Assembly (NCBI GenBank): GCA_030018455.1
Contig: JASEFU010000002.1
Span: 141,480 to 205,479 of the forward strand
From: Dehalococcoidia bacterium
Lineage (GTDB): Bacteria > Chloroflexota > Dehalococcoidia > DSTF01 > JALHUB01
Length of the DNA: 64,000 bases
Reading direction: 5' to 3'
Shown: positions 1 through 64,000 of the stretch, in pieces
Layout: each line of letters opens with the position of its first letter
Numbering within the stretch: position 1 is the first letter of the stretch
Translations under genes and position numbers: made by a program
The notes under the pieces: model-generated
The model's input: the letters and a program-made list of their open reading frames with translations, nothing else
Databases searched by the model: none
What the model was told of the DNA's origin: nothing

Positions 1-32
1 CAGTCCGCTCCGCGCTCGAAACTGAAGACACG

Positions 33-374
33 ATGATGACGCGAATTCAGCGCGAAAAACGAACGGTCGGCGCGATGATCGATCTGTACTGCCGCGCCAA
101 CCACGGGGCATCGGACGGGCTCTGCGCAGAGTGCGCAAAACTCCGCGACTACGCCTTCGCTCGCCTCGACCGCTGCCCCTTCGGCGGCAAGAAGCCCACC
201 TGCGCCAAATGCCCGGTCCACTGCTACAAGCCGGACATGAGGGACGAGATCAAGCGTGTGATGCGCTTCGCCGGCCCGCGCATGCCAGGGCGCCACCCGC
301 TCCTGGCGCTGATGCACCAGCTCGATTCGCTGCGCGGCAATCGAAGCCGCCGAGAGCGCAGGTCGACCGGCTAG
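33..374 (+). CDS. Nitrous-oxide-stimulated-promoter (YgbA-like) family Cys-rich protein
   Basis: 113 aa; motif IDLYCRANHG...LCAECAKL...CPFGGKKPTCAKCPVHCY matches the YgbA/NO-stimulated family pattern. Confidence 0.6.
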   Translation: MMTRIQREKRTVGAMIDLYCRANHGASDGLCAECAKLRDYAFARLDRCPFGGKKPTCAKCPVHCYKPDMRDEIKRVMRFAGPRMPGRHPLLALMHQLDSLRGNRSRRERRSTG

Positions 375-685
375 CGGGCGGGGGAGGCCTTCTCCTCTTC
401 GCGGGAGGCGCGCCGCCAGGGCAGCAGCCCGAAAAGCAGCCTGAACGTCATCTGGACGGCGAAGACCATTACCGCCACGGGCAAGAAGAGTATGAACGCC
501 AGGCCGGCGATGGGCCCCAGCACCATCACAACCGCCAACGGAACCCGGTAGTAGACCGCGCCGTCGTCGGGGAGGTGACCGCCCCCCTCAGGGAGCTGGG
601 TCAGGTCCCATGCCCTCTTCTTCAGGTAAATGCCCTCAGGAGCGGGCTGCCCGCCGCTATAGGTCTTTATTAGCTTCCCCTTCAT
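371..685 (-). CDS. Small membrane protein, unknown function (last gene of long minus operon)
   Basis: 104 aa, one to two TM helices; GGGAGGGG SD 8 nt before ATG. Confidence 0.45.
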   Translation of the reverse strand: MKGKLIKTYSGGQPAPEGIYLKKRAWDLTQLPEGGGHLPDDGAVYYRVPLAVVMVLGPIAGLAFILFLPVAVMVFAVQMTFRLLFGLLPWRRASREEEKASPAR

Positions 686-913
686 CTCAGTTTCCCCTCC
701 CGGTCAAGCCGTGCTCTCGTCTTCTAACCGGATCCTACGGCGGGCCGGGCGAGACCAGGAAGAGTCGCCTGTCCGTCCGGAGAAATGCAAACGCCTCAAA
801 CGCGGCCAAAAAACGCCCTACTTGCATACGCCTTCTGCACAAGACTGGCGGGAGCAGCCAGACGCAAAGCGGTAGACGGTGGCAGTGTGTGGATTGGAGG
901 GAAGCCGGCGAAG

Positions 914-1582
914 CTAGCGGCCGATGTCCACGAGGCCCGCCCGGATCGCGAGCTTCACCAGCTCCGTGCGGTTGTGGACTTCCAGCTTCTCCATGATGCC
1001 GGCGCGGTGGTTGGCGACGGTCTTCGCGCTGAGAAAGAGTAGGCCGGCTATCTCGCGGTTGCTCCGCCCCTCGGCCAGGAGCTTGAGGACTTCCTTTTCG
1101 CGGCCGCTCAGCCGGTCGAGCCGCCGCTCCACCTCGTCGTCCTCGCCTTCCCTGAGGTAGCGGTCGATCACCGCTTTCGTGACCGAGGGGTGCAGGAACG
1201 ATTCGCCGGCGTGCACGGCGCGAATAGCGGAGACAAGCTCGCTGCCGGCGGCCTTCTTGACGATGTAGCCGGCGGCACCCGCCTTGAGCATCTGGAGGAC
1301 GTACTCCTTGTTATCGTACTGGGTGAGGACGATTACCTTCGCCGGCGACCGCCGCTGACGCAGCTCCAGCGCCGCCTCCAGACCGCCCAGCCGTGGCATC
1401 GCGATGTCCATGAGCACAACGTCGGGGGCGAGCTGTACGGCCTTCTCCACCGCCTCCACGCCGTCCGCGGCGTCGCCCACCACCTCCACGTCGTCGTGCG
1501 CGTCCAGCAGCGCCCGGATGCCGTCGCGGAGGACGGCGTGGTCATCCGCTATCAGGACCCGAATCTTGCGCATCGTCGTCAC
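914..1582 (-). CDS. Two-component response regulator, NarL/LuxR family
   Basis: Receiver domain (IADDH...VVLMDIAMP...KVIVLT) + LuxR HTH ([35 protein letters not shown]). Confidence 0.9.
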
Positions 1583-3521
1583 TCTCCCTTTCGATGGGAA
1601 CGACGGCCCGCACCCGCGTTCCCTTGCCCGGCCGCGAGACGATCTCGATGCTGCCGCCGAGGAGCGTCGCCCGCTCTTCCATCCCCATCAGTCCCCAGCC
1701 GGAGTGTTTTCCCGACGCTTCGCCTGTTGCCGCGACGTCGAAGCCCTCACCGTCGTCCTCCACTTCGAGCGCGACGCGGCTTTCGTCGAACGTGAGCGTC
1801 AGGGCGACCGCGGAAGCGCGGGCGTGGCGCGCGACGTTGTTGACCGCCTCCTGCCCGATGCGGAACAGGGCGGTCTCCGCCTCGGCGGGCAGCCGGCGCT
1901 CCTTCCCTTTCACCTGCAGGCGGACGCGCACGCCCGCCGGTTGCAGGCGGCTCTCGGCGTACCAACGGAGACCGGCCACCAGCCCCAGGTCGTCGAGAAC
2001 GGACGGGCGGAGGTCGTAGATCAGCCCGTGGACGCGCTCCAGCGTCTCCACCGCCAGTTCCTTGAGCGACGCCAGCCTTCGCTGCAGCCCGGCCGCGCCG
2101 CTCTCCGACGTCAGGGAGGCGGTCTCCAGCCCGACGGCGAGGGCAGTCAGGCTCTGGCTCGTCTCATCGTGGAGCTCGCGGGCGATGCGCCGGCGCTCTT
2201 CTTCCTGAGCGCCGATCACCTTCTTGAGCAGACGGCCGCGCGCCGCCTCTTTTCGCTTCAGCTCCTCGTACAGGGCGGCGTTCTCCTCGGCGACCGCCCG
2301 CAGGCTATCGCGCGACTCCTCCAGCTCGCGCGTGCGCTCCCGGACGCGCAATTCCAGCTCGCGGCTCTGCGCCTGTATCGTTTCCAGCGATTCGCTGAGC
2401 TTGATCCGCATCACCTCGAAGACCATCGCCAGGTGGCCGATCTCGTCCCGCCCCAGGATGGGCACGCGCCTCGAGAGGTCGCCGGACGCTATCCTCTGCG
2501 CGGCGTCCGTCAGGGCCGCCACCGGCCGTGTGACGCTGCGTACGGTTGCCCAGCCGAAGAGCAGCGCGAACGAGAAGGCGCCGACGCCCAGCCACAATGC
2601 CCGCTCCTTGAGCCGACGCGCGGGGGCCAGCGCCTCATCCTCCGACTCGCGGATGAGCACTCCCCACGGCGCTGACTGAAGAGGAGCGAACGCCATCACC
2701 TCCGTCTCGCGCTCTTTCCCGTTTTCGGACTCGTGGCAGTCGTGGCAGGTGCCCGACGACGTCCGGTTCTCCTCGATGAGCGCGGCCACCTGATGACGGT
2801 GGTCCGTCGTTTCGAGCGTCTGGTCGGCGCGGGTGCTGGCGAGGATCGCCCCCTCGCCGTCCACGATCTGCGCGTAGCCGGTCTCGCTCAGCGACGCGAG
2901 GTATATGACCTCCTGAAGGTTGCTGCCGCTGAGGCCGATGTCGCCGCCGACCAGTCCGACGAGCTTGCCGCTGAGGTTGCGCACCGGCACCACCATCGAG
3001 ACGGCGGGTCCCCCGTCAGCCACGGCGGCGGTCAGACCGGACACGGCGCTCGCCCCGCTTTCGAGGGCGTCCGCCACGTGAGGGTTGGTGGAGATGTCTT
3101 TCCCCAGCACGGACGGCGTTTCGGGCTCGATCCACAGGAGGCGGCCGCTCGCATCGGTGAGATAGACGCCGCGGCTGAAGATGGTGCCGAAGAAGGCGCG
3201 GCGCAGCGCCCGCCGCTCCGGCTCGGGGTCGGCGTCCTCGAGGTCGAACCCATCGCCGAACGGGACTTCGTCCAGCGCCTCCAGGCTCTGGCGCACGACG
3301 TAGTCGACGTGGCCGCCGGTCGCCTCGGCGAGGGCGCGGCGCTCGTCAACGGAGCGGTCGATGCTCTCCGAGACGGCGAGCAGGCTGATGATGCTGAAGG
3401 CGACGAGTATAGCGACGATGCCGATGGTCACCAGAAGCATGATGCGCCACTGGAGGCTTCTCCTGATGATCCCGGGTCGGCCGCCTCGAGGGGTCTTGTC
3501 GCCGTCGAGCCCCTGGCCCAT
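1542..3521 (-). CDS. Sensor histidine kinase (HisKA_3/HATPase) with periplasmic sensor domain carrying a CxxCH heme-c motif
   Basis: 659 aa: TM, ~230-aa periplasmic domain, CHDCH (aa 259-263, nt 2733-2747) as only Cys pair, 2nd TM, coiled coil, H-box [13 protein letters not shown], HATPase_c. Confidence 0.85.
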
Positions 3522-3534
3522 CGCGAGTCCCCCG

Positions 3535-4317
3535 CTACCCGCCCGGCGGCTTCTCCGCTGTGCCGCCCGCAGCGGGCTCCGACGACAGGTGCGCGGGGAG
3601 CTCCTTGATGCCCATCAGGCGCATGTACTCGCGCAGGTGCTCCTCGATCATCCTTTCGCGCGATATCTTGCCGTTGATCATCGACTGGTCGAGAGGAAAC
3701 ACGTTCGGGCTGAAGACCACGCTGTAGAAGTGCCAGATGACGATGACCAGGAAGGCGAGCAGGGCTTCGCCGCTGTGCGTCTCCTTTGCCGCGGCCACAA
3801 ACTCGCCGGGGAGCACGCGCGTGACGTAGGTGGGAAACCAGAGCATGAGGCCGGTGGCGATCATAATGACGGCCCCGAATACGATCCCCCAGTACTCGAA
3901 GATCTGCCGGAAGTCGTAGCGGTCGAACTCCGGCCGGCGGGAGCTGAGGCCGACGGAGTAGCGCAGCCAGTCGAACGCATCGAGGAAATCGCGGGGCGTC
4001 GGTATCATCGAGGGAGTGAAGCGCTTCAGAGCAACGGACGCCGCTATCGCTCCCAGGTGGAAGCTGGACTCGAAGATGAAGAGGGTGGCGAAGATACGGT
4101 GGAAGAGGCGGACGTTATCGATGCCGCCGAGCGCGGAAATGACCCACAACGAAGGGGCGGCCTCGTGGAACTTCTGGGGCAGGCCCGTCGTGACAAGAGC
4201 AAGGAACGTGAACACGAGCACCCAATGCTCAAGCCGCTGCCCCAGGGTGAAGCGGAGGAACTCCTCCGGTTCCGGAACCTCGCGTATGCCCTCTCTGTGC
4301 GCCTCTGCCTTTATCAT
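3535..4317 (-). CDS. Di-heme b-type cytochrome, Ni/Fe-hydrogenase/formate-dehydrogenase gamma (HydC/FdnI) family, split CbcL-like b subunit
   Basis: 260 aa, 4 [24 protein letters not shown] pattern; homologous to C-terminal half of 5430..7292. Confidence 0.8.
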
Positions 4318-4329
4318 CTCGGCGTCCCC

Positions 4330-5433
4330 CTATCGATTGCGGGCCAGCCGCCACAGATCGACCATGATATACAGGACCAGCCCGCCGACCATGAAAGGAA
4401 TGAGAAAGCGGTAGTACGTCTTGACGAGGTATACCAGGGTCGCCTTGTCTAAGCTGGGCTCGTAGTGCGACAGCCACGCGGAAGGGAAGTTGACGGTGGC
4501 ATCCGGGTGGCACTTGCGACACGTGGTCAGCAGGTTCTCCTTTATGACGCGCGACTCGGGATCGTCCACGGCCTTGATGTCGTGGACGCCGTGGCAGTCG
4601 CTGCACACGGGCTGGTCGGGCCAGACGTCCGTCCCCTCCTTCTGGTAAAAGCCGACAGTCTTGCCGTGGAAATCGTCGAGGTACGTCTTGAGGACGTTGG
4701 AGGAGATACCGTATTTGTCCATCAGCTCCTTGTCGGCGTGGCAGCCGGCGCAGAGATTGAGCGAATCGAGCCGGAAAGAGGCGGTCGTAGCGCTGGGTAT
4801 GTTGTGGACGCCGTGGCAGGTTGTGCACACGGGCACGTCGGGGTTTTCCTCACGTAGAGCGGAGCCGTGGATGCTGGAGCTGTACGCCTCGTAAATGCCT
4901 TCGTGACATTTTGAGCACGCCTGGGCGATCTGCGTCCGTGATTCGCGGATCGGCGTGGCCGCGTGGGCGGTGTGGCAGTCGGTGCAAAGCGGGGCGTAGG
5001 TGAAGCCCTTCGAAAGCGCCTCGAAGTGCACGCTATCGAGGGTCAGCGTGTAGTTCTTGAAGTGGCAGCGCTTGCACAGCTCGTACTGCGCCTGGGAGTA
5101 CTCCCGTCGCCCGGAGACCTCCGGCAACGGGTGAGGGTAGCGGCGGTTCCGCTCGTGGCAATCGAGGCAGTTCAGCTTGTCGCCGTGGACGGAGCTGCGA
5201 TAGGCCTCTTCATTGAACGTGAGTGAAAGAGCATCGCCGTTGGGGAACGTCATCGCGATCTCAGGCCGCAGGTGGCAGCGCAGGCACGACGCGTTCGGGT
5301 CCTGGGCCGGCGGCGAGGGCGGCGGCGCGGACTGCGCGACCGGGGCCGCGCGCAAGAAGACCAGGCCAAGGGAGGCGGCAGCGCATGCGCCCAACAGCAG
5401 CCGCGAGAGCGCGCCCCGTTTCCGTCTGTTCAT
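4330..5433 (-). CDS. Nonaheme c-type cytochrome, signal peptide, C-terminal TM anchor (split CbcL-like c subunit)
   Basis: 9 CxxCH motifs (CLRCH, CLDCH, CKRCH, CTDCH, CSKCH, CTTCH, CAGCH, CSDCH, CRKCH); start overlaps upstream stop (ATGA). Confidence 0.85.
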   Translation of the reverse strand: MNRRKRGALSRLLLGACAAASLGLVFLRAAPVAQSAPPPSPPAQDPNASCLRCHLRPEIAMTFPNGDALSLTFNEEAYRSSVHGDKLNCLDCHERNRRYPHPLPEVSGRREYSQAQYELCKRCHFKNYTLTLDSVHFEALSKGFTYAPLCTDCHTAHAATPIRESRTQIAQACSKCHEGIYEAYSSSIHGSALREENPDVPVCTTCHGVHNIPSATTASFRLDSLNLCAGCHADKELMDKYGISSNVLKTYLDDFHGKTVGFYQKEGTDVWPDQPVCSDCHGVHDIKAVDDPESRVIKENLLTTCRKCHPDATVNFPSAWLSHYEPSLDKATLVYLVKTYYRFLIPFMVGGLVLYIMVDLWRLARNR

Positions 5434-7292
5434 GACCCGCCTCCCGCCGGCCCGAAAGCGTCGCTTTCCGCTCCGCGGGCACGGGCCGCCTGGTCGCCGG
5501 AGGAAGCCGCCCGCCGCTTTGCCGCCTCATCGATGGCCGCCAGCTCCAGCGGGTGCTCCTCGGCGTAGAGGCGGCGCTGCATCTTGCCGGTGAAGATCGA
5601 CCGGTTCAGGGGGAAGAAACGCGGGTTGAAGTGGACGAAGAAGAAGTGCACAACGAATATCCACAGCACGGCCAGCACCGCCTCGTCGCTGTGGGCGAGG
5701 AAAGCCACCGAGATCATGTCGCCGGGAAGGAAGCGCGCGGCCATCGTCGGGAACATGAGCATCAGCCCGGAGAGGCCTATCACCGGCATCCCCCAGAAGA
5801 TCGCCCAATAGTCGAACTTTTCCCGGTAGCTGAAGCGCCCGAACTTCGGCCGCTCCGACGAATGGCCGAACCAGAACTGCAGGTCCTGGAAGAAATCGGC
5901 GATATCTTTGGGCGCGGGAATCATCCAGATGGGCAGCGGCTTCTTCAACACCAGCGAACCGAAGGCGACGTACCCCAGGTGGTAGACGCAGTCCGCCAGC
6001 ATCACCAGCCCGGCGAAACGGTGGATGGCGCGGGCGCTATCCAGCCCTCCCCACGCGTCGATGAGCCAGCGGCTCGCGCCCCACTCGGAGAACTTCTGCG
6101 GCAGGCCGGTGAAGGCGAGGACGAGGAAGCAGGCCATCATCAGGAAGTGCTGCGCCCGCTGATGGACCTCGAAGCGAAGGATTTCCTGCGAGGGATGGGC
6201 CGAATCGAGACCTTGCGCCCCGGCGGGCCGATTTCCCGCCGGGTCGCCGGATGCGCCTGAGAGCGCGACATGCCGGTGGCCGCCGGCACCTCCGCCGACG
6301 CCGGGCCCGCCGGACGAGGGGCCTCGTCCGTCGCCATCGCCGTGGCCGTCGCCGCCGCCGCCGCGCCCCGTCAGCCAGCCGAACCCCTCGAGCCCGACCA
6401 TCAGCAGCCCCAGGCCGACCACCGATGTGGTGAGGATGAAGAAGAAGCGCTCGCCGTAGTAGACAAGCGGCGACTCGTCGGCGGAAGGCTCCTGGTGATA
6501 AGCGAGGCTGCGCGCGAAGCTCTCGTTCGCGTCGGAGTGGCAGCGGGCGCAAACGATCGCCAGGGTCGCCGCGCTGCGCACGGGCGACGTCCTGTCGTCC
6601 ACCCTCTTCGCGTCATGGCTGCCGTGACAGGTAGCGCAGGTGGCGGGACTAAGGGCGGAGAGGTCGGCCCGCGAGAGGCGGAGCGCTTTGGCGTGGGGGC
6701 TGCCCATGTAGGTCTCGAACACGTCCGTCTTCAGCCCGTACCGCGCCATCAGCGCCTCGTCGGCGTGGCACTTTCCGCAGGTGGCGGCCACGTTTTTTCG
6801 GTACACGGGCGACTGGGCCGACAGGACGGGCTGAATTGCATGGCCGGATCCGCCAGGATTGTGGCAATCGAGGCAGGTGGCGACGTGGGCGTCGGAGTGG
6901 ACGCTCCTCGCCTGGAGCGCCTGCTCTTGCCGGTGGCAGCGGCCGCAAAGCTCGATCACCGCCTGCCCCTCGATGCGGCGGCCGGCGTCGTCCTCGTCGT
7001 GGGTGGAGTGGCAGCTCGCGCAGTCGACCCCCTCATGCACGGAGGAGGCGAGCGGCGCCTCGTCCACGTACAGGCGGCGGCCGGGGTCGCTCTCGCTCAC
7101 CGGCGGGTTGTCGGCGTTGCCGTGGCAGCCGAGGCAGCCGCTGAGGTCGACGGCGCTCTCGCTCTTCGGCGGCTCGCCGACCTGGCTCCTGCTGGCGTAG
7201 ACGACAACGCCTATGCCCGCGAGCACCGCGCAGGCGACCATGAGTCCGAGAAGGTACGCGAGCGGCTTTCCCACAGACACTTTTCCATCCAT
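5430..7292 (-). CDS. CbcL-like fusion: heptaheme c-type cytochrome + HydC/FdnI-type cytochrome b
   Basis: 620 aa; 7 CxxCH, TM, Gly/Asp-rich linker (GGGGDGHGDGDGRG...), then 4-TM b-type domain paralogous to 3535..4317. Confidence 0.85.
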   Translation of the reverse strand: MDGKVSVGKPLAYLLGLMVACAVLAGIGVVVYASRSQVGEPPKSESAVDLSGCLGCHGNADNPPVSESDPGRRLYVDEAPLASSVHEGVDCASCHSTHDEDDAGRRIEGQAVIELCGRCHRQEQALQARSVHSDAHVATCLDCHNPGGSGHAIQPVLSAQSPVYRKNVAATCGKCHADEALMARYGLKTDVFETYMGSPHAKALRLSRADLSALSPATCATCHGSHDAKRVDDRTSPVRSAATLAIVCARCHSDANESFARSLAYHQEPSADESPLVYYGERFFFILTTSVVGLGLLMVGLEGFGWLTGRGGGGDGHGDGDGRGPSSGGPGVGGGAGGHRHVALSGASGDPAGNRPAGAQGLDSAHPSQEILRFEVHQRAQHFLMMACFLVLAFTGLPQKFSEWGASRWLIDAWGGLDSARAIHRFAGLVMLADCVYHLGYVAFGSLVLKKPLPIWMIPAPKDIADFFQDLQFWFGHSSERPKFGRFSYREKFDYWAIFWGMPVIGLSGLMLMFPTMAARFLPGDMISVAFLAHSDEAVLAVLWIFVVHFFFVHFNPRFFPLNRSIFTGKMQRRLYAEEHPLELAAIDEAAKRRAASSGDQAARARGAESDAFGPAGGGS

Positions 7293-7295
7293 CCT

Positions 7296-7550
7296 CTAGC
7301 CGAATACCTCGTCGTAGAGCAGCAGCATGGCGGAGACGGCCACTACCGCTCCGAGCAGGAGGAGGAAGAGGTCGCGCAGCCCGGACAACACCCGCCATCC
7401 GGAGGCGAGGACGCCGCGGACGGTGCTGGCCTCGCTTTCGGGGCTGAGCCGGCGCACCAGGCCCGCCATCCCCGTCACGGCAAGGTATGCCCCCGCCAGC
7501 ATCACCGACCAGCAGGACAGGTACGATACGATGAAACGGGCCGCCTCCAA
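7296..7550 (-). CDS. Small 2-TM membrane protein
   Basis: 84 aa hydrophobic ORF in operon context. Confidence 0.35.
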   Translation of the reverse strand: MEAARFIVSYLSCWSVMLAGAYLAVTGMAGLVRRLSPESEASTVRGVLASGWRVLSGLRDLFLLLLGAVVAVSAMLLLYDEVFG

Positions 7551-7573
7551 CCGTCATCTCCCTTCCATTTGCC

Positions 7574-7816
7574 CTAGACAAGAGCCTGGGCAAGCACCAC
7601 TATCCCCTGCGTCACGAGGGCGAGACCGGCGCAAAGGAACGCCAGGCCGGGCACCAGCATGCGCGGGCTCCCGTTCCGTCCGAGGCGCGGCAGCCGCCCG
7701 CTCACGCGGACAGCGACGCCGGACAGCCGGGAAATGCCCAGGCCCACGAGTTGCAGGCCGACAGCAGCGGCCGTGCCATAGGCGAGCATCCGTAGCGGCG
7801 TCAGGAGGTCACTCAT
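7574..7816 (-). CDS. Small 2-TM membrane protein
   Basis: 80 aa hydrophobic ORF in operon context. Confidence 0.35.
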   Translation of the reverse strand: MSDLLTPLRMLAYGTAAAVGLQLVGLGISRLSGVAVRVSGRLPRLGRNGSPRMLVPGLAFLCAGLALVTQGIVVLAQALV

Positions 7817-8228
7817 GCCGCTCCCTCGAAAGCTCGCCGCGCTTGCCTGCGCCCGCCTCCCGAAGGGCGCGGAGCAGGTCTTCCACCTTCGCTACCTTCA
7901 TCTGGCTGTCCCTGTAAATATGAAGAAGGTTCTCCGCTGGGCAGAGGCGGACTACCGCGCCGCCCGGGTTGCAGTCGAAGATGGCGGACGCAGTGGCCAG
8001 CGATTGCGGTTCGTTGATTTCGCTGGCCAGGATCACGACATCGGGTCGCAGCGCAGCGATGCGCTCCATCCCCGCCTCGATATCGATCTCGGAGCCGACG
8101 ACGCGCAGCCCGCGCTGCCCCCGCAGCAGGGTCTCGACGCCGCGGGCGAGCAGGACGTGGCGGCTCAGGATGAAGATGCGCTGCGTTCTCATCGCACCCA
8201 TGCTAGACCGCATGCAGCGCCGCGCCAT
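7809..8228 (-). CDS. Degenerate (pseudo-)receiver domain protein; probable start at 8192 (MRTQRIFIL)
   Basis: RIFILSRHVLLARG...PDVVILASEINEP resembles receiver fold but DD pair and phospho-Asp replaced (S/R, A/S). Confidence 0.4.
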   Translation of the reverse strand: MARRCMRSSMGAMRTQRIFILSRHVLLARGVETLLRGQRGLRVVGSEIDIEAGMERIAALRPDVVILASEINEPQSLATASAIFDCNPGGAVVRLCPAENLLHIYRDSQMKVAKVEDLLRALREAGAGKRGELSRERHE

Positions 8229-8422
8229 CGTACCGGCGATTCAAATCAGAGGGTACTTACGGTCAGCCGGAGGAGCGGATTTCCTAGACGGACGTCTAGA
8301 CGATTAAACGCCGCGGCCATGGGTGGGATCGGCGTGTCTGTGGTGAGGCCCCGAGCCAGACGGAGCGGGCGACGGGACTCGGGCCCGCTTGCCGGCAGGC
8401 AGACCCGCGACCCTCCGCGGCC

Positions 8423-8890
8423 TTGCGTTTGGACCGCATCTCCACTTTCAGAGGGACGTTGGTGGCAGCCCCACCGTCTTCTACTTCGTTGGGTATCCGG
8501 GACGGGCTGCGGGTGGGCCAACGGGTCACCGCTCAGAACAAGCCGCCTGTGGTGACACCGCCGCCCACACCCAAACCGTCACCCACCACCATGCCGAAGC
8601 CGCCCGCCTGTTCGGGAATATCGTTAACGACTGCGTACCCGCAAGCAGCTCGTGGACCCGTGTCCGGCGACTTCAACAACGATGGGTACGACGATCTGGC
8701 GGTGGGGGTGCCCGGCGAGGATGTGGGCGCCACTGCTGATGTTGGAGTGGCCAGCATCACCTACGGCTCTGCCAGCGGCCTACAGGCGGGCGGGAACCGC
8801 ATGTGGTATCAGGGCCTGGACGGCATCCAGGGTGCTGCCGAGGCGGGGGATTCATTTGGCGGGTTGCCCCTGACCTGCTCGCTGGGCTGA
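8423..8890 (+). pseudogene. FG-GAP repeat protein fragment
   Basis: Two FG-GAP-like repeats (GDFNNDGYDDLAVG; AGDSFGG) then stop; surrounding region lacks clean genes. Confidence 0.25.
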
Positions 8891-9146
8891 ACATCCGGCT
8901 TTGTGGGGGCGGACGACCCTGTGTCCGCCCCCACATCATCACCTGCCCCTGCGCCGATGCAAAGCATTCCAACAGCTTCGATCCGCCGAAGGATCTCCGC
9001 TGTGCTCCGCCATTGACCGCTCCGCGACTCGGGCAGCCAATCGGAACTGTAAGAAATCTCCTCCTTCCTGGTGTAACAGGCAGAGACAGAAACAGATCCA
9101 CTTCAGAAGGAGCAGCCCGTATGAGCGTCTCGAGACGAGCGCAGTA

Positions 9147-9722
9147 ATGCAGCACGCCATTCAGTCCCTCACCGATAACGAACTAGAACGCTTCACTGCG
9201 AGTGGCAGTCGTGATGCGTTCGGCGAGCTATACGAGCGCCACTGCGGGAGAGTATACGACTTCCTGCTCCCCATGGTCCGGGACGAGGACAGAGCGGCCG
9301 ACCTGACTCAGGAGACGTTCATGCGAGCTATGAAAGCCTTGTCGAAGGAACGGGCGGGACGAGCAGCCTTCTGCACTTGGTTGCTGACCATCGCCCGCAA
9401 CCGCGCCGTCAACGAAATCGATCTAGAGAAGCGGAGTGTTCCCCTGGTCGAGGAGGAGAGCGACGAGGGGGCGCCAGGGTTTCCATGTTGTGGACACGAA
9501 AGGGCTAGGGAATCCCGAGGAGGCAGCTGAAGCGACGGAGATGGCGGCGCCCGCGCGGGAGGCCGCAAAAGCGCTCGATCCAAGTATTCGCTGCTTGACC
9601 TCCACGTCCGCCAGGGCCTCGACAGCGCCGAGATTGCCGCTGTTCTTGGCGTGAGCAAAGGGAACGCCTACACGATGCTCAGCCGGCTCAAGGACGCCTT
9701 CGAGGAAGCCGTCGCCAGTCTG
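9147..9722 (+). pseudogene. ECF (sigma-70 family) sigma factor, interrupted by in-frame TGA (9528-9530) and probable frameshifts; no proper 3' end
   Basis: Region 2 (FGELYERHCGRVYDFLLPMVRDEDRAADLTQETFMRAMKAL...WLLTIARNRAVNEID) and region 4 (LLDLHVRQGLDSAEIAAVLGVSKGNAYTMLSRLKDAF) in same frame but separated by TGA; linker reads better in frame 1. Confidence 0.5.
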
Positions 9723-10274
9723 GTGATGTTTAGGCGGGGGCGCCGCTACTGCGCAGAGTTGCATCGCCTCACCAAGGAATACCGAGTTGAGGGCATCTCA
9801 GCCTCAGCCCGCAAGCTCATCGCGACACACCGGCGAATGCGCCGTCTGCCAGGAGCGGCGGCTACGGCTTGTTTCGGCCGAGAGTGTCCTGCGGTCGCTG
9901 GTTCCTCTGCCCCTCCTGCTCAAGAAGAGAACTGCCGAGACAGCGACCCAAGCGTGGCCTTTGGTCAGCGGCGGAGCGTCCGGAGCGAGTGGGGTCGGTG
10001 GCAGCTGGGTGCGGTTGTCTCGCAGTGGCGGCCTGGTACAATCGCAGAAGTACGTCCGCAACAACCTGCGCCAAATCCCCCTGTGCCGCCGGGAGCCCGT
10101 TCTGCACAATTCGACGTTCTGGGACCACGCTCCCGCATCGCGCGCCGCATGCATCGATGGCTTGTTACCAGCGCCGGGCCTGCAAGAGGAACGGTAGCTC
10201 GAAAAGCAGAGGGTCGGAGAGCTTTCAATACAAGAGGCCGGGTGAACCCCCGGCCTGACTGCGTCTACCGCATG

Positions 10275-10323
10275 TGGAGCGGGAAACGGGACTCGAACCC
10301 GCGACCCTCTGCTTGGGAAGCAG
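10275..10323 (-). repeat. Partial tRNA-Gly 3' half (positions 28-76), displaced att copy
   Basis: 49/49 identity to 3' part of tRNA at 12903-12951. Confidence 0.8.
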
Positions 10324-10337
10324 TGACTGTTGCGGGT

Positions 10338-10667
10338 TCATCCGGCGCGCTCGAGGGCGCGGGCGAGGCGGTCGTGAGGGCCTCGGGACCTAGCGGCGCG
10401 AACGGAGCGCTCGACGTAGGAGAGGGGGCGGCGGTCGGCCTTCGAGGGCCTCCCGGGCTTGCGGGGCTTGGCGGGGATCCCGCGGGTGATGACGCCGGCC
10501 TTGATGAGGGTGACGGCGCGGTGGAGGTTCTGCAGGGCGCGGTCGGCGTCGGGGGAGTTGAGGGCGCGATAGAACAGGCGCTGGAGCTGCTGGCTACGGC
10601 GCCCGTGCTTAAGGGCGTTGAGGTTTCCTCGGGGCGCGCCCGCGCCTGATCGTCTTCCTCCGCGCAT
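10338..10667 (-). CDS. Hypothetical protein of the element (GNLNALKHG motif), basic C-terminus
   Basis: Very high GC3 coding signal; upstream AT-richer leader; start ATG 10665-10667. Confidence 0.45.
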   Translation of the reverse strand: MRGGRRSGAGAPRGNLNALKHGRRSQQLQRLFYRALNSPDADRALQNLHRAVTLIKAGVITRGIPAKPRKPGRPSKADRRPLSYVERSVRAARSRGPHDRLARALERAG

Positions 10668-11223
10668 TTTTGGGGGGTGTTTCTGAATCTGGCGTTTGAT
10701 TGTTTGGGCGGGGCGGGCGCCGTCAAGGGCGCGCGTGAGCGCGGGCCGGAGGCCTCGGAGACCCTTGACGGCGTGGTGGTGGCGACGATCGCGGTCGCCG
10801 TCGCCGCCGTCGACCGTCGGCGGCGACGGCATACCTAACCGCCGCGCCCACTTCCTGCCGCGACGGCGGGCGGCTGCGAGCACGAGGGCGGCCCGCTGGT
10901 CGAGCTAGCTGGTCGTTTCGAACATGGCCCGGGGGCATCCGTGGGGCACCGATACTTTCGGGCCGCCGGAGGGCCGCACCGCCCGCCGGATTGTAGCACG
11001 GGGTGGCTGCTGGCTTCGAGGGGAGCCCGCCGCAGGCGGGACCCGCGAAGCGCCCGCGAGCCGGACGGCGACGTGGGCGCGAGCGGATCAGCCAAAGAGC
11101 GCGCGGCGGGTGGGCGGGCAAGCGCGATACCGCTTTGACGACGACGAACGACGGCAGGCGCGCCGTGCGGTGTGGCGTGGAAGCGGGCCGCGAGAGCGGG
11201 CCGCGCGGGCGGCTCCCGGGCCG

Positions 11224-11463
11224 TCAGGAGGCGGCCTTGCGGGCTGCGCGGGTGATTTCGGGGGGTGTGTCGTCGTCGACGAGCACGGCGGCGCCGGTGG
11301 AGTAGAGGGTGAGTATGAAGCCGCGGGGGTTGTCGGCGAGGTAGCGGTCGGGGTGGCGTTGCGCGGGGAGGTCGGGGCGGTTGAGCTTGACGATGACGGT
11401 GAGGGCGCCGTTGTCGCGGTCGACGAGTACGTCGGTGAGACGGCCGTGTTTGACCTTGAGCAT
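11224..11463 (-). CDS. Hypothetical small protein, immediately downstream of integrase
   Basis: 79 aa, near-100% GC3; 5-bp gap to integrase stop. Confidence 0.45.
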   Translation of the reverse strand: MLKVKHGRLTDVLVDRDNGALTVIVKLNRPDLPAQRHPDRYLADNPRGFILTLYSTGAAVLVDDDTPPEITRAARKAAS

Positions 11464-11467
11464 GTCG

Positions 11468-12346
11468 TCATTGTAGCAGGCGGCCCTGGGCGGCTGCGGG
11501 CCTTCGGGCGATGGGGCTGAAGCGGGCGTGCTGGGCGCGGACGTCGCGTAGGTCCATGTCGACGTATCGCTTCGTGGTGTCGATCTGGCGGTGGCCGAGG
11601 ATTCGTTGGAGGGAGAACACGTCGCCCCCGGCGGTGATGTAGAGGCGGGCGAAGGTGTGGCGTAGGAGGTGGGGGCCGCCGGGGATCCCCGCGCGCTTGA
11701 GGGACCGGCGGACGGCTTGGGAGACGCCTGAGGGGGTGAGGGGGCCTTTGCGCCCGGCCCAGAGGGTGGTTGCGTCTCCGAGGCCGACGAGGGCGGCGAG
11801 GACCTGCGGGCTGACGGGGATTTCGCGCATTCCGGTTTTGCCGGTGACGAGGGTAGCGGGGCCGAGGTGGGCGCGGGAGAGGGTGGCGACCTCGCCGATT
11901 CGGAGGCCGGTGTCGAGTAGGAGCAGCAGCAGGGCGCGGTCGCGGCGGGCTGCGGGGCCGGTGCGCGCTGCTGCGGTGGCGAGCAGGTGGTCGACCTGGT
12001 CGTCGGATAGGGCGCGGGGGAGTAGCTGGCGGCGCCGGGGCGGCGCGAGCTCGAGGGCGGGGTTCGGGACGCCGAGGCGTGCCGAGGCCCAGCGAAAAAA
12101 CGTGCGCCAGACGCGAAACACGTCGTGGCGGCTTTCGGGGGATAGTGGGAGTGCGGCGAGCGCGTTTTCGAGGGGCTCAGGGGCGCTAGGGAGCGCGTGG
12201 GAGGCGTTTTTGAGGGGACGGAGGGCCCAGAGGTAGGCCTGCAGGGTCTTGGGCGCGAGGTTGCGGGCCCTGCAGGAGGCGATGAAGGCGTTGACGGCTG
12301 CCTCTGTGGTCAGGGTTTCGGGCGGTGGCGCTGTTCTACGAGCCAT
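11468..12346 (-). CDS. Tyrosine recombinase/integrase (XerC/D-like)
   Basis: 292 aa; C-terminal RHTFARLYITAGGDVFSLQRILGHRQIDTTKRYVDM (R..H..R..Y catalytic signature). Confidence 0.9.
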   Translation of the reverse strand: MARRTAPPPETLTTEAAVNAFIASCRARNLAPKTLQAYLWALRPLKNASHALPSAPEPLENALAALPLSPESRHDVFRVWRTFFRWASARLGVPNPALELAPPRRRQLLPRALSDDQVDHLLATAAARTGPAARRDRALLLLLLDTGLRIGEVATLSRAHLGPATLVTGKTGMREIPVSPQVLAALVGLGDATTLWAGRKGPLTPSGVSQAVRRSLKRAGIPGGPHLLRHTFARLYITAGGDVFSLQRILGHRQIDTTKRYVDMDLRDVRAQHARFSPIARRPAAAQGRLLQ

Positions 12347-12789
12347 CGGATGAAGCCGGCAGGGTTGCGGATTGCGCGGCGGTCGCCTTCGTAGTAGTCG
12401 CGGACGGCGCGCTGGATTGTGTGCTGTCCGTACTGGGCGACGAAGGCCTCGGCGCCCGCGAAGCCGAACATTGTTCGGAGGTAGTCGACGAATTCGAGTT
12501 CGTCGGGCGAGAGGGGGATCGCGCGCGCGTGCGGGGGCGCGCCCCTCCCCTCCCCCCTTTGTTGAGAGATCCCCTCCCGGGCCCGTTGTTGAGAGAGAGA
12601 GGGATGATCCTCACTCTCTCTCTCAAGATCCAGACCGCGCGCGTGCGCGTGAAGCGGGCGGGGGCGGGCGGGCGCGTCGAGGGGTGGTTTGCGGTCGAGG
12701 TGGTGCGGCTGGCGGGTGTGTGGAGACTGCTGAGCGGGCATTTCGGCCCCCCTTTCGTGGTGTAGCTGAGCCGAGGGTAGCGGGGGCAA
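12310..12789 (-). CDS. Hypothetical protein upstream of integrase (start uncertain; N-terminal half low complexity)
   Basis: C-terminal 70 aa (SPDELEFVDYLRTMFGFAGAEAFVAQYGQHTIQRAVRDYYEGDRRAIRNPAGFIRWLVEQ) has good GC3; overlaps int start by 37 nt. Confidence 0.3.
   Translation of the reverse strand: MPPLPSAQLHHERGAEMPAQQSPHTRQPHHLDRKPPLDAPARPRPLHAHARGLDLERESEDHPSLSQQRAREGISQQRGEGRGAPPHARAIPLSPDELEFVDYLRTMFGFAGAEAFVAQYGQHTIQRAVRDYYEGDRRAIRNPAGFIRWLVEQRHRPKP
12589..12626. repeat. 38-bp palindrome with 13-bp (GA)n/(TC)n arms (TTGAGAGAGAGAG-12nt-CTCTCTCTCTCAA)
   Basis: Perfect 13-bp inverted arms; spacer GGATGATCCTCA contains a 4-bp sub-palindrome; adjacent 11-12-bp direct repeats TTGTTGAGAGA at 12558-12569 and 12585-12597. 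Confidence 0.7.
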
Positions 12790-12902
12790 AGCTTAGCGTC
12801 AAGGGGGTAGTTGGGGAAGAGGCCCCGGCCGTCAAGTAGCTACACCTGGGGGCCGTACGTTGGCCTCTGCGGACTCGAGGCCTCTCCCGGCATTTTAGCA
12901 TG

Positions 12903-12978
12903 TGGAGCGGGAAACGGGACTCGAACCCGCGACCCTCTGCTTGGGAAGCAGATGCTCTGCCAACTGAGCTATTCCCGC
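12903..12978 (-). tRNA. tRNA-Gly (anticodon CCC)
   Basis: 76 nt cloverleaf: acceptor GCGGGAA/TTCCCGC, D-arm GCTC-AGTTGGCA-GAGC, anticodon loop TTCCCAA, T-arm GCGGG-TTCGAGT-CCCGT, discriminator T, CCA encoded. Confidence 0.85.
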
Positions 12979-13194
12979 TCGAATCTCATTGTATGAACGA
13001 CACCCGCGACTGTCAACGGGGTCACGCGGCAGCCCGGCACAAAGCCCACCGGCGCGAAGAGTGACGACGGATAGGCTCCGGGTCACCCGTCGCGCAGCCA
13101 CCTCAGGAACCGCGACGCCTCGACTTCTTTGCGCCATCGCTGACGCGTCTCGACGAGTTCTTCCGTGCTCTCCGCAACGCGGCAGCGGCCGTCG

Positions 13195-14361
13195 CTAGCT
13201 CTGTGGCCGCTGGCTGAAGCGACGGCCGAAGAGCGCGCTCGCCATCGTGATCCGCAGCATCTGGACGGTGCCCCCGGCGACCCGCCACGCCAGCGCATCG
13301 CGGTGCATCCTCTCCACCGGGAACTGTTTGCTGTACCCGTACCCGCCGAGCACCTGCATCGCTGTGCTCGTCACCTCGGCCGCCATCTCGTTCGCGTAGC
13401 ACTTGCCCATGACCGACTCGAGGATCGAGGGGAACTCGCGGCCCGCCCCGCACGCCGCGCGATAGACCAGCAGACGGGCGGCGTCCAACTTCATCGCCAT
13501 GTTCACGACCATGAACTGCACGTCCTGGAACTCGCAGATCGGCCGGCCGAACGCCTTCCGCTCCAGCGCGTATGCCCGCGCCTCCTCGAGCGCGCCGCCC
13601 GCGACGCCGAGACACATCGCCGCGTTGCCGCAGCGCTCCAGGTCGAATGTCGTCATCAGCTCGCGGAAGCGGCCCGCTTCCAGCACCACGTTGCCTCTCG
13701 GCACCCGCACGTCGTCGAAGATGAGGTCGCACGAGGGCATGCCGCGGAGCCCCATGAACTGCTCCTGCTCCCCGAACGCGAACCCGGGCATGCCCTTTTC
13801 GACGATGACCGCTCCGATACCGCGCGCGCCCGGCTCGTTCCCAAACCGGCAGTACACGAGGTAGTGGCTCGACTCGCCGCCGCCGGAGATGAAAGTCTTG
13901 CGCCCGTTCAACACCAGGCTGTCGCCGTCTTCCACCACCCGCGTCGAGAGCGACGTCAAATCCGAGCCCGCCTCCGGCTCGGTCATGGCGACCGACACGC
14001 TAAACTCACCACTGCACACGCCGGGAATAATGGCCCGCTTCTGCGCATCGCTGCCGAAGCTATCGATAACCTTTACCGGCCCGATATTCGACTCGAACAC
14101 GGGCGTCGCTATTACCGGACTGAACTTCGCCAGCTCCTCGATGGCAAGGATGGCGTTGATCCCCGGCCGTCCGCCGCCGCCGTACTGGGGTGACAGGGTC
14201 ATCCCCAGCAGGCCCAGGTCCGCGTACGTCTCCACGAGATGCCTCGGCAACTCCCCCGTCCTGTCGACCTCCGCCGCCAGCGTCCGCAGGTTCTCGCGCT
14301 TGCCCAGCTCCCGCAGCGTGTTGACGAGCATGCGCTGCTCTTCGTCCAGCTCGAAGTCCAT
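13195..14361 (-). CDS. Acyl-CoA dehydrogenase
   Basis: ACAD family similarity throughout (MDFELDEEQ... N-term, FAD/CoA motifs); start at internal M of ORF. Confidence 0.85.
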   Translation of the reverse strand: MDFELDEEQRMLVNTLRELGKRENLRTLAAEVDRTGELPRHLVETYADLGLLGMTLSPQYGGGGRPGINAILAIEELAKFSPVIATPVFESNIGPVKVIDSFGSDAQKRAIIPGVCSGEFSVSVAMTEPEAGSDLTSLSTRVVEDGDSLVLNGRKTFISGGGESSHYLVYCRFGNEPGARGIGAVIVEKGMPGFAFGEQEQFMGLRGMPSCDLIFDDVRVPRGNVVLEAGRFRELMTTFDLERCGNAAMCLGVAGGALEEARAYALERKAFGRPICEFQDVQFMVVNMAMKLDAARLLVYRAACGAGREFPSILESVMGKCYANEMAAEVTSTAMQVLGGYGYSKQFPVERMHRDALAWRVAGGTVQMLRITMASALFGRRFSQRPQS

Positions 14362-14552
14362 GGCTGCCTCCCCTTGTCTTTGGCCCGTGGTTGCGCCAGT
14401 GTAGGTGCGCCTCTTCGAAGGTGTCAAGGCGGGCGACCCTTGGCGCGGCCTGAATGGTTCCGCTCTTCGCTCCGACGATATAGACTGTCAGCGTCTCTTT
14501 GACTGCGACTCGCGGCGGTGGCAGCAAAGTCGGAAGGAGCGCCCCGGACGAC

Positions 14553-15359
14553 ATGCCGTTTGCGAAGATAAACGGGTTCGATATGCACTACGAAGTGCAG
14601 GGCGAAGGGCCGCCGATCGTCTTCGCGCACGGCCTGCTCAGCAGCATCGCGATGGCGGAACTGCTCGGCGAGGTGCCGCCCTCGCTTTTCGGTGAGTTCA
14701 CCATCATACGCTACGATTCTCGCGGCCACGGCGAGTCCGGCTACACTACCGCCGTCCGCGACTACATGTGGGACACCCTCGCCGAGGACCTCCACGGCCT
14801 CTTCCTCCATCTCGGGCTGGAGAGCGCGCACCTCAGCGGCAGCTCGATGGGAGGGGGAGCGGCGATAGTGTTCGCGCTGAGGCACCCGGAGATGGTGCGA
14901 AAGCTGGTACTGCAATCACCGCCGCCGATCGGGCAGCGAGAGTCGTCGTACGGGGCGGCGCTGTTTGGCGGCCTGGCGCTGCTCGTCGAAGGACTGGGCC
15001 TCCGGGAAGCCGTCGACATTGCGCTGCGGCTCAAGCCCTGGTGCGACGTCAAAGAGGCGGCGCCCCCCGTCTTCGAGTGGATCCGCAACTGGCTCCTTTC
15101 GCTGAAAGAAGAGGCGATCGTGCCCGCCATCCGTGGTGTCGTGCACGGGCCGGCGCTATCGGGGGAAGACTTCGCGCGGATTGCGGCGCCCACGCTGCTA
15201 GTCGCCCACCCGGACGACGAAATTCACCCCCTCGAATCGGCGGAGTTGCTGCACAGCCTCATCCCCGACTCGCGCCTCGTCGTCGCGCCCAACGGGCTGC
15301 ACTTCATGCTCCACCGCGACGAGCTGGGGCAGATCATGAGCGACTTCCTGAAGGAGTGA
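14553..15359 (+). CDS. Alpha/beta hydrolase
   Basis: IVFAHGLLSS...GHGESG...GSSMGG nucleophile elbow. Confidence 0.8.
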   Translation: MPFAKINGFDMHYEVQGEGPPIVFAHGLLSSIAMAELLGEVPPSLFGEFTIIRYDSRGHGESGYTTAVRDYMWDTLAEDLHGLFLHLGLESAHLSGSSMGGGAAIVFALRHPEMVRKLVLQSPPPIGQRESSYGAALFGGLALLVEGLGLREAVDIALRLKPWCDVKEAAPPVFEWIRNWLLSLKEEAIVPAIRGVVHGPALSGEDFARIAAPTLLVAHPDDEIHPLESAELLHSLIPDSRLVVAPNGLHFMLHRDELGQIMSDFLKE

Positions 15360-15414
15360 TGCGGGCGTCGCTTTGGGGCGCGACCGGCGAAGGGCAGATC
15401 GAGGACGGATAGTG

Positions 15415-16308
15415 CTAGCGCGCCACTTCCGGCGCCTCCCGCAGGCGCGACTCGTTCCGACGGCCGTGGAGCCAGCCGGCCGCCACGCCCAGCGTCGCGA
15501 ACACGACGCCGAGGAGCACGAAGCCGATCCCCGTGTGTATCGGGAGCCAGATAACGTCCTTCCCTAGGGAATATAGCTGCGCCGTGAGGTAATCGCCCTC
15601 GCTCTCCGACGCCAGCTTCAGCGCGAACCGCACACCCACGGCCAGCAGGAGGTAGGGCAGCGCGGCCGCCATCAGTATGACGCCCAGCGCCGTGAGCCTT
15701 CCGTACCCGCGACTGAGGAGCACGAGGACCAGCGTGAGCACGAGCGTCGCGCCCAGCAGGGCCGCCGTCACCACGCGCGCGATCTCGTACGTGTCCTCTG
15801 TGACCAGCCCCACCGTATACCTCACCGCACCCGGCGCCGACAGCAGCGATATGTCCCCCGACGCAGCCTCCCGCTCCTCGAACGCGGCAAGACCCCGTTC
15901 GTAGAACCTGTCGGCCGAGCGCGACAAGATCACCTCGCGCAGCTCTCCGGTGGAGAGCCGCTGCACCTCCTCGCCCGAAAGCGGCACGTCTATCGGATAG
16001 TGCGCGAGCCTCAGCTCTTCCTCCGGCGACTCCTCGGCGGCTGCCCTGAGGTCGTCCTCGCTCTCCACCAGCAGGGCGTCGATCTCCGTCAGGCTGGCAA
16101 GCGCGCGGTGCAAAGTCTCAGAGGCGGGTTCGGGCGACGTTATCTGAAGTATGTTCACCGAGAGGAGGAGCGCGCCCATCACCGCCACGAGGATCACGCC
16201 GCTCCCCCACGTGAAGAGAGTGCGCCAGAAGCCGCGCGAGACGCTGACCGTGAAGGACGCGGCCGGGGGCTCGGTGGTTATCGTGTTGTCGCCGGCGCTC
16301 GCGCCCAT
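15415..16308 (-). CDS. Membrane protein, unknown function
   Basis: 297 aa, N-terminal TM + C-terminal multi-TM region. Confidence 0.5.
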   Translation of the reverse strand: MGASAGDNTITTEPPAASFTVSVSRGFWRTLFTWGSGVILVAVMGALLLSVNILQITSPEPASETLHRALASLTEIDALLVESEDDLRAAAEESPEEELRLAHYPIDVPLSGEEVQRLSTGELREVILSRSADRFYERGLAAFEEREAASGDISLLSAPGAVRYTVGLVTEDTYEIARVVTAALLGATLVLTLVLVLLSRGYGRLTALGVILMAAALPYLLLAVGVRFALKLASESEGDYLTAQLYSLGKDVIWLPIHTGIGFVLLGVVFATLGVAAGWLHGRRNESRLREAPEVAR

Positions 16309-16326
16309 TCGCCTCCCTCCGGCGCC

Positions 16327-16890
16327 TCAAGCCATCCGCACTACAAGCGTGCCCGCAATACGGTCGTGCAGGCCCCGTCGCTGCTCGTCGAAGGCCATTG
16401 CGCCGAGGGCGATGAGCGGCGAGAGCAGCGAAAGCAGCGCCAGGCTGACGGTCACGACGAGGACGACGACGTTTAGGGTGAGCGAAGTCGCGAATATCGC
16501 CAGGAGGGCCCACGGCACCGCCAGCAACGGGTGGAACAGGAGAGGGTCAAGCAGGAGGATTCGGGCCGCCGCCTGCCCGAGCGTCAGCCCGCTGCCGTTG
16601 GCGCCCGCCACTCGTATCCCCACGATGTACTTGCCCACGCTCTGCCCCTTCCACATCAGCAGCCACAGGTTGAAAGCGAACCAGAAGGGGACAACCGCCA
16701 CTATCATGCCGAGAGAAGTGTAGAAGGCCGAATCGGGCGGGTCCACCTCGCCGAAGTCGCTGCGCAGGAGGAGCTGGAAGAGCGAGGCCGTGAGGAAGAC
16801 GGACGAGAAAGCCAGCAGGATTATCGTGTCGAACAGAAAGGCGACTACTCTCGCTTCCAGTCCGGCGTAGCGGGGAACCGGTGCTGTCAT
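16327..16890 (-). CDS. RDD family membrane protein
   Basis: RDD-like pattern, 3-4 TM. Confidence 0.65.
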   Translation of the reverse strand: MTAPVPRYAGLEARVVAFLFDTIILLAFSSVFLTASLFQLLLRSDFGEVDPPDSAFYTSLGMIVAVVPFWFAFNLWLLMWKGQSVGKYIVGIRVAGANGSGLTLGQAAARILLLDPLLFHPLLAVPWALLAIFATSLTLNVVVLVVTVSLALLSLLSPLIALGAMAFDEQRRGLHDRIAGTLVVRMA

Positions 16891-17055
16891 ATTCTCATGT
16901 CTCCGCGCGCTGATTATATCACGCCCGGCGAAGGCGGCTCAAAGAAGGACAGTGGTCATAATCGACTCGACATAAGGTCGCCGCTCGGGAAAGCCGACGG
17001 CGGGGAGCGTGCGGCCCGCCGCGCTCATCGATGGCCACGACGCGGCGAGGCGGTG

Positions 17056-17084
17056 TTGTCGGGTGACAAACCCTGTGCTAGACT
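17056..17084 (+). promoter_or_regulatory. Putative sigma70-type promoter TTGTCG-17-TAGACT for 17107 gene
   Basis: Hexamers with 17-nt spacer ~23 nt upstream of ATG. Confidence 0.3.
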
Positions 17085-17106
17085 GCTTTTATCGGTTACG
17101 CTCTAA

Positions 17107-18378
17107 ATGACTGCCCTGCTCTCCATGCTCAGACGCGTTCCCCAGGCGCCCTCCCTCATCGCCGTCGCCCTCATCGTGTTCTTCTCGCTGCTCGCAAGCT
17201 GGCGCTTTGTCGTCCTCCTCGGCCTGCCCCTCTCGCCCGACGATTACGACCTCGCCGGTTGGGAGGTGCGGCATGTCACCAACAAGTGGCTGCACGCCCT
17301 GGGCAGCGTGGGAAGGGAAGGCCCCAATGTCGAGGAGGAGAACGCGGCAATCGACGATTACATCCGTTTGCAGAAGCAGGTGGAGGAACTGGAGGCGGGG
17401 CTGGTCCGGCTCCCCCGGGACAATCCCGGCGCGCCCGAAAACGAAGCGCTGCTCGCGGAACTGGAAAAACGCCGCCGGGAGAGAGACCGTTTGGAGAATG
17501 AGGTCGAAGCGGCGATCGAGCGGCGGCTAAGCGACGAGATCGTGCGCCTCGGGCTCCAGCGCTCGCTGCCCCTCTTCTCCAACGTCCGCTGGGTCTTTCC
17601 GCCGGTCGACATCGAGTTCGACAGCCCCCCGTGGGTGCTGGTGAAGTCACCGAGGAGGGAAATCCGCCTGGAGAGTGCCCGGCTCCTCAACATCGATCTG
17701 ACGCTCGAAGAGGTGCTGGAGCTGGAAGAGGCGTCCGAGGGCCCGGACACTTCGGCGCTGGCGGTGAGCAGCGGTGGCGTCGCCACCTATCCCAGCGTCA
17801 TCCCGCCGATGGACGACTACGCCCGCACCCTGGAGCTGGCCGCCCACGAATGGCTCCACCAGTACCTTTTCTTTCAGCCGCTGGGCGCCCGGTACTTCGG
17901 CGGGACGGCGGTAAGGACGATAAACGAGACCGTGGCCGACATCGCGGGGGAGGAGATCGGACGGCTTGTCCTCGCGAACGGGCCTCTTCCGCAGTCCGCC
18001 GCCCAGCTGGAGACGGCGCCGCCCGCCGAAGACAGCGACGGAGAAACATTTCAGGTGATGCGCCAGCTACGCCTGGACGTCGACCGTCTGCTCGCCGAAG
18101 GAAGGGTGGACGAGGCGGAAGCGCTGATGGAGGAAAAGCGCCTCTACCTGGCCGAGAACGGGTACTACGTTCGGAGAATAAACCAGGCCTACTTCGCCTT
18201 TCACGGGCTCTACGGCACCTCGCCCGCTTCCAGCAGTCCCATCGGCCCCAAGGTCGAGAGGCTACGGGAGTGCGCCCCTTCGCTGAGGGAATTCGTCAGG
18301 TCGGTATCGCAGGTGACAAGCGAAGGGGACCTGGACAGGCTCTTGGAGGAGTGCGAGGCGGCTGCTACTCCACCCTGA
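17107..18378 (+). CDS. Membrane-anchored hypothetical protein with HExxH motif (possible metallopeptidase)
   Basis: N-terminal TM; coiled-coil; AAHEWLHQ (HEWLH). Confidence 0.5.
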   Translation: MTALLSMLRRVPQAPSLIAVALIVFFSLLASWRFVVLLGLPLSPDDYDLAGWEVRHVTNKWLHALGSVGREGPNVEEENAAIDDYIRLQKQVEELEAGLVRLPRDNPGAPENEALLAELEKRRRERDRLENEVEAAIERRLSDEIVRLGLQRSLPLFSNVRWVFPPVDIEFDSPPWVLVKSPRREIRLESARLLNIDLTLEEVLELEEASEGPDTSALAVSSGGVATYPSVIPPMDDYARTLELAAHEWLHQYLFFQPLGARYFGGTAVRTINETVADIAGEEIGRLVLANGPLPQSAAQLETAPPAEDSDGETFQVMRQLRLDVDRLLAEGRVDEAEALMEEKRLYLAENGYYVRRINQAYFAFHGLYGTSPASSSPIGPKVERLRECAPSLREFVRSVSQVTSEGDLDRLLEECEAAATPP

Positions 18379-18595
18379 TCTCTGTCCGGCGCGCTTTCTG
18401 CTCCTTCTCTTCCTTTTCCGTCAGGCCCGCGAGCGCGGCGTCGATGAGATTGCGCATCGCCATCAGCATCTCCTTGCGCGCGCTCAGCAGGTGGCCGCGC
18501 ACCTCCGGCGAAAACATGCGCATGCCCGGCTTCCTGATGCGCAGGACAATCTCCTCGTCCTCAGTCAGCTCGCACTCAAACACCTTTTCAGCCAT
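18365..18595 (-). CDS. Small hypothetical protein downstream of ArsA/GET3-like ATPase
   Basis: 76 aa from MAEKVFECELTEDEEIVLRIRKPGMRMF...; 20 nt after upstream stop. Confidence 0.35.
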   Translation of the reverse strand: MAEKVFECELTEDEEIVLRIRKPGMRMFSPEVRGHLLSARKEMLMAMRNLIDAALAGLTEKEEKEQKARRTEIRVE

Positions 18596-18614
18596 ATCGG
18601 ACCTCCTGGGGCCG

Positions 18615-19787
18615 CTAGTCTTCCGGCCGCAAGAAACGGATGATAAGCTCATCTCCCTCAAGTTTAGCACTCGTATTTTCCAGCGCCAGCAGGGCCCGCG
18701 GCAGGATGATGTTTCGCTTTTGCGTCCCCACGTGCACGATGAGCTCATCGGCCACGCGAGTCAGCCGGATGTTCTCCTTCTCAGCGAAGGGAAGCTTGAG
18801 CCGGAGCACGAAATCGCCGTCCTCTTGCGAGATGTCCTGTGCCCGGCCCTTGAACTGAATCGGCGTCGGGTCGTCATCCCCGTAGAGGGCTTCCGCGAAG
18901 CGGGCGAGCATCTTCATGCCCACGACCTCCTGCTCCATCAGCGGCGCCCTCAGTATGGGCAACGGGCTGAACGCCTCCTCCACCAGCCCGTAGTACTGCT
19001 CCTGCGCGTCCTTCCACTCAGAAAAGTAATCGTCGACCACCTCCTGCGGTATGAGGCGGTTGCAGACCACGAGGTCGGTGCGGTAGCCGTAGAGGTTGAG
19101 GTAGGTGTAGGTGCGCTGCGTCTCCTTTATCACCATCTTTTCGGGGTTGAGGACGAGACGCACGGAGCAGGTATTGCCGTCGCTGAGCACCTCCCGCATG
19201 TCATCGAGCTTGTCGAAGAGGTTCTTCACGGCGTCGAAGACCTCGTCCTCGGGGAGAGGCAGGTCGGTGACGCGCTTCAGCACGGGCCGGGCGATGCGGG
19301 CGGCGGTGCGCTGTATCGGAAAGATGCGGTGCAGCCACCAGCGCGTGACGTCGGGGAAGCTGAGGAGGCGCAGCGTCTCGGCGGTGGGCGCGCAGTCGAC
19401 GATGATGATGTCGTATTCATTCTCGTGGTAGTAGTTCGTGAGTTGGATGAGGCCCGCCAGTTCCTCCATGCCGGGGAGGATAGCCATCTCTTCCGCCAGC
19501 ACTTCATCGACGCCGCGCCAGGCCATGACGATCTTGATGTAGTTCTCCAGCGTCCCCCAGTGGGCCTCGGTCTCGCGAAAAACATCGAGCTCCTGCCCCC
19601 ACAGGTTGTCGGCGATGGGGACGATGCCGGCGCCGATCGGCCTGTCGAACGAGTCGCCGAGGCTGTGGGCGGCGTCGGTGCTGAGCGCGAGCGTCCTGTA
19701 GCCGAGCTGCGCCGCGCGAAGGGCGGTCGCCGCCGCGACGCTGGTCTTGCCGACGCCTCCTTTGCCCGTATAGAGGATGATTCTCAT
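18615..19787 (-). CDS. ArsA/GET3-family anion-transporting ATPase (single domain)
   Basis: P-loop GKGGVGKTSVAAATAL, ArsA/GET3 family similarity across 390 aa. Confidence 0.8.
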   Translation of the reverse strand: MRIILYTGKGGVGKTSVAAATALRAAQLGYRTLALSTDAAHSLGDSFDRPIGAGIVPIADNLWGQELDVFRETEAHWGTLENYIKIVMAWRGVDEVLAEEMAILPGMEELAGLIQLTNYYHENEYDIIIVDCAPTAETLRLLSFPDVTRWWLHRIFPIQRTAARIARPVLKRVTDLPLPEDEVFDAVKNLFDKLDDMREVLSDGNTCSVRLVLNPEKMVIKETQRTYTYLNLYGYRTDLVVCNRLIPQEVVDDYFSEWKDAQEQYYGLVEEAFSPLPILRAPLMEQEVVGMKMLARFAEALYGDDDPTPIQFKGRAQDISQEDGDFVLRLKLPFAEKENIRLTRVADELIVHVGTQKRNIILPRALLALENTSAKLEGDELIIRFLRPED

Positions 19788-19966
19788 GAGTCTCGGCCCC
19801 CTTGCGCGCAGGCGAAGCGCGGCGTCTTCATTGTCTCCGGCGGGGTCGGGCCTCTGTGCCCGACCCGGGCCCGATAGCGGACGATACTTCGCCGGGCGGG
19901 TTGTTTGTCCCCGTCCGCCGGCCGGGCTGGCGGCACGCGATTTCTCTGTCGGGCGCCACCTCTAAT

Positions 19967-22060
19967 TTAGCGCAAGTGGTACAGGACGTCGACCACCGCC
20001 GTGTTGGGCCGGGCGAGGAGGGCGCGCTTCAAGCGCAGCGCCGGTTGATTGTGAAGGAGCCCCTGCCAGACGTGGACGGGCACGAACTCCGGAAGAACGA
20101 CGGTGATCCGCGCGTTTGGGTTGGCGCGGTCGACGGCGTCGATGTACGCGAGGAAGGGCGCCACGAGGGCGCGGTAAGGCGACTCGACGATCACTATCGG
20201 CACGTCGGGGATCTTCTCCTCCCATTCGGCCCGCAGTTGCTCGGCCGCCTGCAGGTCGTCGGTCACGTGGACCGCCGTCACGTCGTCGGAAAGGGAGCGA
20301 GCGTAGTCGACAGTGCGGAGGACGGCGCGGTTCACGCCGTCGACGGGGACGATCACCGTCTGACCGCGGCCGTTGCCCACGGGCGCCTCTATCTCCCGCA
20401 GGTCCGTGTCGCGCACCGCCAGTTGCTCGCTCACCCGTGTGTAGTGGTGGTGGATCCGCTGGAACAAGAGCACCAGGATGGGTATGGCCACGAGCACCAT
20501 CCATGCTCCCTGCGTGAACTTGCTCGCCGCGATAATCACCGCTACGGTCGCGGTCGCCGCGGCGCCGATGCCGTTGATGATCATGCTTCGTTTTCGGCCA
20601 CGGTCATCCGAACGCAGCCAGTGTCTCACCATGCCTGTCTGTGACAGGCTAAAGCATATGAACACGCCGACGGCGTAGAGCGGTATGAGCCGGTGGGTCT
20701 CGGCCTGGTATATGACGAGCAGGCTGCCGGCGAGCAGTCCCAGAAGAAAGATTCCAGTCGAGAAGGCCAGCCGGTCGCCGCGGAAGGTCATGTGGTAGGG
20801 CAGAAACCTGTCCATCGCCATCACCGAGGCCAGACGGGGGAATCCGGCAAACGCCCCGTTTGTCGCCATCAGCAGGATGAGCATCGTCGCGACCTGCAAA
20901 ACGTAGTACGGGGGCGTCTCGCCGAACGCGGTCTTCCCTATTTGCGAGACCACCGTCGGCTGCTCAACAGGGACAATATCGAACAGGTTGGCGAGCGCCG
21001 TGAGGCCGAGGAAGAATGTCGCCAGGATCGCCGCCATCCATACGAGCGTCGTGGCCGCGTTTTTCGATTCCGGAGGCTTGAACGCGGGAACACCGTTGGC
21101 CATGGCCTCTATGCCCGTTAGCGCGGCCGAACCGGACGAAAAGGCGCGAAGGACAAGGAAAACCGTGAGAGTGCCCGTGGTCGTCTCTGCCGTCTCTGCT
21201 GCCAATGGTTCCGCTTCCGCCCCCAGGGCATACCTGATAAACCCGGTCACCAGCATCGCGCCGAAGCTGACTATGAACAGGTAGGTGGGGATTGAGAATA
21301 TGTTCCCCGACTCACGGACGCCGCGCAGATTGCCGAGGACGATGATCGACACCAGGAGGACAGCGAGCAGGACCCGCTCGTCGTAGAGAGCCGGCGCTGC
21401 AGACGTGATTGCCGCCACACCGGCGGATACGCTGACAGCCACCGTCAGCACGTAGTCCACCATCAGCGCTGACGCCGCCACCAGCCCCGGGAGCACCCCC
21501 AGGTTCTCTTTGGCGACGGTGTACGAGCCTCCGCCGCCGGGGTACGCACGGACCGTCTGGCGGTAGGAGAAGGCGACGGTGATCAGCAAGGCGGTGATAG
21601 CCGCCGCGATGGGCAGAGAAGCGTTGAGGGCGCCGCTGCCCGCAAGAATGAGGACGAGCAGGATCTCTTCTGTGGCGTATGCGCTGGAGGAGAGGGCGTC
21701 GGACGAAAAGATGGCGAGCGCCCGCACCTTGTCCAGCCGCTCGTGGATGGCCTGCGACGTCGCCAGCGGCGAGCCGATGAGGACCCGTCGCAGTCCGGAC
21801 CAGATCTGGCCGGGAAGGGTCCGCGGCCGCAGGAGGACGGCGGTAGCCTGGAGGTATGCAGGCGCCATGCGCTTCAGCGGCTGCTGGGAGCTGGGGGTGA
21901 TGCGGACGTAGCGTGAACCCGGCTTGGTGCCGCGCCGCACTTCGTAGAGCTGGAGGTCGGGCCTCAGCGGTTCCTGGCGACGCGGCACGCGGTAGACGCC
22001 GCGTCGCTCCATGTCATCGTGTCGCTGTCTGTCGGGAGGCGGCTCCGGAGGCGTGCTCAC
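19967..22060 (-). CDS. APC-family amino acid permease fused to C-terminal universal stress protein (UspA-like) domain
   Basis: 12-TM permease core + C-terminal Usp-like alpha/beta domain; N-terminal start uncertain. Confidence 0.75.
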   Translation of the reverse strand: MSTPPEPPPDRQRHDDMERRGVYRVPRRQEPLRPDLQLYEVRRGTKPGSRYVRITPSSQQPLKRMAPAYLQATAVLLRPRTLPGQIWSGLRRVLIGSPLATSQAIHERLDKVRALAIFSSDALSSSAYATEEILLVLILAGSGALNASLPIAAAITALLITVAFSYRQTVRAYPGGGGSYTVAKENLGVLPGLVAASALMVDYVLTVAVSVSAGVAAITSAAPALYDERVLLAVLLVSIIVLGNLRGVRESGNIFSIPTYLFIVSFGAMLVTGFIRYALGAEAEPLAAETAETTTGTLTVFLVLRAFSSGSAALTGIEAMANGVPAFKPPESKNAATTLVWMAAILATFFLGLTALANLFDIVPVEQPTVVSQIGKTAFGETPPYYVLQVATMLILLMATNGAFAGFPRLASVMAMDRFLPYHMTFRGDRLAFSTGIFLLGLLAGSLLVIYQAETHRLIPLYAVGVFICFSLSQTGMVRHWLRSDDRGRKRSMIINGIGAAATATVAVIIAASKFTQGAWMVLVAIPILVLLFQRIHHHYTRVSEQLAVRDTDLREIEAPVGNGRGQTVIVPVDGVNRAVLRTVDYARSLSDDVTAVHVTDDLQAAEQLRAEWEEKIPDVPIVIVESPYRALVAPFLAYIDAVDRANPNARITVVLPEFVPVHVWQGLLHNQPALRLKRALLARPNTAVVDVLYHLR

Positions 22061-22082
22061 TTTGTTTGGCCAGTTCTCCTCG

Positions 22083-24800
22083 TTAGTGCCTTCCGGGCCC
22101 CGGCGTCGTGATGGCTACAGGCGTCGGTGTCGGTGTCGCCGTCGATCGGGTCGTCACCGAGCGCGGAGTGGGCGTAGGCTTCTCCTCCTCGGCGACGACT
22201 TTGACCGTGACCATCGTGATAAGCTCGCCCCGCGCCCTGTCCTTGACCACCAGCCTGAGAACGTAGGTATCGGGCGCGAGGCCGCTCGTGTCCCATGCTC
22301 CCAGTGTCGTGTCTGAGAGGGGAGTGTTCGACTCGTGGATTACCGTCCACGATGACGGGGCGGCGCCCTGTCCGAATTCGAGACGGTACCATTCGAATTC
22401 GCCCGAGACCGCCCGTCCCGTTATCGTTACCGTGCCTGAGAGCTCCGCCCCTTCTGCGGGCGACATAATGGCGATGGGGATTTTGTCGGGGGTACTGATC
22501 TCCCTCGGCGGCGACGCGGCGCCCAGCTCCTTTGCCCATTCGAGGGCCCACTGTCTCTGGCCTTCGGGAAGATTATCCGGGATGACGAGGAACACCCGTT
22601 CCTGTATGAACTGCGGCGGAGTAGTCTCCCCTGCCAGCAGTCCGTTGCGGATATCGATCTTGACGGGGCGCCACCAGTCGTCCTTTTCCTTCGGCAGGCT
22701 GCTGGCGACGAAAAGGTCCTCGATGACCTTGCCGCAGTGCTCGCTGGGCAGTTTGCCGGAGGGGAAGCAGACCTTTGCCTTCACCACGCCTTCGGGCTTC
22801 TGGAAAGTAGACGCGGGCTGTCCCTCGAGGGCGGCTACCATAAAGTCGCGCAGGCTCCGCCACGAGATCGAGGTGCTGCTGATGTTCCACATGGGCGAGT
22901 TGTCGGCGTTGCCGGCCCAGACACCGACTACCAGTTCCGGCGTGTACCCCATGGCCCAGGTGTCGCCGATAGCGCGGCTGTTTTCGTAGGGCTCGCTTGT
23001 TCCGGTCTTGATGGCGGCCTGGCGTCCGGGGATACTGAGTCCGCCGCAGCCGAACGTCGCGCACTGGGCCTGCGGGTCGGAGAGTATGTCGGTTATCAAG
23101 TACGCGTATTCCGGCGGCACTACCGGCACGTCCACCCGCTCCTGATTGATGTCGAACAGCACCTCTCCCGAGGCGTCCACGACCTTCAGGATCGAGACCG
23201 GATCGATCTGCCTGCTCCCTTCCGGCAGGTCGAGCGCCGTCGCCACGCCGCGCATCACGCCGTTGTTCGCGAACACGGAATAGCCGTACACCATGTCCAC
23301 CAGCTTAACGTCGACGCCGCCGATGGTCAGAGACGGCCCGTAATGTCCTTCAAGCTCGGTCAGGCCCATCTTCCTGGCGGTCGCCACCACATCTTCGACG
23401 CCCGTGGCGAGGATCGTCTTGAAGGCGGGGACGTTCAACGAGTTCCCGAGCGCGTTGCGGATGCTGATCGGTCCCTTGAAGTCGCCGCTGGGGTTGCGAG
23501 GCGTGAACACGGAGCCGTCGGCCTCCGTCCAACTGATGGGAGTATCGAGTATGAGGGTGCCGGGGCCCCATCCCAGCTTCATGAACGAGGTTATGTAGGT
23601 AAACGGCTTGAGCGCAGAGCCCGGTGAGTTGAGAGCCTGCGCCATATCGTTGCGGCCCAGGATGTCGTCGCGGAAGTAGTCGCGGCTGCCCACGTAGACC
23701 AGTATTTCGCCCGTGCGGGGGTCCATCGCCACCAGGGCGCCGTTGTGGCCGCCGGAGCTCTCGAACGTCGTAATCCATTCCTCGAGTATTCCTTCCGCTT
23801 TCTTCTGGAGGTCGAGGTCGAGAGTTGTCGTGACTTCCAGTCCTCCGCGGTAGACCGCCTGGTGGCCGAACCTGGCCTCCAGCTCCGGCTGTATGTACGA
23901 CAGCACCCAGTGGGGTGCGTCGATGTCGAACCAGCGGGGGACGACCTCAAGCGGCGTGTTCACGGCTATCCAGCCCTCTTCGGGCGTGATCTTCCCTTTC
24001 TCCACCATGAGCAGCAGGACCTGGGTGCGCCGCGCGACCGCCGCCTCGGGGTTTTCCAGCGGGTTGTAGCAGCTCGGGCAGGCCGGTATGCCGGCGAGGA
24101 GCGCAGCCTCAGCGAGCGTAAGGTCTTTCGCCTTCTTGCCGAAGTAGCCCTCGGCGGCCGCTTCCACGCCGTTGTAGACGCTTCCATACGATATCTGGTT
24201 GAGGTACCACTCGAGTATCTGGTCTTTCGAGTAGCGGTTTGTCAGCTCCAGCGCGTATACGGTCTCCTTCAGCTTGCGGGAGATAGAGCGTTTCTGCCGG
24301 TCTTCCTCGGAGATGTAGATGTTCTTGACGAGTTGCTGCGTGATCGAGCTGCCACCGGTACCCTGGAGGAAACCGAGCTGGCCGGGGAAGAAGTTCTCGT
24401 AGGCGGCGCGTAGCAGACCCTTGATGTTGACGCCGGGGTTGGAGTAGAAGCTGGAGTCCTCCGTGGCGATCGTGGCGTCGATGAGGTAGGGGGAGACCTC
24501 CGAAAGCGGCACCGGACGCCGCAGCCCCGCGAGGTCGTCGACGAACTCATAGAGCAGACGGCCGTTGCGGTCGTATATCCTCGCGCCGCCCGACGACTGC
24601 TTCGCGAGCATCTCCTCCATCGGGAGGAGGTCGTTTGCGTAGACGCGGTAGATGATGAAACCGGCGGTGGCGACGGCCGCCGAGCCGATGGCGAACAGCC
24701 CCAAAAGGATGAGCGGAAGGAGGACCCAGAAGTTGAGCCTTTTCCTGTCCTTCCCGTTGCGGCTGCGCCAGCGGCGGCGGCGGTTGAAGAGTCTAGCCAT
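22083..24800 (-). CDS. Penicillin-binding protein 1A family (bifunctional transglycosylase/transpeptidase) with Pro/Thr-rich C-terminal extension
   Basis: GT51 motifs (EDSSFY, GSSITQQLVKN), transpeptidase SxxK/SxN/KTG. Confidence 0.9.
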   Translation of the reverse strand: MARLFNRRRRWRSRNGKDRKRLNFWVLLPLILLGLFAIGSAAVATAGFIIYRVYANDLLPMEEMLAKQSSGGARIYDRNGRLLYEFVDDLAGLRRPVPLSEVSPYLIDATIATEDSSFYSNPGVNIKGLLRAAYENFFPGQLGFLQGTGGSSITQQLVKNIYISEEDRQKRSISRKLKETVYALELTNRYSKDQILEWYLNQISYGSVYNGVEAAAEGYFGKKAKDLTLAEAALLAGIPACPSCYNPLENPEAAVARRTQVLLLMVEKGKITPEEGWIAVNTPLEVVPRWFDIDAPHWVLSYIQPELEARFGHQAVYRGGLEVTTTLDLDLQKKAEGILEEWITTFESSGGHNGALVAMDPRTGEILVYVGSRDYFRDDILGRNDMAQALNSPGSALKPFTYITSFMKLGWGPGTLILDTPISWTEADGSVFTPRNPSGDFKGPISIRNALGNSLNVPAFKTILATGVEDVVATARKMGLTELEGHYGPSLTIGGVDVKLVDMVYGYSVFANNGVMRGVATALDLPEGSRQIDPVSILKVVDASGEVLFDINQERVDVPVVPPEYAYLITDILSDPQAQCATFGCGGLSIPGRQAAIKTGTSEPYENSRAIGDTWAMGYTPELVVGVWAGNADNSPMWNISSTSISWRSLRDFMVAALEGQPASTFQKPEGVVKAKVCFPSGKLPSEHCGKVIEDLFVASSLPKEKDDWWRPVKIDIRNGLLAGETTPPQFIQERVFLVIPDNLPEGQRQWALEWAKELGAASPPREISTPDKIPIAIMSPAEGAELSGTVTITGRAVSGEFEWYRLEFGQGAAPSSWTVIHESNTPLSDTTLGAWDTSGLAPDTYVLRLVVKDRARGELITMVTVKVVAEEEKPTPTPRSVTTRSTATPTPTPVAITTPGPGRH

Positions 24801-25572
24801 TGTTGGTCGTCCTCCCTCCGGCCTTCTCGAGGATGAGGAGGTGGGAGAGGCCGAAAGCCCTCAGCCACGTGTTTTCCAGGCGATATAGTATCGCCCTCAG
24901 CGCGCCACCCAACAGTCTACTGCGGGCAGCGATGTTGTCGAATCCGGGGTAGACGATTGTGTGCGTTACCCACGACACGTCGAGCGCATGGGTGAGCGAT
25001 CGCAGGTTGCCCCTGGTGTATGCGCGGACGTGCGGGGCGAGACGGCGCCGCAGAAAGTCCGGCAGGTAGTTGACAAACGGTATGTTGCCGAAGATGTACC
25101 GTTTGCCGATGAAGACGCCGTGCGTCTCGAACGGGTAGAGGCGGTTGGGAGCGTAGACGACGATCTTGCCCCCCGGCCGGGCGACGCGCGTCGCCTCGCG
25201 CAGTGTCGCCGCGTCGCTGGAGACGTGTTCGATGACCTCGTTCAGGAGGACGGCGTCGAAGGTGTCATTTCGGAAGGGCATACGCTCGGCGGCGGCGAGG
25301 ACGAGGTTCGGAAGGGACGCTGAACCACGTCTTACGTGTTCGATCTCTACGTCGATGCCGTACACCTCCGGCGATAGCTCGCGCAGCCGCCGTACGTAGG
25401 CCCCGATTCCGCACCCGACGTCGAGGATGCGGGCGTTCTCCAGAGCGACATGCCGGCGGATGAGCGCCAGCCGGCGCTCCTGCCCAGCCCTCCACACGTA
25501 GCTCGGCCGGCCGCGCACCGCGGCCTTCGGCGGAGCTCCTGCCATCTGCGCCTCGCTTCCCGCCAATTGCAT
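24793..25572 (-). CDS. Class I SAM-dependent methyltransferase (possible true start at 25545)
   Basis: ILDVGCGIGAY motif I; downstream motifs. Confidence 0.75.
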   Translation of the reverse strand: MQLAGSEAQMAGAPPKAAVRGRPSYVWRAGQERRLALIRRHVALENARILDVGCGIGAYVRRLRELSPEVYGIDVEIEHVRRGSASLPNLVLAAAERMPFRNDTFDAVLLNEVIEHVSSDAATLREATRVARPGGKIVVYAPNRLYPFETHGVFIGKRYIFGNIPFVNYLPDFLRRRLAPHVRAYTRGNLRSLTHALDVSWVTHTIVYPGFDNIAARSRLLGGALRAILYRLENTWLRAFGLSHLLILEKAGGRTTNNG

Positions 25573-25608
25573 AATGGTATCACTGCGCCCAACGATATTC
25601 AACGTCGA

Positions 25609-25638
25609 TTGTCCCGCCCCAACCCCGATGCTATAATC
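25609..25638 (+). promoter_or_regulatory. Putative promoter TTGTCC-18-TATAAT for gatCA
   Basis: Consensus -10 TATAAT 28 nt upstream of gatC TTG start. Confidence 0.35.
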
Positions 25639-25666
25639 GCAGGCAAAGGGACTCAGAGGGAAGGAA

Positions 25667-25954
25667 TTGGGTCTTACACGCGAGGAAGTGGAGCATCTGG
25701 CCAAGCTGGCGCGGCTGGGCCTCAGCGAGGCCGACAAGGCCAGGTTCGAGGAGCAGCTTTCGGAAATACTCGACCACTTCGACGTCCTGCGCCAGATCGA
25801 CACTGAAGGCGTTCCCCCTACGGCGCACACGCTGCCCCTGGAAAACGTCTACGACTCCGACCACGCGCGGCCCTCGTTCCCGTCTGACGATATCCTGGCG
25901 AACGCGCCTTTGCGTGAAGACAGCCTCTTCCGGGTGCGCGCCATCCTCGAATGA
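25667..25954 (+). CDS. gatC: Asp-tRNA(Asn)/Glu-tRNA(Gln) amidotransferase subunit C
   Basis: 95 aa, GatC family (LTREEVEHLAKLARLGLSEAD...); TTG start with GAGGGAAGGA SD. Confidence 0.9.
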   Translation: MGLTREEVEHLAKLARLGLSEADKARFEEQLSEILDHFDVLRQIDTEGVPPTAHTLPLENVYDSDHARPSFPSDDILANAPLREDSLFRVRAILE

Positions 25955-26068
25955 CGCGGCCTTTACCCGCGCCTTGCTCTTGCACAGGAGGGATTTCTGG
26001 ACCTCTGCTATCTCACCATTCACGAAGCGGCGGCGCTCCTCTCGAAACGGGAGATATCCTCCCGCGAG

Positions 26069-27454
26069 TTGACGCAGGCGGTGCTCGACCGCATCGCCCT
26101 GGTGGAGGACAGCGTCAAGGCTTACGTCACGCTCACGCCCGAGCTCGCGCTCAAGCAGGCGGCGCACGCCGACGCCCGCATCGCTGAGGGCGCGGCTACG
26201 CCTCTTACGGGCATCCCCGTCTGCATCAAAGATGTCATCTGCACGAAGGGCGTTCCCACTACCTGCTCCTCGCGCATGCTCGCCAACTTCGTCCCCCCGT
26301 ACGACGCCTCCGTCACGCGACGCCTTCTCGACGCGGGCGCGGTGATGGTGGGCAAGGCAAACATGGACGAGTTCGCGATGGGCTCGTCGACGGAGAACTC
26401 GGCCTTCTTCCCCACGCACAACCCGTGGGACCTCGAGCGCGTGCCCGGCGGCTCTTCCGGCGGCTCGGCGGCGGCGACAGCGGCGGGCGAGTGCATTTTC
26501 GCCCTCGGCTCCGACACCGGCGGCAGCATTCGGCAGCCGGCGGGGCTTTGCGGCGTCGTCGGACTCAAGCCCACCTACGGCCGCGTCAGCCGCTTCGGCC
26601 TCGTCGCCTTCGCCAGCTCGCTCGACCAGATCGGCCCCATTACCCGCGATGTCGAAGACTGCGCTATCGTGCTCAACCACATCGGCGGCTACGACCCCTC
26701 CGATTCCACCTCCGCGAACGTGGAAATGCCCGACTTCGCTTCGTTCCTCCAGCGCGACCTCAAGGGCGTACGCATCGGCGTCCCGAAAGAGTACCTCCCC
26801 GACGAGATGGACGCGGGCGTGCGGCAGGCCGTTGTGGAGGCGATCAAGGTCATGGAGTCGCTGGGCGCGAGCGTCGATTGGGACGTCTCTCTTCCCAGCA
26901 CGCCCTACGCTCTCGCCGTGTACTACATCATCGCCCCCAGCGAGGCGATGGCGAACCTCGCCCGCTACGACGGCGTGAAGTACGGCTTCTCCTATCAGGA
27001 GGGCGAGAGCATGTGGGACAACATGGAGAAGACGCGCCAGTTCGGCTTCGGCGACGAGGTGAAGCGGCGCATCATGCTCGGCACGTTCGCGCTCTCCGCC
27101 GGTTACTACGACGCGTACTATCTTAAGGCTCAGAAGGTGCGCACGCTCATCCGTCGCGAATTCGACGCCGCGTTCGAGAAGTACGATGCGCTGGTAACGC
27201 CGGTGAGCCCGACGCCCGCGTTCCGTCTGGGGGAGAAGGTGGACACGCCGTATCAGATGTACCTGAGCGATATCTTCACCCTGCCCATCAACATCGCCGG
27301 CATACCGGGGATATCGGTGCCCGGCGGGTTCTCGGAAGGGTTGCCGGTGGGCGTGCAGATACTGGCGAAGCCGTTCGACGAGGGGTCGCTCTTCCGGGTT
27401 GCGTACGCGTACGAGCAGGCAACCGAGTGGCACAAGTCCCGCCCGCCGCTGTGA
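26069..27454 (+). CDS. gatA: Glutamyl-tRNA(Gln) amidotransferase subunit A (amidase signature); true start probably upstream (~25997, CTG)
   Basis: [10 protein letters not shown] amidase signature; in-frame upstream region encodes conserved GatA N-terminus [26 protein letters not shown] with no ATG/GTG/TTG. Confidence 0.9.
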
Positions 27455-27488
27455 ATGTTGCGTCCGCAGGGTGCGGCGCCAGGGGAGT

Positions 27489-27534
27489 GCAGAGGGGGCT
27501 TCCCCTCTGCTGGGCCTGCCTGCCGGCAGGCAGG
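27489..27534. repeat. GC-hairpin repeat locus A: GCAGAGGGG-GCTT-CCCCTCTGC + 20-bp palindrome CCTGCCTGCCGGCAGGCAGG
   Basis: Perfect 9-bp stem hairpin and perfect 20-nt palindrome, 35 nt after gatA stop. Confidence 0.8.
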
Positions 27535-27635
27535 TGGGAAGATAGACGTTGATGTTTCGGCGACCACGCCGACGCAGCTTGCAGGCACAAGTCTGATTCC
27601 GCTGTCGGACGCCGGAGACGACGAGGGAGGGAAAG

Positions 27636-28070
27636 ATGGAGCTGAATCCGGCGCAACAGATGCTCGCCAAGGGCTACCACTGATCGGAGTCCGTCCTCAC
27701 GGCCGTGTGCCGTGAACTCGGGGTCGAAAGCCCGCTTTTCCCGCGTATCGCCACCGCCTTCGCCGCCGGCATGGGACGCACCGGGGAGGTCTGCGGCGCC
27801 GTCGTCGGCGGCATCATGTGCATCGGCGTCGCCCACGGCCGCGACAAGAGCGACCAGCCGGACGACAAGGCCGTGCTGCTGACCCGCCGCTTCCTCAGCG
27901 CCTTCCGCGACGAGATGGGCGAGGTCCACTGCCGCGCCCTTACCGGCGTCGACTTCACGGTGGAGGAAGAGGTCCAGCGGTTCCGCACCTCTGACATACC
28001 TGTCAGGGTGTGCCTCCGCGCGGGCGGGCTCGCGTACGACCTCGCGCTCAAGCTGATACGAGAGGAGTAG
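27636..28070 (+). CDS. C_GCAxxG_C_C family redox protein, candidate selenoprotein (UGA 27681-27683 at position of first conserved Cys)
   Basis: ATG 27636 with GAGGGAGGG SD; MELNPAQQMLAKGYH-TGA-SESVLTAVCRELG...AFAAGMGRTGEVCGAVVGG matches GYNCAQ.../GFGGGMGRTG.CGA family pattern; ORF track supports 27705-28070. Confidence 0.55.
27697..27715 (+). promoter_or_regulatory. SECIS-like hairpin 13 nt downstream of UGA (UCACGGC-CGUGU-GCCGUGA)
   Basis: 7-bp stem, 5-nt loop containing GU, at canonical bacterial SECIS spacing. Confidence 0.4.
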
Positions 28071-28079
28071 CGGCGAGAG

Positions 28080-28304
28080 GTGGCGGAAGGCGGCCCCGTT
28101 CGCGTCGGGTGCTACTCCGGTGGACGCTACGGCGAGCGTCCACAATGGGTGGAGAGCGAAGGGCTGCGACGCAACGTCGTCAGCGTCGACGCGGAGCGCC
28201 GCCAGCCGGAGCGTCACGTGTTCGAGGTCACCCTGGAAGACAACGCGCGCATGGTCTTGTATTATTACCCGCATAAAGACGTGTGGCTGGGAGTTGAGAG
28301 ATGA
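28080..28304 (+). CDS. Small hypothetical protein (GTG start), co-oriented between C_GCAxxG gene and aminotransferase
   Basis: 74 aa; GAGAGGAG SD; stop overlaps aminotransferase start (ATGA). Confidence 0.4.
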   Translation: MAEGGPVRVGCYSGGRYGERPQWVESEGLRRNVVSVDAERRQPERHVFEVTLEDNARMVLYYYPHKDVWLGVER

Positions 28305-29509
28305 CCGATTACATTCACTGCGCCGACGGCACCCGTCGCGGCTACGTTTCGCGCCGCATCAACGCCATCGCGCCCTCGGGGATACGCCGCTTCTTCGATC
28401 TGCTGGCGGAGATGGACAACGTCATCTCCCTCGGGGTCGGCCAGCCCGACTTCGTGACGCCGGACATCATCCGCAACGCCGCCATCCGCTCCATCGAAGA
28501 GGGCGAGACGCATTACACGTCCAACTACGGCATCCTCCGGTTGCGCGAGGCGATCTCCCGCCACATCGAGCACCACTACGGCGTCTACTACGACCCGGCG
28601 ACGGAGATCATCGTGACCACGGGTGTGAGCGAAGGACTGAACATCGCCATGTCGGCGCTGGTCGACCTAGGCGACGAGGTCCTCGGCCCCGACCCGCACT
28701 TCGTGGCCTACCCGCCGGCCGTCGTCCTCGCCGACGGCGTCTTCGTCCCCATCCCCACGAACGATGCCAACGCCTTCAAGATCCGCGCCAGCGACATGGA
28801 AGAGGGCATTACGCCCCGCACGAAGGCCATAATCCTCGGCTACCCGGCGAACCCCACGGGAGCCGTCATGGAGCGCGACGATTTGCTGGCGGTGGCGGAG
28901 GTGGCCGAGAAGCACAACCTGTTCGTGATCTCCGACGAGATATACGACCGGCTGGTCTACGGCGGCCACAAACACGTCTGCGTCGCCTCCCTGCCCGGCA
29001 TGCGAGAGCGCACCGTCCTCCTTGGCGGCTTTTCGAAGGCGTACGCCATGACCGGCTGGCGCCTGGGCTACGTCGCCGCCCGCGCCGACCTCGTCGAGGC
29101 GATGATGAAGGCGCACCAGTACGTTATGATGTCGGCGCCGACGACCTCGCAGTACGCGGGACTGGAGGCGCTGGCGCACGGCGAAGAAGACGTGCGGGGC
29201 ATGGTCTCGGAGTACGACAGGCGGCGGCGGCTTATCGTCAAAGGTTTCAACGACATCGGGCTGAAGTGCTTCGAGCCGCGCGGCGCCTTCTACGCCTTCC
29301 CCTCGATCAGCGTCACCGGCCTCTCCGACGAGGCGTTCGCGGAGATGCTGCTCATGGAGGAAAAGGTGGCGGTGATACCGGGCTCCGCGTTCGGGGAGTG
29401 CGGCGCGGGGCACGTGCGGGCGTGCTACGCGCAGTCGTATGAGCTGATCGAGGAGGCGCTGGAGCGCATCCGCCGCTTCGTGGAGCGCCACAAGCACGGC
29501 GCGCGCTAG
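28301..29509 (+). CDS. Pyridoxal-phosphate-dependent aminotransferase, class I/II (aspartate aminotransferase family)
   Basis: 402 aa; PLP Lys region FSKAYAMTGWRLGY. Confidence 0.9.
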   Translation: MTDYIHCADGTRRGYVSRRINAIAPSGIRRFFDLLAEMDNVISLGVGQPDFVTPDIIRNAAIRSIEEGETHYTSNYGILRLREAISRHIEHHYGVYYDPATEIIVTTGVSEGLNIAMSALVDLGDEVLGPDPHFVAYPPAVVLADGVFVPIPTNDANAFKIRASDMEEGITPRTKAIILGYPANPTGAVMERDDLLAVAEVAEKHNLFVISDEIYDRLVYGGHKHVCVASLPGMRERTVLLGGFSKAYAMTGWRLGYVAARADLVEAMMKAHQYVMMSAPTTSQYAGLEALAHGEEDVRGMVSEYDRRRRLIVKGFNDIGLKCFEPRGAFYAFPSISVTGLSDEAFAEMLLMEEKVAVIPGSAFGECGAGHVRACYAQSYELIEEALERIRRFVERHKHGAR

Positions 29510-30232
29510 CTAGGGCGGCGTAGGCGTCGCGGTAGGAGTGGGAGGCGCACCGCCCATCGCCTCAGGGTAGCGGAGCCAGTCGCCCGCCACCCAGCCGCTG
29601 CGCCCCTGCGGACGCCACCACTGGAAGCCGTCTACTTCCACAGGGCCTTCTTCCAGCACCAGCTCCGTGCCATCTGCCAGGCAGTCGACCGCCGCTTCCT
29701 TGAGGCCGGGCGCGACTCTCACGTTCAGGCAGTTGCCCGTGCCGGCAGTGACCACCGTCGCGCCGACCTGCAGTGGCCAGGGCGCGCCCGGCACTCCGGC
29801 CGTCTCCGGCTTTACGGGCAGCGTCAGATATACTTTCCAGCCCCTTCCTTCCGGCTCCAGGAACACCCACAGGTTCAAGTCGTATGAGCTCGCGCCGACG
29901 AGGAACGCCTTGCGTCCGTCCTTCTCGCCTTTGTACGCCGAGCACAGCTTCCCCTCTTCCTTCGGCTGGAGGGTCGCGCCGCAGTCACCTAGGTACTCCT
30001 GGCCCAGCGTCTCGCGCACGTACGACTCCAGCACCTGCTCGGCCGTGACCGACTCCTCGGGCGTGACGACGGGCGTGGGCGTGGGCTCCGCCTCGTCGCC
30101 GCCTCCGAGGCCGAAGGCATCGAAGCTGACCGCGGCGAAAGCGACCACGGCGACGAGTCCTGCCACCCCGCCTCCCAACATGAGCAGCCGCATTGTCGAG
30201 GAACGCTTTCCGAGAGGTGGCAGATTACTCAT
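29510..30232 (-). CDS. Secreted/membrane-anchored protein with C-terminal bacterial SH3-like domain
   Basis: N-terminal TM/signal; C-terminal SH3_3-like GTGNCLNVRVAPG...WV...GDWL. Confidence 0.55.
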   Translation of the reverse strand: MSNLPPLGKRSSTMRLLMLGGGVAGLVAVVAFAAVSFDAFGLGGGDEAEPTPTPVVTPEESVTAEQVLESYVRETLGQEYLGDCGATLQPKEEGKLCSAYKGEKDGRKAFLVGASSYDLNLWVFLEPEGRGWKVYLTLPVKPETAGVPGAPWPLQVGATVVTAGTGNCLNVRVAPGLKEAAVDCLADGTELVLEEGPVEVDGFQWWRPQGRSGWVAGDWLRYPEAMGGAPPTPTATPTPP

Positions 30233-31074
30233 GTTCGTCCCCCCTCTTCACCACTCTGCCGCCAGGGCCTGCCCGCCGCCAGCCGGAGAAAGTCGGAGTG
30301 CACGTGGCCACCTCCGGCGATGATCCCCTCGCTGAAGATGCTTACCGGCCCACCGTCGCGATCGGTGATGATGCCGCCCGCCTCTCTCACCAACAGAATA
30401 CCCGCCGCGATATCCCATGGGAAGACGTTGTTGTGGACAAAAAGGTCGTAGCGCCCGCAGGCAGCGTATGCTATGCCGAGGGCGGCGCTGCCGGGGATGC
30501 GCACGCTCTGCATCCCCGGCCAGAGGGCGCGCACGAGCTCGAGCATGTAGCCGGCGCGGATGTCGTCGTAGCCCATGTCGATGCCGAGCACGGACGCCTG
30601 GAGCGTCGCCTTCTCGGAGACGCGGATGGGCTCGCCGTTTAGCCGCACACCCTGTCCCTTAATGGCGTGGAACATCTCGTCGTGGTTGGGGTCATATGTG
30701 ACGGCGAGGACGGGTTCCCCAACGTAGCAGAGGGCGAGGTTGATGCAAAAGAAGGGGATGCCGCTGGCGTAGTTGCGCGTACCGTCGAGGGGGTCGAGGA
30801 CCCACGTCCAGCCGTCGGCTACGTCCGTGCCGGCGGGATGGCTTTCCTCGGAGAAGAGGGCGTGGTCGGGGAACTCGCGGGCGAGGATACGGACGACGTG
30901 GGCTTCGACTGCGAGGTCGGCCTCGGTGACGATATTGCCGCGTCCCTTGACGGCGATGTCCTGCGGCTTGCGGAACATGTTGAGGGCGATGCGTCCGCCC
31001 TCTTCCACGCACCGCCTCGCCACTGTCAGCGCACGGGAAGAGTTGCCGCTAAAGGGTAGCACTTGTTCTGGCAT
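30229..31074 (-). CDS. Inositol monophosphatase family protein
   Basis: LDPLDGTRNYASG... and WDIAAG motifs. Confidence 0.85.
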   Translation of the reverse strand: MPEQVLPFSGNSSRALTVARRCVEEGGRIALNMFRKPQDIAVKGRGNIVTEADLAVEAHVVRILAREFPDHALFSEESHPAGTDVADGWTWVLDPLDGTRNYASGIPFFCINLALCYVGEPVLAVTYDPNHDEMFHAIKGQGVRLNGEPIRVSEKATLQASVLGIDMGYDDIRAGYMLELVRALWPGMQSVRIPGSAALGIAYAACGRYDLFVHNNVFPWDIAAGILLVREAGGIITDRDGGPVSIFSEGIIAGGGHVHSDFLRLAAGRPWRQSGEEGGRT

Positions 31075-31098
31075 TTTGACGGCGGACGCCCCGACAGA

Positions 31099-31127
31099 AT
31101 CCTAGCTCACGTAGAGACAAGTGGCAA
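31099..31127 (-). promoter_or_regulatory. Putative promoter TTGCCA-17-TAGGAT for IMPase/SH3 operon
   Basis: In lower-GC 210-bp intergenic patch upstream of 31074 start. Confidence 0.25.
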
Positions 31128-31283
31128 AAGTAGGCAGCGGCCACACCGAACGGCCCTGGTCAAGACAACCTCTCACGCCACCAGCGCTTGGTGTGTTGCG
31201 CCCAGATACTTGGGGACCACAGGGTTTGGAAAGGTTCTAGCATAAGCGCCGCAGCCCCGCTGGCGGAATCGAAAGGAAAATTG

Positions 31284-31751
31284 CTACATCCGCTCCGGCG
31301 CGGCGACGCCCATCAGCGACAGCGTCCGCCACAACGTGAGCCGCGCCGCCTCCACCAGCTTCAGCCGCGCCTTCGTCAGCGGAACGTCGTCCGTCACCAC
31401 CCGGCAGCGCTCGTAGAAGTCGTGGAAGGCGGTCGCCAGGTCGAGCGCGTAGTGCGGCAGGTGGTGGGGCGCCAGGTTGCGCGCTACCGCCTCCACGAGC
31501 TCGGGGAGGCGCAGCATCTTGCGGATGAGCGCCAGCTCCTGGGGCTGCGTGAGCAGGCGCGTGTCGCCGTCGCTGAAATCGATGCCGCGTTCGCGCGCCA
31601 GCTTGAGGATGCCTGCGATGCGGGCGTAAGCGTACTGAACATAGTACACGGGGTTCTCGGCGCTCTGCTGCTTCGCCAGCTCGAGGTCGAACTCGACGGT
31701 GGCGTCCGCCGAGCGCATGAGGAAGAGAAAGCGGCAGGCGTCCCTCCCCAC
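31284..31751 (-). pseudogene. argS: Arginine--tRNA ligase C-terminal (DALR anticodon-binding) fragment only
   Basis: 155 aa matching ArgS C-terminus (NPVYYVQYAYARI...DALR domain); no N-terminal catalytic domain upstream. Confidence 0.6.
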
Positions 31752-31948
31752 CTCGGCGATGGCCTCCGCGACGCGCTCGACCCTAGGCAGCGATGAGAGA
31801 ACAGGAGAAAGGCTGCCGGAACGCGGCCTTTCTCCCCCCGCGTCCTTTTCCTTTCAAAGCGCCTCTCTGCTTATAATGGTCGTGCAGCCCCGACGGAGAC
31901 CTTCAGGCAGGGGCAGCGTGATCCCGCCCACGTCAGATTTGAGGAAAG

Positions 31949-33421
31949 GTGACGGCGATGTCAGACAAGACCGCCCTCTCGGAGACCAGCGCCGGCAGTG
32001 ATCTCGAAGCCCTCTTTCGACCGCAGAGCATCGCGGTCGTGGGGGCTTCTTCAAACGTGAGGAGCCAGGGCTACGAGTACGTCGAAGGGCTCGTCAAGTT
32101 CGGATTCCCGGGCCCGATCTACCCCGTCAACCCCAAGCTCGACGAGTTGCTCGGCCTGAAAGCGTACCCGCGCCTTCAGGACATCCCCGGCGGCGTCGAC
32201 TTCGTGATTTCCGCCGTCCCCGCGAGCGCCGTCTTCGAACTCGTGGAAGGAGCGAAAGAGAAAGGGGTCAAGCTCATCCATTTCTTCACCGCCCGCTTCA
32301 GCGAGACCGGCCGCGCCGACGCCATCGAAATGGAGCGCGAGCTTCGGAAGAGAACGCAGGAAGCAGGTATCCGCGTCATCGGGCCGAACTGCATGGGACT
32401 GTATTACCCAAAGCAGCGCATCACCTTCGACCCCATGGTGCTGGAAGAGGAGCCCGGCAACATCGGCTTTCTATCGCAGAGCGGCAGCCACGCCTTCCGG
32501 GTCATCGGCAGGGGGAAGAACCGCGGACTGCGCTTCAGCAAGGTCATCAGCTACGGCAACGCCCTCGACTTGAATGAGGTCGATTTCCTCTACCACTTCG
32601 CCGATGACCCCGAGACGGAGATCATCGCGGCCTACATCGAAGGCCTGCGCGACGGCAAGCGCTTCTTCGAAGCGCTACGGTATGCGGCCTCCCGCAAGCC
32701 GGTGCTGGTGATGAAGGGCGGGCGTACCCCGGCCGGCCATGCCGCCGCCTCCTCACACACCGCAGCCCTCGCAAGCGAACGCTCGATATGGAGGGTCGCG
32801 GTCGAGCAGGCGGGCGCGCTCGAGGTCGCGAGCCTGAACGAGCTCATCGACCTGCTGGTGGCCTATCGCTGCGCGGGCCCGGTGAAGGGGCGGCGCGTCG
32901 CAGTGCTGGGCGGCGCCGGCGGCGGCACCGTCGAGGCGGCCGACCTCTGCGCCGAGGCCGGCCTTGAGCTAACGCCAGTTCCCCAGGAGATCAGGGAAGC
33001 CCTGCGCGACAAGCTCCCGCACGCTTGGGACTGGATCGGCAACCCGCTCGATGCGTCGATACTCGGCTGGGGGCCGCTGCGGGCGAACGAGATGGACATC
33101 CTGGGCATGATGGCGGCCCACCCCGCCTACGACGGCGTGCTGCTCAACTTCCACGTCGAGCGGGCGCTGCACCGCATGGGCCTGGAGAAGCTGCCCCCGG
33201 AAGCGATAGAGATGGTGGCGCGGCTGGGCAGGGACAACGATAAAGCGCTTGTCCTCGTCGTCGAGGAGCCGGAAGCGCGAGAGGAAGAGCGGGTGAGGGC
33301 TGTCCTCGAAGCGCGCGACCAGCTCGCGGCGGCGGGGCTCGCCGTCTACCCCGACATCGAGCGCGGCATCCGGGCGATGGGACGCTACGTGTCGTACGAG
33401 ATGCAACGCGCGTCCCGCTGA
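31949..33421 (+). CDS. Acyl-CoA synthetase (ADP-forming) / CoA-binding domain protein (succinyl-CoA synthetase-like alpha domain)
   Basis: CoA_binding + Succ_CoA_lig-like pattern (AVVGASSN..., GPNCMG). Confidence 0.8.
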   Translation: MTAMSDKTALSETSAGSDLEALFRPQSIAVVGASSNVRSQGYEYVEGLVKFGFPGPIYPVNPKLDELLGLKAYPRLQDIPGGVDFVISAVPASAVFELVEGAKEKGVKLIHFFTARFSETGRADAIEMERELRKRTQEAGIRVIGPNCMGLYYPKQRITFDPMVLEEEPGNIGFLSQSGSHAFRVIGRGKNRGLRFSKVISYGNALDLNEVDFLYHFADDPETEIIAAYIEGLRDGKRFFEALRYAASRKPVLVMKGGRTPAGHAAASSHTAALASERSIWRVAVEQAGALEVASLNELIDLLVAYRCAGPVKGRRVAVLGGAGGGTVEAADLCAEAGLELTPVPQEIREALRDKLPHAWDWIGNPLDASILGWGPLRANEMDILGMMAAHPAYDGVLLNFHVERALHRMGLEKLPPEAIEMVARLGRDNDKALVLVVEEPEAREEERVRAVLEARDQLAAAGLAVYPDIERGIRAMGRYVSYEMQRASR

Positions 33422-33518
33422 CGCGACACAGCCGGCGCACCGCGTTCTGCAACGTACGTTTTGCCCTGAGCCTCGTCGAGTCCGGCAGCAAGAAGACTTT
33501 CTGGCAAGGAGGCAGGAT

Positions 33519-35330
33519 GTGACAGATAAAGGCCACGGCTTCAGCGCGCGCGACGGCTGGTTCATCGACCCGCAGGGACGGCATGCCATCCTGCGGGGCG
33601 TCAACCTCAGCGGCAGCTCTAAGGTGCCCTACACCCCCAACGGCGCTACCCACCTCGGCGCCGAAATCGAGGGCTGGCGGGACGTCAGCTTCATCGGGCG
33701 GCCGTTTCCGCTCGAGGAGGCGGACGAGCACCTGGGGCGCATCGCCCACTGGGGTTTCAACGTCCTGCGGCTGCTCGTCACCTGGGAGGCGATCGAGCAC
33801 GCTGGCCCACGCCGATACGACGAGGCGTACCTCGACTACGCGCGCGAGGTGGTGAAGAAGGCGCGAGAGCACGGGCTGCTCGTCTTCATCGACCCCCACC
33901 ACGACGTCTGGAGCCGCTGGACGGGCGGCGACGGCGCCCCCTTCTGGTGCTTTGAGTGGGCGGGCCTCCTGCCGGAGCGCTTTCTCGACGCCCAGGCGGT
34001 CGAGGTCGACGCCATCGACTGGCCGTACAACTACAACCGCGTCCCCATCGCGACCATGTGGACGCTGTTCTACGGCGGCGACACGTTTTGCCCCGGGCTT
34101 TCAGGCGTGCAGGAGCGCCTGCAATCGCACTACATCGACGCCATCTGCGCCCTCGCCGAGCGTCTCGCGGACCTCGATAACGTTCTCGGCTACGACACTT
34201 TGAACGAGCCCAGCGGCGGCTACATCGGCCGGGGGCAAGACCTGGCGGAGCCGCCTCCCGCTGTGGGTGGCCGCGGAGAGCGCCCTTTCTCCTGTCTCGA
34301 CTACCTTGCCGCCGCCGACGGCCACACCATCACCGCTGCAAACGGCGCCGTCCTCAACCCGAACGGCGTTTCCATCTGGAAGGACGGCTGCCCGTGGCGG
34401 AAAGCGGGTGTGTGGGACGTGGATGGTAACGGGGAGCCGGTGTTACGTTCGCCGGAGCATTTCCAGCAGGCCGGGGGACGGACGGCGACGGCATGGGACT
34501 TCATGGTGCCGTTCATGCAGCGCTTCCGCGACTCGCTGCGGCGCGTCCATCCCGGCTGCTTCGTCTTCATCGAGGGGGCGCCGCGCGACATCAACACTCC
34601 CTGGGACGACCCCGACCCGCTGGTCTGCAACGCCCGCCACTGGTACGACGTCGTAACCCTTAGCACTCGCCGGTTCGACCCAAGCGCCTACCGTACGTTT
34701 TCCGGTGATGTCCTTTCCGGCGTAGAGCAGATCGCCGGGGAGTTCACGCGCCAGCTCGCGGTCATGCAGTCGATCTCTCGGGAGCGGATGGGCAATCCGC
34801 CGATGCTTCTGGGAGAGTTCGGCATCCCCTATGACATGAATGACGGCGAGGCCTATCGCACGGGCGACTACGGCGCTCAGGAGATCGCGCTGGACGCCAA
34901 CTACCGCGCGCTGGAGGCGCTCCTGCTGAACTCCACGCAGTGGAACTACACGCCCGACAACACGCACGAGCACGGCGACCAGTGGAACAAGGAAGACCTC
35001 TCGATATGGAGCGCCGATGACGGCCGCGACCCGCGCGATCCTGACGCCGGCGGACGGGCCGTGCGCGCCTTCTGCCGTCCGTACGTCCGGTGGGCAGCGG
35101 GGCGCCCCCTGCGCATGGCGTTCGACCCCACAAGCAGCGTCTTCGAGGCATCGATCGAGAGCGACGCGCGGGCGGCGGGCCCAACGCTGGTCTACGCGCC
35201 GCGCCTGCACTATCCGGGCGGCCCGCAGGTAGAGGCTTCGAGCGGCACGGCCTTCTATGATGAAGCGACGCAGATGATAACGTGGAAGGGGCACTCAGGC
35301 ACGGCTGAGTTGCGGTTGCGGCGAAAGTAG
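33519..35330 (+). CDS. Glycoside hydrolase family 5 protein
   Basis: NVLRL...W, acid/base YDTLNEP, nucleophile LGEFGIP. Confidence 0.8.
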   Translation: MTDKGHGFSARDGWFIDPQGRHAILRGVNLSGSSKVPYTPNGATHLGAEIEGWRDVSFIGRPFPLEEADEHLGRIAHWGFNVLRLLVTWEAIEHAGPRRYDEAYLDYAREVVKKAREHGLLVFIDPHHDVWSRWTGGDGAPFWCFEWAGLLPERFLDAQAVEVDAIDWPYNYNRVPIATMWTLFYGGDTFCPGLSGVQERLQSHYIDAICALAERLADLDNVLGYDTLNEPSGGYIGRGQDLAEPPPAVGGRGERPFSCLDYLAAADGHTITAANGAVLNPNGVSIWKDGCPWRKAGVWDVDGNGEPVLRSPEHFQQAGGRTATAWDFMVPFMQRFRDSLRRVHPGCFVFIEGAPRDINTPWDDPDPLVCNARHWYDVVTLSTRRFDPSAYRTFSGDVLSGVEQIAGEFTRQLAVMQSISRERMGNPPMLLGEFGIPYDMNDGEAYRTGDYGAQEIALDANYRALEALLLNSTQWNYTPDNTHEHGDQWNKEDLSIWSADDGRDPRDPDAGGRAVRAFCRPYVRWAAGRPLRMAFDPTSSVFEASIESDARAAGPTLVYAPRLHYPGGPQVEASSGTAFYDEATQMITWKGHSGTAELRLRRK

Positions 35331-35351
35331 AAAAATGTGCCTCTGCGTCTC

Positions 35352-36944
35352 CTAGTCCTTGTCGATCCAGTAGTCGTACTTGAAGAGGCCGAACCCGTAG
35401 CAGGTCGGCGTGTAGCCCTTGATGTAGTCGTAGGCGCACCAGTGGCCGTACGGCTGGTAGAGGTGAAGCGTAGGCCCGTGCCGCTTCAGCACCAGCCTTT
35501 GCGCTTCCCACGCCAGCTTCTTCCGTTCCTCGTCGTCGATCGTTTGCTGCGCTTGGTCGAGGATGGCGTCCACCTCCGGATCGTCCACGCCCAGGTAGTT
35601 CCGGTCCGTGCGGGTATCGCCGTGGCTGTGGTGCGACTGCAGCGGTATCTCGTCCGTAATGTAGGGGTAGTGGGTGAAGACGGTGGTCTGGAAGTTGCCG
35701 AGCATCATGTTGGAGAGCCAGGCGCCGACCTCGCCGGCGTCGATGTCGATGGTGATGCCGGCCTCAGCCAGGTTGGCCTTGATAATCGCCGCCTGGTCGG
35801 GGAAATCGCTGTAGTTGCCGATGCTCAGCTTCAACCGCAGCCCTTCCTGCCCGGCAGCGGCGAGGAGCTGCTTCGCTTTCGCGACGTCCCGCTTGTAGGC
35901 CGCTTCCACCTCCTCCTTCGGCAGGGCGGTATCGAACGCCGGCGGCACGGGGCCCGCCAGCTCGCCGTCGCCGAACTGCAACCTGTCGATCATCGCCTTC
36001 CGGTCGAGCGCGATGTCGAAGGCCTCGCGCACGCGCTGGTCCTTCAAGGCGGGAGCGTTGTTGGCGTTCATGCGGAGACAGCCATAAGCGCGGTCGAGGT
36101 AGCGCGTGACGGTCGTGCCGGGAACGCCCCTGACAGCGTCGGCCTTCATTTTGTTGCTGGCAACATAGATGTCGATGGCGTTCGCGCGGTACGCCGCCTG
36201 AATCGACGCCTCGTCCGGTATGACCCTCAGACTGTGGCCATCAACGTAGGGGTAATCGTGATAGTAGAAGGGGTTGCGGACGACTTCGAGCCCTGTGTCC
36301 TGGCTGAACGAGCCGAGCATGAAGGGGCCCGTGCCGATAGCGTGGTTTGTGAGGTCGCCGAACTCCTCGACAGCCTCGACGGGGATGACGGCGCACATGC
36401 CCACGAGGTTCAGCAGGTAGGCGTACGGGTTCTTGGTGCGGGCGGTGAATGTGACGTCATCGGGCGCTTCGTACCTGTCGACCCACGTGTCCCAAGATTC
36501 ACTGGCGCCGGGCATCGACTTCTCGCGGTCGACGCTATGGACGACGTCGGAGGCGACGAACGCTCGGCCGCTTGCGGGCGGGATGTCCTGGAAGCGCACG
36601 TCGGGGCGCAGGGTGAATATCCATTCCAGCCCGTCGACCACTTCCCACGAGGTTGCCAGGTCGCCCACCGTGCCCCGCCAGTCGGTGTGCTGGACAAGGA
36701 CGCTGTAGAAGAGGCCGGCCAGCGGCGAGCCTGCCGCCGTCATGGGGTCGAGGCTGAGGAGCACCGTGCTTGCCCTGCGTATCGTTCCGCCTCGCTTCGG
36801 CTCTCCCTGTTCGGCCGGGACGGTTGCGGGCGGGCTTTCCTTCTCCTCGCCGCCGCAGCCCGCAAGCGCCATGCCGCCCGCGGCGATGGTTGTGGCGGCG
36901 CCGCCCAGAAAGGCCCTGCGTGACACCCTCGATCTGCCAAACAT
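35352..36944 (-). CDS. ABC transporter substrate-binding protein, family 5 (peptide/oligosaccharide type)
   Basis: Tat/lipoprotein-like N-term (RRAFLGG...LAGCGG), SBP_bac_5 pattern. Confidence 0.85.
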   Translation of the reverse strand: MFGRSRVSRRAFLGGAATTIAAGGMALAGCGGEEKESPPATVPAEQGEPKRGGTIRRASTVLLSLDPMTAAGSPLAGLFYSVLVQHTDWRGTVGDLATSWEVVDGLEWIFTLRPDVRFQDIPPASGRAFVASDVVHSVDREKSMPGASESWDTWVDRYEAPDDVTFTARTKNPYAYLLNLVGMCAVIPVEAVEEFGDLTNHAIGTGPFMLGSFSQDTGLEVVRNPFYYHDYPYVDGHSLRVIPDEASIQAAYRANAIDIYVASNKMKADAVRGVPGTTVTRYLDRAYGCLRMNANNAPALKDQRVREAFDIALDRKAMIDRLQFGDGELAGPVPPAFDTALPKEEVEAAYKRDVAKAKQLLAAAGQEGLRLKLSIGNYSDFPDQAAIIKANLAEAGITIDIDAGEVGAWLSNMMLGNFQTTVFTHYPYITDEIPLQSHHSHGDTRTDRNYLGVDDPEVDAILDQAQQTIDDEERKKLAWEAQRLVLKRHGPTLHLYQPYGHWCAYDYIKGYTPTCYGFGLFKYDYWIDKD

Positions 36945-36991
36945 CTTCGGTACTCCTTCAGTCCTGGGTTCGCTCCCAACTCATCTTGACT

Positions 36992-38602
36992 CTAGCCTTT
37001 GTCCAGCCAGTAGTCATACTTGAAGAGGCCCAGGCCGAACGCGCTCGGCTGGAACCCCTTCAAATAGTCGCGCACACAAAGATAGGCGTAGGGCTGGTAC
37101 AGGTGAAGCGTGGGGCCATGGCGCTTCAGGACGAGGCGCTCCGCCTCCCAGGCGATCTGCTTTCTCTCCTCGTCGTCCACGGTTTGCTGCGCCTTATCGA
37201 GCAGAGCATCCACGTCGGGGTCGTCCACGCCCAGGTAGTCGCGTTGCTCACGGGACGACCCCAGGCTGTGGTGCGACTGCAGGGGGATCTCGTCGGAGAG
37301 GAACTTGAGGTGAGAAAAGACGGTGGCCTGGAAATTGCCCAGCAGCATGTTGGCGAGCCACGTTCCGAGCTCCGCGGGCTGAAGGTTGACGTTGATGCCC
37401 GCTTCCGCGAGGTTGGCCTTGATGATCGCCGCCTGGTCGGGCATGTCGCCGTAGTTCCCCATGCTCAGGTCAATGCTCAGCTCGTCGTGGCCGGCCGCCG
37501 AGAGAAGCTGCCTGGCCCTGGCGACGTCCCGCTTGTAGGCCTGCTCGATCTCCTCTTTGGGCAAGGACGTGTCCCAGGCGGGAGGGACAGGGCCTGCAAG
37601 CTCTGCGTCGCCGAAGTGCAATCTGTCGATCATTGCGCGGCGGTCGAGCGCGATGTCGAAGGCCTCCCGAACGCGCGGGTCTTTGAACGGCTCGAACTTG
37701 ACTGCGTTCAAGCGGATGCAGGCGTAGGCGCGGTCGAGAAACCGGTGAACGGCGACGCCCTTCACATCCTTTACGGCCTCGGCCTTAATCCGGTTGCTCG
37801 CGCCGTAGGTGTCGAGGGCGCCGGCGCGGAAGGCGGCCTGAATGGAGGCTTCATCGGACATGACGCGGACGCTGATGCCGTCGAGGTAGGGGAAATCATG
37901 GTAGTAGCCGGGGTTGCGCACCATCTCAAGCCCCTTGTCGCGGTCGAACTCCGACAGGACGTAGGGGCCGCTACCCAAAACGTGGTTGCGAAGGTCGCCG
38001 AACTGATCGACAGCCTCCATGCAAACGATGCCCGATATCGTGCTGCCGACCAGCGTGGGAAGGACGTATCCATAAGGGGTCTTAGTGCGCAGGACGAATG
38101 TGCTGTCGTCGGGCGCCTCGTACCGGTCAACCCACTGGTTCCACGTGCCCGTGACCGGCAGCGACCTGTAGCGGTCGATGCTCTTGACAACGTCCTCAGC
38201 GACAAGGCGGCGCCCGTTCGCGGGCGCGACGTCCTGGAAATTGACGTCCTGACGCAGCGAGAACACCCACTCGAGACCATCGACGATCTCCCACGACGTG
38301 GCGACGTCGCCCACGTTTCCCTGCCAGTCAGTAGCGTGCACGAGGTAGCTGTAGAAGTAGGGCGCTGTGCCAACCCCCTCCGTGGTCTGCGGGTCGAGGC
38401 TCAGTATGGTGGCCGTGATGGCGACGCGGAGAGTCCCGCCGCGCACGGGCTGGCCGGCAGGCGGGGTGTCCGTCCCGGAGACGGCCGGCTGTTCGGCGTC
38501 CTCGCCGCCGCAGGCCGCGAGAGCCAGGCCGCCCGTTCCGGCAGCAAGGGCACCCCCGAGGAGTCTCCGGCGCGTAAGCCTGGTATTCGATAGAGAGCGC
38601 AT
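36992..38602 (-). CDS. ABC transporter substrate-binding protein, family 5 (paralogue of 35352..36944)
   Basis: True start MRSLSNTRLTRRRLLGG at 38602; upstream 265 codons of ORF are spurious. Confidence 0.85.
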   Translation of the reverse strand: MRSLSNTRLTRRRLLGGALAAGTGGLALAACGGEDAEQPAVSGTDTPPAGQPVRGGTLRVAITATILSLDPQTTEGVGTAPYFYSYLVHATDWQGNVGDVATSWEIVDGLEWVFSLRQDVNFQDVAPANGRRLVAEDVVKSIDRYRSLPVTGTWNQWVDRYEAPDDSTFVLRTKTPYGYVLPTLVGSTISGIVCMEAVDQFGDLRNHVLGSGPYVLSEFDRDKGLEMVRNPGYYHDFPYLDGISVRVMSDEASIQAAFRAGALDTYGASNRIKAEAVKDVKGVAVHRFLDRAYACIRLNAVKFEPFKDPRVREAFDIALDRRAMIDRLHFGDAELAGPVPPAWDTSLPKEEIEQAYKRDVARARQLLSAAGHDELSIDLSMGNYGDMPDQAAIIKANLAEAGINVNLQPAELGTWLANMLLGNFQATVFSHLKFLSDEIPLQSHHSLGSSREQRDYLGVDDPDVDALLDKAQQTVDDEERKQIAWEAERLVLKRHGPTLHLYQPYAYLCVRDYLKGFQPSAFGLGLFKYDYWLDKG

Positions 38603-38767
38603 TGTTTTCCGTCCTTGCACTTTCGGGATCGCGCGTATTATATTGGGCCGCGTCGCTTCGGCCAACGGGTCAACGCGGGCCGGTGGATTCACGCATCTTT
38701 CACGGAACGGCGAGGAGCTTTTACGTCTGCTGTATGGCCCTCCGGTATTCTTGCAGAGAGGCACGCG

Positions 38768-39775
38768 ATGACGCGCGAGACGCTGCATATCAGAGCGCCG
38801 GAGTTCCCGCCGGGCGCTACTTGGCTCCAGGGCGGGCCTTTGAGCATGACGGAACTTCGCGGCCGGCCCGTCCTGATCGATTTCTGGGACTACACCTGCA
38901 TAAATTGCATCCGCACTCTGCCCTACCTGAGGGAGTGGCATAACCGCTATGCTCCGATGGGGCTCACGATCGTTGGGGTGCACTCTCCTGAGTTCAGCTT
39001 CGCGCGACAACGCGGCAACGTGGCCAGAGCGGTGCGGGAGATGGGGATCGAGTACGCAGTGGTGCTGGACAACGACTACCAGATATGGCAGGCCTACACC
39101 AACCGCTACTGGCCGGCGAAGTACCTGATCGATAAGGACGGCTACATCCGGTTCTACCACTTCGGCGAGGGGGCATACGCTCAGACGGAGGAGAACCTGC
39201 AGGCGCTGCTCCTGGAAGCGTCGCCGGGACTGGAGCTGCCGGAGGTGATGGCGCCGGTGCGCCCGGAAGACGGGCCGGGAGCCGTCTGCTACCGGGTTAC
39301 GCCGGAGCTGTACCTGGGGTACGAGCGCGGGCGCATCGGCAACGTAACCGACCTGCAGGCAGACCGTCCGTCGCGTTACCGCGACGCCGGGCGCCACGTG
39401 GAAGGCTTCGCCTACCTGGACGGTGACTGGCTTCTGGCGAGCGAAAGCCTGGAACGCCCCCCGGGGTCAGAGGGCCGGAGCAAGCTGACCATGCGCTACA
39501 TGGCGAAAGAGGCAAACCTGGTCATGCATCCGCCGCCGGCGCCGCCCGGCGAGGTGGAGCTGTTGCAGGACGGCAACCCGCTGTCGGAGATGGCAGCGGG
39601 GCCGGACGTGCAGCGCGAAGGCGGTCGCACGTTTGTGGTGGTAGACGAGCCGCGGATGTATGAGCTGGTGAAGAACGATGACATCGGCGCGCACGAGCTT
39701 ACGCTCGTCACCGAGAGCGACGGCATCCGTCTGTTCGCCTTTACGTTCGTGAGTTGCATGGCTGAGGCCGCGTAG
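38768..39775 (+). CDS. Thioredoxin-fold redoxin (TlpA/AhpC-TSA-like, CINC active site) with C-terminal extension
   Basis: PVLIDFWDYTCINCIRTLPYL...GVHSPEF; GAGAGG SD before ATG 38768. Confidence 0.7.
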   Translation: MTRETLHIRAPEFPPGATWLQGGPLSMTELRGRPVLIDFWDYTCINCIRTLPYLREWHNRYAPMGLTIVGVHSPEFSFARQRGNVARAVREMGIEYAVVLDNDYQIWQAYTNRYWPAKYLIDKDGYIRFYHFGEGAYAQTEENLQALLLEASPGLELPEVMAPVRPEDGPGAVCYRVTPELYLGYERGRIGNVTDLQADRPSRYRDAGRHVEGFAYLDGDWLLASESLERPPGSEGRSKLTMRYMAKEANLVMHPPPAPPGEVELLQDGNPLSEMAAGPDVQREGGRTFVVVDEPRMYELVKNDDIGAHELTLVTESDGIRLFAFTFVSCMAEAA

Positions 39776-39871
39776 CGCGCGGGGACTCCCGGGCGCCACT
39801 TCCGAGCAGGCTTGCCCCGGCCGCGAACAGGACGCCTGCGCTGCTGCCGGCCGCCGCGCGTCAGTGCCCCA

Positions 39872-40762
39872 TCATGCCTGATCCCTGAAGATGGCGACGC
39901 CGTTCTTGACTGCCGGCTCGCCGCGGGCGTTCAGTACCTCGAAGAACGCCGTTTCGCATCCATCCTGCGACGCCGATACTTTTTCGCAGACGACGCGGAT
40001 TGCGCTGCCGGGGATTACCATTGCCCGGAACTGTCCCGCCAGGCGCGCCAGCCGCGCCGGATCACCGCCCGCGACACGGTTAACGAGCTCGCGCGCCGCC
40101 AGCGCCATCGTCAGGCTTCCCTGCACGATGATGTCAGGCAGCCCTGCCGCCAGCGCGAAGCGACGCTCGGTGTGGATAGGGTTCCAGATGTCGGCGCACT
40201 CGGTGTAGACGTGGGTCGCCTCTCTTGCGATGGCGATCTCCGCCGTCCAACCTGTCTCCCCGTCGGCGATGCGCTCCGGCAGCGGCGGCGTCTCCTCCAG
40301 CGTCACCTCTTCGCCGTCGGTGCGCGCGCCGCGAATGATCGCGCCGTCGTCCACCGTCGCCACCAGCGCGCCCGCCGCATCTCGCATCTGATAGCGGGTA
40401 AGGAGGTAGACCCCCGGTGGTATCTGGCGCACCGCTATCCGCCTGCCCTGCACCGTGAGCGTATCGCCGGCGCGTATCGCTCTCTCCCAACGGAGATCGG
40501 TGGCGGCATGGACGCCGCGTATCGGGGGAGCTGTGCCCTGGTACACGCCCGGCATGTTGCGGCTGTTCCACTGCAACGAGTAGACGAGGCAGGGCGGCGC
40601 AAGAACGCCCTCGGGGGCATCGTCATTGAAATAGCGGGGGTTAAAGTCGCCAACGCCGGCCGCGTACGCCTGCGCCACGCGCACCGTGATCTCGTACGTG
40701 CGCGCCACCGTCAGGCACCCCGCGGATGCCGTCGGCACAACCCACTCATTGCCGGGCTCCAT
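39872..40762 (-). CDS. MaoC-like/double hot-dog fold dehydratase
   Basis: Two hot-dog halves (N-terminal FAS1-DH-like, C-terminal MaoC-like). Confidence 0.65.
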   Translation of the reverse strand: MEPGNEWVVPTASAGCLTVARTYEITVRVAQAYAAGVGDFNPRYFNDDAPEGVLAPPCLVYSLQWNSRNMPGVYQGTAPPIRGVHAATDLRWERAIRAGDTLTVQGRRIAVRQIPPGVYLLTRYQMRDAAGALVATVDDGAIIRGARTDGEEVTLEETPPLPERIADGETGWTAEIAIAREATHVYTECADIWNPIHTERRFALAAGLPDIIVQGSLTMALAARELVNRVAGGDPARLARLAGQFRAMVIPGSAIRVVCEKVSASQDGCETAFFEVLNARGEPAVKNGVAIFRDQA

Positions 40763-40950
40763 TCCTGTATTGCCCCGTTTCCAGTGCGAACAATGCAAAG
40801 GTCTGCAGAAGAAGCCGCTGTCGGCGGCAATAACCTAGCACGGCGTCGAGAACGTGTCCAGCGATGCCGCGTCGGGCGGCGGCGCCAGCGGGCCACGCGA
40901 CCGGGCGCGTCGAGGGTAAGGCCGGCTTGGGAGGCGTTAAGCGGCCGCGG

Positions 40951-42303
40951 CTACTCGCAGGGCCTGAGGCTTACGTTGACGATCTCCTCGTCTCCGTCGG
41001 CCGTGAGGTGCCTTGAGAGCGACCCCGTCACCTTCGCCTCCAGGATGGCGGGATCGGTTTCCCCGTCCACGCGGGCACGCAGCAGGGCCCACGACGTCCC
41101 GCGCTCCTGCACCCGCAGCTCCCGCAGGTCGCGCACACCTTCGAGGGCGTCCAGCACCTCCGCCGTGTCGAGCGGACCCTGCGCCTTCTCGACCCGCAGC
41201 TCAATCGATTGGAAACCGCCGTTGGAGGAAGGCGCTGGGGCCGGGCCGCCGACCTGCACCAGTTGCAGGCTCGCTTGCAGACGGCTCACCACTGCCGACA
41301 GCTCCTCCATTGCCGGCAAGATGGATGCGAGCGCTTCCTGGCTGCGGGCCGCGGCCAGCTTTATCTGCTCCATCTCACTGATGACGGTGGCGATGCGCCC
41401 GCTGAGCGAGGCTTCCTCCTCCGCCTGTGTGGCCGCGACGGTTTCGCCTCTTGCGGGGATGCTCCACCCTTCTTTGCTTGCGGCTTTCGTCATAACCTCT
41501 CTCCCCTCCTCTTTCAACGACCCGCCGTTTTCTTTGCCCGTCCGGGCATGCATTGGTGACCTTCTGCCCCGGCCCGTCGGCTCGAGGCGTTGGGTCTGCT
41601 GGGGCGGACGCCCCTTGTCGAGCAGGCGCACGCTCGCCCTTAGCTCGGCGAGCGCCGCCTTGTCCAGCGTCTTCCTGTTGCGCAGCACCCTGTCGCACGA
41701 CTCCTGGCCCGCCTCCGACCACAGCCAGTCGACAAGCAGGGCGTCGTGTTTCTCGCCGGCGCGCAGCGCCTTCAGCGCCTGAGGGATGCGCGCTTTCGGG
41801 GCGCCTCGCCAGTCCCGCGTTAGCTCATCGAATTCCTCTGCCAGCGCCAGCACCTGTCCCTCTATGGGCGGTTCCTTGCCGCGCTTTGAAAGCGGCTGGC
41901 TATCGTCATACCCCGGACGCAGCCCGTGCAGGACGTTTGTCGCTATCTGGAGCCAGCGCCACGTCCAGAGCTTCTCTTCCCACAGCGCTGCCTCCTGGCG
42001 TCGCCCCGCGGGTCCCGGCAGCGGGACGGGAGCGACCCGAGACAGCGCCGAGAGGAAGGCAGAGGCGCGTATCGCGGCGGTGTTCCACTCCGACAGGCCG
42101 AGGAACGAGGCCATGTCGTCGCCCAGTTCTGCCACCCGCGAGTAGCGCTCCCAGGCGGCGGGCTCCTGATCGTAAAAGGTGACGCACAGCTTCTGAAGCC
42201 AGCGGACGTCGCGGGACGGCTTGAGACGCCACTGCTGAAGGAGCAAGGCAAGCCTGGCTACCGGGTCGTCGACTGTTGGGGCGGCTCGTTGTTCAGCGAC
42301 CAT
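40951..42303 (-). CDS. Hypothetical protein (possible N-terminal HDOD-like domain + coiled-coil C-terminus)
   Basis: 450 aa ORF with consistent GC3; no confident family. Confidence 0.45.
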   Translation of the reverse strand: MVAEQRAAPTVDDPVARLALLLQQWRLKPSRDVRWLQKLCVTFYDQEPAAWERYSRVAELGDDMASFLGLSEWNTAAIRASAFLSALSRVAPVPLPGPAGRRQEAALWEEKLWTWRWLQIATNVLHGLRPGYDDSQPLSKRGKEPPIEGQVLALAEEFDELTRDWRGAPKARIPQALKALRAGEKHDALLVDWLWSEAGQESCDRVLRNRKTLDKAALAELRASVRLLDKGRPPQQTQRLEPTGRGRRSPMHARTGKENGGSLKEEGREVMTKAASKEGWSIPARGETVAATQAEEEASLSGRIATVISEMEQIKLAAARSQEALASILPAMEELSAVVSRLQASLQLVQVGGPAPAPSSNGGFQSIELRVEKAQGPLDTAEVLDALEGVRDLRELRVQERGTSWALLRARVDGETDPAILEAKVTGSLSRHLTADGDEEIVNVSLRPCE

Positions 42304-42470
42304 CCACAGAGTCTCCTCTCCCCATTTACCTCTTATACAATCGGCAATAGGGCCGGATCGTGAACGGGCCGCGCTCTGGAGCGAGGCGGGCAGCCGGTGT
42401 TAGCATAATGCCGCTGGACCAGCAGGGACTATCCGTTTCCGGGTCGAGGCAACAGAAGGCGAGGAACGAG

Positions 42471-43424
42471 ATGACCACCGTCCGTACAGTGAAAGGCCCC
42501 CTGGACGCCAGCGAGTTGGGGAGCGCCCTGACCCACGAGCACATCGTCACCGGCTCCGCGGGCATGGAACGCTACCCCGGCCTCTTCAACGCGAAGGAAG
42601 CGGTCGAGTGGGGCATCGAGGCGCTGTCGCAGGCCAAGCGGGACGGCATCGATACGGTGATCGACGTGACGACGGTTGACCTTGGCCGCCAGATAGACAT
42701 AATCCAGCAGGTGGCGGAGAGGTCGCCGGTGAACGTCATCGCCTGCACGGGCGTCTATCGCTGGGTGCCGCCGCCCCTCTGGGGCTTCGATCCCGACGGC
42801 CTGGCTGAGCTCTTCTTGCGTGAGATCGAGGACGGCATCGAGGGGACGGACGTGCGGGCGGGCATTATAAAGATCGCCTGGGACGAGGAAGCGCTCGCCC
42901 CGTTGCTGCGCCCGCGGTTCGAGACGATTGCTCGCGCGGCCGCCCGCGCCTCGAAGAAGGGGGGCGTGCCCATCTCCTGCCACACGCTTGCCGCCGCCCG
43001 CCTCGGCGAGCCGCTGCTCGACATCCTCGAGGAGGAAGGGGTTGCGCCGGGCGCAGTCTACCTGGGTCACAGCAACGATACGAGCGATCTCGACTACCTA
43101 CTGGGGCTGGCGAAGCGCGGCGCCGTTTTGGGAATGGACCGCTACTTCGCGGGAGTCGTCCCGTCCTGGCGCGAGCGCTCCGCCTGCGTCAAGGCGCTGG
43201 TCGAGGCCGGCTACGGAGAGCAGGTCTGCCTCTCGCACGACCACGCGGCCTACGGCCTGTGGGCATCGCCGCCCAACCGCGACCCATCCACGTACTCGTT
43301 CGTCCCTGCGCGCGTCCTGCCGTGGCTGAGGGAGAACGGCCTCACGGAGGACCAGATTGAGGGGATTATGGTGCGGGCGCCGCGGCGCATGTTCGAGGAG
43401 GCGGCGTCGCAGCTTTCGAGATAA
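42471..43424 (+). CDS. Phosphotriesterase (PTE)-family / PTE-like lactonase, amidohydrolase superfamily
   Basis: TVKGPLDASELGSALTHEHI... start motif of PTE family; 317 aa. Confidence 0.85.
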   Translation: MTTVRTVKGPLDASELGSALTHEHIVTGSAGMERYPGLFNAKEAVEWGIEALSQAKRDGIDTVIDVTTVDLGRQIDIIQQVAERSPVNVIACTGVYRWVPPPLWGFDPDGLAELFLREIEDGIEGTDVRAGIIKIAWDEEALAPLLRPRFETIARAAARASKKGGVPISCHTLAAARLGEPLLDILEEEGVAPGAVYLGHSNDTSDLDYLLGLAKRGAVLGMDRYFAGVVPSWRERSACVKALVEAGYGEQVCLSHDHAAYGLWASPPNRDPSTYSFVPARVLPWLRENGLTEDQIEGIMVRAPRRMFEEAASQLSR

Positions 43425-43442
43425 GACTGGAGGAGGGACGGG

Positions 43443-44615
43443 ATGATTGACGACAAGTACCTTGCGTCGCGACCGGAGGAGGTGGGGATCGATAGCGAGA
43501 AGCTGGAGAAGGTGTTCGCCCGCGCCAAACGCGACGTCGACCAGGGGGTGCTGCCGAGCGCCCAGGTCGCGGTCGCGCGGCGGGGGAAAGTGGCCGGCGT
43601 CCGCACCTTCGGCAGCGCTGTCCAGGGCGGCGCGGAGAAGCCGGCGACCAACGAGACGCTGTACTGCATCTTTTCCTGCACGAAGGCGATGGTGGCCGCC
43701 GCCGTCTGGAAACTGCTCGAGGAGGAGCTGCTGCGGCTCGACGAGCGCGTGGCCGACATAATACCGGAGTTCGGGACGAACGGGAAGGACGTGATAAGGG
43801 TCGAGCACGTGCTCCTGCACATCGCCGGCTTCCCGTACGCGCAGTACATTCCCACCTGGCCCGATGACCGCTCGCGTCTCCTCAAGGCGTTCGCGGAGTG
43901 GAAGCTGGAGTGGGAGCCGGGAAGCCGCTGGGAGTACCACCCCACGTCGGCGCATTGGGTCCTCTCGGAGATTATCGAGCGCCGCACCGGCGTCGACTAT
44001 CGCGCCTTCATCCGCGAGCACATCCTCGATCCTGCGGGGGCGCGCGAGTTGTTTATCGGCCTGCCGCCGGAGCACGACGGGCGCGTGGCGGACGTGATGC
44101 ACGTCGGCGAGCCGGTGCCGCCGCCCGGCGGGTGGCGCGGCGTGACGCCCGACGCCATTCTCTCCTTCAACCGGCCGGAGGCGCGGCGGGTGGGCATCCC
44201 CGGCGGCGGCGGCATCGCCAGCGCGGCCGAGCTTGCCCTCTTCTACCAGCCGCTGGTCAACGGCGGCGAGACGGTCGACGGCAAGCGTCTGCTCAAGCCG
44301 GAGACGATCGAGTTCGCGACAACGGTGCGGACCACGGACCGACACCGCGACCCGGTGACGGACGTGCCGGTGAACCGCGGCCTCAGCATAATCGTCGGCG
44401 GCAGCGACGGGAACGCGTACCTGCGCGGCTTCGGACGGGTGGGCTGCGAGCGCGCTTTCGGGCACGGCGGCGCCGGCGGCCAGGTCGCTTGGGGCGACCC
44501 GGAGACGGGGATATCGGTGGGTTATTGCACGAACGGCTTCGTCGACTGGATGACGCAGGGGCGGCGCGTCACGGCGATATCCAGCCTTGCGGCCTCCTGC
44601 GCCGTCGAGGGCTGA
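43443..44615 (+). CDS. Serine hydrolase, beta-lactamase/esterase (class C-like) family
   Basis: S-x-x-K (SCTK) motif, 390 aa. Confidence 0.85.
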   Translation: MIDDKYLASRPEEVGIDSEKLEKVFARAKRDVDQGVLPSAQVAVARRGKVAGVRTFGSAVQGGAEKPATNETLYCIFSCTKAMVAAAVWKLLEEELLRLDERVADIIPEFGTNGKDVIRVEHVLLHIAGFPYAQYIPTWPDDRSRLLKAFAEWKLEWEPGSRWEYHPTSAHWVLSEIIERRTGVDYRAFIREHILDPAGARELFIGLPPEHDGRVADVMHVGEPVPPPGGWRGVTPDAILSFNRPEARRVGIPGGGGIASAAELALFYQPLVNGGETVDGKRLLKPETIEFATTVRTTDRHRDPVTDVPVNRGLSIIVGGSDGNAYLRGFGRVGCERAFGHGGAGGQVAWGDPETGISVGYCTNGFVDWMTQGRRVTAISSLAASCAVEG

Positions 44616-44676
44616 GCCGCGCTATCGGGGAAAGGAGAGAGACCAAGCCCCTCGGCCGGGGAAAGGAGAGGAGCAC

Positions 44677-45540
44677 GTGGAGAAGGTGATCATCAGCGCC
44701 GCGCTGGCCGGGGCCGCCACGCGAAAAGAGCAGAACCCCGCGGTCCCGTATACGCCTCAGGAGTTCGCGGAAGAGTCCTACAAATGCTGGAAGGCCGGCG
44801 CGGCCATCGTCCACATTCATGTCCGGGACCCGAAGACCGGCGCTCCCACCGCCGACATCCCGCAGATCCGGGAGACGATCGACGCCATTCGCAACCGCTG
44901 CCCTGAGCTGATCATCAACATGAGTTCGGCCATCGGGGCGTGGGGAATCACGCCGGAGCAGCGGATCGCTCCGATCGTGGAAATGAAGCCGGAGATGGCC
45001 TCTCTCAACACCAACTCCATGAACTTCGCCATTGCCGATCACAAGACCGGGAAGATTTACGGCGAGAGCATCTTCGAGAACACCTTCAAGATGCTCGTCG
45101 ATTTCGCCGTCGCCATGAGGGAAAACGGCGTCAAGCCGGAATGCGAAGCGTACGATTTCGGGGGCATCTACAACGTACTTCTGGTCAGGAAGCAGGGGAT
45201 CTTCGTCGAGCCCCTGCACTTCCAGCTCGTCTTCGGAGTCGCGGGCGGCGTCCCCTTTTCCCCCATGAACATGGTCCACATGCAGAGCCTCTTGCCCGAG
45301 GGAGCGACCTGGTCCACGTGCGGCGTCGGTCCCAATCAGTTCCCCGCCGCGATCATGGCGTCCATCATGGGTGGTCACATCCGGGTGGGACTGGAGGACA
45401 ACATCCGCGTCCCCGGGGGGAGGCTGGCGAAGGGCAGTTGGGAGCAGGTGGAAGTGGCAAGGCGGATCGCTGAGCTGGCCGAGCGCGAGATCGCCAGCAC
45501 CGATGAGACAAGGGAGATGCTGGGCCTCAGGCGTCGGTGA
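44677..45540 (+). CDS. 3-keto-5-aminohexanoate cleavage enzyme family (BKACE/DUF849)
   Basis: VIISAALAGA...YTPQEFAEESYKCWKAGAAIVHIHVRDPKTG; GTG start with AAAGGAGAGGAG SD. Confidence 0.85.
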   Translation: MEKVIISAALAGAATRKEQNPAVPYTPQEFAEESYKCWKAGAAIVHIHVRDPKTGAPTADIPQIRETIDAIRNRCPELIINMSSAIGAWGITPEQRIAPIVEMKPEMASLNTNSMNFAIADHKTGKIYGESIFENTFKMLVDFAVAMRENGVKPECEAYDFGGIYNVLLVRKQGIFVEPLHFQLVFGVAGGVPFSPMNMVHMQSLLPEGATWSTCGVGPNQFPAAIMASIMGGHIRVGLEDNIRVPGGRLAKGSWEQVEVARRIAELAEREIASTDETREMLGLRRR

Positions 45541-45614
45541 GAGGATTCTCTGCAGCGGGAACGCCTGTCGTCGACGGCATCGTCACGCACTTGTAGTATC
45601 GAAGGAGGACCGCG

Positions 45615-46463
45615 ATGAAAGCGCCGCGCGAATGGGAAACCGGGCTCGTGGAGGTGGCCGACGGTGTCTTCGCTTACGTCCAGGCGACGGGCGGCTACTG
45701 CATCAGCAACGCCGGCCTGATCCTGGGGGACGACGACGCGCTTATCGTCGATACCCTTTTCACCCCGTCGATGAACCGCGCTTTCCGGGCCGCCGTCCGC
45801 CGCGTTACAAAGAAGGCGCCGCGGCAACTCGTCCTTACTCACCACCATATCGACCACACGCTCGGCAACTGCCTCTATCCGGAGTGCCGCATCATCTCCC
45901 ACGCGAAAGCGCGCGTCGAAATCGAGCGCTTCGGGCTGCCCGACTACTTTCTGCAGATGGTGCCGCAGTTCTGTGACGAGATCCGCGACGTTCCGGTGCG
46001 TCTTCCCGATGTCACGTTCGAGGGGTCGATGACGTTCCACCTCGGCGGGCGGCGCGTCGAGCTGCTGCACTTCGGGACGGCGCACACGGTCGGGGACATC
46101 GCCGTCTGGTTGCCGGAGGAGCGCGTCCTCTTTGCCGGCGACCTCGCGTTCTTCTGGGTCACGCCCGTCGCCTTCGAGGGGCACATCAGCAAGTGGATTC
46201 GCGTCATCGACCGCCTGCTGGAGATGGAGATCGACGCCGTCGTTCCCGGGCACGGCCCCGTGGGCGGCCTCGACGACCTGCGTTCGGTGCGCCGGTACCT
46301 GGCGCTGGTGCGGCGACAGGCGCGGCGGGCGTATAACCGGGGCCTTGATGAGCGGGAGGCGGCGCAGGGGCTGCGCCTGGGCGAATTCGCGTCGTGGGGC
46401 GAGCCGGAGCGGGCGCGGGTTAACATCCACCGGCTGTACAGCGAATTCCGCCACGAAATCTAG
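45615..46463 (+). CDS. MBL-fold metallo-hydrolase
   Basis: LTHHHIDHTLGN (HxHxDH), 282 aa. Confidence 0.85.
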   Translation: MKAPREWETGLVEVADGVFAYVQATGGYCISNAGLILGDDDALIVDTLFTPSMNRAFRAAVRRVTKKAPRQLVLTHHHIDHTLGNCLYPECRIISHAKARVEIERFGLPDYFLQMVPQFCDEIRDVPVRLPDVTFEGSMTFHLGGRRVELLHFGTAHTVGDIAVWLPEERVLFAGDLAFFWVTPVAFEGHISKWIRVIDRLLEMEIDAVVPGHGPVGGLDDLRSVRRYLALVRRQARRAYNRGLDEREAAQGLRLGEFASWGEPERARVNIHRLYSEFRHEI

Positions 46464-46486
46464 TCCCCGGCCTCGAGGGACGGACA

Positions 46487-47359
46487 ATGGAACGAAGAGT
46501 CGAGTACTATTCGCAGGGGGCGCGCATCAGCGCCGTCCTCTACACGCCGGACGGCGCGCCTGCCGGCGAGCGGCTGCCCGCCGTGCTCCTATGCCACGGC
46601 TTTACCGGCATCAAAGAGCTCATCCTCCCCGACTACGCCCGCCGCTTCGCCGCCGCCGGCTACGCCGCCCTCGCCTTCGATTACCGCGGCTTCGGCGAGA
46701 GCGAGGGCGAGCGCGGACGCCTCATCCCCCTGGAGCAAGTGGCCGACATCCGCAACAGCATCACTTTCCTCGAGACGCAGGACGAAGTCGACCCGCAGCG
46801 CATCGCCCTCTGGGGCACGAGCTTCGGCGGCGCGAACGTCATCTACGTCGCCGGCATCGATCCGCGCCCGAAGTGCGTCGTGGCGCAGGTGGGCTTCGGC
46901 GACGGCCGCCGCATGCTCTCGCGCGCGACGCCGGAGCAGCGGGCGCTCGTCGACCAGGTAATCGCCGCCGACCGCCGCCAGCGCGTGCTAACCGGCCACG
47001 GCGCGAAGATCGACCCCTTCCTCGTCTTGAGCGACCCCGATTCCGTTGCCTTCTTCAACGAGGCGTCGAAGGCCCTGCCGCAGCTCAAGACCGAGATAAC
47101 GCTCGAGACGGCGGAGGCGACGCTGGAGTACAGCCCGGAGGAGGTCGTCGAGCGAATCGCGCCGCGCGCCCTGCTGCTCATCGCCGCCGAACGCGACGAG
47201 ACGACACCCGCCGACGAGTTCCGAGCGGTCTACGAGCGGGCGCTGGAGCCGAAGAAGCTCGTCGTCATTGAGGGGATACGCCACTACGAGGTCTATTCAG
47301 GGGACGGCTTCGAGCGCTCCGTGCGCGAGGCGCTGGACTGGTTCGAGCGCTATCTGTAG
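46487..47359 (+). CDS. Alpha/beta hydrolase (dienelactone hydrolase-like)
   Basis: LLCHGFTG...WGTSFGG. Confidence 0.8.
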   Translation: MERRVEYYSQGARISAVLYTPDGAPAGERLPAVLLCHGFTGIKELILPDYARRFAAAGYAALAFDYRGFGESEGERGRLIPLEQVADIRNSITFLETQDEVDPQRIALWGTSFGGANVIYVAGIDPRPKCVVAQVGFGDGRRMLSRATPEQRALVDQVIAADRRQRVLTGHGAKIDPFLVLSDPDSVAFFNEASKALPQLKTEITLETAEATLEYSPEEVVERIAPRALLLIAAERDETTPADEFRAVYERALEPKKLVVIEGIRHYEVYSGDGFERSVREALDWFERYL

Positions 47360-47821
47360 TCAGGCCTGCTCTCTGTGGCCCTTGTGCAGGTCGTGGCCGC
47401 GCCTTTCTTCCACGCGGTGCATCGCGCGGCCCTTATCGGGGTGCGGGTCCAGTATGACGCCGTATATCTCGCGGCCCTCGTGTCCCTCCGGCAGGTGCTC
47501 TGTTATCGGAAGACCTTCCGAATTACAGAACAGCATTCAGTGGCAGTACTTGAAGCGCTGCATCTCCTCGCAGGGACACGACCACACGCTCGACTTCGCC
47601 TCCTCCGCCTTGTCCTCGTAGAAGTTGCAGGGGCAAAGCGGGCGGCCCACCTCGTCGATGTGTTTGGCGAGACCGATTACGAGGTACTCCGTGATCGCGG
47701 GGTCGGGGTGCAGGTAAGCGCCGGCCTTTTCGGCGTAGCGTTCCGCGAACCGTCGCATCTTCTCGACGTTCGCCGCCGACGCCTGCATGCGGTCTTTCTC
47801 CGTCGGGCGCTCGATGGCCAA
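47360..47821 (-). CDS. Ferredoxin-thioredoxin reductase catalytic-subunit-like protein, candidate selenoprotein (UGA 47537-47539 replaces 2nd Cys of CHC motif)
   Basis: PLCPCNFYEDKAEE...WSCPCEEMQRFKYCH-TGA-MLFCNSEG aligns to FTR-C PLCPCRHYEDK...WNCPCVPMRERKECHCMLF; ORF continues 58 codons to TGA 47360-47362. Confidence 0.55.
47506..47521 (-). promoter_or_regulatory. SECIS-like hairpin 15 nt downstream of UGA (UCGGAAG-GU-CUUCCGA; apical GGUC)
   Basis: 6-7-bp stem with GGUC in apex, minus-strand mRNA. Confidence 0.4.
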
Positions 47822-47917
47822 GTGTCTCTCCTTCTGATTCTACCGTCCAGTCTAAAGAACCCTACACGCTCGTTCAACCGATATCGGCTGGCCGGAGTCG
47901 CCGGCAAAAGGGGGAGC

Positions 47918-47970
47918 CCTGAGGGGGAATTGTCCCCCTCAGGCAGGGGTTTCAGGGGATGTGCCCCTGA
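47918..47970. repeat. GC-hairpin repeat locus B: CCTGAGGGGG-AATTGT-CCCCCTCAGG and CAGGGG-ATGTG-CCCCTG
   Basis: Perfect 10-bp and 6-bp stems in divergent intergenic region. Confidence 0.8.
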
Positions 47971-48068
47971 GAGGCAAGACGCTTGTGGGCGGGTGGGTGG
48001 GAAGAAAAGCGTTTATGTTGACGGCCGCGGCAGCGAACACAGCAGGGCGGCGATAGCCTCTCCCACCA

Positions 48069-48096
48069 TTGACCCTCACGTCTGTGAGAGTATACT
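48069..48096 (+). promoter_or_regulatory. Putative promoter TTGACC-16-TATACT with CTCACgtctGTGAG palindrome (48075-48088) in spacer
   Basis: Near-consensus hexamers ~50 nt upstream of SBP gene; perfect 5-4-5 inverted repeat overlapping spacer = candidate operator. Confidence 0.4.
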
Positions 48097-48145
48097 TGCC
48101 CGTAAGTCCGGCCTTTCGAGCAGCGGAAGACAAAGGAGGATTACC

Positions 48146-49825
48146 ATGGAGTCTTCCCCGTACTGGCGTCGTTTTTCTGAGCAACGTCTTTCCCGGAGGA
48201 GGGCGCTTAAGGCGGGGCTTGTCGGGCTTGGGGGAGCAGGCGTCGCCCTTGCTGGCTGCGGCGGCGGCGAAGAAGAGCCCGCAGCGGAAGGGACGCCGGC
48301 GCCCGAGGGGACGGCCACGCCACGCCCTTACGGCACGCCGCGATACGGAGACCGCCTCATCCTCGGCCTGAGCGCCGACCCCGGCGGTCTCGACCCTCAC
48401 CTCTGCGTCACGTGCTACTGGGTCGCGGGCAACATCCACGGCTTCATGTACAGCGTCGACATCCGCGATCAGAGCACGCAGCTCCAGATGGCAGAAAGCT
48501 ACGAACGCGTCGACGAGGTCACGTACATCTGGAAGCTCAAGCCGGGGATCAAGTTCCATGATGTCGACCCGACGTTCGGCCGCGAAGTCGTGGCCGATGA
48601 CATCGTCTACAGCATGACGCGACGCCGCGACGACCCGGCCTCGCAAAACGATAAGCAACTGCTGCGCGACTTCACCGCCAGCTTCGAGGCGACCGACAAG
48701 TACACCTTCCAGTTGGTAACCACGCGCCCCTACGCGCCCGCCTACGACGAGATCGGCAACCCCAGCTACGCCATCGTGCCGCACGAGGCGGTCGAGAAGT
48801 GGGGCGACCTCCAGCACCACGCCGTCGGCTGCGGCGCCTTCATACTGCGCGATTTCGTCAAGGCAGAGAAGGTCATCCTCGACAGGAACCCCGACTTCTA
48901 CATGAAAGGCCTGCCTTACACCGACGGCCGCGATTGGATCATCGTGACCGATCCCTCAACCCTGCTGCAGGCGTTCAAGACCAAGCAGCACGACTACACG
49001 ACCGCCGCCCTCGACAAGCTGAAGGTGCAGGACCTCAAGAAGATAGAAGGCGTCATCGTTCGCGAGTCGGACAACTTCTGGCACCCGACGCTGCTCCTGC
49101 GCGTCGACAGGCCCCCCTTCGTGGACAAGCGAATGTGGGAGGCGGTCGACCTGGCGGTAGACCGGCAGGACCTGATCGACAAGATCGCGTTCGGCGACGG
49201 CAAGTTCGCCGGGCCGATAGTCGCCGACCTCAAGTACTGGGCGCTGCCCCAGGAAGAACTGCGCGAGTTCTACAAGGTCGACCTCCAGAAGGCAAAGCAG
49301 CTCATGGAGGCGGCCGGCTACGGCGACGGCGTCACCGTCGATGTGCCGGTGGAGAACGTCACCAACATGGCCAAGTACGCCGAGGTGGTCAAAGAGCACC
49401 TCGCGAAGATCGGGATCAACTGCAACCTCCAGCTCAAAGAGCTCGGCGTCTACCTGGCGCAGCATTTGTACCAGGGCAACTTCCAGATGACCTGGTACAT
49501 AAACCTCCCCTACGTCGAGCCCGATAGGCCGCTGGGCAACTGGTTCAGTAAGGGCGCCGCCGGCTTCAACTTCGCTGGCTACAACAACCCCGAAATGGAC
49601 GAATGGGTGTGGAAGGAGCGCTCGGAGTTCGACCCTGAGAAGCGGCGGGAAATCATACATGAGGCCCAGCGCGCAATGATGCGCGAGCACGGCCCGCAGA
49701 TCAACACCACGACCTCGCAGGGCTGGGTCGCCTACTGGGACTGGGTCCACGGGCCGGAGACCTCGGCGGGTATGGGGAGCTGGGGCTGGCTGGGCGTCGA
49801 TACGTACCTGACGGACCGGCACTAG
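48146..49825 (+). CDS. ABC transporter substrate-binding protein, family 5, Tat signal
   Basis: MESSPYWRRFSEQRLSRRRALKAGL twin-Arg; AAAGGAGGA SD; upstream 257 codons of ORF are spurious. Confidence 0.9.
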   Translation: MESSPYWRRFSEQRLSRRRALKAGLVGLGGAGVALAGCGGGEEEPAAEGTPAPEGTATPRPYGTPRYGDRLILGLSADPGGLDPHLCVTCYWVAGNIHGFMYSVDIRDQSTQLQMAESYERVDEVTYIWKLKPGIKFHDVDPTFGREVVADDIVYSMTRRRDDPASQNDKQLLRDFTASFEATDKYTFQLVTTRPYAPAYDEIGNPSYAIVPHEAVEKWGDLQHHAVGCGAFILRDFVKAEKVILDRNPDFYMKGLPYTDGRDWIIVTDPSTLLQAFKTKQHDYTTAALDKLKVQDLKKIEGVIVRESDNFWHPTLLLRVDRPPFVDKRMWEAVDLAVDRQDLIDKIAFGDGKFAGPIVADLKYWALPQEELREFYKVDLQKAKQLMEAAGYGDGVTVDVPVENVTNMAKYAEVVKEHLAKIGINCNLQLKELGVYLAQHLYQGNFQMTWYINLPYVEPDRPLGNWFSKGAAGFNFAGYNNPEMDEWVWKERSEFDPEKRREIIHEAQRAMMREHGPQINTTTSQGWVAYWDWVHGPETSAGMGSWGWLGVDTYLTDRH

Positions 49826-50036
49826 GCGGCGGCGGGAGAACGTAGCGCGAGGCATCGCTCCTCGTCGCGGCGGCTGGCCGTTGCCCTGCGCTAAGAGCTG
49901 AGGCTTCTCGCGCCACCGTTGTCTGCGGCGGTGGACGGGGTCCTGACTGCGGCGCTTCTCGGAGACCAGGGCGCCTCCGCTTTTCAACGCACGGGGGCCG
50001 AGGGCATCGCATCCGCAAAGCATCCAAGGAGGTACC

Positions 50037-51467
50037 ATGTCCGACCTTACTTCGCTCGACGCCACCGCCCAGGCCGATCTCGTCCGCCGCAAAGAGGTGA
50101 AGCCGATTGAGCTCGTCGACGCGACGATCGAGCGCATCGAGCGCGTCAACCCACAACTGAACGCTGTCATCCTACCCCTCTACGATCGCGCGCGGCAGGC
50201 TGCCGAAGGCCCCCTTCCGCAGGGCCCTTTCACCGGGGTGCCCTATCTTCTTAAAGACATCATCGCATCTTACGCCGGCGTCCCGCTTACCAGCGGCTCC
50301 GCCTTCACGAAGGACTTCGTCCCCGACCACGATAGCGAGCTCGTATGCCGCCTCAAGAAGGCCGGACTCATAATCGTCGGCAAGACGAACACGCCCGAGC
50401 TCGGCATCCTCCCCACAACGGAGCCGCGGCTCTTCGGGCCGACCCGCAACCCCTGGGACACGACCCGTACTACCGGCGGCTCCAGCGGCGGCTCGGCTGC
50501 CGCGGTCGCTTCCGGCGTCCTGCCGATGGCGCACGCCAACGACGGCGGCGGCTCCATACGCATTCCCGCCTCCTGCTGCGGGGTCTTCGGCCTGAAACCC
50601 ACCCGCGCGCGCAACCCTCTCGGCCCTGACCTCGGAGACATCCAGAGCGGCCTCGTCGTCGAGCACGCTGTCACCCGCTCCGTCCGCGACAGCGCCGCCC
50701 TCCTCGATGCCACGTGCGGCCCCGACGTCGGCGACCCCTACTGGGCGCCGCCGCCCGCGCGGCCGTTCATCGAAGAGGTGGGCGCCGACCCGGGCCGGCT
50801 GCGCATCGCCTTCACCACGAAGACGCTCACCGGCGCCGACGTCCACCCCGACTGTGCGGCCGCTGTCGAGGACGCCGCCGCCCTCTGTCAGGAGCTCGGC
50901 CACGAGGTGTCGGAAGGGGCGCCGGAGATTAATATCGAGGCGCTGACGCCCGCCTTCATGGTCCTCTGGGCCGCCGGCTGCGCCGCCAACATCGACGGCG
51001 TAGCCCTCCTCACCGGCCGCGTGCCCACGCCGGACCAGTTCGAGCCCCTTACCTGGGCGCTCGCCGAGCAGGGACGTTTGCAGAGCGCGCCTGCCTACGT
51101 GCTTTCCGTCGGGATCCTCCAGCGGGTCGCGCGGGACATCGCCCGCTTCTTCCTCGATTACGACCTCTGGCTGACGCCCACGCTGGCGGAGCCGCCGGTG
51201 CCGCTGGGCTCGTTCGATTCGCCGCCGGAGAACCCGTTGCTGGGCATGATCCGCGCCGGTGAATTCGTCCCCTTCACGCCCATCTGCAACGTGACCGGCC
51301 AGCCCGCGATGTCGGTGCCACTGTACTGGAACGCCGAGGGGCTGCCCGTGGGCACCCACTTCGTCGCCCGCTTCGGCGACGAGGCGACCCTGTTCCGGCT
51401 CGCCGCCCAGCTCGAAGAGGCGCGTCCCTGGGCCAACCGCCACCCGCCCGTCTGGGCCGGCGACTGA
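50037..51467 (+). CDS. Amidase (amidase-signature family)
   Basis: [14 protein letters not shown] signature, 476 aa, AAGGAGG SD. Confidence 0.9.
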
Positions 51468-51477
51468 ACGCGACGGA

Positions 51478-53400
51478 ATGCAGGCAGACGATGACATGGC
51501 CCGGGCGGAGGAGACGTGCCCGCGCCGGTGGGGCCGCGGAAGACTCGTCGCGGTGGCCGTCGCGGCGGTGGTCGTTGCCCTGCTGCTGCCCATCTCCGGC
51601 CACGGCGACTTCTACCTCAGCACCTTCAACACGTCACTCATCCTCACCGACCACCCGAACTTCTACCATGCCCTCGCCGACGAGCCTACCGGCGTCCTGC
51701 CGACGGGCCTCTCCGGCGGCCCTTACGGCCCCCTCTTCTACTACCCCAACGCCGCCTGGCTCGGTCTCCTCGATGCGCTCGATCTGGTCAACGTCGGCGG
51801 CTGGCAGCACACCACGCTCGATACCGTCCTCCGCGACGTTCCTGTCACCTTCCTGCTCAAGCTTCCCTACCTCGCCGTCTACGTCCTCGTTGCCCTCGTG
51901 ATGCTGCGGCTCTTCGACGACCGGCGCGGCGAGACGGCCGCCCTCCTCTGGCTCGTGAACCCTGCAGTCATTCTCTACGCGCTTCTGATGGGGCAGAACG
52001 ACGCCTGGGCTTTCCTGGCTGCCGTCTTCGCCCTGCTGCTGGGCAAGCACGCGCTGGAGCGAACGAACGCGGGGAAACAGCGGGAGACCTTCTTGCTGGC
52101 GCTCGCGGCCGCCGCCGCCCTCGCAGCCGGCGCGGCGACAAAGCTCACCCCGATCCTTCTCGTCCCGCCGTTCGCCCTCGTCCTCGGCCGAAGTCTCCGG
52201 CAAAAGGCGGCGATAGCTGTCGCCGGCGGCGCCACCTTCGCGCTGCTGGTGCTACCCTTTCTCTGGACGTCGTTCTTCTGGGACTACGGGCTGTTCGGCA
52301 CGCAGACCGGCAAGGCGGAGCGCGGCGATATCGCGCTGTTCGCAGCCCTTTACGCGCTGCTGGTGGCGTTCCTTTTCGTTCAGCGGCGCCGTCCCGCCGG
52401 CCAAGCGTTCCCCATGCTGGTCTACTCGTTTCTCGCCGTCCATGCCCTCATCTACTTCTTCCCCGACTGGAACCCGCAGCGGTCGATACTCATGGTCGGC
52501 GCCCTCGCCCTCGCCGTGCCCCAGAGGCGTGTCTTCCTGCTCCCCTACCTCGCAGCGACCGCGTACGCCCTCGCGCTCACGCTCGAGCACGGCAACGAGC
52601 TGGGGTCGGCGCTGTTCGCGCCCCTTACCGAACGCGCGCTCAACTTCCCACCGCTCGAACACGCCGTGCCGCGCGAGCCCCTGACGACGATTCTCTTCTG
52701 GCTCGGCGGCCTCTCGTGGGTGGCGGCCCTCGCGTGGCTGTGGCTCCAGCGGATGCGGCCGGCTGCATACGCGCCGTCGCCTTTTCTGGCGCCGGCGTTG
52801 CTCCTCTCGCTCGGCGGCTATCTCGCAGCGGTGTTCACGGTCGGCGGAGAGGTAGCGGTTGAAACGTTTCCGGAAGGGTCGACGCCGCAAGTCGTCAATG
52901 CTGGTGACATCTTCGCCTTCTCGTTCTTCTCCAGCCGCGACGACGTTCGCGCCATCAGCTTCAGCGTTCTGCGCGGCGACGCGCTCGCGAAGATGGCGGT
53001 TGTAGACGGCGACGGCACGGTGCTGGCATCCAGCGAACGGTTCTCGGTGGAGCCGGGACTGAACCGTATCGAGACGGGGCATATCGAGGGGGCGAAGGGG
53101 CGGCTCTTCCACGTGACTCTTATTCCCGAGGAGCCGCTGGAGATAGAGATGCGGCAGGCGCCGGCGGAGATGGCGGTGGCCTCGGCAGCGCTGAACGGCG
53201 AGGCGCTGGAGGGCACCGCCGGCTTCAGCGTCCACGTGCGCACCCCACGCTCCGCCCTCCTCTCGGACGCCGCTTCGCGTCTGGGCGACGAGTGGAAGAG
53301 CGTCGCCGCCAGTCTCATCGTGTGCCTGGGCGCCGTGGGTCTGCTGGCTGCGCCGGGCCTCGCCCTTCTTCCCGCGCGCGCCCGCATGCGATCGCCGTAA
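51478..53400 (+). CDS. Polytopic membrane protein, putative GT-C-type glycosyltransferase (DUF2029/PMT-like)
   Basis: ~12 TM N-terminal region with conserved acidic loop, C-terminal soluble domain. Confidence 0.5.
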   Translation: MQADDDMARAEETCPRRWGRGRLVAVAVAAVVVALLLPISGHGDFYLSTFNTSLILTDHPNFYHALADEPTGVLPTGLSGGPYGPLFYYPNAAWLGLLDALDLVNVGGWQHTTLDTVLRDVPVTFLLKLPYLAVYVLVALVMLRLFDDRRGETAALLWLVNPAVILYALLMGQNDAWAFLAAVFALLLGKHALERTNAGKQRETFLLALAAAAALAAGAATKLTPILLVPPFALVLGRSLRQKAAIAVAGGATFALLVLPFLWTSFFWDYGLFGTQTGKAERGDIALFAALYALLVAFLFVQRRRPAGQAFPMLVYSFLAVHALIYFFPDWNPQRSILMVGALALAVPQRRVFLLPYLAATAYALALTLEHGNELGSALFAPLTERALNFPPLEHAVPREPLTTILFWLGGLSWVAALAWLWLQRMRPAAYAPSPFLAPALLLSLGGYLAAVFTVGGEVAVETFPEGSTPQVVNAGDIFAFSFFSSRDDVRAISFSVLRGDALAKMAVVDGDGTVLASSERFSVEPGLNRIETGHIEGAKGRLFHVTLIPEEPLEIEMRQAPAEMAVASAALNGEALEGTAGFSVHVRTPRSALLSDAASRLGDEWKSVAASLIVCLGAVGLLAAPGLALLPARARMRSP

Positions 53401-53460
53401 GAGAAGATGGCGGTCTGTTGGGGATGCCCGGCTTGGCGGCGGACGTGGAGCGAACCCTCG

Positions 53461-54840
53461 CTAGCGCAGGTTGCGGGCGGCCTCGACGAGCGCCTCGTTC
53501 AGCGACGGGTGCCAGTGCGCGATGTCGGCGAGCTCGTCGACAGTGTTCTCCAGAGCTATCGCCTGCGCCGCCAGCCCGATGAGCTCGCCGGCGCCCGGCC
53601 CGAGCACGTGGACGCCCAGTACCTCGCCGTCCGGTCCCGCCAGCAGCTTCACGGCTCCTTCGGCCCGGCCGCGCGCCGCGGCGCTCGAGTTTGCGGCCAG
53701 GTCTGCCATCCCCGTCCGCGCGTCGAGCCCCTGCTCTCGCGCCTGCGCCTCGTTCAGCCCCACCCACGCCAGCTCCGGCTCGGTGTGAAGGGCGCGGGGC
53801 ACCGCACCAAGACGCACGCGCGAAGCCAGCCCCAGGGCGTTCTCGGCGGCAACGCGGCCCTGCAGCATGGCGGCGTTCGAGAACATGGGCCGGCCCGTGA
53901 CGTCGCCGACGGCGAAAATGTTCTCCACATTTGTCCGGCAGGCGGCGTCGACGCTGATGCCGTCCGGCGCCGCGCTCACGCCCGCCTCCTCCAGCCCCAG
54001 CCCTTCGAAGTGCGGCCGACGGCAGTCGGGCGCGGCGATGACCTCCGCCGCAACCCGCTCGTCGCCGATCCCTTCGACGGCGACCAGCGCTTCCCAGGCG
54101 GCGCCGTTGCCGCTCACCTCTTTGACCGTGCCGTTGAGTATGACGCGCACTCCTGCTGCCGCAAGCGCCTGGAGCAGATAGTCGAGCATCTCGCGGTCGG
54201 CGCCGGGCAGGGGATCGTCGCTTTCGTCCACGACTGTGACGGCCGTCCCGAAAACAGCGAGGACGAACGCCTGCTCCAGAGCGAAGCCCAGCCCCTCTGG
54301 CCCGCCGCCGAGGAAGAGGGCCGACGACGGCGCTTCGGGGAGGCGCAGCGCCTGGTCCATCACCAGCACCTCGCCGGAGTAACCGGGGACGAGCGGCGGC
54401 TGCGGGCGCGCGCCCGTGGCGATGACGAAGGCGCGCGCGGAGAGCTCGACGGCGCCGCCTTGCTTAAGACTGACAACCACCGAACGCGGCGAGGCGAACC
54501 GCGCAACCCCCTCGATCAGCTCGATTCCGCGGCCGCGCAACTGGTTCCGGATTCCATGGGAGATGCCGCCGACGATACGGTTCTTGCGCGCCTCCGCCCG
54601 CGCAAAGCTTGCGCCTTCGCCCAACGATAGCACGCCGGCAAGCGCCAGATCCTGCGCTTCGATGCGCGCCCGCGCCGTCTCCAGCATCACTGTGTTGGGC
54701 AGGCAGCCGAAGTTAACGCAGTTGCCGCCCGGCAAATCGGCCTCGACGATGGCTACGCTCGCCCCCAGTTCCGATGCGCGCAGCGCCGCCGCGTGCCCGC
54801 CCGGCCCGCTACCGATAACAACGATGTCTCTCTCTTCCAC
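53461..54840 (-). CDS. acoL: Dihydrolipoyl dehydrogenase (E3)
   Basis: FAD GxGxxG, redox disulfide GGNCVNFGCLP, NAD site, dimerisation domain. Confidence 0.9.
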   Translation of the reverse strand: MEERDIVVIGSGPGGHAAALRASELGASVAIVEADLPGGNCVNFGCLPNTVMLETARARIEAQDLALAGVLSLGEGASFARAEARKNRIVGGISHGIRNQLRGRGIELIEGVARFASPRSVVVSLKQGGAVELSARAFVIATGARPQPPLVPGYSGEVLVMDQALRLPEAPSSALFLGGGPEGLGFALEQAFVLAVFGTAVTVVDESDDPLPGADREMLDYLLQALAAAGVRVILNGTVKEVSGNGAAWEALVAVEGIGDERVAAEVIAAPDCRRPHFEGLGLEEAGVSAAPDGISVDAACRTNVENIFAVGDVTGRPMFSNAAMLQGRVAAENALGLASRVRLGAVPRALHTEPELAWVGLNEAQAREQGLDARTGMADLAANSSAAARGRAEGAVKLLAGPDGEVLGVHVLGPGAGELIGLAAQAIALENTVDELADIAHWHPSLNEALVEAARNLR

Positions 54841-54853
54841 GGCCCGTCCTTTC

Positions 54854-56080
54854 TCAAACGTCGAGCGGCAGGAGCTTTGGGTTCTCCAGCAGTTCCGTCA
54901 GCCGCGCCATGAACCGCGCCGCCGGCAGCCCGTCGATGACGCGGTGGTCGAACGTGAAGCTGTACGTCATCACCGGCGCCGCCACCACCTGACCGTCGCG
55001 GACGATCGCTCTTTCGACGATGGCGCCCGTGCCCAGGATGGCCGACTGCGGCTGGTTGATGATCGGCGTGCCGAAGCCCCATCCGCCGCCGAACGCGCCC
55101 AGGTTAGTGATGGTGAAGGTGCCCGCCGCAACGTCGTCGGGCAGGAGCGCTCCCGACCGCGCCTTCTCCGCCAGCGACGACGCCTCCCGGCTTATCTCGA
55201 TGAGCGACTTCTTATCGGCGTCCCTGATCACGGGCACGATGAGTCCTTCTTCGAGCGCCACCGCCATCCCGATGTTGATGTCTTCCCAGGTGACGAGCTC
55301 GTTGTTGATGATGCTGGAATTGACGATCGGGTTGTCGAGGAGCGCCCTGGCGGCGGCGACGATCAGGATGTCGGTGTAGGAGATGCGGACGCCCAGGTCA
55401 GCTTCCCGCTTCACCAACTCGTTGCGCGCTTTGACCAGCTCCGTGGCGTCGATCTCGCCCATCGACGTAAGCTGCGCCGAGACCGCGAGGCTGCGCTGCA
55501 TGTGCTCGGCGATGGCGGCGCGCATGCCCCGGAGCGGTGTCTTCCCTTTCACGCGCCGCCCCTGGTAGGCGATCTCGATCTCGCGCGCCCGCGCCTCGAT
55601 TGCCGCCTCCACGTCCTCCCTGATGATGCGGCCGCCTGGCCCCGTGCCGGCTATGGCCGTCACATCGATGCCGTGCTCCTCTGCCAGCTTCCGCGCCAGC
55701 GGCGACACGGCTACCCGCTCGCCCGGGGCGCGCGGCGGCGCTGCCGCTCCTGCGCCGGCTGCGGCAGGCGCTCTCGCTGGAGGAGCGGCGCCTGTGGTGT
55801 ATAGCTCCTTCGGCGGCTCCTTCTGCAACTGTTCCAGCTCCTCCTTCGTTGCCGCTATCAGGCCGACGACGCGTCCGACGGCCGCCTTCACGTCCTGCTG
55901 CACGAGGATGTGCACAAAGCCCGATGCCGCGGCCTGCACGTCCCACAGCGTCTTCTCCGTTTGGATGACGAGAACGACGTCGCCCTTATTGACGTGGTCG
56001 CCCTCGGCCACCTTCCACTCGACGAGCGTGGCCTCAGTCATTGTCATGCCCAGCTTCGGGATCGCTATGTATTCAGCCAT
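54854..56080 (-). CDS. acoC: Dihydrolipoamide acyltransferase (E2) with lipoyl domain
   Basis: Lipoyl domain (IQTEKTLWDV), Pro/Ala linker, 2-oxoacid_dh catalytic domain (DHRVIDG). Confidence 0.9.
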   Translation of the reverse strand: MAEYIAIPKLGMTMTEATLVEWKVAEGDHVNKGDVVLVIQTEKTLWDVQAAASGFVHILVQQDVKAAVGRVVGLIAATKEELEQLQKEPPKELYTTGAAPPARAPAAAGAGAAAPPRAPGERVAVSPLARKLAEEHGIDVTAIAGTGPGGRIIREDVEAAIEARAREIEIAYQGRRVKGKTPLRGMRAAIAEHMQRSLAVSAQLTSMGEIDATELVKARNELVKREADLGVRISYTDILIVAAARALLDNPIVNSSIINNELVTWEDINIGMAVALEEGLIVPVIRDADKKSLIEISREASSLAEKARSGALLPDDVAAGTFTITNLGAFGGGWGFGTPIINQPQSAILGTGAIVERAIVRDGQVVAAPVMTYSFTFDHRVIDGLPAARFMARLTELLENPKLLPLDV

Positions 56081-56105
56081 TTCAGTCCCTCGTTCGATAA
56101 ACGGT

Positions 56106-57095
56106 CTACCTGCGGAAGAAGCCCTTCGCGGCGGCCTGCCTCACCGTCTTGACGACGTCGATGACGCGCGGGCCGTCGCGCTGTAGCCGCAACCTGACGT
56201 CTTGCCCCGCCGCGACGTGGGCCTCGCGCTCGCCGTCCAGCGCGATGAGGCAGGGCGTGGTCTCCACCGCTACTTCTTCGCCCAGAGCGACCACAGCGCA
56301 CGCCTCTACGCCGATCTCCCCCACGACGCCCGGCAGCACAGGCGCCCGGACGCGCTCGCCGCCGCTCCCGATCCTGAGGTGAAGCCCGCAGTCGTCGTCG
56401 GGCCCGACAGCGCGAAGGCAGCCGCCGATGGACGATAGCCCCATCGTCCCCGGCTCCGCGCGCGTGCAGACGATTTCCCGCACCTCCGACATGTCCCACA
56501 CTGCCTTCGAGCCGACGAACGGCTGGTCGAGCACGACGGCGTCGATGAGCGCCATGTCCCGCTCGGCGCCATCCTCGAGGAGCAGCAGCCGCTTGTGCAC
56601 GCTGCTCACCTCCTCCACGTCGACGGCGCCCATCGCGATTATGCCCGCCGCCACTCCGGCCGTCGTCGCCTCCACCATGAGAGGGAAGACGTTGTTGGTG
56701 CCGGTGGAGACGGGGACGAGCGGGATGGAGCGGTCGCCCTTGACCACGGCGCGGTTCGTGCCGTCGCCGCCCAGAGTGACGACGCAGTCGACGCCGCGCT
56801 TGCGCATCAGCGCCATCGCCGCTGTGGAGTCGGTGTGAGTGGCAGTGAGCGGCATTTCGAGCAGCGACGTCTGCGCTCGCAGCCCGTCGGCAGGGAGGCC
56901 GGCGAGCGCCGCTTCGCCGAGGCCACAGTAGTCGGGGGCGATGACGATTTCGCCCACGCCGGTCGAGTCGATGCCGAGGATGATGCGCTTGAGCAGGTTG
57001 ATCTTGTCGCGGTTGCTGGTGACGCCGGCATACGCGACGAGCCGTCTGATGTCCTTGCCCGCCGCCGGGTTAGCGATGATTCCGACTTTGCCCAT
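56106..57095 (-). CDS. acoX: NAD-kinase-fold protein, AcoX-like (acetoin catabolism)
   Basis: GGDGT motif (VVTLGGDGTNRAV); position inside E1-E2 operon; start at internal M (MGKVGIIANPAAGKD). Confidence 0.65.
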   Translation of the reverse strand: MGKVGIIANPAAGKDIRRLVAYAGVTSNRDKINLLKRIILGIDSTGVGEIVIAPDYCGLGEAALAGLPADGLRAQTSLLEMPLTATHTDSTAAMALMRKRGVDCVVTLGGDGTNRAVVKGDRSIPLVPVSTGTNNVFPLMVEATTAGVAAGIIAMGAVDVEEVSSVHKRLLLLEDGAERDMALIDAVVLDQPFVGSKAVWDMSEVREIVCTRAEPGTMGLSSIGGCLRAVGPDDDCGLHLRIGSGGERVRAPVLPGVVGEIGVEACAVVALGEEVAVETTPCLIALDGEREAHVAAGQDVRLRLQRDGPRVIDVVKTVRQAAAKGFFRR

Positions 57096-57236
57096 GGCCT
57101 TACGGCCCACCCAATTGATCTCGCTGACTTCTGCTCCGGCCCGGCGCGCGTGCGTGTGGGCGGCGTTGGGCGTGGTCGCCGCAACATGGGCGCCGATCTT
57201 CCCACCCACCCGCCCACAGGCGTTTTCTGGGGATCT

Positions 57237-57319
57237 GGGGGACACCCCTGCCCTGCCGGCAGGCGGGCCCAGACCCCCGTCAGAGGGGAGAACCCCCTCT
57301 GAACTCCCCCAGTTGGGGG
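57237..57319. repeat. GC-hairpin repeat locus C (intra-operon, between acoB and acoX): GGGGACACCCC, CTGCCGGCAG, CAGAGGGG-AGAAC-CCCCTCTG, CCCCC-AGTT-GGGGG
   Basis: Multiple perfect short palindromes sharing motifs with loci A/B/D. Confidence 0.75.
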
Positions 57320-57331
57320 TCTATCGACTCG

Positions 57332-58300
57332 CTAGGCGCGGCCGGTCACGGCTTCGATCGCTGTCACGAGGTCCTTCGGCTGCGGTAGCACGTACTGCTC
57401 CATGTACCCCGCCGCTATTGGCAGGTTCGCCGCTCCCACTCGCTGTATCGGCGCGTCCAGCGCGTCGAACGCGTGCTCCATCACCTGCATCGCGATCTCC
57501 GCGCTCACGCCGCACCGCTTCGTGTCTTCGTCCGCGATCACCAGACGTCCCGTCTTCTGCACCGACCTGACGATGGTGTCGATGTCGAGAGGCTCCAGCG
57601 TTCGCGGATCGATTACTTCCACGCTCACGCGACCCTCGAGCTCGCCCGCCACGGCGAGCGCGGCGTGCACCATCGCCGACGTGGCAACGACCGTGACGTC
57701 TGTCCCCTCGCGCTTCACGTCGGCCACGCCCAGCGGCACCGTGTAGTCTTCTTCGGGCACGTCGCCCTGCACGCCCAAAAGCCGCTTGTGATAGAAGTAG
57801 ACGACGGGGTTGTCGTCCCTGATCGCCGACTTCATCAGCCCCTTCGCGTCATACGGCGTCGATGGCACGACCAGCTTGAGGCCGGGAACGTGCATGATGT
57901 AGGACTCGGGGCACTGCGAGTGCTCCGGCCCCAGCCGGGCGCCGCCGCCGATGCAGGCGAGGAACACCAGCGGCAGGTCCACCTTCCCGGCGTGAATGAA
58001 GCGCCACTTGGCGGCGTTGTTGATGATCTCATTGCCGGCGATGTACATAAAATCCGCGAACATGAAGTCGGCGACGGGACGGTAGCCGGCCATCGCCGCC
58101 CCCACGCAGGCGCCGGCGACGGCGGTCTCGCTGAGGGGGGTGTCCATCACCCGCTCCGGGCCGAACTGCTGCATAAGCCCTGTAGTGATGAAGAAGGCGC
58201 CCTGCTGGACGTCCTCTCCCAGCACGAAGACGGACTCGTCTCGCGCCATCTCTTCCGCCAGGGCCTCTCTTATCGCCAGCAGATAAGGCAACTGTCTCAT
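57332..58300 (-). CDS. acoB: Acetoin/pyruvate dehydrogenase E1 component beta subunit (transketolase-like)
   Basis: 322 aa E1-beta family. Confidence 0.9.
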   Translation of the reverse strand: MRQLPYLLAIREALAEEMARDESVFVLGEDVQQGAFFITTGLMQQFGPERVMDTPLSETAVAGACVGAAMAGYRPVADFMFADFMYIAGNEIINNAAKWRFIHAGKVDLPLVFLACIGGGARLGPEHSQCPESYIMHVPGLKLVVPSTPYDAKGLMKSAIRDDNPVVYFYHKRLLGVQGDVPEEDYTVPLGVADVKREGTDVTVVATSAMVHAALAVAGELEGRVSVEVIDPRTLEPLDIDTIVRSVQKTGRLVIADEDTKRCGVSAEIAMQVMEHAFDALDAPIQRVGAANLPIAAGYMEQYVLPQPKDLVTAIEAVTGRA

Positions 58301-58312
58301 CTCTCACCCCTT

Positions 58313-59290
58313 CTATCCCGCGTACAGCATCCCGTCGAGCAGCGACGGCTCGGGCAGGGGGCTCTCCAGCGCAAAGCGCTCCGCTTCCTGTATCTCCGCC
58401 GTCGCCTCCGCGTCGATCCTGTCCAGCTCTTCCTGCGTCGCCACGCCCTGCCGGACCAGCTTCTCGGCGAAGAGCTTGATGGGGTCGCGCCGCTTCCAGG
58501 CCTCGATCTCTTCCGGCGGCCGCGGGTCGGCGTGGGACACGTCCGGTATCCCTTCGGCGTGCGCCCGGAAGCGGTACGTCTTGCACTCGATGAGCGACGG
58601 CCCGTCGCCCGCCCTAGCGCGAGCGACCGCCGCCTGCACGGCTTCGTGCACTGCGATCACGTCCTGCCCGTCCACGACGACGCCGGGGATCCCGTAGGTC
58701 GCCGCGATATCGGCGATATCCTCCCTGGGGAAGGCGTCCCTTATCGGCATGAACTGGGCGTAAAGGTTGTTGTGGCAGACGTAGACGATGGGGAGCTTCC
58801 ACAGGGTCGCGAGGTTCATCGCCTCGTGGAGGGTACCGCGGTTGGATGCCCCGTCGCCGAAGAAGCAGACGACAACCTGTCCGGCGCCCCTCTTCTTCGC
58901 CGCCAGCGCCCACCCCAGTGAAAGGGGAAAGGCGGAGCCTATGGTGCCGGCGCCGCCCAGCATGCCGCGTTCCGGCTCGACGTAGTGGTTGGCGGCGATG
59001 CCCAGACACGACCCAGTGCACTTCCCGAAGTGCTCGGCGATGAACTGCCGCGGAGAGCCGCCCTTGCCGATTACGTGAGCGATGCCGTGCCCGCGGTGCT
59101 GCGCGTAGACGTAGTCGTCGTCGCGCAGGAACGTGCAGCCGCCGACACCCACCGCCTCTTCGCCCTGGCCGCTATGGAAGAACGAGGCCGTCTTCCCCTC
59201 AGCGATCCCCTTCACTATCGTCTCGTCGACACGACGCGCCCGCAGCATGTTCCGGTAAAGGGTGAGAAGCTGTTCTTTGTCCAGTGCCAT
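58313..59290 (-). CDS. acoA: Acetoin/pyruvate dehydrogenase E1 component alpha subunit (TPP-binding)
   Basis: 325 aa E1-alpha family, TPP motif GDGA...N. Confidence 0.9.
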   Translation of the reverse strand: MALDKEQLLTLYRNMLRARRVDETIVKGIAEGKTASFFHSGQGEEAVGVGGCTFLRDDDYVYAQHRGHGIAHVIGKGGSPRQFIAEHFGKCTGSCLGIAANHYVEPERGMLGGAGTIGSAFPLSLGWALAAKKRGAGQVVVCFFGDGASNRGTLHEAMNLATLWKLPIVYVCHNNLYAQFMPIRDAFPREDIADIAATYGIPGVVVDGQDVIAVHEAVQAAVARARAGDGPSLIECKTYRFRAHAEGIPDVSHADPRPPEEIEAWKRRDPIKLFAEKLVRQGVATQEELDRIDAEATAEIQEAERFALESPLPEPSLLDGMLYAG

Positions 59291-59344
59291 CTCCCGCTCC
59301 TCCTCGGTTCTCGCTTCACGATCAAAGCCGCCGCCGGGATCCGG

Positions 59345-60352
59345 TTACGGCTTGAGGACTACCTTGATGCACTCGTCCGCGGAGAGGGCCGTCTCGTAGG
59401 CCTCCTTCGCCCTCTCCAGCGGGAACTCATGTGTCACGAGGCACTGCCGCTCGACCCTTTTGTCAGCGATGAGCGCAAGCGCCTCGCGGAACTCGTCGAG
59501 CGTCCATGCCCACGAGCCGATAATCGACGCCCCTTTGCGCACGAGCAGTGCGGACTGGATTTCGACCGGCCGCTCCGGCACGGCGACGACGATCACCTTC
59601 CCGTTCTCCTTAACCAGCCGCAGCCCTTCTTGCAGGCTCGACCCTTCCTGGCCGATGGCGGCCCCCGCGCAATCGAACACGACGTCGACGTTTGCGGCCG
59701 GCTCGGCTGTCTCCGTCCAGCCGATGGGCACGGAGCCCGTGAGATCGATGACCCGCGCGTAGGCGTCCTCCCTGGCGGCGTTGATGACCACTTCCGCGCC
59801 CAGCTCCTTCGCCATCTCCAGCCGCCTGTCTGACAGGTCGACAGCGATGATCGTGCCCGGCGCTTTCGCCTTCAACACCTGGATCATGCCCAGGCCGATG
59901 ATGCCGACGCCCAGCACGACGCACGTCTCGCCGCCGCCGACGTTCGCCAGGCCGACGGCGTGCACGGAGTTCGCCAGCGGCTCGACCGTCGCCGCCTCCT
60001 CGTAGCTCACGCTGTCGGGGAGACGGAACACGGCAGGGGTCACGAGCGCCGGTATGCGCACCAGCTCGGCGTTGCCCCCCATGAAGATGGACGTGACGCG
60101 ATCGCCGACGCTTATCCCGGGCACCTCGCCGTTCACGTCCGCCACGTCGCCGCTGAACTCATGCCCGAGAATGCGGCCGGAGTCGATGGGGACGCCCAGC
60201 TCGGGAAAGAGACCGTGCTTGTAGGTATGGAGGTCGGAGCCGCAGATGCCGCAGGCGCGGACCCTAATAAGCACGTCGCCCGGCAGGAGAACGGGATCGG
60301 GGACGTCTTCCGTCCTCACGTCTCGCGGGCCGTGGAAGACCGCTGCTTTCAC
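59345..60352 (-). CDS. Zinc-dependent medium-chain alcohol dehydrogenase (2,3-butanediol/threonine dehydrogenase-like)
   Basis: GHEFSG zinc motif, GxGxxG NAD fold. Confidence 0.85.
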   Translation of the reverse strand: MKAAVFHGPRDVRTEDVPDPVLLPGDVLIRVRACGICGSDLHTYKHGLFPELGVPIDSGRILGHEFSGDVADVNGEVPGISVGDRVTSIFMGGNAELVRIPALVTPAVFRLPDSVSYEEAATVEPLANSVHAVGLANVGGGETCVVLGVGIIGLGMIQVLKAKAPGTIIAVDLSDRRLEMAKELGAEVVINAAREDAYARVIDLTGSVPIGWTETAEPAANVDVVFDCAGAAIGQEGSSLQEGLRLVKENGKVIVVAVPERPVEIQSALLVRKGASIIGSWAWTLDEFREALALIADKRVERQCLVTHEFPLERAKEAYETALSADECIKVVLKP

Positions 60353-60372
60353 TTCTGCCCCACTTTCCGGCT

Positions 60373-61182
60373 TCAGTTCATCTGGGCGCCGCCGTCGACG
60401 TTTAGCGCCTGCCCGGTAATGTTTTTCGCATCGTCCGACGCCAGGAAGGCGACGGCCCGCCCGATGTCCTCAGGCGTTTGCTCTCTCTGCATCGCAATCG
60501 TCCCCGAGACCGCGAAGTCAAAGACCTGCTTCAGCTCCAGGTTCTCCAGGCCCGGCATCTCGTGCCGGATCTCGGCGGCGAGCTGCTCCCACATGCTCGT
60601 CCAGATGATCCCCGGACAGACGGCGTTCACGTTGACGCCGTAGGGCGCCATCTGCGCCGCCATCGACTGCGACAGGTTGATGACGCCCGCCTTCGTCGCC
60701 CGGTAGGGAATGAGGAACCAGGGGCCGCCGCCCTGTCTGCCGGCAATCGACGCCACGTTGATGATCTTTCCGTAACGTCGCTCTATCATTTGCGGCGATA
60801 TCGCCCTGTACGTCAGGTAGTAGGCGCGGAGGTTCACTTTGTATACGTAGTCCCAGTCTTCGACCGTCTCCGGCTCCCCCGTCTGCCGTCCCGGACGGGA
60901 GCCGGCCCCCGCGTTGTTCACGAGGATGTCGAGCTTGCCGAACTCCTTCAACGCCCGCGCCATCATCTCGTCGATCTGTTCCGGCACGGAGACGTCGACC
61001 TGCAGGGGGAAGCAGCGCGGCCCCAGTTTCGACGCCTCTTCGGCGACCGCGCGCGCCCGCTCGAGATCGATGTCCGCCACCGCGACAGCCGCCCCTTCTT
61101 CGGCGAGACAGAGCGTTATGCCCCGCCCGATGCCGCCCCCGCCGCCGGTCACCAGCGCCGTCTTGCCCTCCAGCTTCATCAC
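60373..61182 (-). CDS. SDR-family oxidoreductase (acetoin reductase/2,3-butanediol dehydrogenase-like)
   Basis: TGGGGGIG, YxxxK catalytic pair. Confidence 0.85.
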   Translation of the reverse strand: MMKLEGKTALVTGGGGGIGRGITLCLAEEGAAVAVADIDLERARAVAEEASKLGPRCFPLQVDVSVPEQIDEMMARALKEFGKLDILVNNAGAGSRPGRQTGEPETVEDWDYVYKVNLRAYYLTYRAISPQMIERRYGKIINVASIAGRQGGGPWFLIPYRATKAGVINLSQSMAAQMAPYGVNVNAVCPGIIWTSMWEQLAAEIRHEMPGLENLELKQVFDFAVSGTIAMQREQTPEDIGRAVAFLASDDAKNITGQALNVDGGAQMN

Positions 61183-61245
61183 GACACCTCCTGTCCGGAG
61201 AAGGCTTTGCCAAATCTTAGCACAGTACCTCTATAAAGCACTGCA

Positions 61246-61276
61246 ACCGGAATCGTTGAACGATAGCGGCAGCGGC
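61246..61276 (+). promoter_or_regulatory. Putative promoter for OYE gene: TTGAAC ... extended -10 TGtTATACT
   Basis: Extended -10 (TG-n-TATACT) 58 nt upstream of GTG start; spacer 19 nt to TTGAAC. Confidence 0.3.
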
Positions 61277-61334
61277 GTTGTATACTGCTTTTGCGCACCG
61301 GACAGCATGTCGATTCAGTCTCTCAGGAGGAACC

Positions 61335-62453
61335 GTGCCCGACCCCTTCGATCCCCTCACAATTGGACAGATGTCTATCCCCAATCGCTTCATGCGCTCA
61401 GCCACTTGGGACAGCACCGCCACCGATGACGGCGAGGTCACTGACGACTCCGTTCGCATTATCCGCGGGCTGGCCGAGGGCGGCGTGGGCCTCATCGTCA
61501 CGGGCTACGCTTACGTCTCCGACGAAGGCAAGGCCGCCGGCCGCCAATACGGCATATCCCACGACCGGCACGTCGCCGGGATGCGGCGCCTGGCGCAGGC
61601 CGCCCATGATCACGGCGCGCGCATCGCCGTGCAGATAGCGCACGGCGGTCTGAACCTCGGCCTTCTGAGCAAGAAGGAAGGCGTCGCCCTGGCCCCGTCT
61701 GAGATCGAAGGCCACCGCTGGCCGCACCGCGCCATGACCGGCGATGAGGTGTGGGGGCTGGTCGCGGCTTTCGCTGCCGCCGCCGCCCGCGTCAAAGAGG
61801 CCGGCTTCGATGCCGTCCAGCTCCACGGCGCCCACGGCTACCTGATTAGCCAGTTCCTATCGCCGCTCATGAACAAGCGCACGGACGAGTGGGGCGGCTC
61901 GCCGGAGAACCGCCGCCGCTTTGCCGTCGAAGCGCTGAAGGCGGTGCGAAAGGCGGTCGGGGCCGACTACCCGGTCATGGTCAAGATCGGGCTGCGCGAC
62001 CGGGCTGACGGTGGCCTCACCCTCGATGAAGGGCTGGCGGCGTTGAAGGCGTTGACCGACGCCGGGCTCGACGCCGTCGAGATCAGCACCGGCTTTGGGG
62101 GACGCTCCGCCGCCGAGAGGCCCGAGGCCCCCGAACACGTCTACTTTCGCGACGACGCCGTGGCCGCGCGGCGCGCCGTCGATATCCCGCTCATGCTCGT
62201 CGGCGGCATACGGCGGTTTGAGACAGCCCGCGAGATCATCAAGAGCGGCGACGCCGACATGGTGTCGCTGGCGCGGCCGCTGATTCGAGAGAGCTCCCTC
62301 ATCGCCCGCTGGCGGGACGGCGACAGGGCGCCCGCGAAATGCCTGAGCTGCAACAAGTGCTTCAGCTTCGGCATGCGCGGCGAGCCTCTCGAATGCGGTG
62401 AGGAGTACCGACTGCGACAGGAAGCGGCCGCCGGCGGCGCCGCAGACGCTTAG
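61335..62453 (+). CDS. NADH:flavin oxidoreductase, Old Yellow Enzyme family
   Basis: OYE TIM-barrel motifs; GTG start with AGGAGG SD. Confidence 0.85.
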   Translation: MPDPFDPLTIGQMSIPNRFMRSATWDSTATDDGEVTDDSVRIIRGLAEGGVGLIVTGYAYVSDEGKAAGRQYGISHDRHVAGMRRLAQAAHDHGARIAVQIAHGGLNLGLLSKKEGVALAPSEIEGHRWPHRAMTGDEVWGLVAAFAAAAARVKEAGFDAVQLHGAHGYLISQFLSPLMNKRTDEWGGSPENRRRFAVEALKAVRKAVGADYPVMVKIGLRDRADGGLTLDEGLAALKALTDAGLDAVEISTGFGGRSAAERPEAPEHVYFRDDAVAARRAVDIPLMLVGGIRRFETAREIIKSGDADMVSLARPLIRESSLIARWRDGDRAPAKCLSCNKCFSFGMRGEPLECGEEYRLRQEAAAGGAADA

Positions 62454-62504
62454 CGAGTTGGCGCCGTCGCAGCAGAGCGCTTCGAGGCCTCCGCGCCTGC
62501 GTGT

Positions 62505-62532
62505 CTGAGAGGCTGAGGGTCTTAACCCTCAG
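62505..62532. repeat. GC-hairpin repeat locus D: CTGAGGGT-CTTA-ACCCTCAG (terminator-like, 60 nt after OYE stop)
   Basis: Perfect 8-bp stem, 4-nt loop. Confidence 0.75.
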
Positions 62533-62606
62533 AACCGTCCAAGCCGGCACAGCGATGACATACCGCCCGGTACCGCCGGCCGAAAACGCGATAGAGGAGC
62601 ACAACG

Positions 62607-63821
62607 ATGACTGACGCCGTAATCTGCAACCCCGTGCGCACACCCGTCGGACGCTACGGCGGCGCGCTCAGAGACGTTGACGCCGAGACCCTCGCGTCCA
62701 TCGTCGTCGCCGCCGTCCTCGAACGCAGCGGGCTTGACCCGTCGTTTATCGACGACTGCATCTTCGGCCAGTGCTACCCCAACGGCGAGAACCCCGCCAT
62801 CGGGCGCCTCGCCGCCCTCCGCGCCGGCTTGCCCGTCGACGTGCCCGGCTTCCAGCTCGACCGCCGCTGTGGCTCCGGTCTCCAGGCGATCTGCCTCGCC
62901 GCCATGGAGGTGCAGACGGGCGTAGCCGATGTCGTCCTCGCCGGCGGCGTCGAGAGTATGAGCAACGCCGAGTTCTACGTCATCGGTACCCGCTGGGGAC
63001 CCAACCGCGGCAACCTCACCCTCTACGACCGGCTCGACCGCGGCCGCGTGACCGCGGGAAGCGCCCGCTACATCGTCGAAGGGGGCATGCTGGAGACGGC
63101 GGAGAACCTGCGAAAGCAGTACAACATCCCGCGCGAGGAGCAGGACGAGTACGCCCTCCGCTCCCATCAGCGCGCCGTTGCCGCCTGGGATGCCGGCAAG
63201 TTCGACGCCGAGACGGTGCCCGTGCCCGTCACGTCGCGAAAGGGCGAGACGACGATGGTGACACGCGACGAGCACCCGCGCGCCGACACATCGCTCGAGA
63301 AGCTGGCGGCCCTGCGGCCCATCCGCGCCCGCATCGATCCCGAGTCCACCGTCACCGCCGGCAACGCCAGCGGCGAGAACGACGCCGCCGCCTGCTGCAT
63401 CGTCACCTCGTCGGAGAAGGCGGTCGAACTGGGCCTGCGGCCCATGGGCAGGCTGCTCGGCTGGGCGGCCGCGGGCGTCCATCCGGCGTATATGGGTATC
63501 GGGCCTGTCCCCGCAACAAAGAAAGTGCTCGATCGCCTGGGGATGAGCCTGAAGGACATGGACCTCATCGAGCTGAACGAGGCGTTCGCCGCCCAGGTTC
63601 TCGCCGTGACCCGCGAGTGGGGCTTCAAGGAGAGCGACTTCGACCGGACGAACGTGAACGGCTCCGGCATCTCCATCGGGCACCCCGTAGGCGCGACAGG
63701 AGCGCGTATAATGGCTACGTTGCTCCACGAGATGGAGCGCCGCGACGCCCACCTGGCGCTGGAGACGATGTGCATCGGCGGCGGGCAGGGCATCGCCGCG
63801 GTCATCGAGCGCGTCGTCTGA
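62607..63821 (+). CDS. Acetyl-CoA C-acetyltransferase (thiolase)
   Basis: Thiolase motifs (active Cys region RRCGSGLQAI; C-terminal CIGGGQG). Confidence 0.9.
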   Translation: MTDAVICNPVRTPVGRYGGALRDVDAETLASIVVAAVLERSGLDPSFIDDCIFGQCYPNGENPAIGRLAALRAGLPVDVPGFQLDRRCGSGLQAICLAAMEVQTGVADVVLAGGVESMSNAEFYVIGTRWGPNRGNLTLYDRLDRGRVTAGSARYIVEGGMLETAENLRKQYNIPREEQDEYALRSHQRAVAAWDAGKFDAETVPVPVTSRKGETTMVTRDEHPRADTSLEKLAALRPIRARIDPESTVTAGNASGENDAAACCIVTSSEKAVELGLRPMGRLLGWAAAGVHPAYMGIGPVPATKKVLDRLGMSLKDMDLIELNEAFAAQVLAVTREWGFKESDFDRTNVNGSGISIGHPVGATGARIMATLLHEMERRDAHLALETMCIGGGQGIAAVIERVV

Positions 63822-64000
63822 CAGGCGGCAGAGGCAAATGGGGGTCGGGCGGGCAGGATGCCGCGTCCTTCAGGGCGCGGCGCCGGAAACCGCCGTCATC
63901 GAGCGCGTCAGATGGTCGATGCTGGCGGCGGAAAAAGCCGTGGCGTTGGAGGAGTAGGATGACCTCGTTCCGTCGCACGAAGATTGTCGCCACGCTTGGC

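What the first reader, a model, noticed from the sequence alone, without database searches (positions are those of the whole stretch)
47360..47821. Candidate selenoprotein: FTR-catalytic-subunit-like gene with UGA in the CHC motif
The minus-strand ORF encodes a ferredoxin-thioredoxin-reductase catalytic-chain-like protein (CPC...CPC...CHC architecture). It stops at TGA 47537-47539, where every FTR-C homologue has the second Cys of CHC; that Cys is the active-site disulfide partner in characterised FTR. The frame then continues for 58 sense codons (MLFCNSEG..., matching the conserved CHCMLF continuation) to a second TGA at 47360. A 6-7-bp hairpin with GGUC apex lies 15 nt 3' of the UGA, at bacterial-SECIS spacing. 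A single-base change from Cys TGC/TGT to TGA exactly at a catalytic Cys is the hallmark of Sec recoding. I am not aware of FTR-like proteins being an established selenoprotein family.
Basis: partly seen in the sequence, partly recalled or inferred. Interest (0 to 1): 0.85.

Follow-up and report, generated by a model that had tools for sequence, protein, structure and literature searches.

The report
Selenocysteine-containing FTR-like thioredoxin reductase gene
This is very probably a real gene in which an apparent stop codon encodes selenocysteine at the catalytic site of a ferredoxin:thioredoxin-reductase-like enzyme; selenium-containing enzymes of this family have been known since 2008, but this one-selenocysteine form, common in Chloroflexota, appears in none of the catalogues I could read.

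Summary
A minus-strand FeThRed_B gene (47821..47360) carries TGA at 47539..47537, at the column of the second Cys of CHC (Cys87 of Synechocystis FTR). The frame continues for 58 codons.

This is not a pseudogene. At least 91 species-level genomes (Dehalococcoidia/Chloroflexota, two Entotheonella) have the same TGA. Their downstream reading frame is as constrained as the upstream one (pN/pS 0.33 against 0.36).

A bulged hairpin with a GGUC loop follows the UGA:
- It pairs in 86% of cells in TGA forms and 41% (chance level) in Cys forms.
- It is built from codons that are rare in this genome.
- It has the architecture of the E. coli fdhF SECIS.

tRNA-Sec lies next to the gene in eight related genomes.

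The main gap is that the Sec machinery of this window's own genome could not be examined. The window contains no selA, selB, selD or tRNA-Sec.

FTR-type selenoproteins were reported in 2008 (double-Sec CPU...CIU, now NCBIfam NF041072). This gene is only 28% identical to those, scores below that model's cut-off and has a single Sec. It is therefore a distinct variant of a known kind. Interest is moderate to low.

The parts
47360..47821 (-). Complete coding sequence of the FTR-like selenoprotein: 153 codons (TTG start, Sec at codon 95) plus the terminal TGA.
   Evidence: PF02943, 93.8 bits, match spans the TGA; homologues align over the full length from the TTG-encoded Met.
47828..47833 (-). Shine-Dalgarno-like AAGGAG, 6 nt upstream of the TTG start (47821..47819).
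   Evidence: Read directly. The start position agrees with the N-termini of the homologues.
47570..47635 (-). Codons for the two CPC motifs: C63 47635..47633, C65 47629..47627, C82 47578..47576, C84 47572..47570. They correspond to Cys55/57/74/76 of Synechocystis FTR. C65 is the predicted partner of Sec95.
   Evidence: gapless alignment to 1dj7_A with an offset of 8. Residue roles are from the FTR structural literature (Dai et al. 2007, cited in PMC2398784) and my own knowledge.
47537..47539 (-). In-frame UGA, codon 95, predicted to encode selenocysteine (CH-U; equivalent to Cys87 of Synechocystis FTR).
   Evidence: The same TGA is present in at least 91 genome loci.
47504..47524 (-). Core SECIS hairpin conserved across the family (alignment A2, columns 22-42). 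It has a 4-bp apical helix, a GGUC loop (47515..47512), a single bulged nucleotide on the 5' side (47520) and a 4-bp lower part. In this sequence the alternative continuous 6-bp register UCGGAA/UUCCGA is also possible.
   Evidence: 85.9% of cells paired and covariation score 0.182, reached by 0 of 500 shuffles; 41.3% paired in Cys forms; codon choice. E. coli fdhF comparison.
47496..47532 (-). Extended SECIS stem in this lineage: an additional 8-bp lower helix (47532..47525 with 47503..47496) around the core hairpin.
   Evidence: -16.8 kcal/mol for the 48 nt after the UGA. The same helix appears in L023, L045 and L080. It is not conserved family-wide.
47360..47362 (-). True terminator TGA of the gene. 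It abuts the stop of the convergent alpha/beta-hydrolase gene (46487..47359, + strand).

Best explanation
The gene encodes a single-subunit-type homologue of the ferredoxin:thioredoxin reductase catalytic chain (FeThRed_B fold). It has five Cys and one selenocysteine in the CPC...CPC...CHU constellation.

During translation, the UGA at 47539..47537 is read as Sec. The mRNA immediately downstream folds into a bulged hairpin with a GGUC loop (47524..47504). By inference this hairpin tethers SelB-GTP-Sec-tRNASec to the ribosome, as the fdhF SECIS does in E. coli. Termination at that UGA would yield a 94-aa fragment lacking the redox partner and a structured third of the domain.

In the mature enzyme, also by inference from FTR, C63, C82, C84 and C93 hold a [4Fe-4S] cluster. 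C65 and U95 form the redox-active selenenylsulfide that is reduced in two one-electron steps by ferredoxin and then reduces a thioredoxin-type disulfide. U95 sits at the position that contacts the cluster in the one-electron intermediate.

What is shown: gene, family, TGA position, conservation of the TGA and tail, the Sec-specific hairpin, and tRNA-Sec in relatives. What is inferred: SelB dependence, actual Se insertion in this organism, the electron donor and the substrate.
For: **1. Family and position**
- PF02943 match at 93.8 bits across the TGA.
- Gapless alignment to 1dj7_A places the TGA at Cys87 and C65 at Cys57.
- A model of the 73%-identical Cys homologue superposes on FTRc at 1.4-1.6 A. 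Residues 91-130, after the UGA, have pLDDT 94-96.

**2. Recoding rather than decay**
- A DNA pattern requiring TGA in KYCH-TGA-(L/M)LF found at least 120 stretches in one-genome-per-species contigs. At least 91 of them are FTR genes with 52-88 conserved codons after the TGA.
- pN/pS is 0.33 downstream and 0.36 upstream over 90 genes.
- Against the 92-93.5%-identical orthologue L001, the longest identical run in 12.7 kb is 204 nt, covering the FTR core, the UGA and the hairpin.

**3. SECIS**
- The named bulged hairpin pairs in 85.9% of cells in 87 TGA forms, with 0 of 500 shuffles reaching the covariation score. Pair 25-39 is GC 50 / UG 24 / CG 8.
- The same columns pair in 41.3% of cells in 102 Cys forms, equal to shuffles.
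- Synonymous codon choice differs between forms: Gly GGT 80/90 against 16/100, and CTT at the Leu codon (+9) 65/90 against 7/100.
- In this window's own genes GGT is 5.4% of Gly codons and CTT is 7.1% of Leu codons.
- The architecture is 4 bp, a GGUC loop and a 5' bulge, as in the E. coli fdhF SECIS. That sequence was verified in 5,419 genomes.

**4. Machinery in the clade**
- tRNA-Sec (RF01852, 62-74 bits) lies within the fetched 8-kb locus, divergent from the gene, in 8 TGA-form loci and in no Cys-form locus.
- The literature reports tRNASec in Chloroflexi (PMC5389517) and Dehalococcoidia MAGs with 46-49 selenoprotein genes (PMC13326102).

**5. No general UGA reassignment**
- 16 of 45 likely genes in the window end in TGA.

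**6. Function**
- A thioredoxin gene lies within about 3 kb in 13 of 88 TGA-form loci and 1 of 61 Cys-form loci.
Against: - No selA, selB, selD or tRNA-Sec is present in the 64-kb window, and the rest of this genome could not be reached.
- On the single sequence the fold is no better than shuffles (z = -0.57).
- RNAalifold on its own predicts only 2 of the 8 pairs.
- No Rfam family matches the hairpin.
- The Cys-form control set comes mostly from other clades, so part of the codon contrast could be phylogenetic. However, it concerns synonymous sites, and the pairing contrast is large.
- Between the window and L001, the last 32 codons carry 8 non-synonymous and 2 synonymous changes. That tail is also variable in the Cys forms.
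- There is no expression or proteomic evidence.
Confidence: 0.88

Rival explanations
1. Pseudogene or error: a nonsense mutation, or a sequencing or assembly error, converted TGC/TGT to TGA, and the downstream frame is a not-yet-decayed remnant.
For: TGA is one base from TGT/TGC. Gene callers split the gene into 94-aa and 58-aa ORFs. The last 32 codons differ mostly non-synonymously from L001. One related locus (L103) does lose the frame further downstream.
Against: The same TGA occurs in at least 91 species-level genomes, with an open tail as constrained as the head. It is also present in independent runs. The UGA/hairpin region is the most conserved stretch of the locus. A hairpin built from rare codons is specific to the TGA forms.
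Confidence: 0.03
2. Split gene: translation ends at the UGA and restarts at the adjacent ATG (TGAATG), giving two polypeptides of 94 and 58 aa that assemble into the enzyme.
For: In this window the codon after the TGA is ATG, and pipelines call a 58-aa ORF there.
Against: In 75 of 90 TGA forms the next codon is CTG or CTA, not ATG. There is no ribosome-binding site. The catalytic Cys87-equivalent residue would be missing from both pieces. The hairpin and its covariation would have no role.
Confidence: 0.03
3. UGA is read through, but not as Sec, or no longer as Sec in this lineage. Examples are near-cognate or suppressor insertion of Cys or Trp, or a lineage that lost the Sec machinery recently and keeps a poorly expressed gene.
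For: The Sec machinery was not seen for this genome. One database entry reads KYCHW at this position (P0110). Sec and Cys forms interconvert often in this family, with fossil hairpins in the TGT forms L245 and L182.
Against: The hairpin has the fdhF-type SelB-binding architecture and is intact here, identical to that of L045 and L080. tRNA-Sec is linked to the gene in 8 relatives. A lineage without the machinery would be expected to fix TGT/TGC, as L245 did. The UGA region is perfectly conserved against L001.
Confidence: 0.06

Closest known systems
FtrB family double-selenoprotein (NCBIfam NF041072; GOS reads JCVI_READ_1093012271142 and JCVI_READ_841845; Zhang & Gladyshev 2008, PMC2398784)
   Same: It has the FeThRed_B fold. 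Sec replaces the redox-active Cys in the last C-x-C motif (C-x-U). A bacterial SECIS was predicted after the UGA. No member has been tested experimentally.
   Different: The published family has two Sec (CPU...CPC...CIU), is about 104 aa long and is marine. It is 28% identical to this protein. This protein scores 43.7 bits against a cut-off of 160. It keeps Cys in the first motif, has CHU rather than CIU, and carries a conserved C-terminal part of about 55 aa.
Ferredoxin:thioredoxin reductase catalytic subunit of cyanobacteria and chloroplasts (PDB 1DJ7, 2PVG, 7BZK)
   Same: There is a gapless sequence match over residues 19-101, E about 1e-25, 42-43% identity. All six CPC/CPC/CHC positions are conserved. 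The core of the model of the Cys homologue P0001 superposes at 1.4-1.6 A.
   Different: Those enzymes have Cys87 where this one has Sec, and they work as heterodimers with a variable subunit, which was not looked for here. Their C-terminus after CHCMLF does not superpose on the conserved extension seen here. The host is a non-photosynthetic Chloroflexota-type bacterium.
FTR-like ferredoxin-dependent disulfide reductases of anaerobes (Methanosarcina acetivorans FDR, PDB 4TPU; Desulfotalea Grx-FDR fusion, PDB 7PWE)
   Same: They are stand-alone FTR-like catalytic domains outside phototrophs, without a variable subunit according to those entries' descriptions.
   Different: The relationship is much more distant (E = 1e-7 and 8e-3; Foldseek TM 0.3-0.4). 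They carry fused rubredoxin or glutaredoxin domains and are all-Cys.
E. coli fdhF SECIS (SelB-binding hairpin)
   Same: It is a 4-bp apical helix closed by a GGUC tetraloop, with one bulged nucleotide on the 5' side directly below. The sequence GCAGGUCUGC is even identical in some family members.
   Different: Here the loop begins 21 nt after the UGA, against 18 nt in fdhF (one codon further). The bulge is mostly A, and C in this window, rather than U. SelB binding was not tested. No Rfam model matches.

Membership tests
Bacterial selenoprotein gene (SelB/SECIS-dependent UGA recoding) | In-frame UGA aligned with Cys, usually a redox-active one, in homologues | tested here: met
   118 of the 120 best homologues have Cys after KYCH. 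The column corresponds to Cys87 of 1dj7_A.
Bacterial selenoprotein gene (SelB/SECIS-dependent UGA recoding) | Reading frame continues after the UGA and is under purifying selection; the UGA is conserved in orthologues | tested here: met
   At least 91 genomes carry the TGA and a conserved tail. pN/pS is 0.33 downstream and 0.36 upstream.
Bacterial selenoprotein gene (SelB/SECIS-dependent UGA recoding) | Stem-loop immediately 3' of the UGA with G in the apical loop, conserved in Sec forms and dispensable in Cys forms | tested here: met
   85.9% of cells paired in Sec forms against 41.3% in Cys forms, with covariation above shuffles and slid controls. Synonymous codon bias supports it. RNAalifold alone is weak.
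Bacterial selenoprotein gene (SelB/SECIS-dependent UGA recoding) | selA, selB, selC (tRNA-Sec) and selD present in the same genome | not testable with these tools
tRNA-Sec lies next to the orthologous gene in 8 other genomes.
Bacterial selenoprotein gene (SelB/SECIS-dependent UGA recoding) | Selenium demonstrated in the protein | not testable with these tools
   This needs 75Se labelling or mass spectrometry.
Pfam PF02943 FeThRed_B (FTR catalytic chain family) | Profile match above the gathering score | tested here: met
   93.8 bits against a cut-off of 22.
Pfam PF02943 FeThRed_B (FTR catalytic chain family) | CPC...CPC...CHC constellation (four cluster ligands plus the redox pair) | tested here: met
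   C63, C65, C82, C84 and C93 are present, with UGA at position 95.
Classical heterodimeric FTR (catalytic plus variable subunit, ferredoxin-dependent thioredoxin reduction) | Variable subunit partner; ferredoxin as donor; thioredoxin as substrate | not tested
   The flanking genes are an SBP_bac_5 protein and an alpha/beta hydrolase. A thioredoxin gene lies within about 3 kb in 13 of 88 related loci, which is a hint only.
NCBIfam NF041072 FtrB family double-selenoprotein | Score at or above the curated cut-off (160 bits) | tested here: not met
   43.7 bits.
NCBIfam NF041072 FtrB family double-selenoprotein | Two Sec, at both redox-active positions (CPU and CxU) | tested here: not met
   The first motif is C-P-C encoded by TGC. 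All TGA forms found keep CPC, or in L075 CPS. The GOS sequences have CPU...CIU.

The most novel reading that the evidence does not exclude
The most novel reading not excluded has four parts:
- It is absent from every selenoprotein catalogue I could read (the 2026 review of 119 families and subfamilies lists only the double-Sec FtrB family) and lacks an annotation model, so it is systematically called as two short ORFs.
- It is linked to selC in several lineages.
- It places selenium at the one position that bonds to the [4Fe-4S] cluster in the FTR reaction intermediate. That would be a natural Fe-Se bond in a disulfide reductase.
Probability: 0.45. Interest if true: 0.5.

Novelty: new variant of a known kind. 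Interest (0 to 1): 0.35.

Why it matters
**Annotation.** The gene is split or truncated by gene callers. NCBIfam has a model only for the distant double-Sec clade. A model for the single-Sec clade would repair one gene per genome in many Dehalococcoidia and other Chloroflexota.

**Mechanism.** Sec sits at the Cys87-equivalent position, which in plant-type FTR interacts with the iron-sulfur cluster during catalysis. This gives a natural system for asking what selenium does to a cluster-coupled disulfide reduction.

**Evolution.** Sec and Cys forms interleave, and some TGT forms still carry the hairpin. The family is therefore a clean case for studying Sec-to-Cys exchange. None of this overturns current understanding.

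Tried and rejected
1. Rfam at gathering thresholds on the window and at E <= 10 on 47420-47580 gave no SECIS family and no tRNA-Sec in the window.
2. The single-sequence fold is not significant. RNAalifold on 87 sequences predicts only 2 pairs. The case for the hairpin rests on counting a named structure against controls.
3. I screened the window for other coding ORFs interrupted by TGA. The two other candidates are simply adjacent genes: gatC/gatA at 25637-27454 and two membrane proteins at 15415-16938.
4. I looked for sel genes beside the tRNA-Sec of L013 and L051 with Pfam, and for SelA/SelD/SelB motifs by regular expression in all loci and the window. Nothing was found, and the motif scan is a weak test.
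5. I tried to identify the source genome by exact-protein look-up. This returned only short Logan contigs of run SRR23186779, so the organism is known only as a 66% G+C relative of Dehalococcoidia/Chloroflexota MAGs.
I modelled the 73%-identical Cys homologue P0001 instead.
7. I searched the BSepDB paper and the Peng 2016 paper for this family. FTR is not mentioned in either main text, and no BSepDB supplements are held, so I cannot exclude that the database itself lists these genes.

Full report
**1. What is in the sequence**

On the minus strand an ORF starts at TTG 47821..47819. AAGGAG lies at 47833..47828, six nucleotides upstream. The ORF encodes 94 residues ending ...EEMQRFKYCH and then meets TGA at 47539..47537. 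The same frame continues for 58 sense codons (MLFCNSEGLPITEHLPEGHEGREIYGVILDPHPDKGRAMHRVEERRGHDLHKGHREQA) to TGA 47362..47360. That stop abuts the stop codon of a convergent alpha/beta-hydrolase gene.

With the internal TGA read as Cys, the 153-residue product matches Pfam FeThRed_B (PF02943) at 93.8 bits, E = 7.9e-27. The match covers residues 19-102, so it runs through the TGA.

**2. The TGA column**

A database search gave 1,213 homologues. The best full-length ones are 147-163 aa proteins, and those that carry a source name are from Dehalococcoidia or Chloroflexota MAGs. In 118 of the 120 best hits the residue after KYCH is Cys. One entry stops there (P0065, 94 aa, 98% identical) and one reads W.

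The protein aligns without gaps to the Synechocystis FTR catalytic chain 1dj7_A with an offset of eight residues. C63, C65, C82, C84, C93 and U95 therefore correspond to Cys55, 57, 74, 76, 85 and 87.

From the FTR literature (Dai et al. 2007, cited in PMC2398784) and my own knowledge:
- Cys55, 74, 76 and 85 hold the [4Fe-4S] cluster.
- Cys57-Cys87 is the redox-active disulfide.
- Cys87 is the cluster-proximal partner.

**3. Is the tail real protein?**

An AlphaFold2 model of the 73%-identical Cys homologue P0001 has mean pLDDT 86. Residues 91-130, the part encoded after the UGA, have pLDDT 94-96. The core superposes on FTR catalytic chains at 1.4-1.6 A over 86-89 residues. The C-terminal part does not superpose on the plant-type C-terminus. 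A 94-aa termination product would therefore lack both the catalytic partner residue and a folded third of the domain.

**4. Comparative test of recoding**

- About 28 matches are chance hits in AT-rich genomes with no ORF.
- At least 91 are FTR-like genes with the TGA in register, followed by 52-88 conserved codons (consensus LLFCDEEGLPITEYLPEDHEGREIYG..DP.PDKGRALGRLEE).
- All carry MAG labels Dehalococcoidia, Chloroflexi/Chloroflexota, 'Chloroflexia' or Thermoflexus, except two Entotheonella and one 'uncultured bacterium'.

Over 90 genes the proportions of non-synonymous and synonymous differences compare as follows:

| Region | pN | pS | pN/pS |
|---|---|---|---|
| 42 codons after the TGA | 0.189 | 0.565 | 0.33 |
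| 45 codons before the TGA | 0.208 | 0.580 | 0.36 |

The tail is as constrained as the head.

The orthologue L001/L002 shares the local gene order and is 92-93.5% identical in DNA. It comes from two other sequencing runs and has the same TGA. The longest perfectly identical run in the whole 12.7-kb comparison is 204 nt at 47459-47662. That run covers the CPC...CPC...CHU core, the UGA and the hairpin. A decaying pseudogene would not be the best-conserved stretch of the locus.

**5. The hairpin**

On this sequence alone the fold is unremarkable (z = -0.57). The comparison with Cys forms is what counts. As a control I fetched 102 Cys forms from metagenome contigs, using the same pattern with TGY.

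Synonymous codon choice after the UGA/UGY differs sharply between the two sets:

| Codon position | TGA forms | Cys forms |
|---|---|---|
| Gly (+8) as GGT | 80/90 | 16/100 |
| Leu (+9) as CTT | 65/90 | 7/100 |
| Glu (+7) as GAA | 68/90 | 21/100 |

In this window's own likely genes GGT is 5.4% of Gly codons, CTT 7.1% of Leu, GAA 23% of Glu and AAT 8% of Asn. The stretch AAT-TCG-GAA-GGT-CTT-CCG-ATA is therefore built from codons the genome otherwise avoids.

I then counted a named structure on the gapless 66-column alignments (A2 and A3). It comprises columns 22-25 and 27-30 paired with columns 35-42, a bulge at column 26 and the loop GGUC at columns 31-34. The results were:
- In 87 TGA forms, 85.9% of cells are paired and the covariation score is 0.182. 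None of 500 shuffles reaches it, and slid controls give 0.105 or less.
- Pair 25-39 occurs as GC 50, UG 24, CG 8 and GU 2.
- In 102 Cys forms only 41.3% of cells are paired, equal to shuffles.

A caveat is that RNAalifold alone predicts only the two invariant G-C pairs, and no Rfam family matches. Part of the codon contrast may also reflect the different clades of the control set.

The architecture is a 4-bp apical helix, a GGUC tetraloop and one bulged 5' nucleotide. This is the architecture of the E. coli fdhF SECIS. I confirmed that sequence in fdhF of 5,419 of 5,426 E. coli genomes. Here the loop starts 21 nt after the UGA, against 18 nt in fdhF. In this window and its nearest relatives (L023, L045, L080) an extra 8-bp lower helix surrounds the core.

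**6. Sec machinery**

The window has a single tRNA (Gly-CCC, 12903-12978), no tRNA-Sec and no recognisable selA, selB or selD. The rest of the genome was out of reach.

Indirect evidence is good:
- ARAGORN and Rfam (RF01852, 62-74 bits against a gathering score of 47) find tRNA-Sec inside the 8-kb locus of eight TGA-form genes.
- In every case it lies divergently upstream of the FTR gene: about 110-130 nt away in four loci and 2-4 kb away in four.
- None was found in the Cys-form loci.
- For a single-copy gene in a genome of 2-4 Mb this is an enrichment of roughly thirty-fold (my estimate).
- The literature reports tRNASec in Chloroflexi (PMC5389517) and Dehalococcoidia MAGs with 46-49 selenoprotein genes (PMC13326102).

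UGA is not generally reassigned in this genome: 16 of 45 likely genes in the window end in TGA. The FTR gene is the only coding ORF in the window interrupted by a TGA.

**7. Rivals**

- **Pseudogene or error.** This is excluded for practical purposes by sections 4 and 5.
- **Split gene with re-initiation at the adjacent ATG.** This fits the window only. In 75 of 90 TGA forms the next codon is CTG or CTA, and neither piece would carry the catalytic residue.
- **Read-through as something other than Sec, or recent loss of the machinery.** This is the only rival I cannot dismiss for this particular genome. Against it, the hairpin is intact and the UGA region is perfectly conserved against L001. 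Relatives that abandoned Sec fixed TGT: L245 is 97% identical in protein to L080, and L182 is 95% identical to L041, and both still carry the hairpin as a fossil.

**8. Function**

The gene here is monocistronic, lying between an SBP_bac_5 gene and a hydrolase. In related loci the commonest neighbours are a PAC2-family gene (26 loci), rpsN (24 loci) and a canonical WCGPC thioredoxin (PF00085, 120 bits). The thioredoxin gene is convergent just downstream in about 15 loci. A thioredoxin motif occurs within about 3 kb in 13 of 88 TGA-form loci and 1 of 61 Cys-form loci.

The most likely role is a ferredoxin-dependent thioredoxin or disulfide reductase. This is inferred from homology and gene neighbourhood and was not tested.

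**9. Comparison with what is known**

FTR-type selenoproteins are not new. Zhang & Gladyshev (2008, PMC2398784) reported them from the GOS metagenome. Reviews of 2022 and 2026 list the family with motif CxU. NCBIfam has NF041072, 'FtrB family double-selenoprotein'.

The published sequences are CPU...CPC...CIU proteins of about 104 aa. They are 28% identical to this protein, which scores 43.7 bits against that model's cut-off of 160. This protein fails both defining features of NF041072, so it is not a member of it.

The 2026 review treats differences in Sec position or motif as separate subfamilies and lists only the double-Sec form among 119 families. I therefore rate this gene as a new variant of a known kind. 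The reservation is that BSepDB or GenBank records I could not query may already contain it.

**10. Verdict**

| Question | Probability or score |
|---|---|
| The family is decoded as Sec | about 0.95 |
| This particular gene is decoded as Sec | about 0.88 |
| Interest | 0.35 |

It is an expected kind of Cys-to-Sec substitution in a redox enzyme of a Sec-rich clade. Its value lies in repairing annotation and in offering a natural selenium variant of a cluster-coupled disulfide reductase.

Noticed in passing
L013 741-833, L019 441-533, L022 522-614, L105 3699-3791 (about 110-130 nt from the FTR start); L020 4792-4884, L051 6156-6249, L090 5184-5276, L120 5190-5282: tRNA-Sec (RF01852) lies divergently upstream of the Sec-form FTR gene in eight species-level genomes. 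No sel genes were found beside it in the two loci I scanned. This may be a selC-FTR linkage in some Dehalococcoidia.
   Followed up: partly
L245 1501-1947 (Cys, TGT; protein P0002); L182 around 5326-5391: Two Cys forms almost identical in protein to Sec forms (97% to L080, 95% to L041) still carry the GGUC or GGA-loop hairpin. These are fossil SECIS elements implying recent TGA-to-TGT changes. Sec and Cys forms interleave by nearest neighbour (17 Cys forms are nearest to a Sec form; 5 Sec forms are nearest to a Cys form).
   Followed up: partly
window 47525-47527 (codon +4 after the UGA) and the same column in alignments A2/A3: Four residues after Sec there is a Cys (U-x-x-F-C) in 65 of 90 Sec forms but in only 3 of 101 Cys forms, which have Val. 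It could be a clade marker or an extra resolving thiol.
   Followed up: no
window 47459-47662 compared with L001: The longest perfectly identical run (204 nt) in a 12.7-kb comparison at 92-93.5% identity falls exactly on the FTR core, the UGA and the hairpin. Synonymous sites upstream of the UGA are also frozen, which the SECIS alone does not explain. A recent recombination tract is possible.
   Followed up: partly
window 31838-34072 compared with L001 10647-12890: There is a synteny break between the window and its closest relative. The segment that follows the shared block in L001 maps about 6 kb away in the window, in the opposite orientation.
   Followed up: no
protein P0110 (JGI, 140 aa; similar to the Entotheonellaceae locus L034): This entry reads KYCH-W-LLF at the Sec column. 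Either a pipeline translated TGA as Trp under another genetic code, or it is a real TGG variant.
   Followed up: no
L103 (DAOUHS010000061.1), downstream of the TGA: The frame loses similarity after ...LPEGHE and runs on as unrelated sequence. This is a frameshift, either an assembly error or a genuine pseudogene, in one of the TGA forms.
   Followed up: no
L022 and L077 (CAMDAY01 MAG); L099 and L121 (JADLFF01 MAG): Two different Sec-form FTR genes occur in the same MAG, so they are either paralogues or bin contamination. The CAMDAY01 MAG is labelled Dehalococcoides mccartyi.
   Followed up: no
L001 2606-2890 and 2891-3067; L243 148-432 and 433-609: Public gene calls split the gene into a 94-aa FeThRed_B ORF and an unannotated 58-aa ORF. 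This is the expected annotation artefact for an unrecognised selenoprotein.
   Followed up: yes
window 25637-27454 and 15415-16938: Two other same-frame ORF pairs separated by a single TGA turned out to be adjacent genes: gatC followed by gatA, and an RDD-like membrane protein followed by another membrane protein. They are not recoding candidates.
   Followed up: yes
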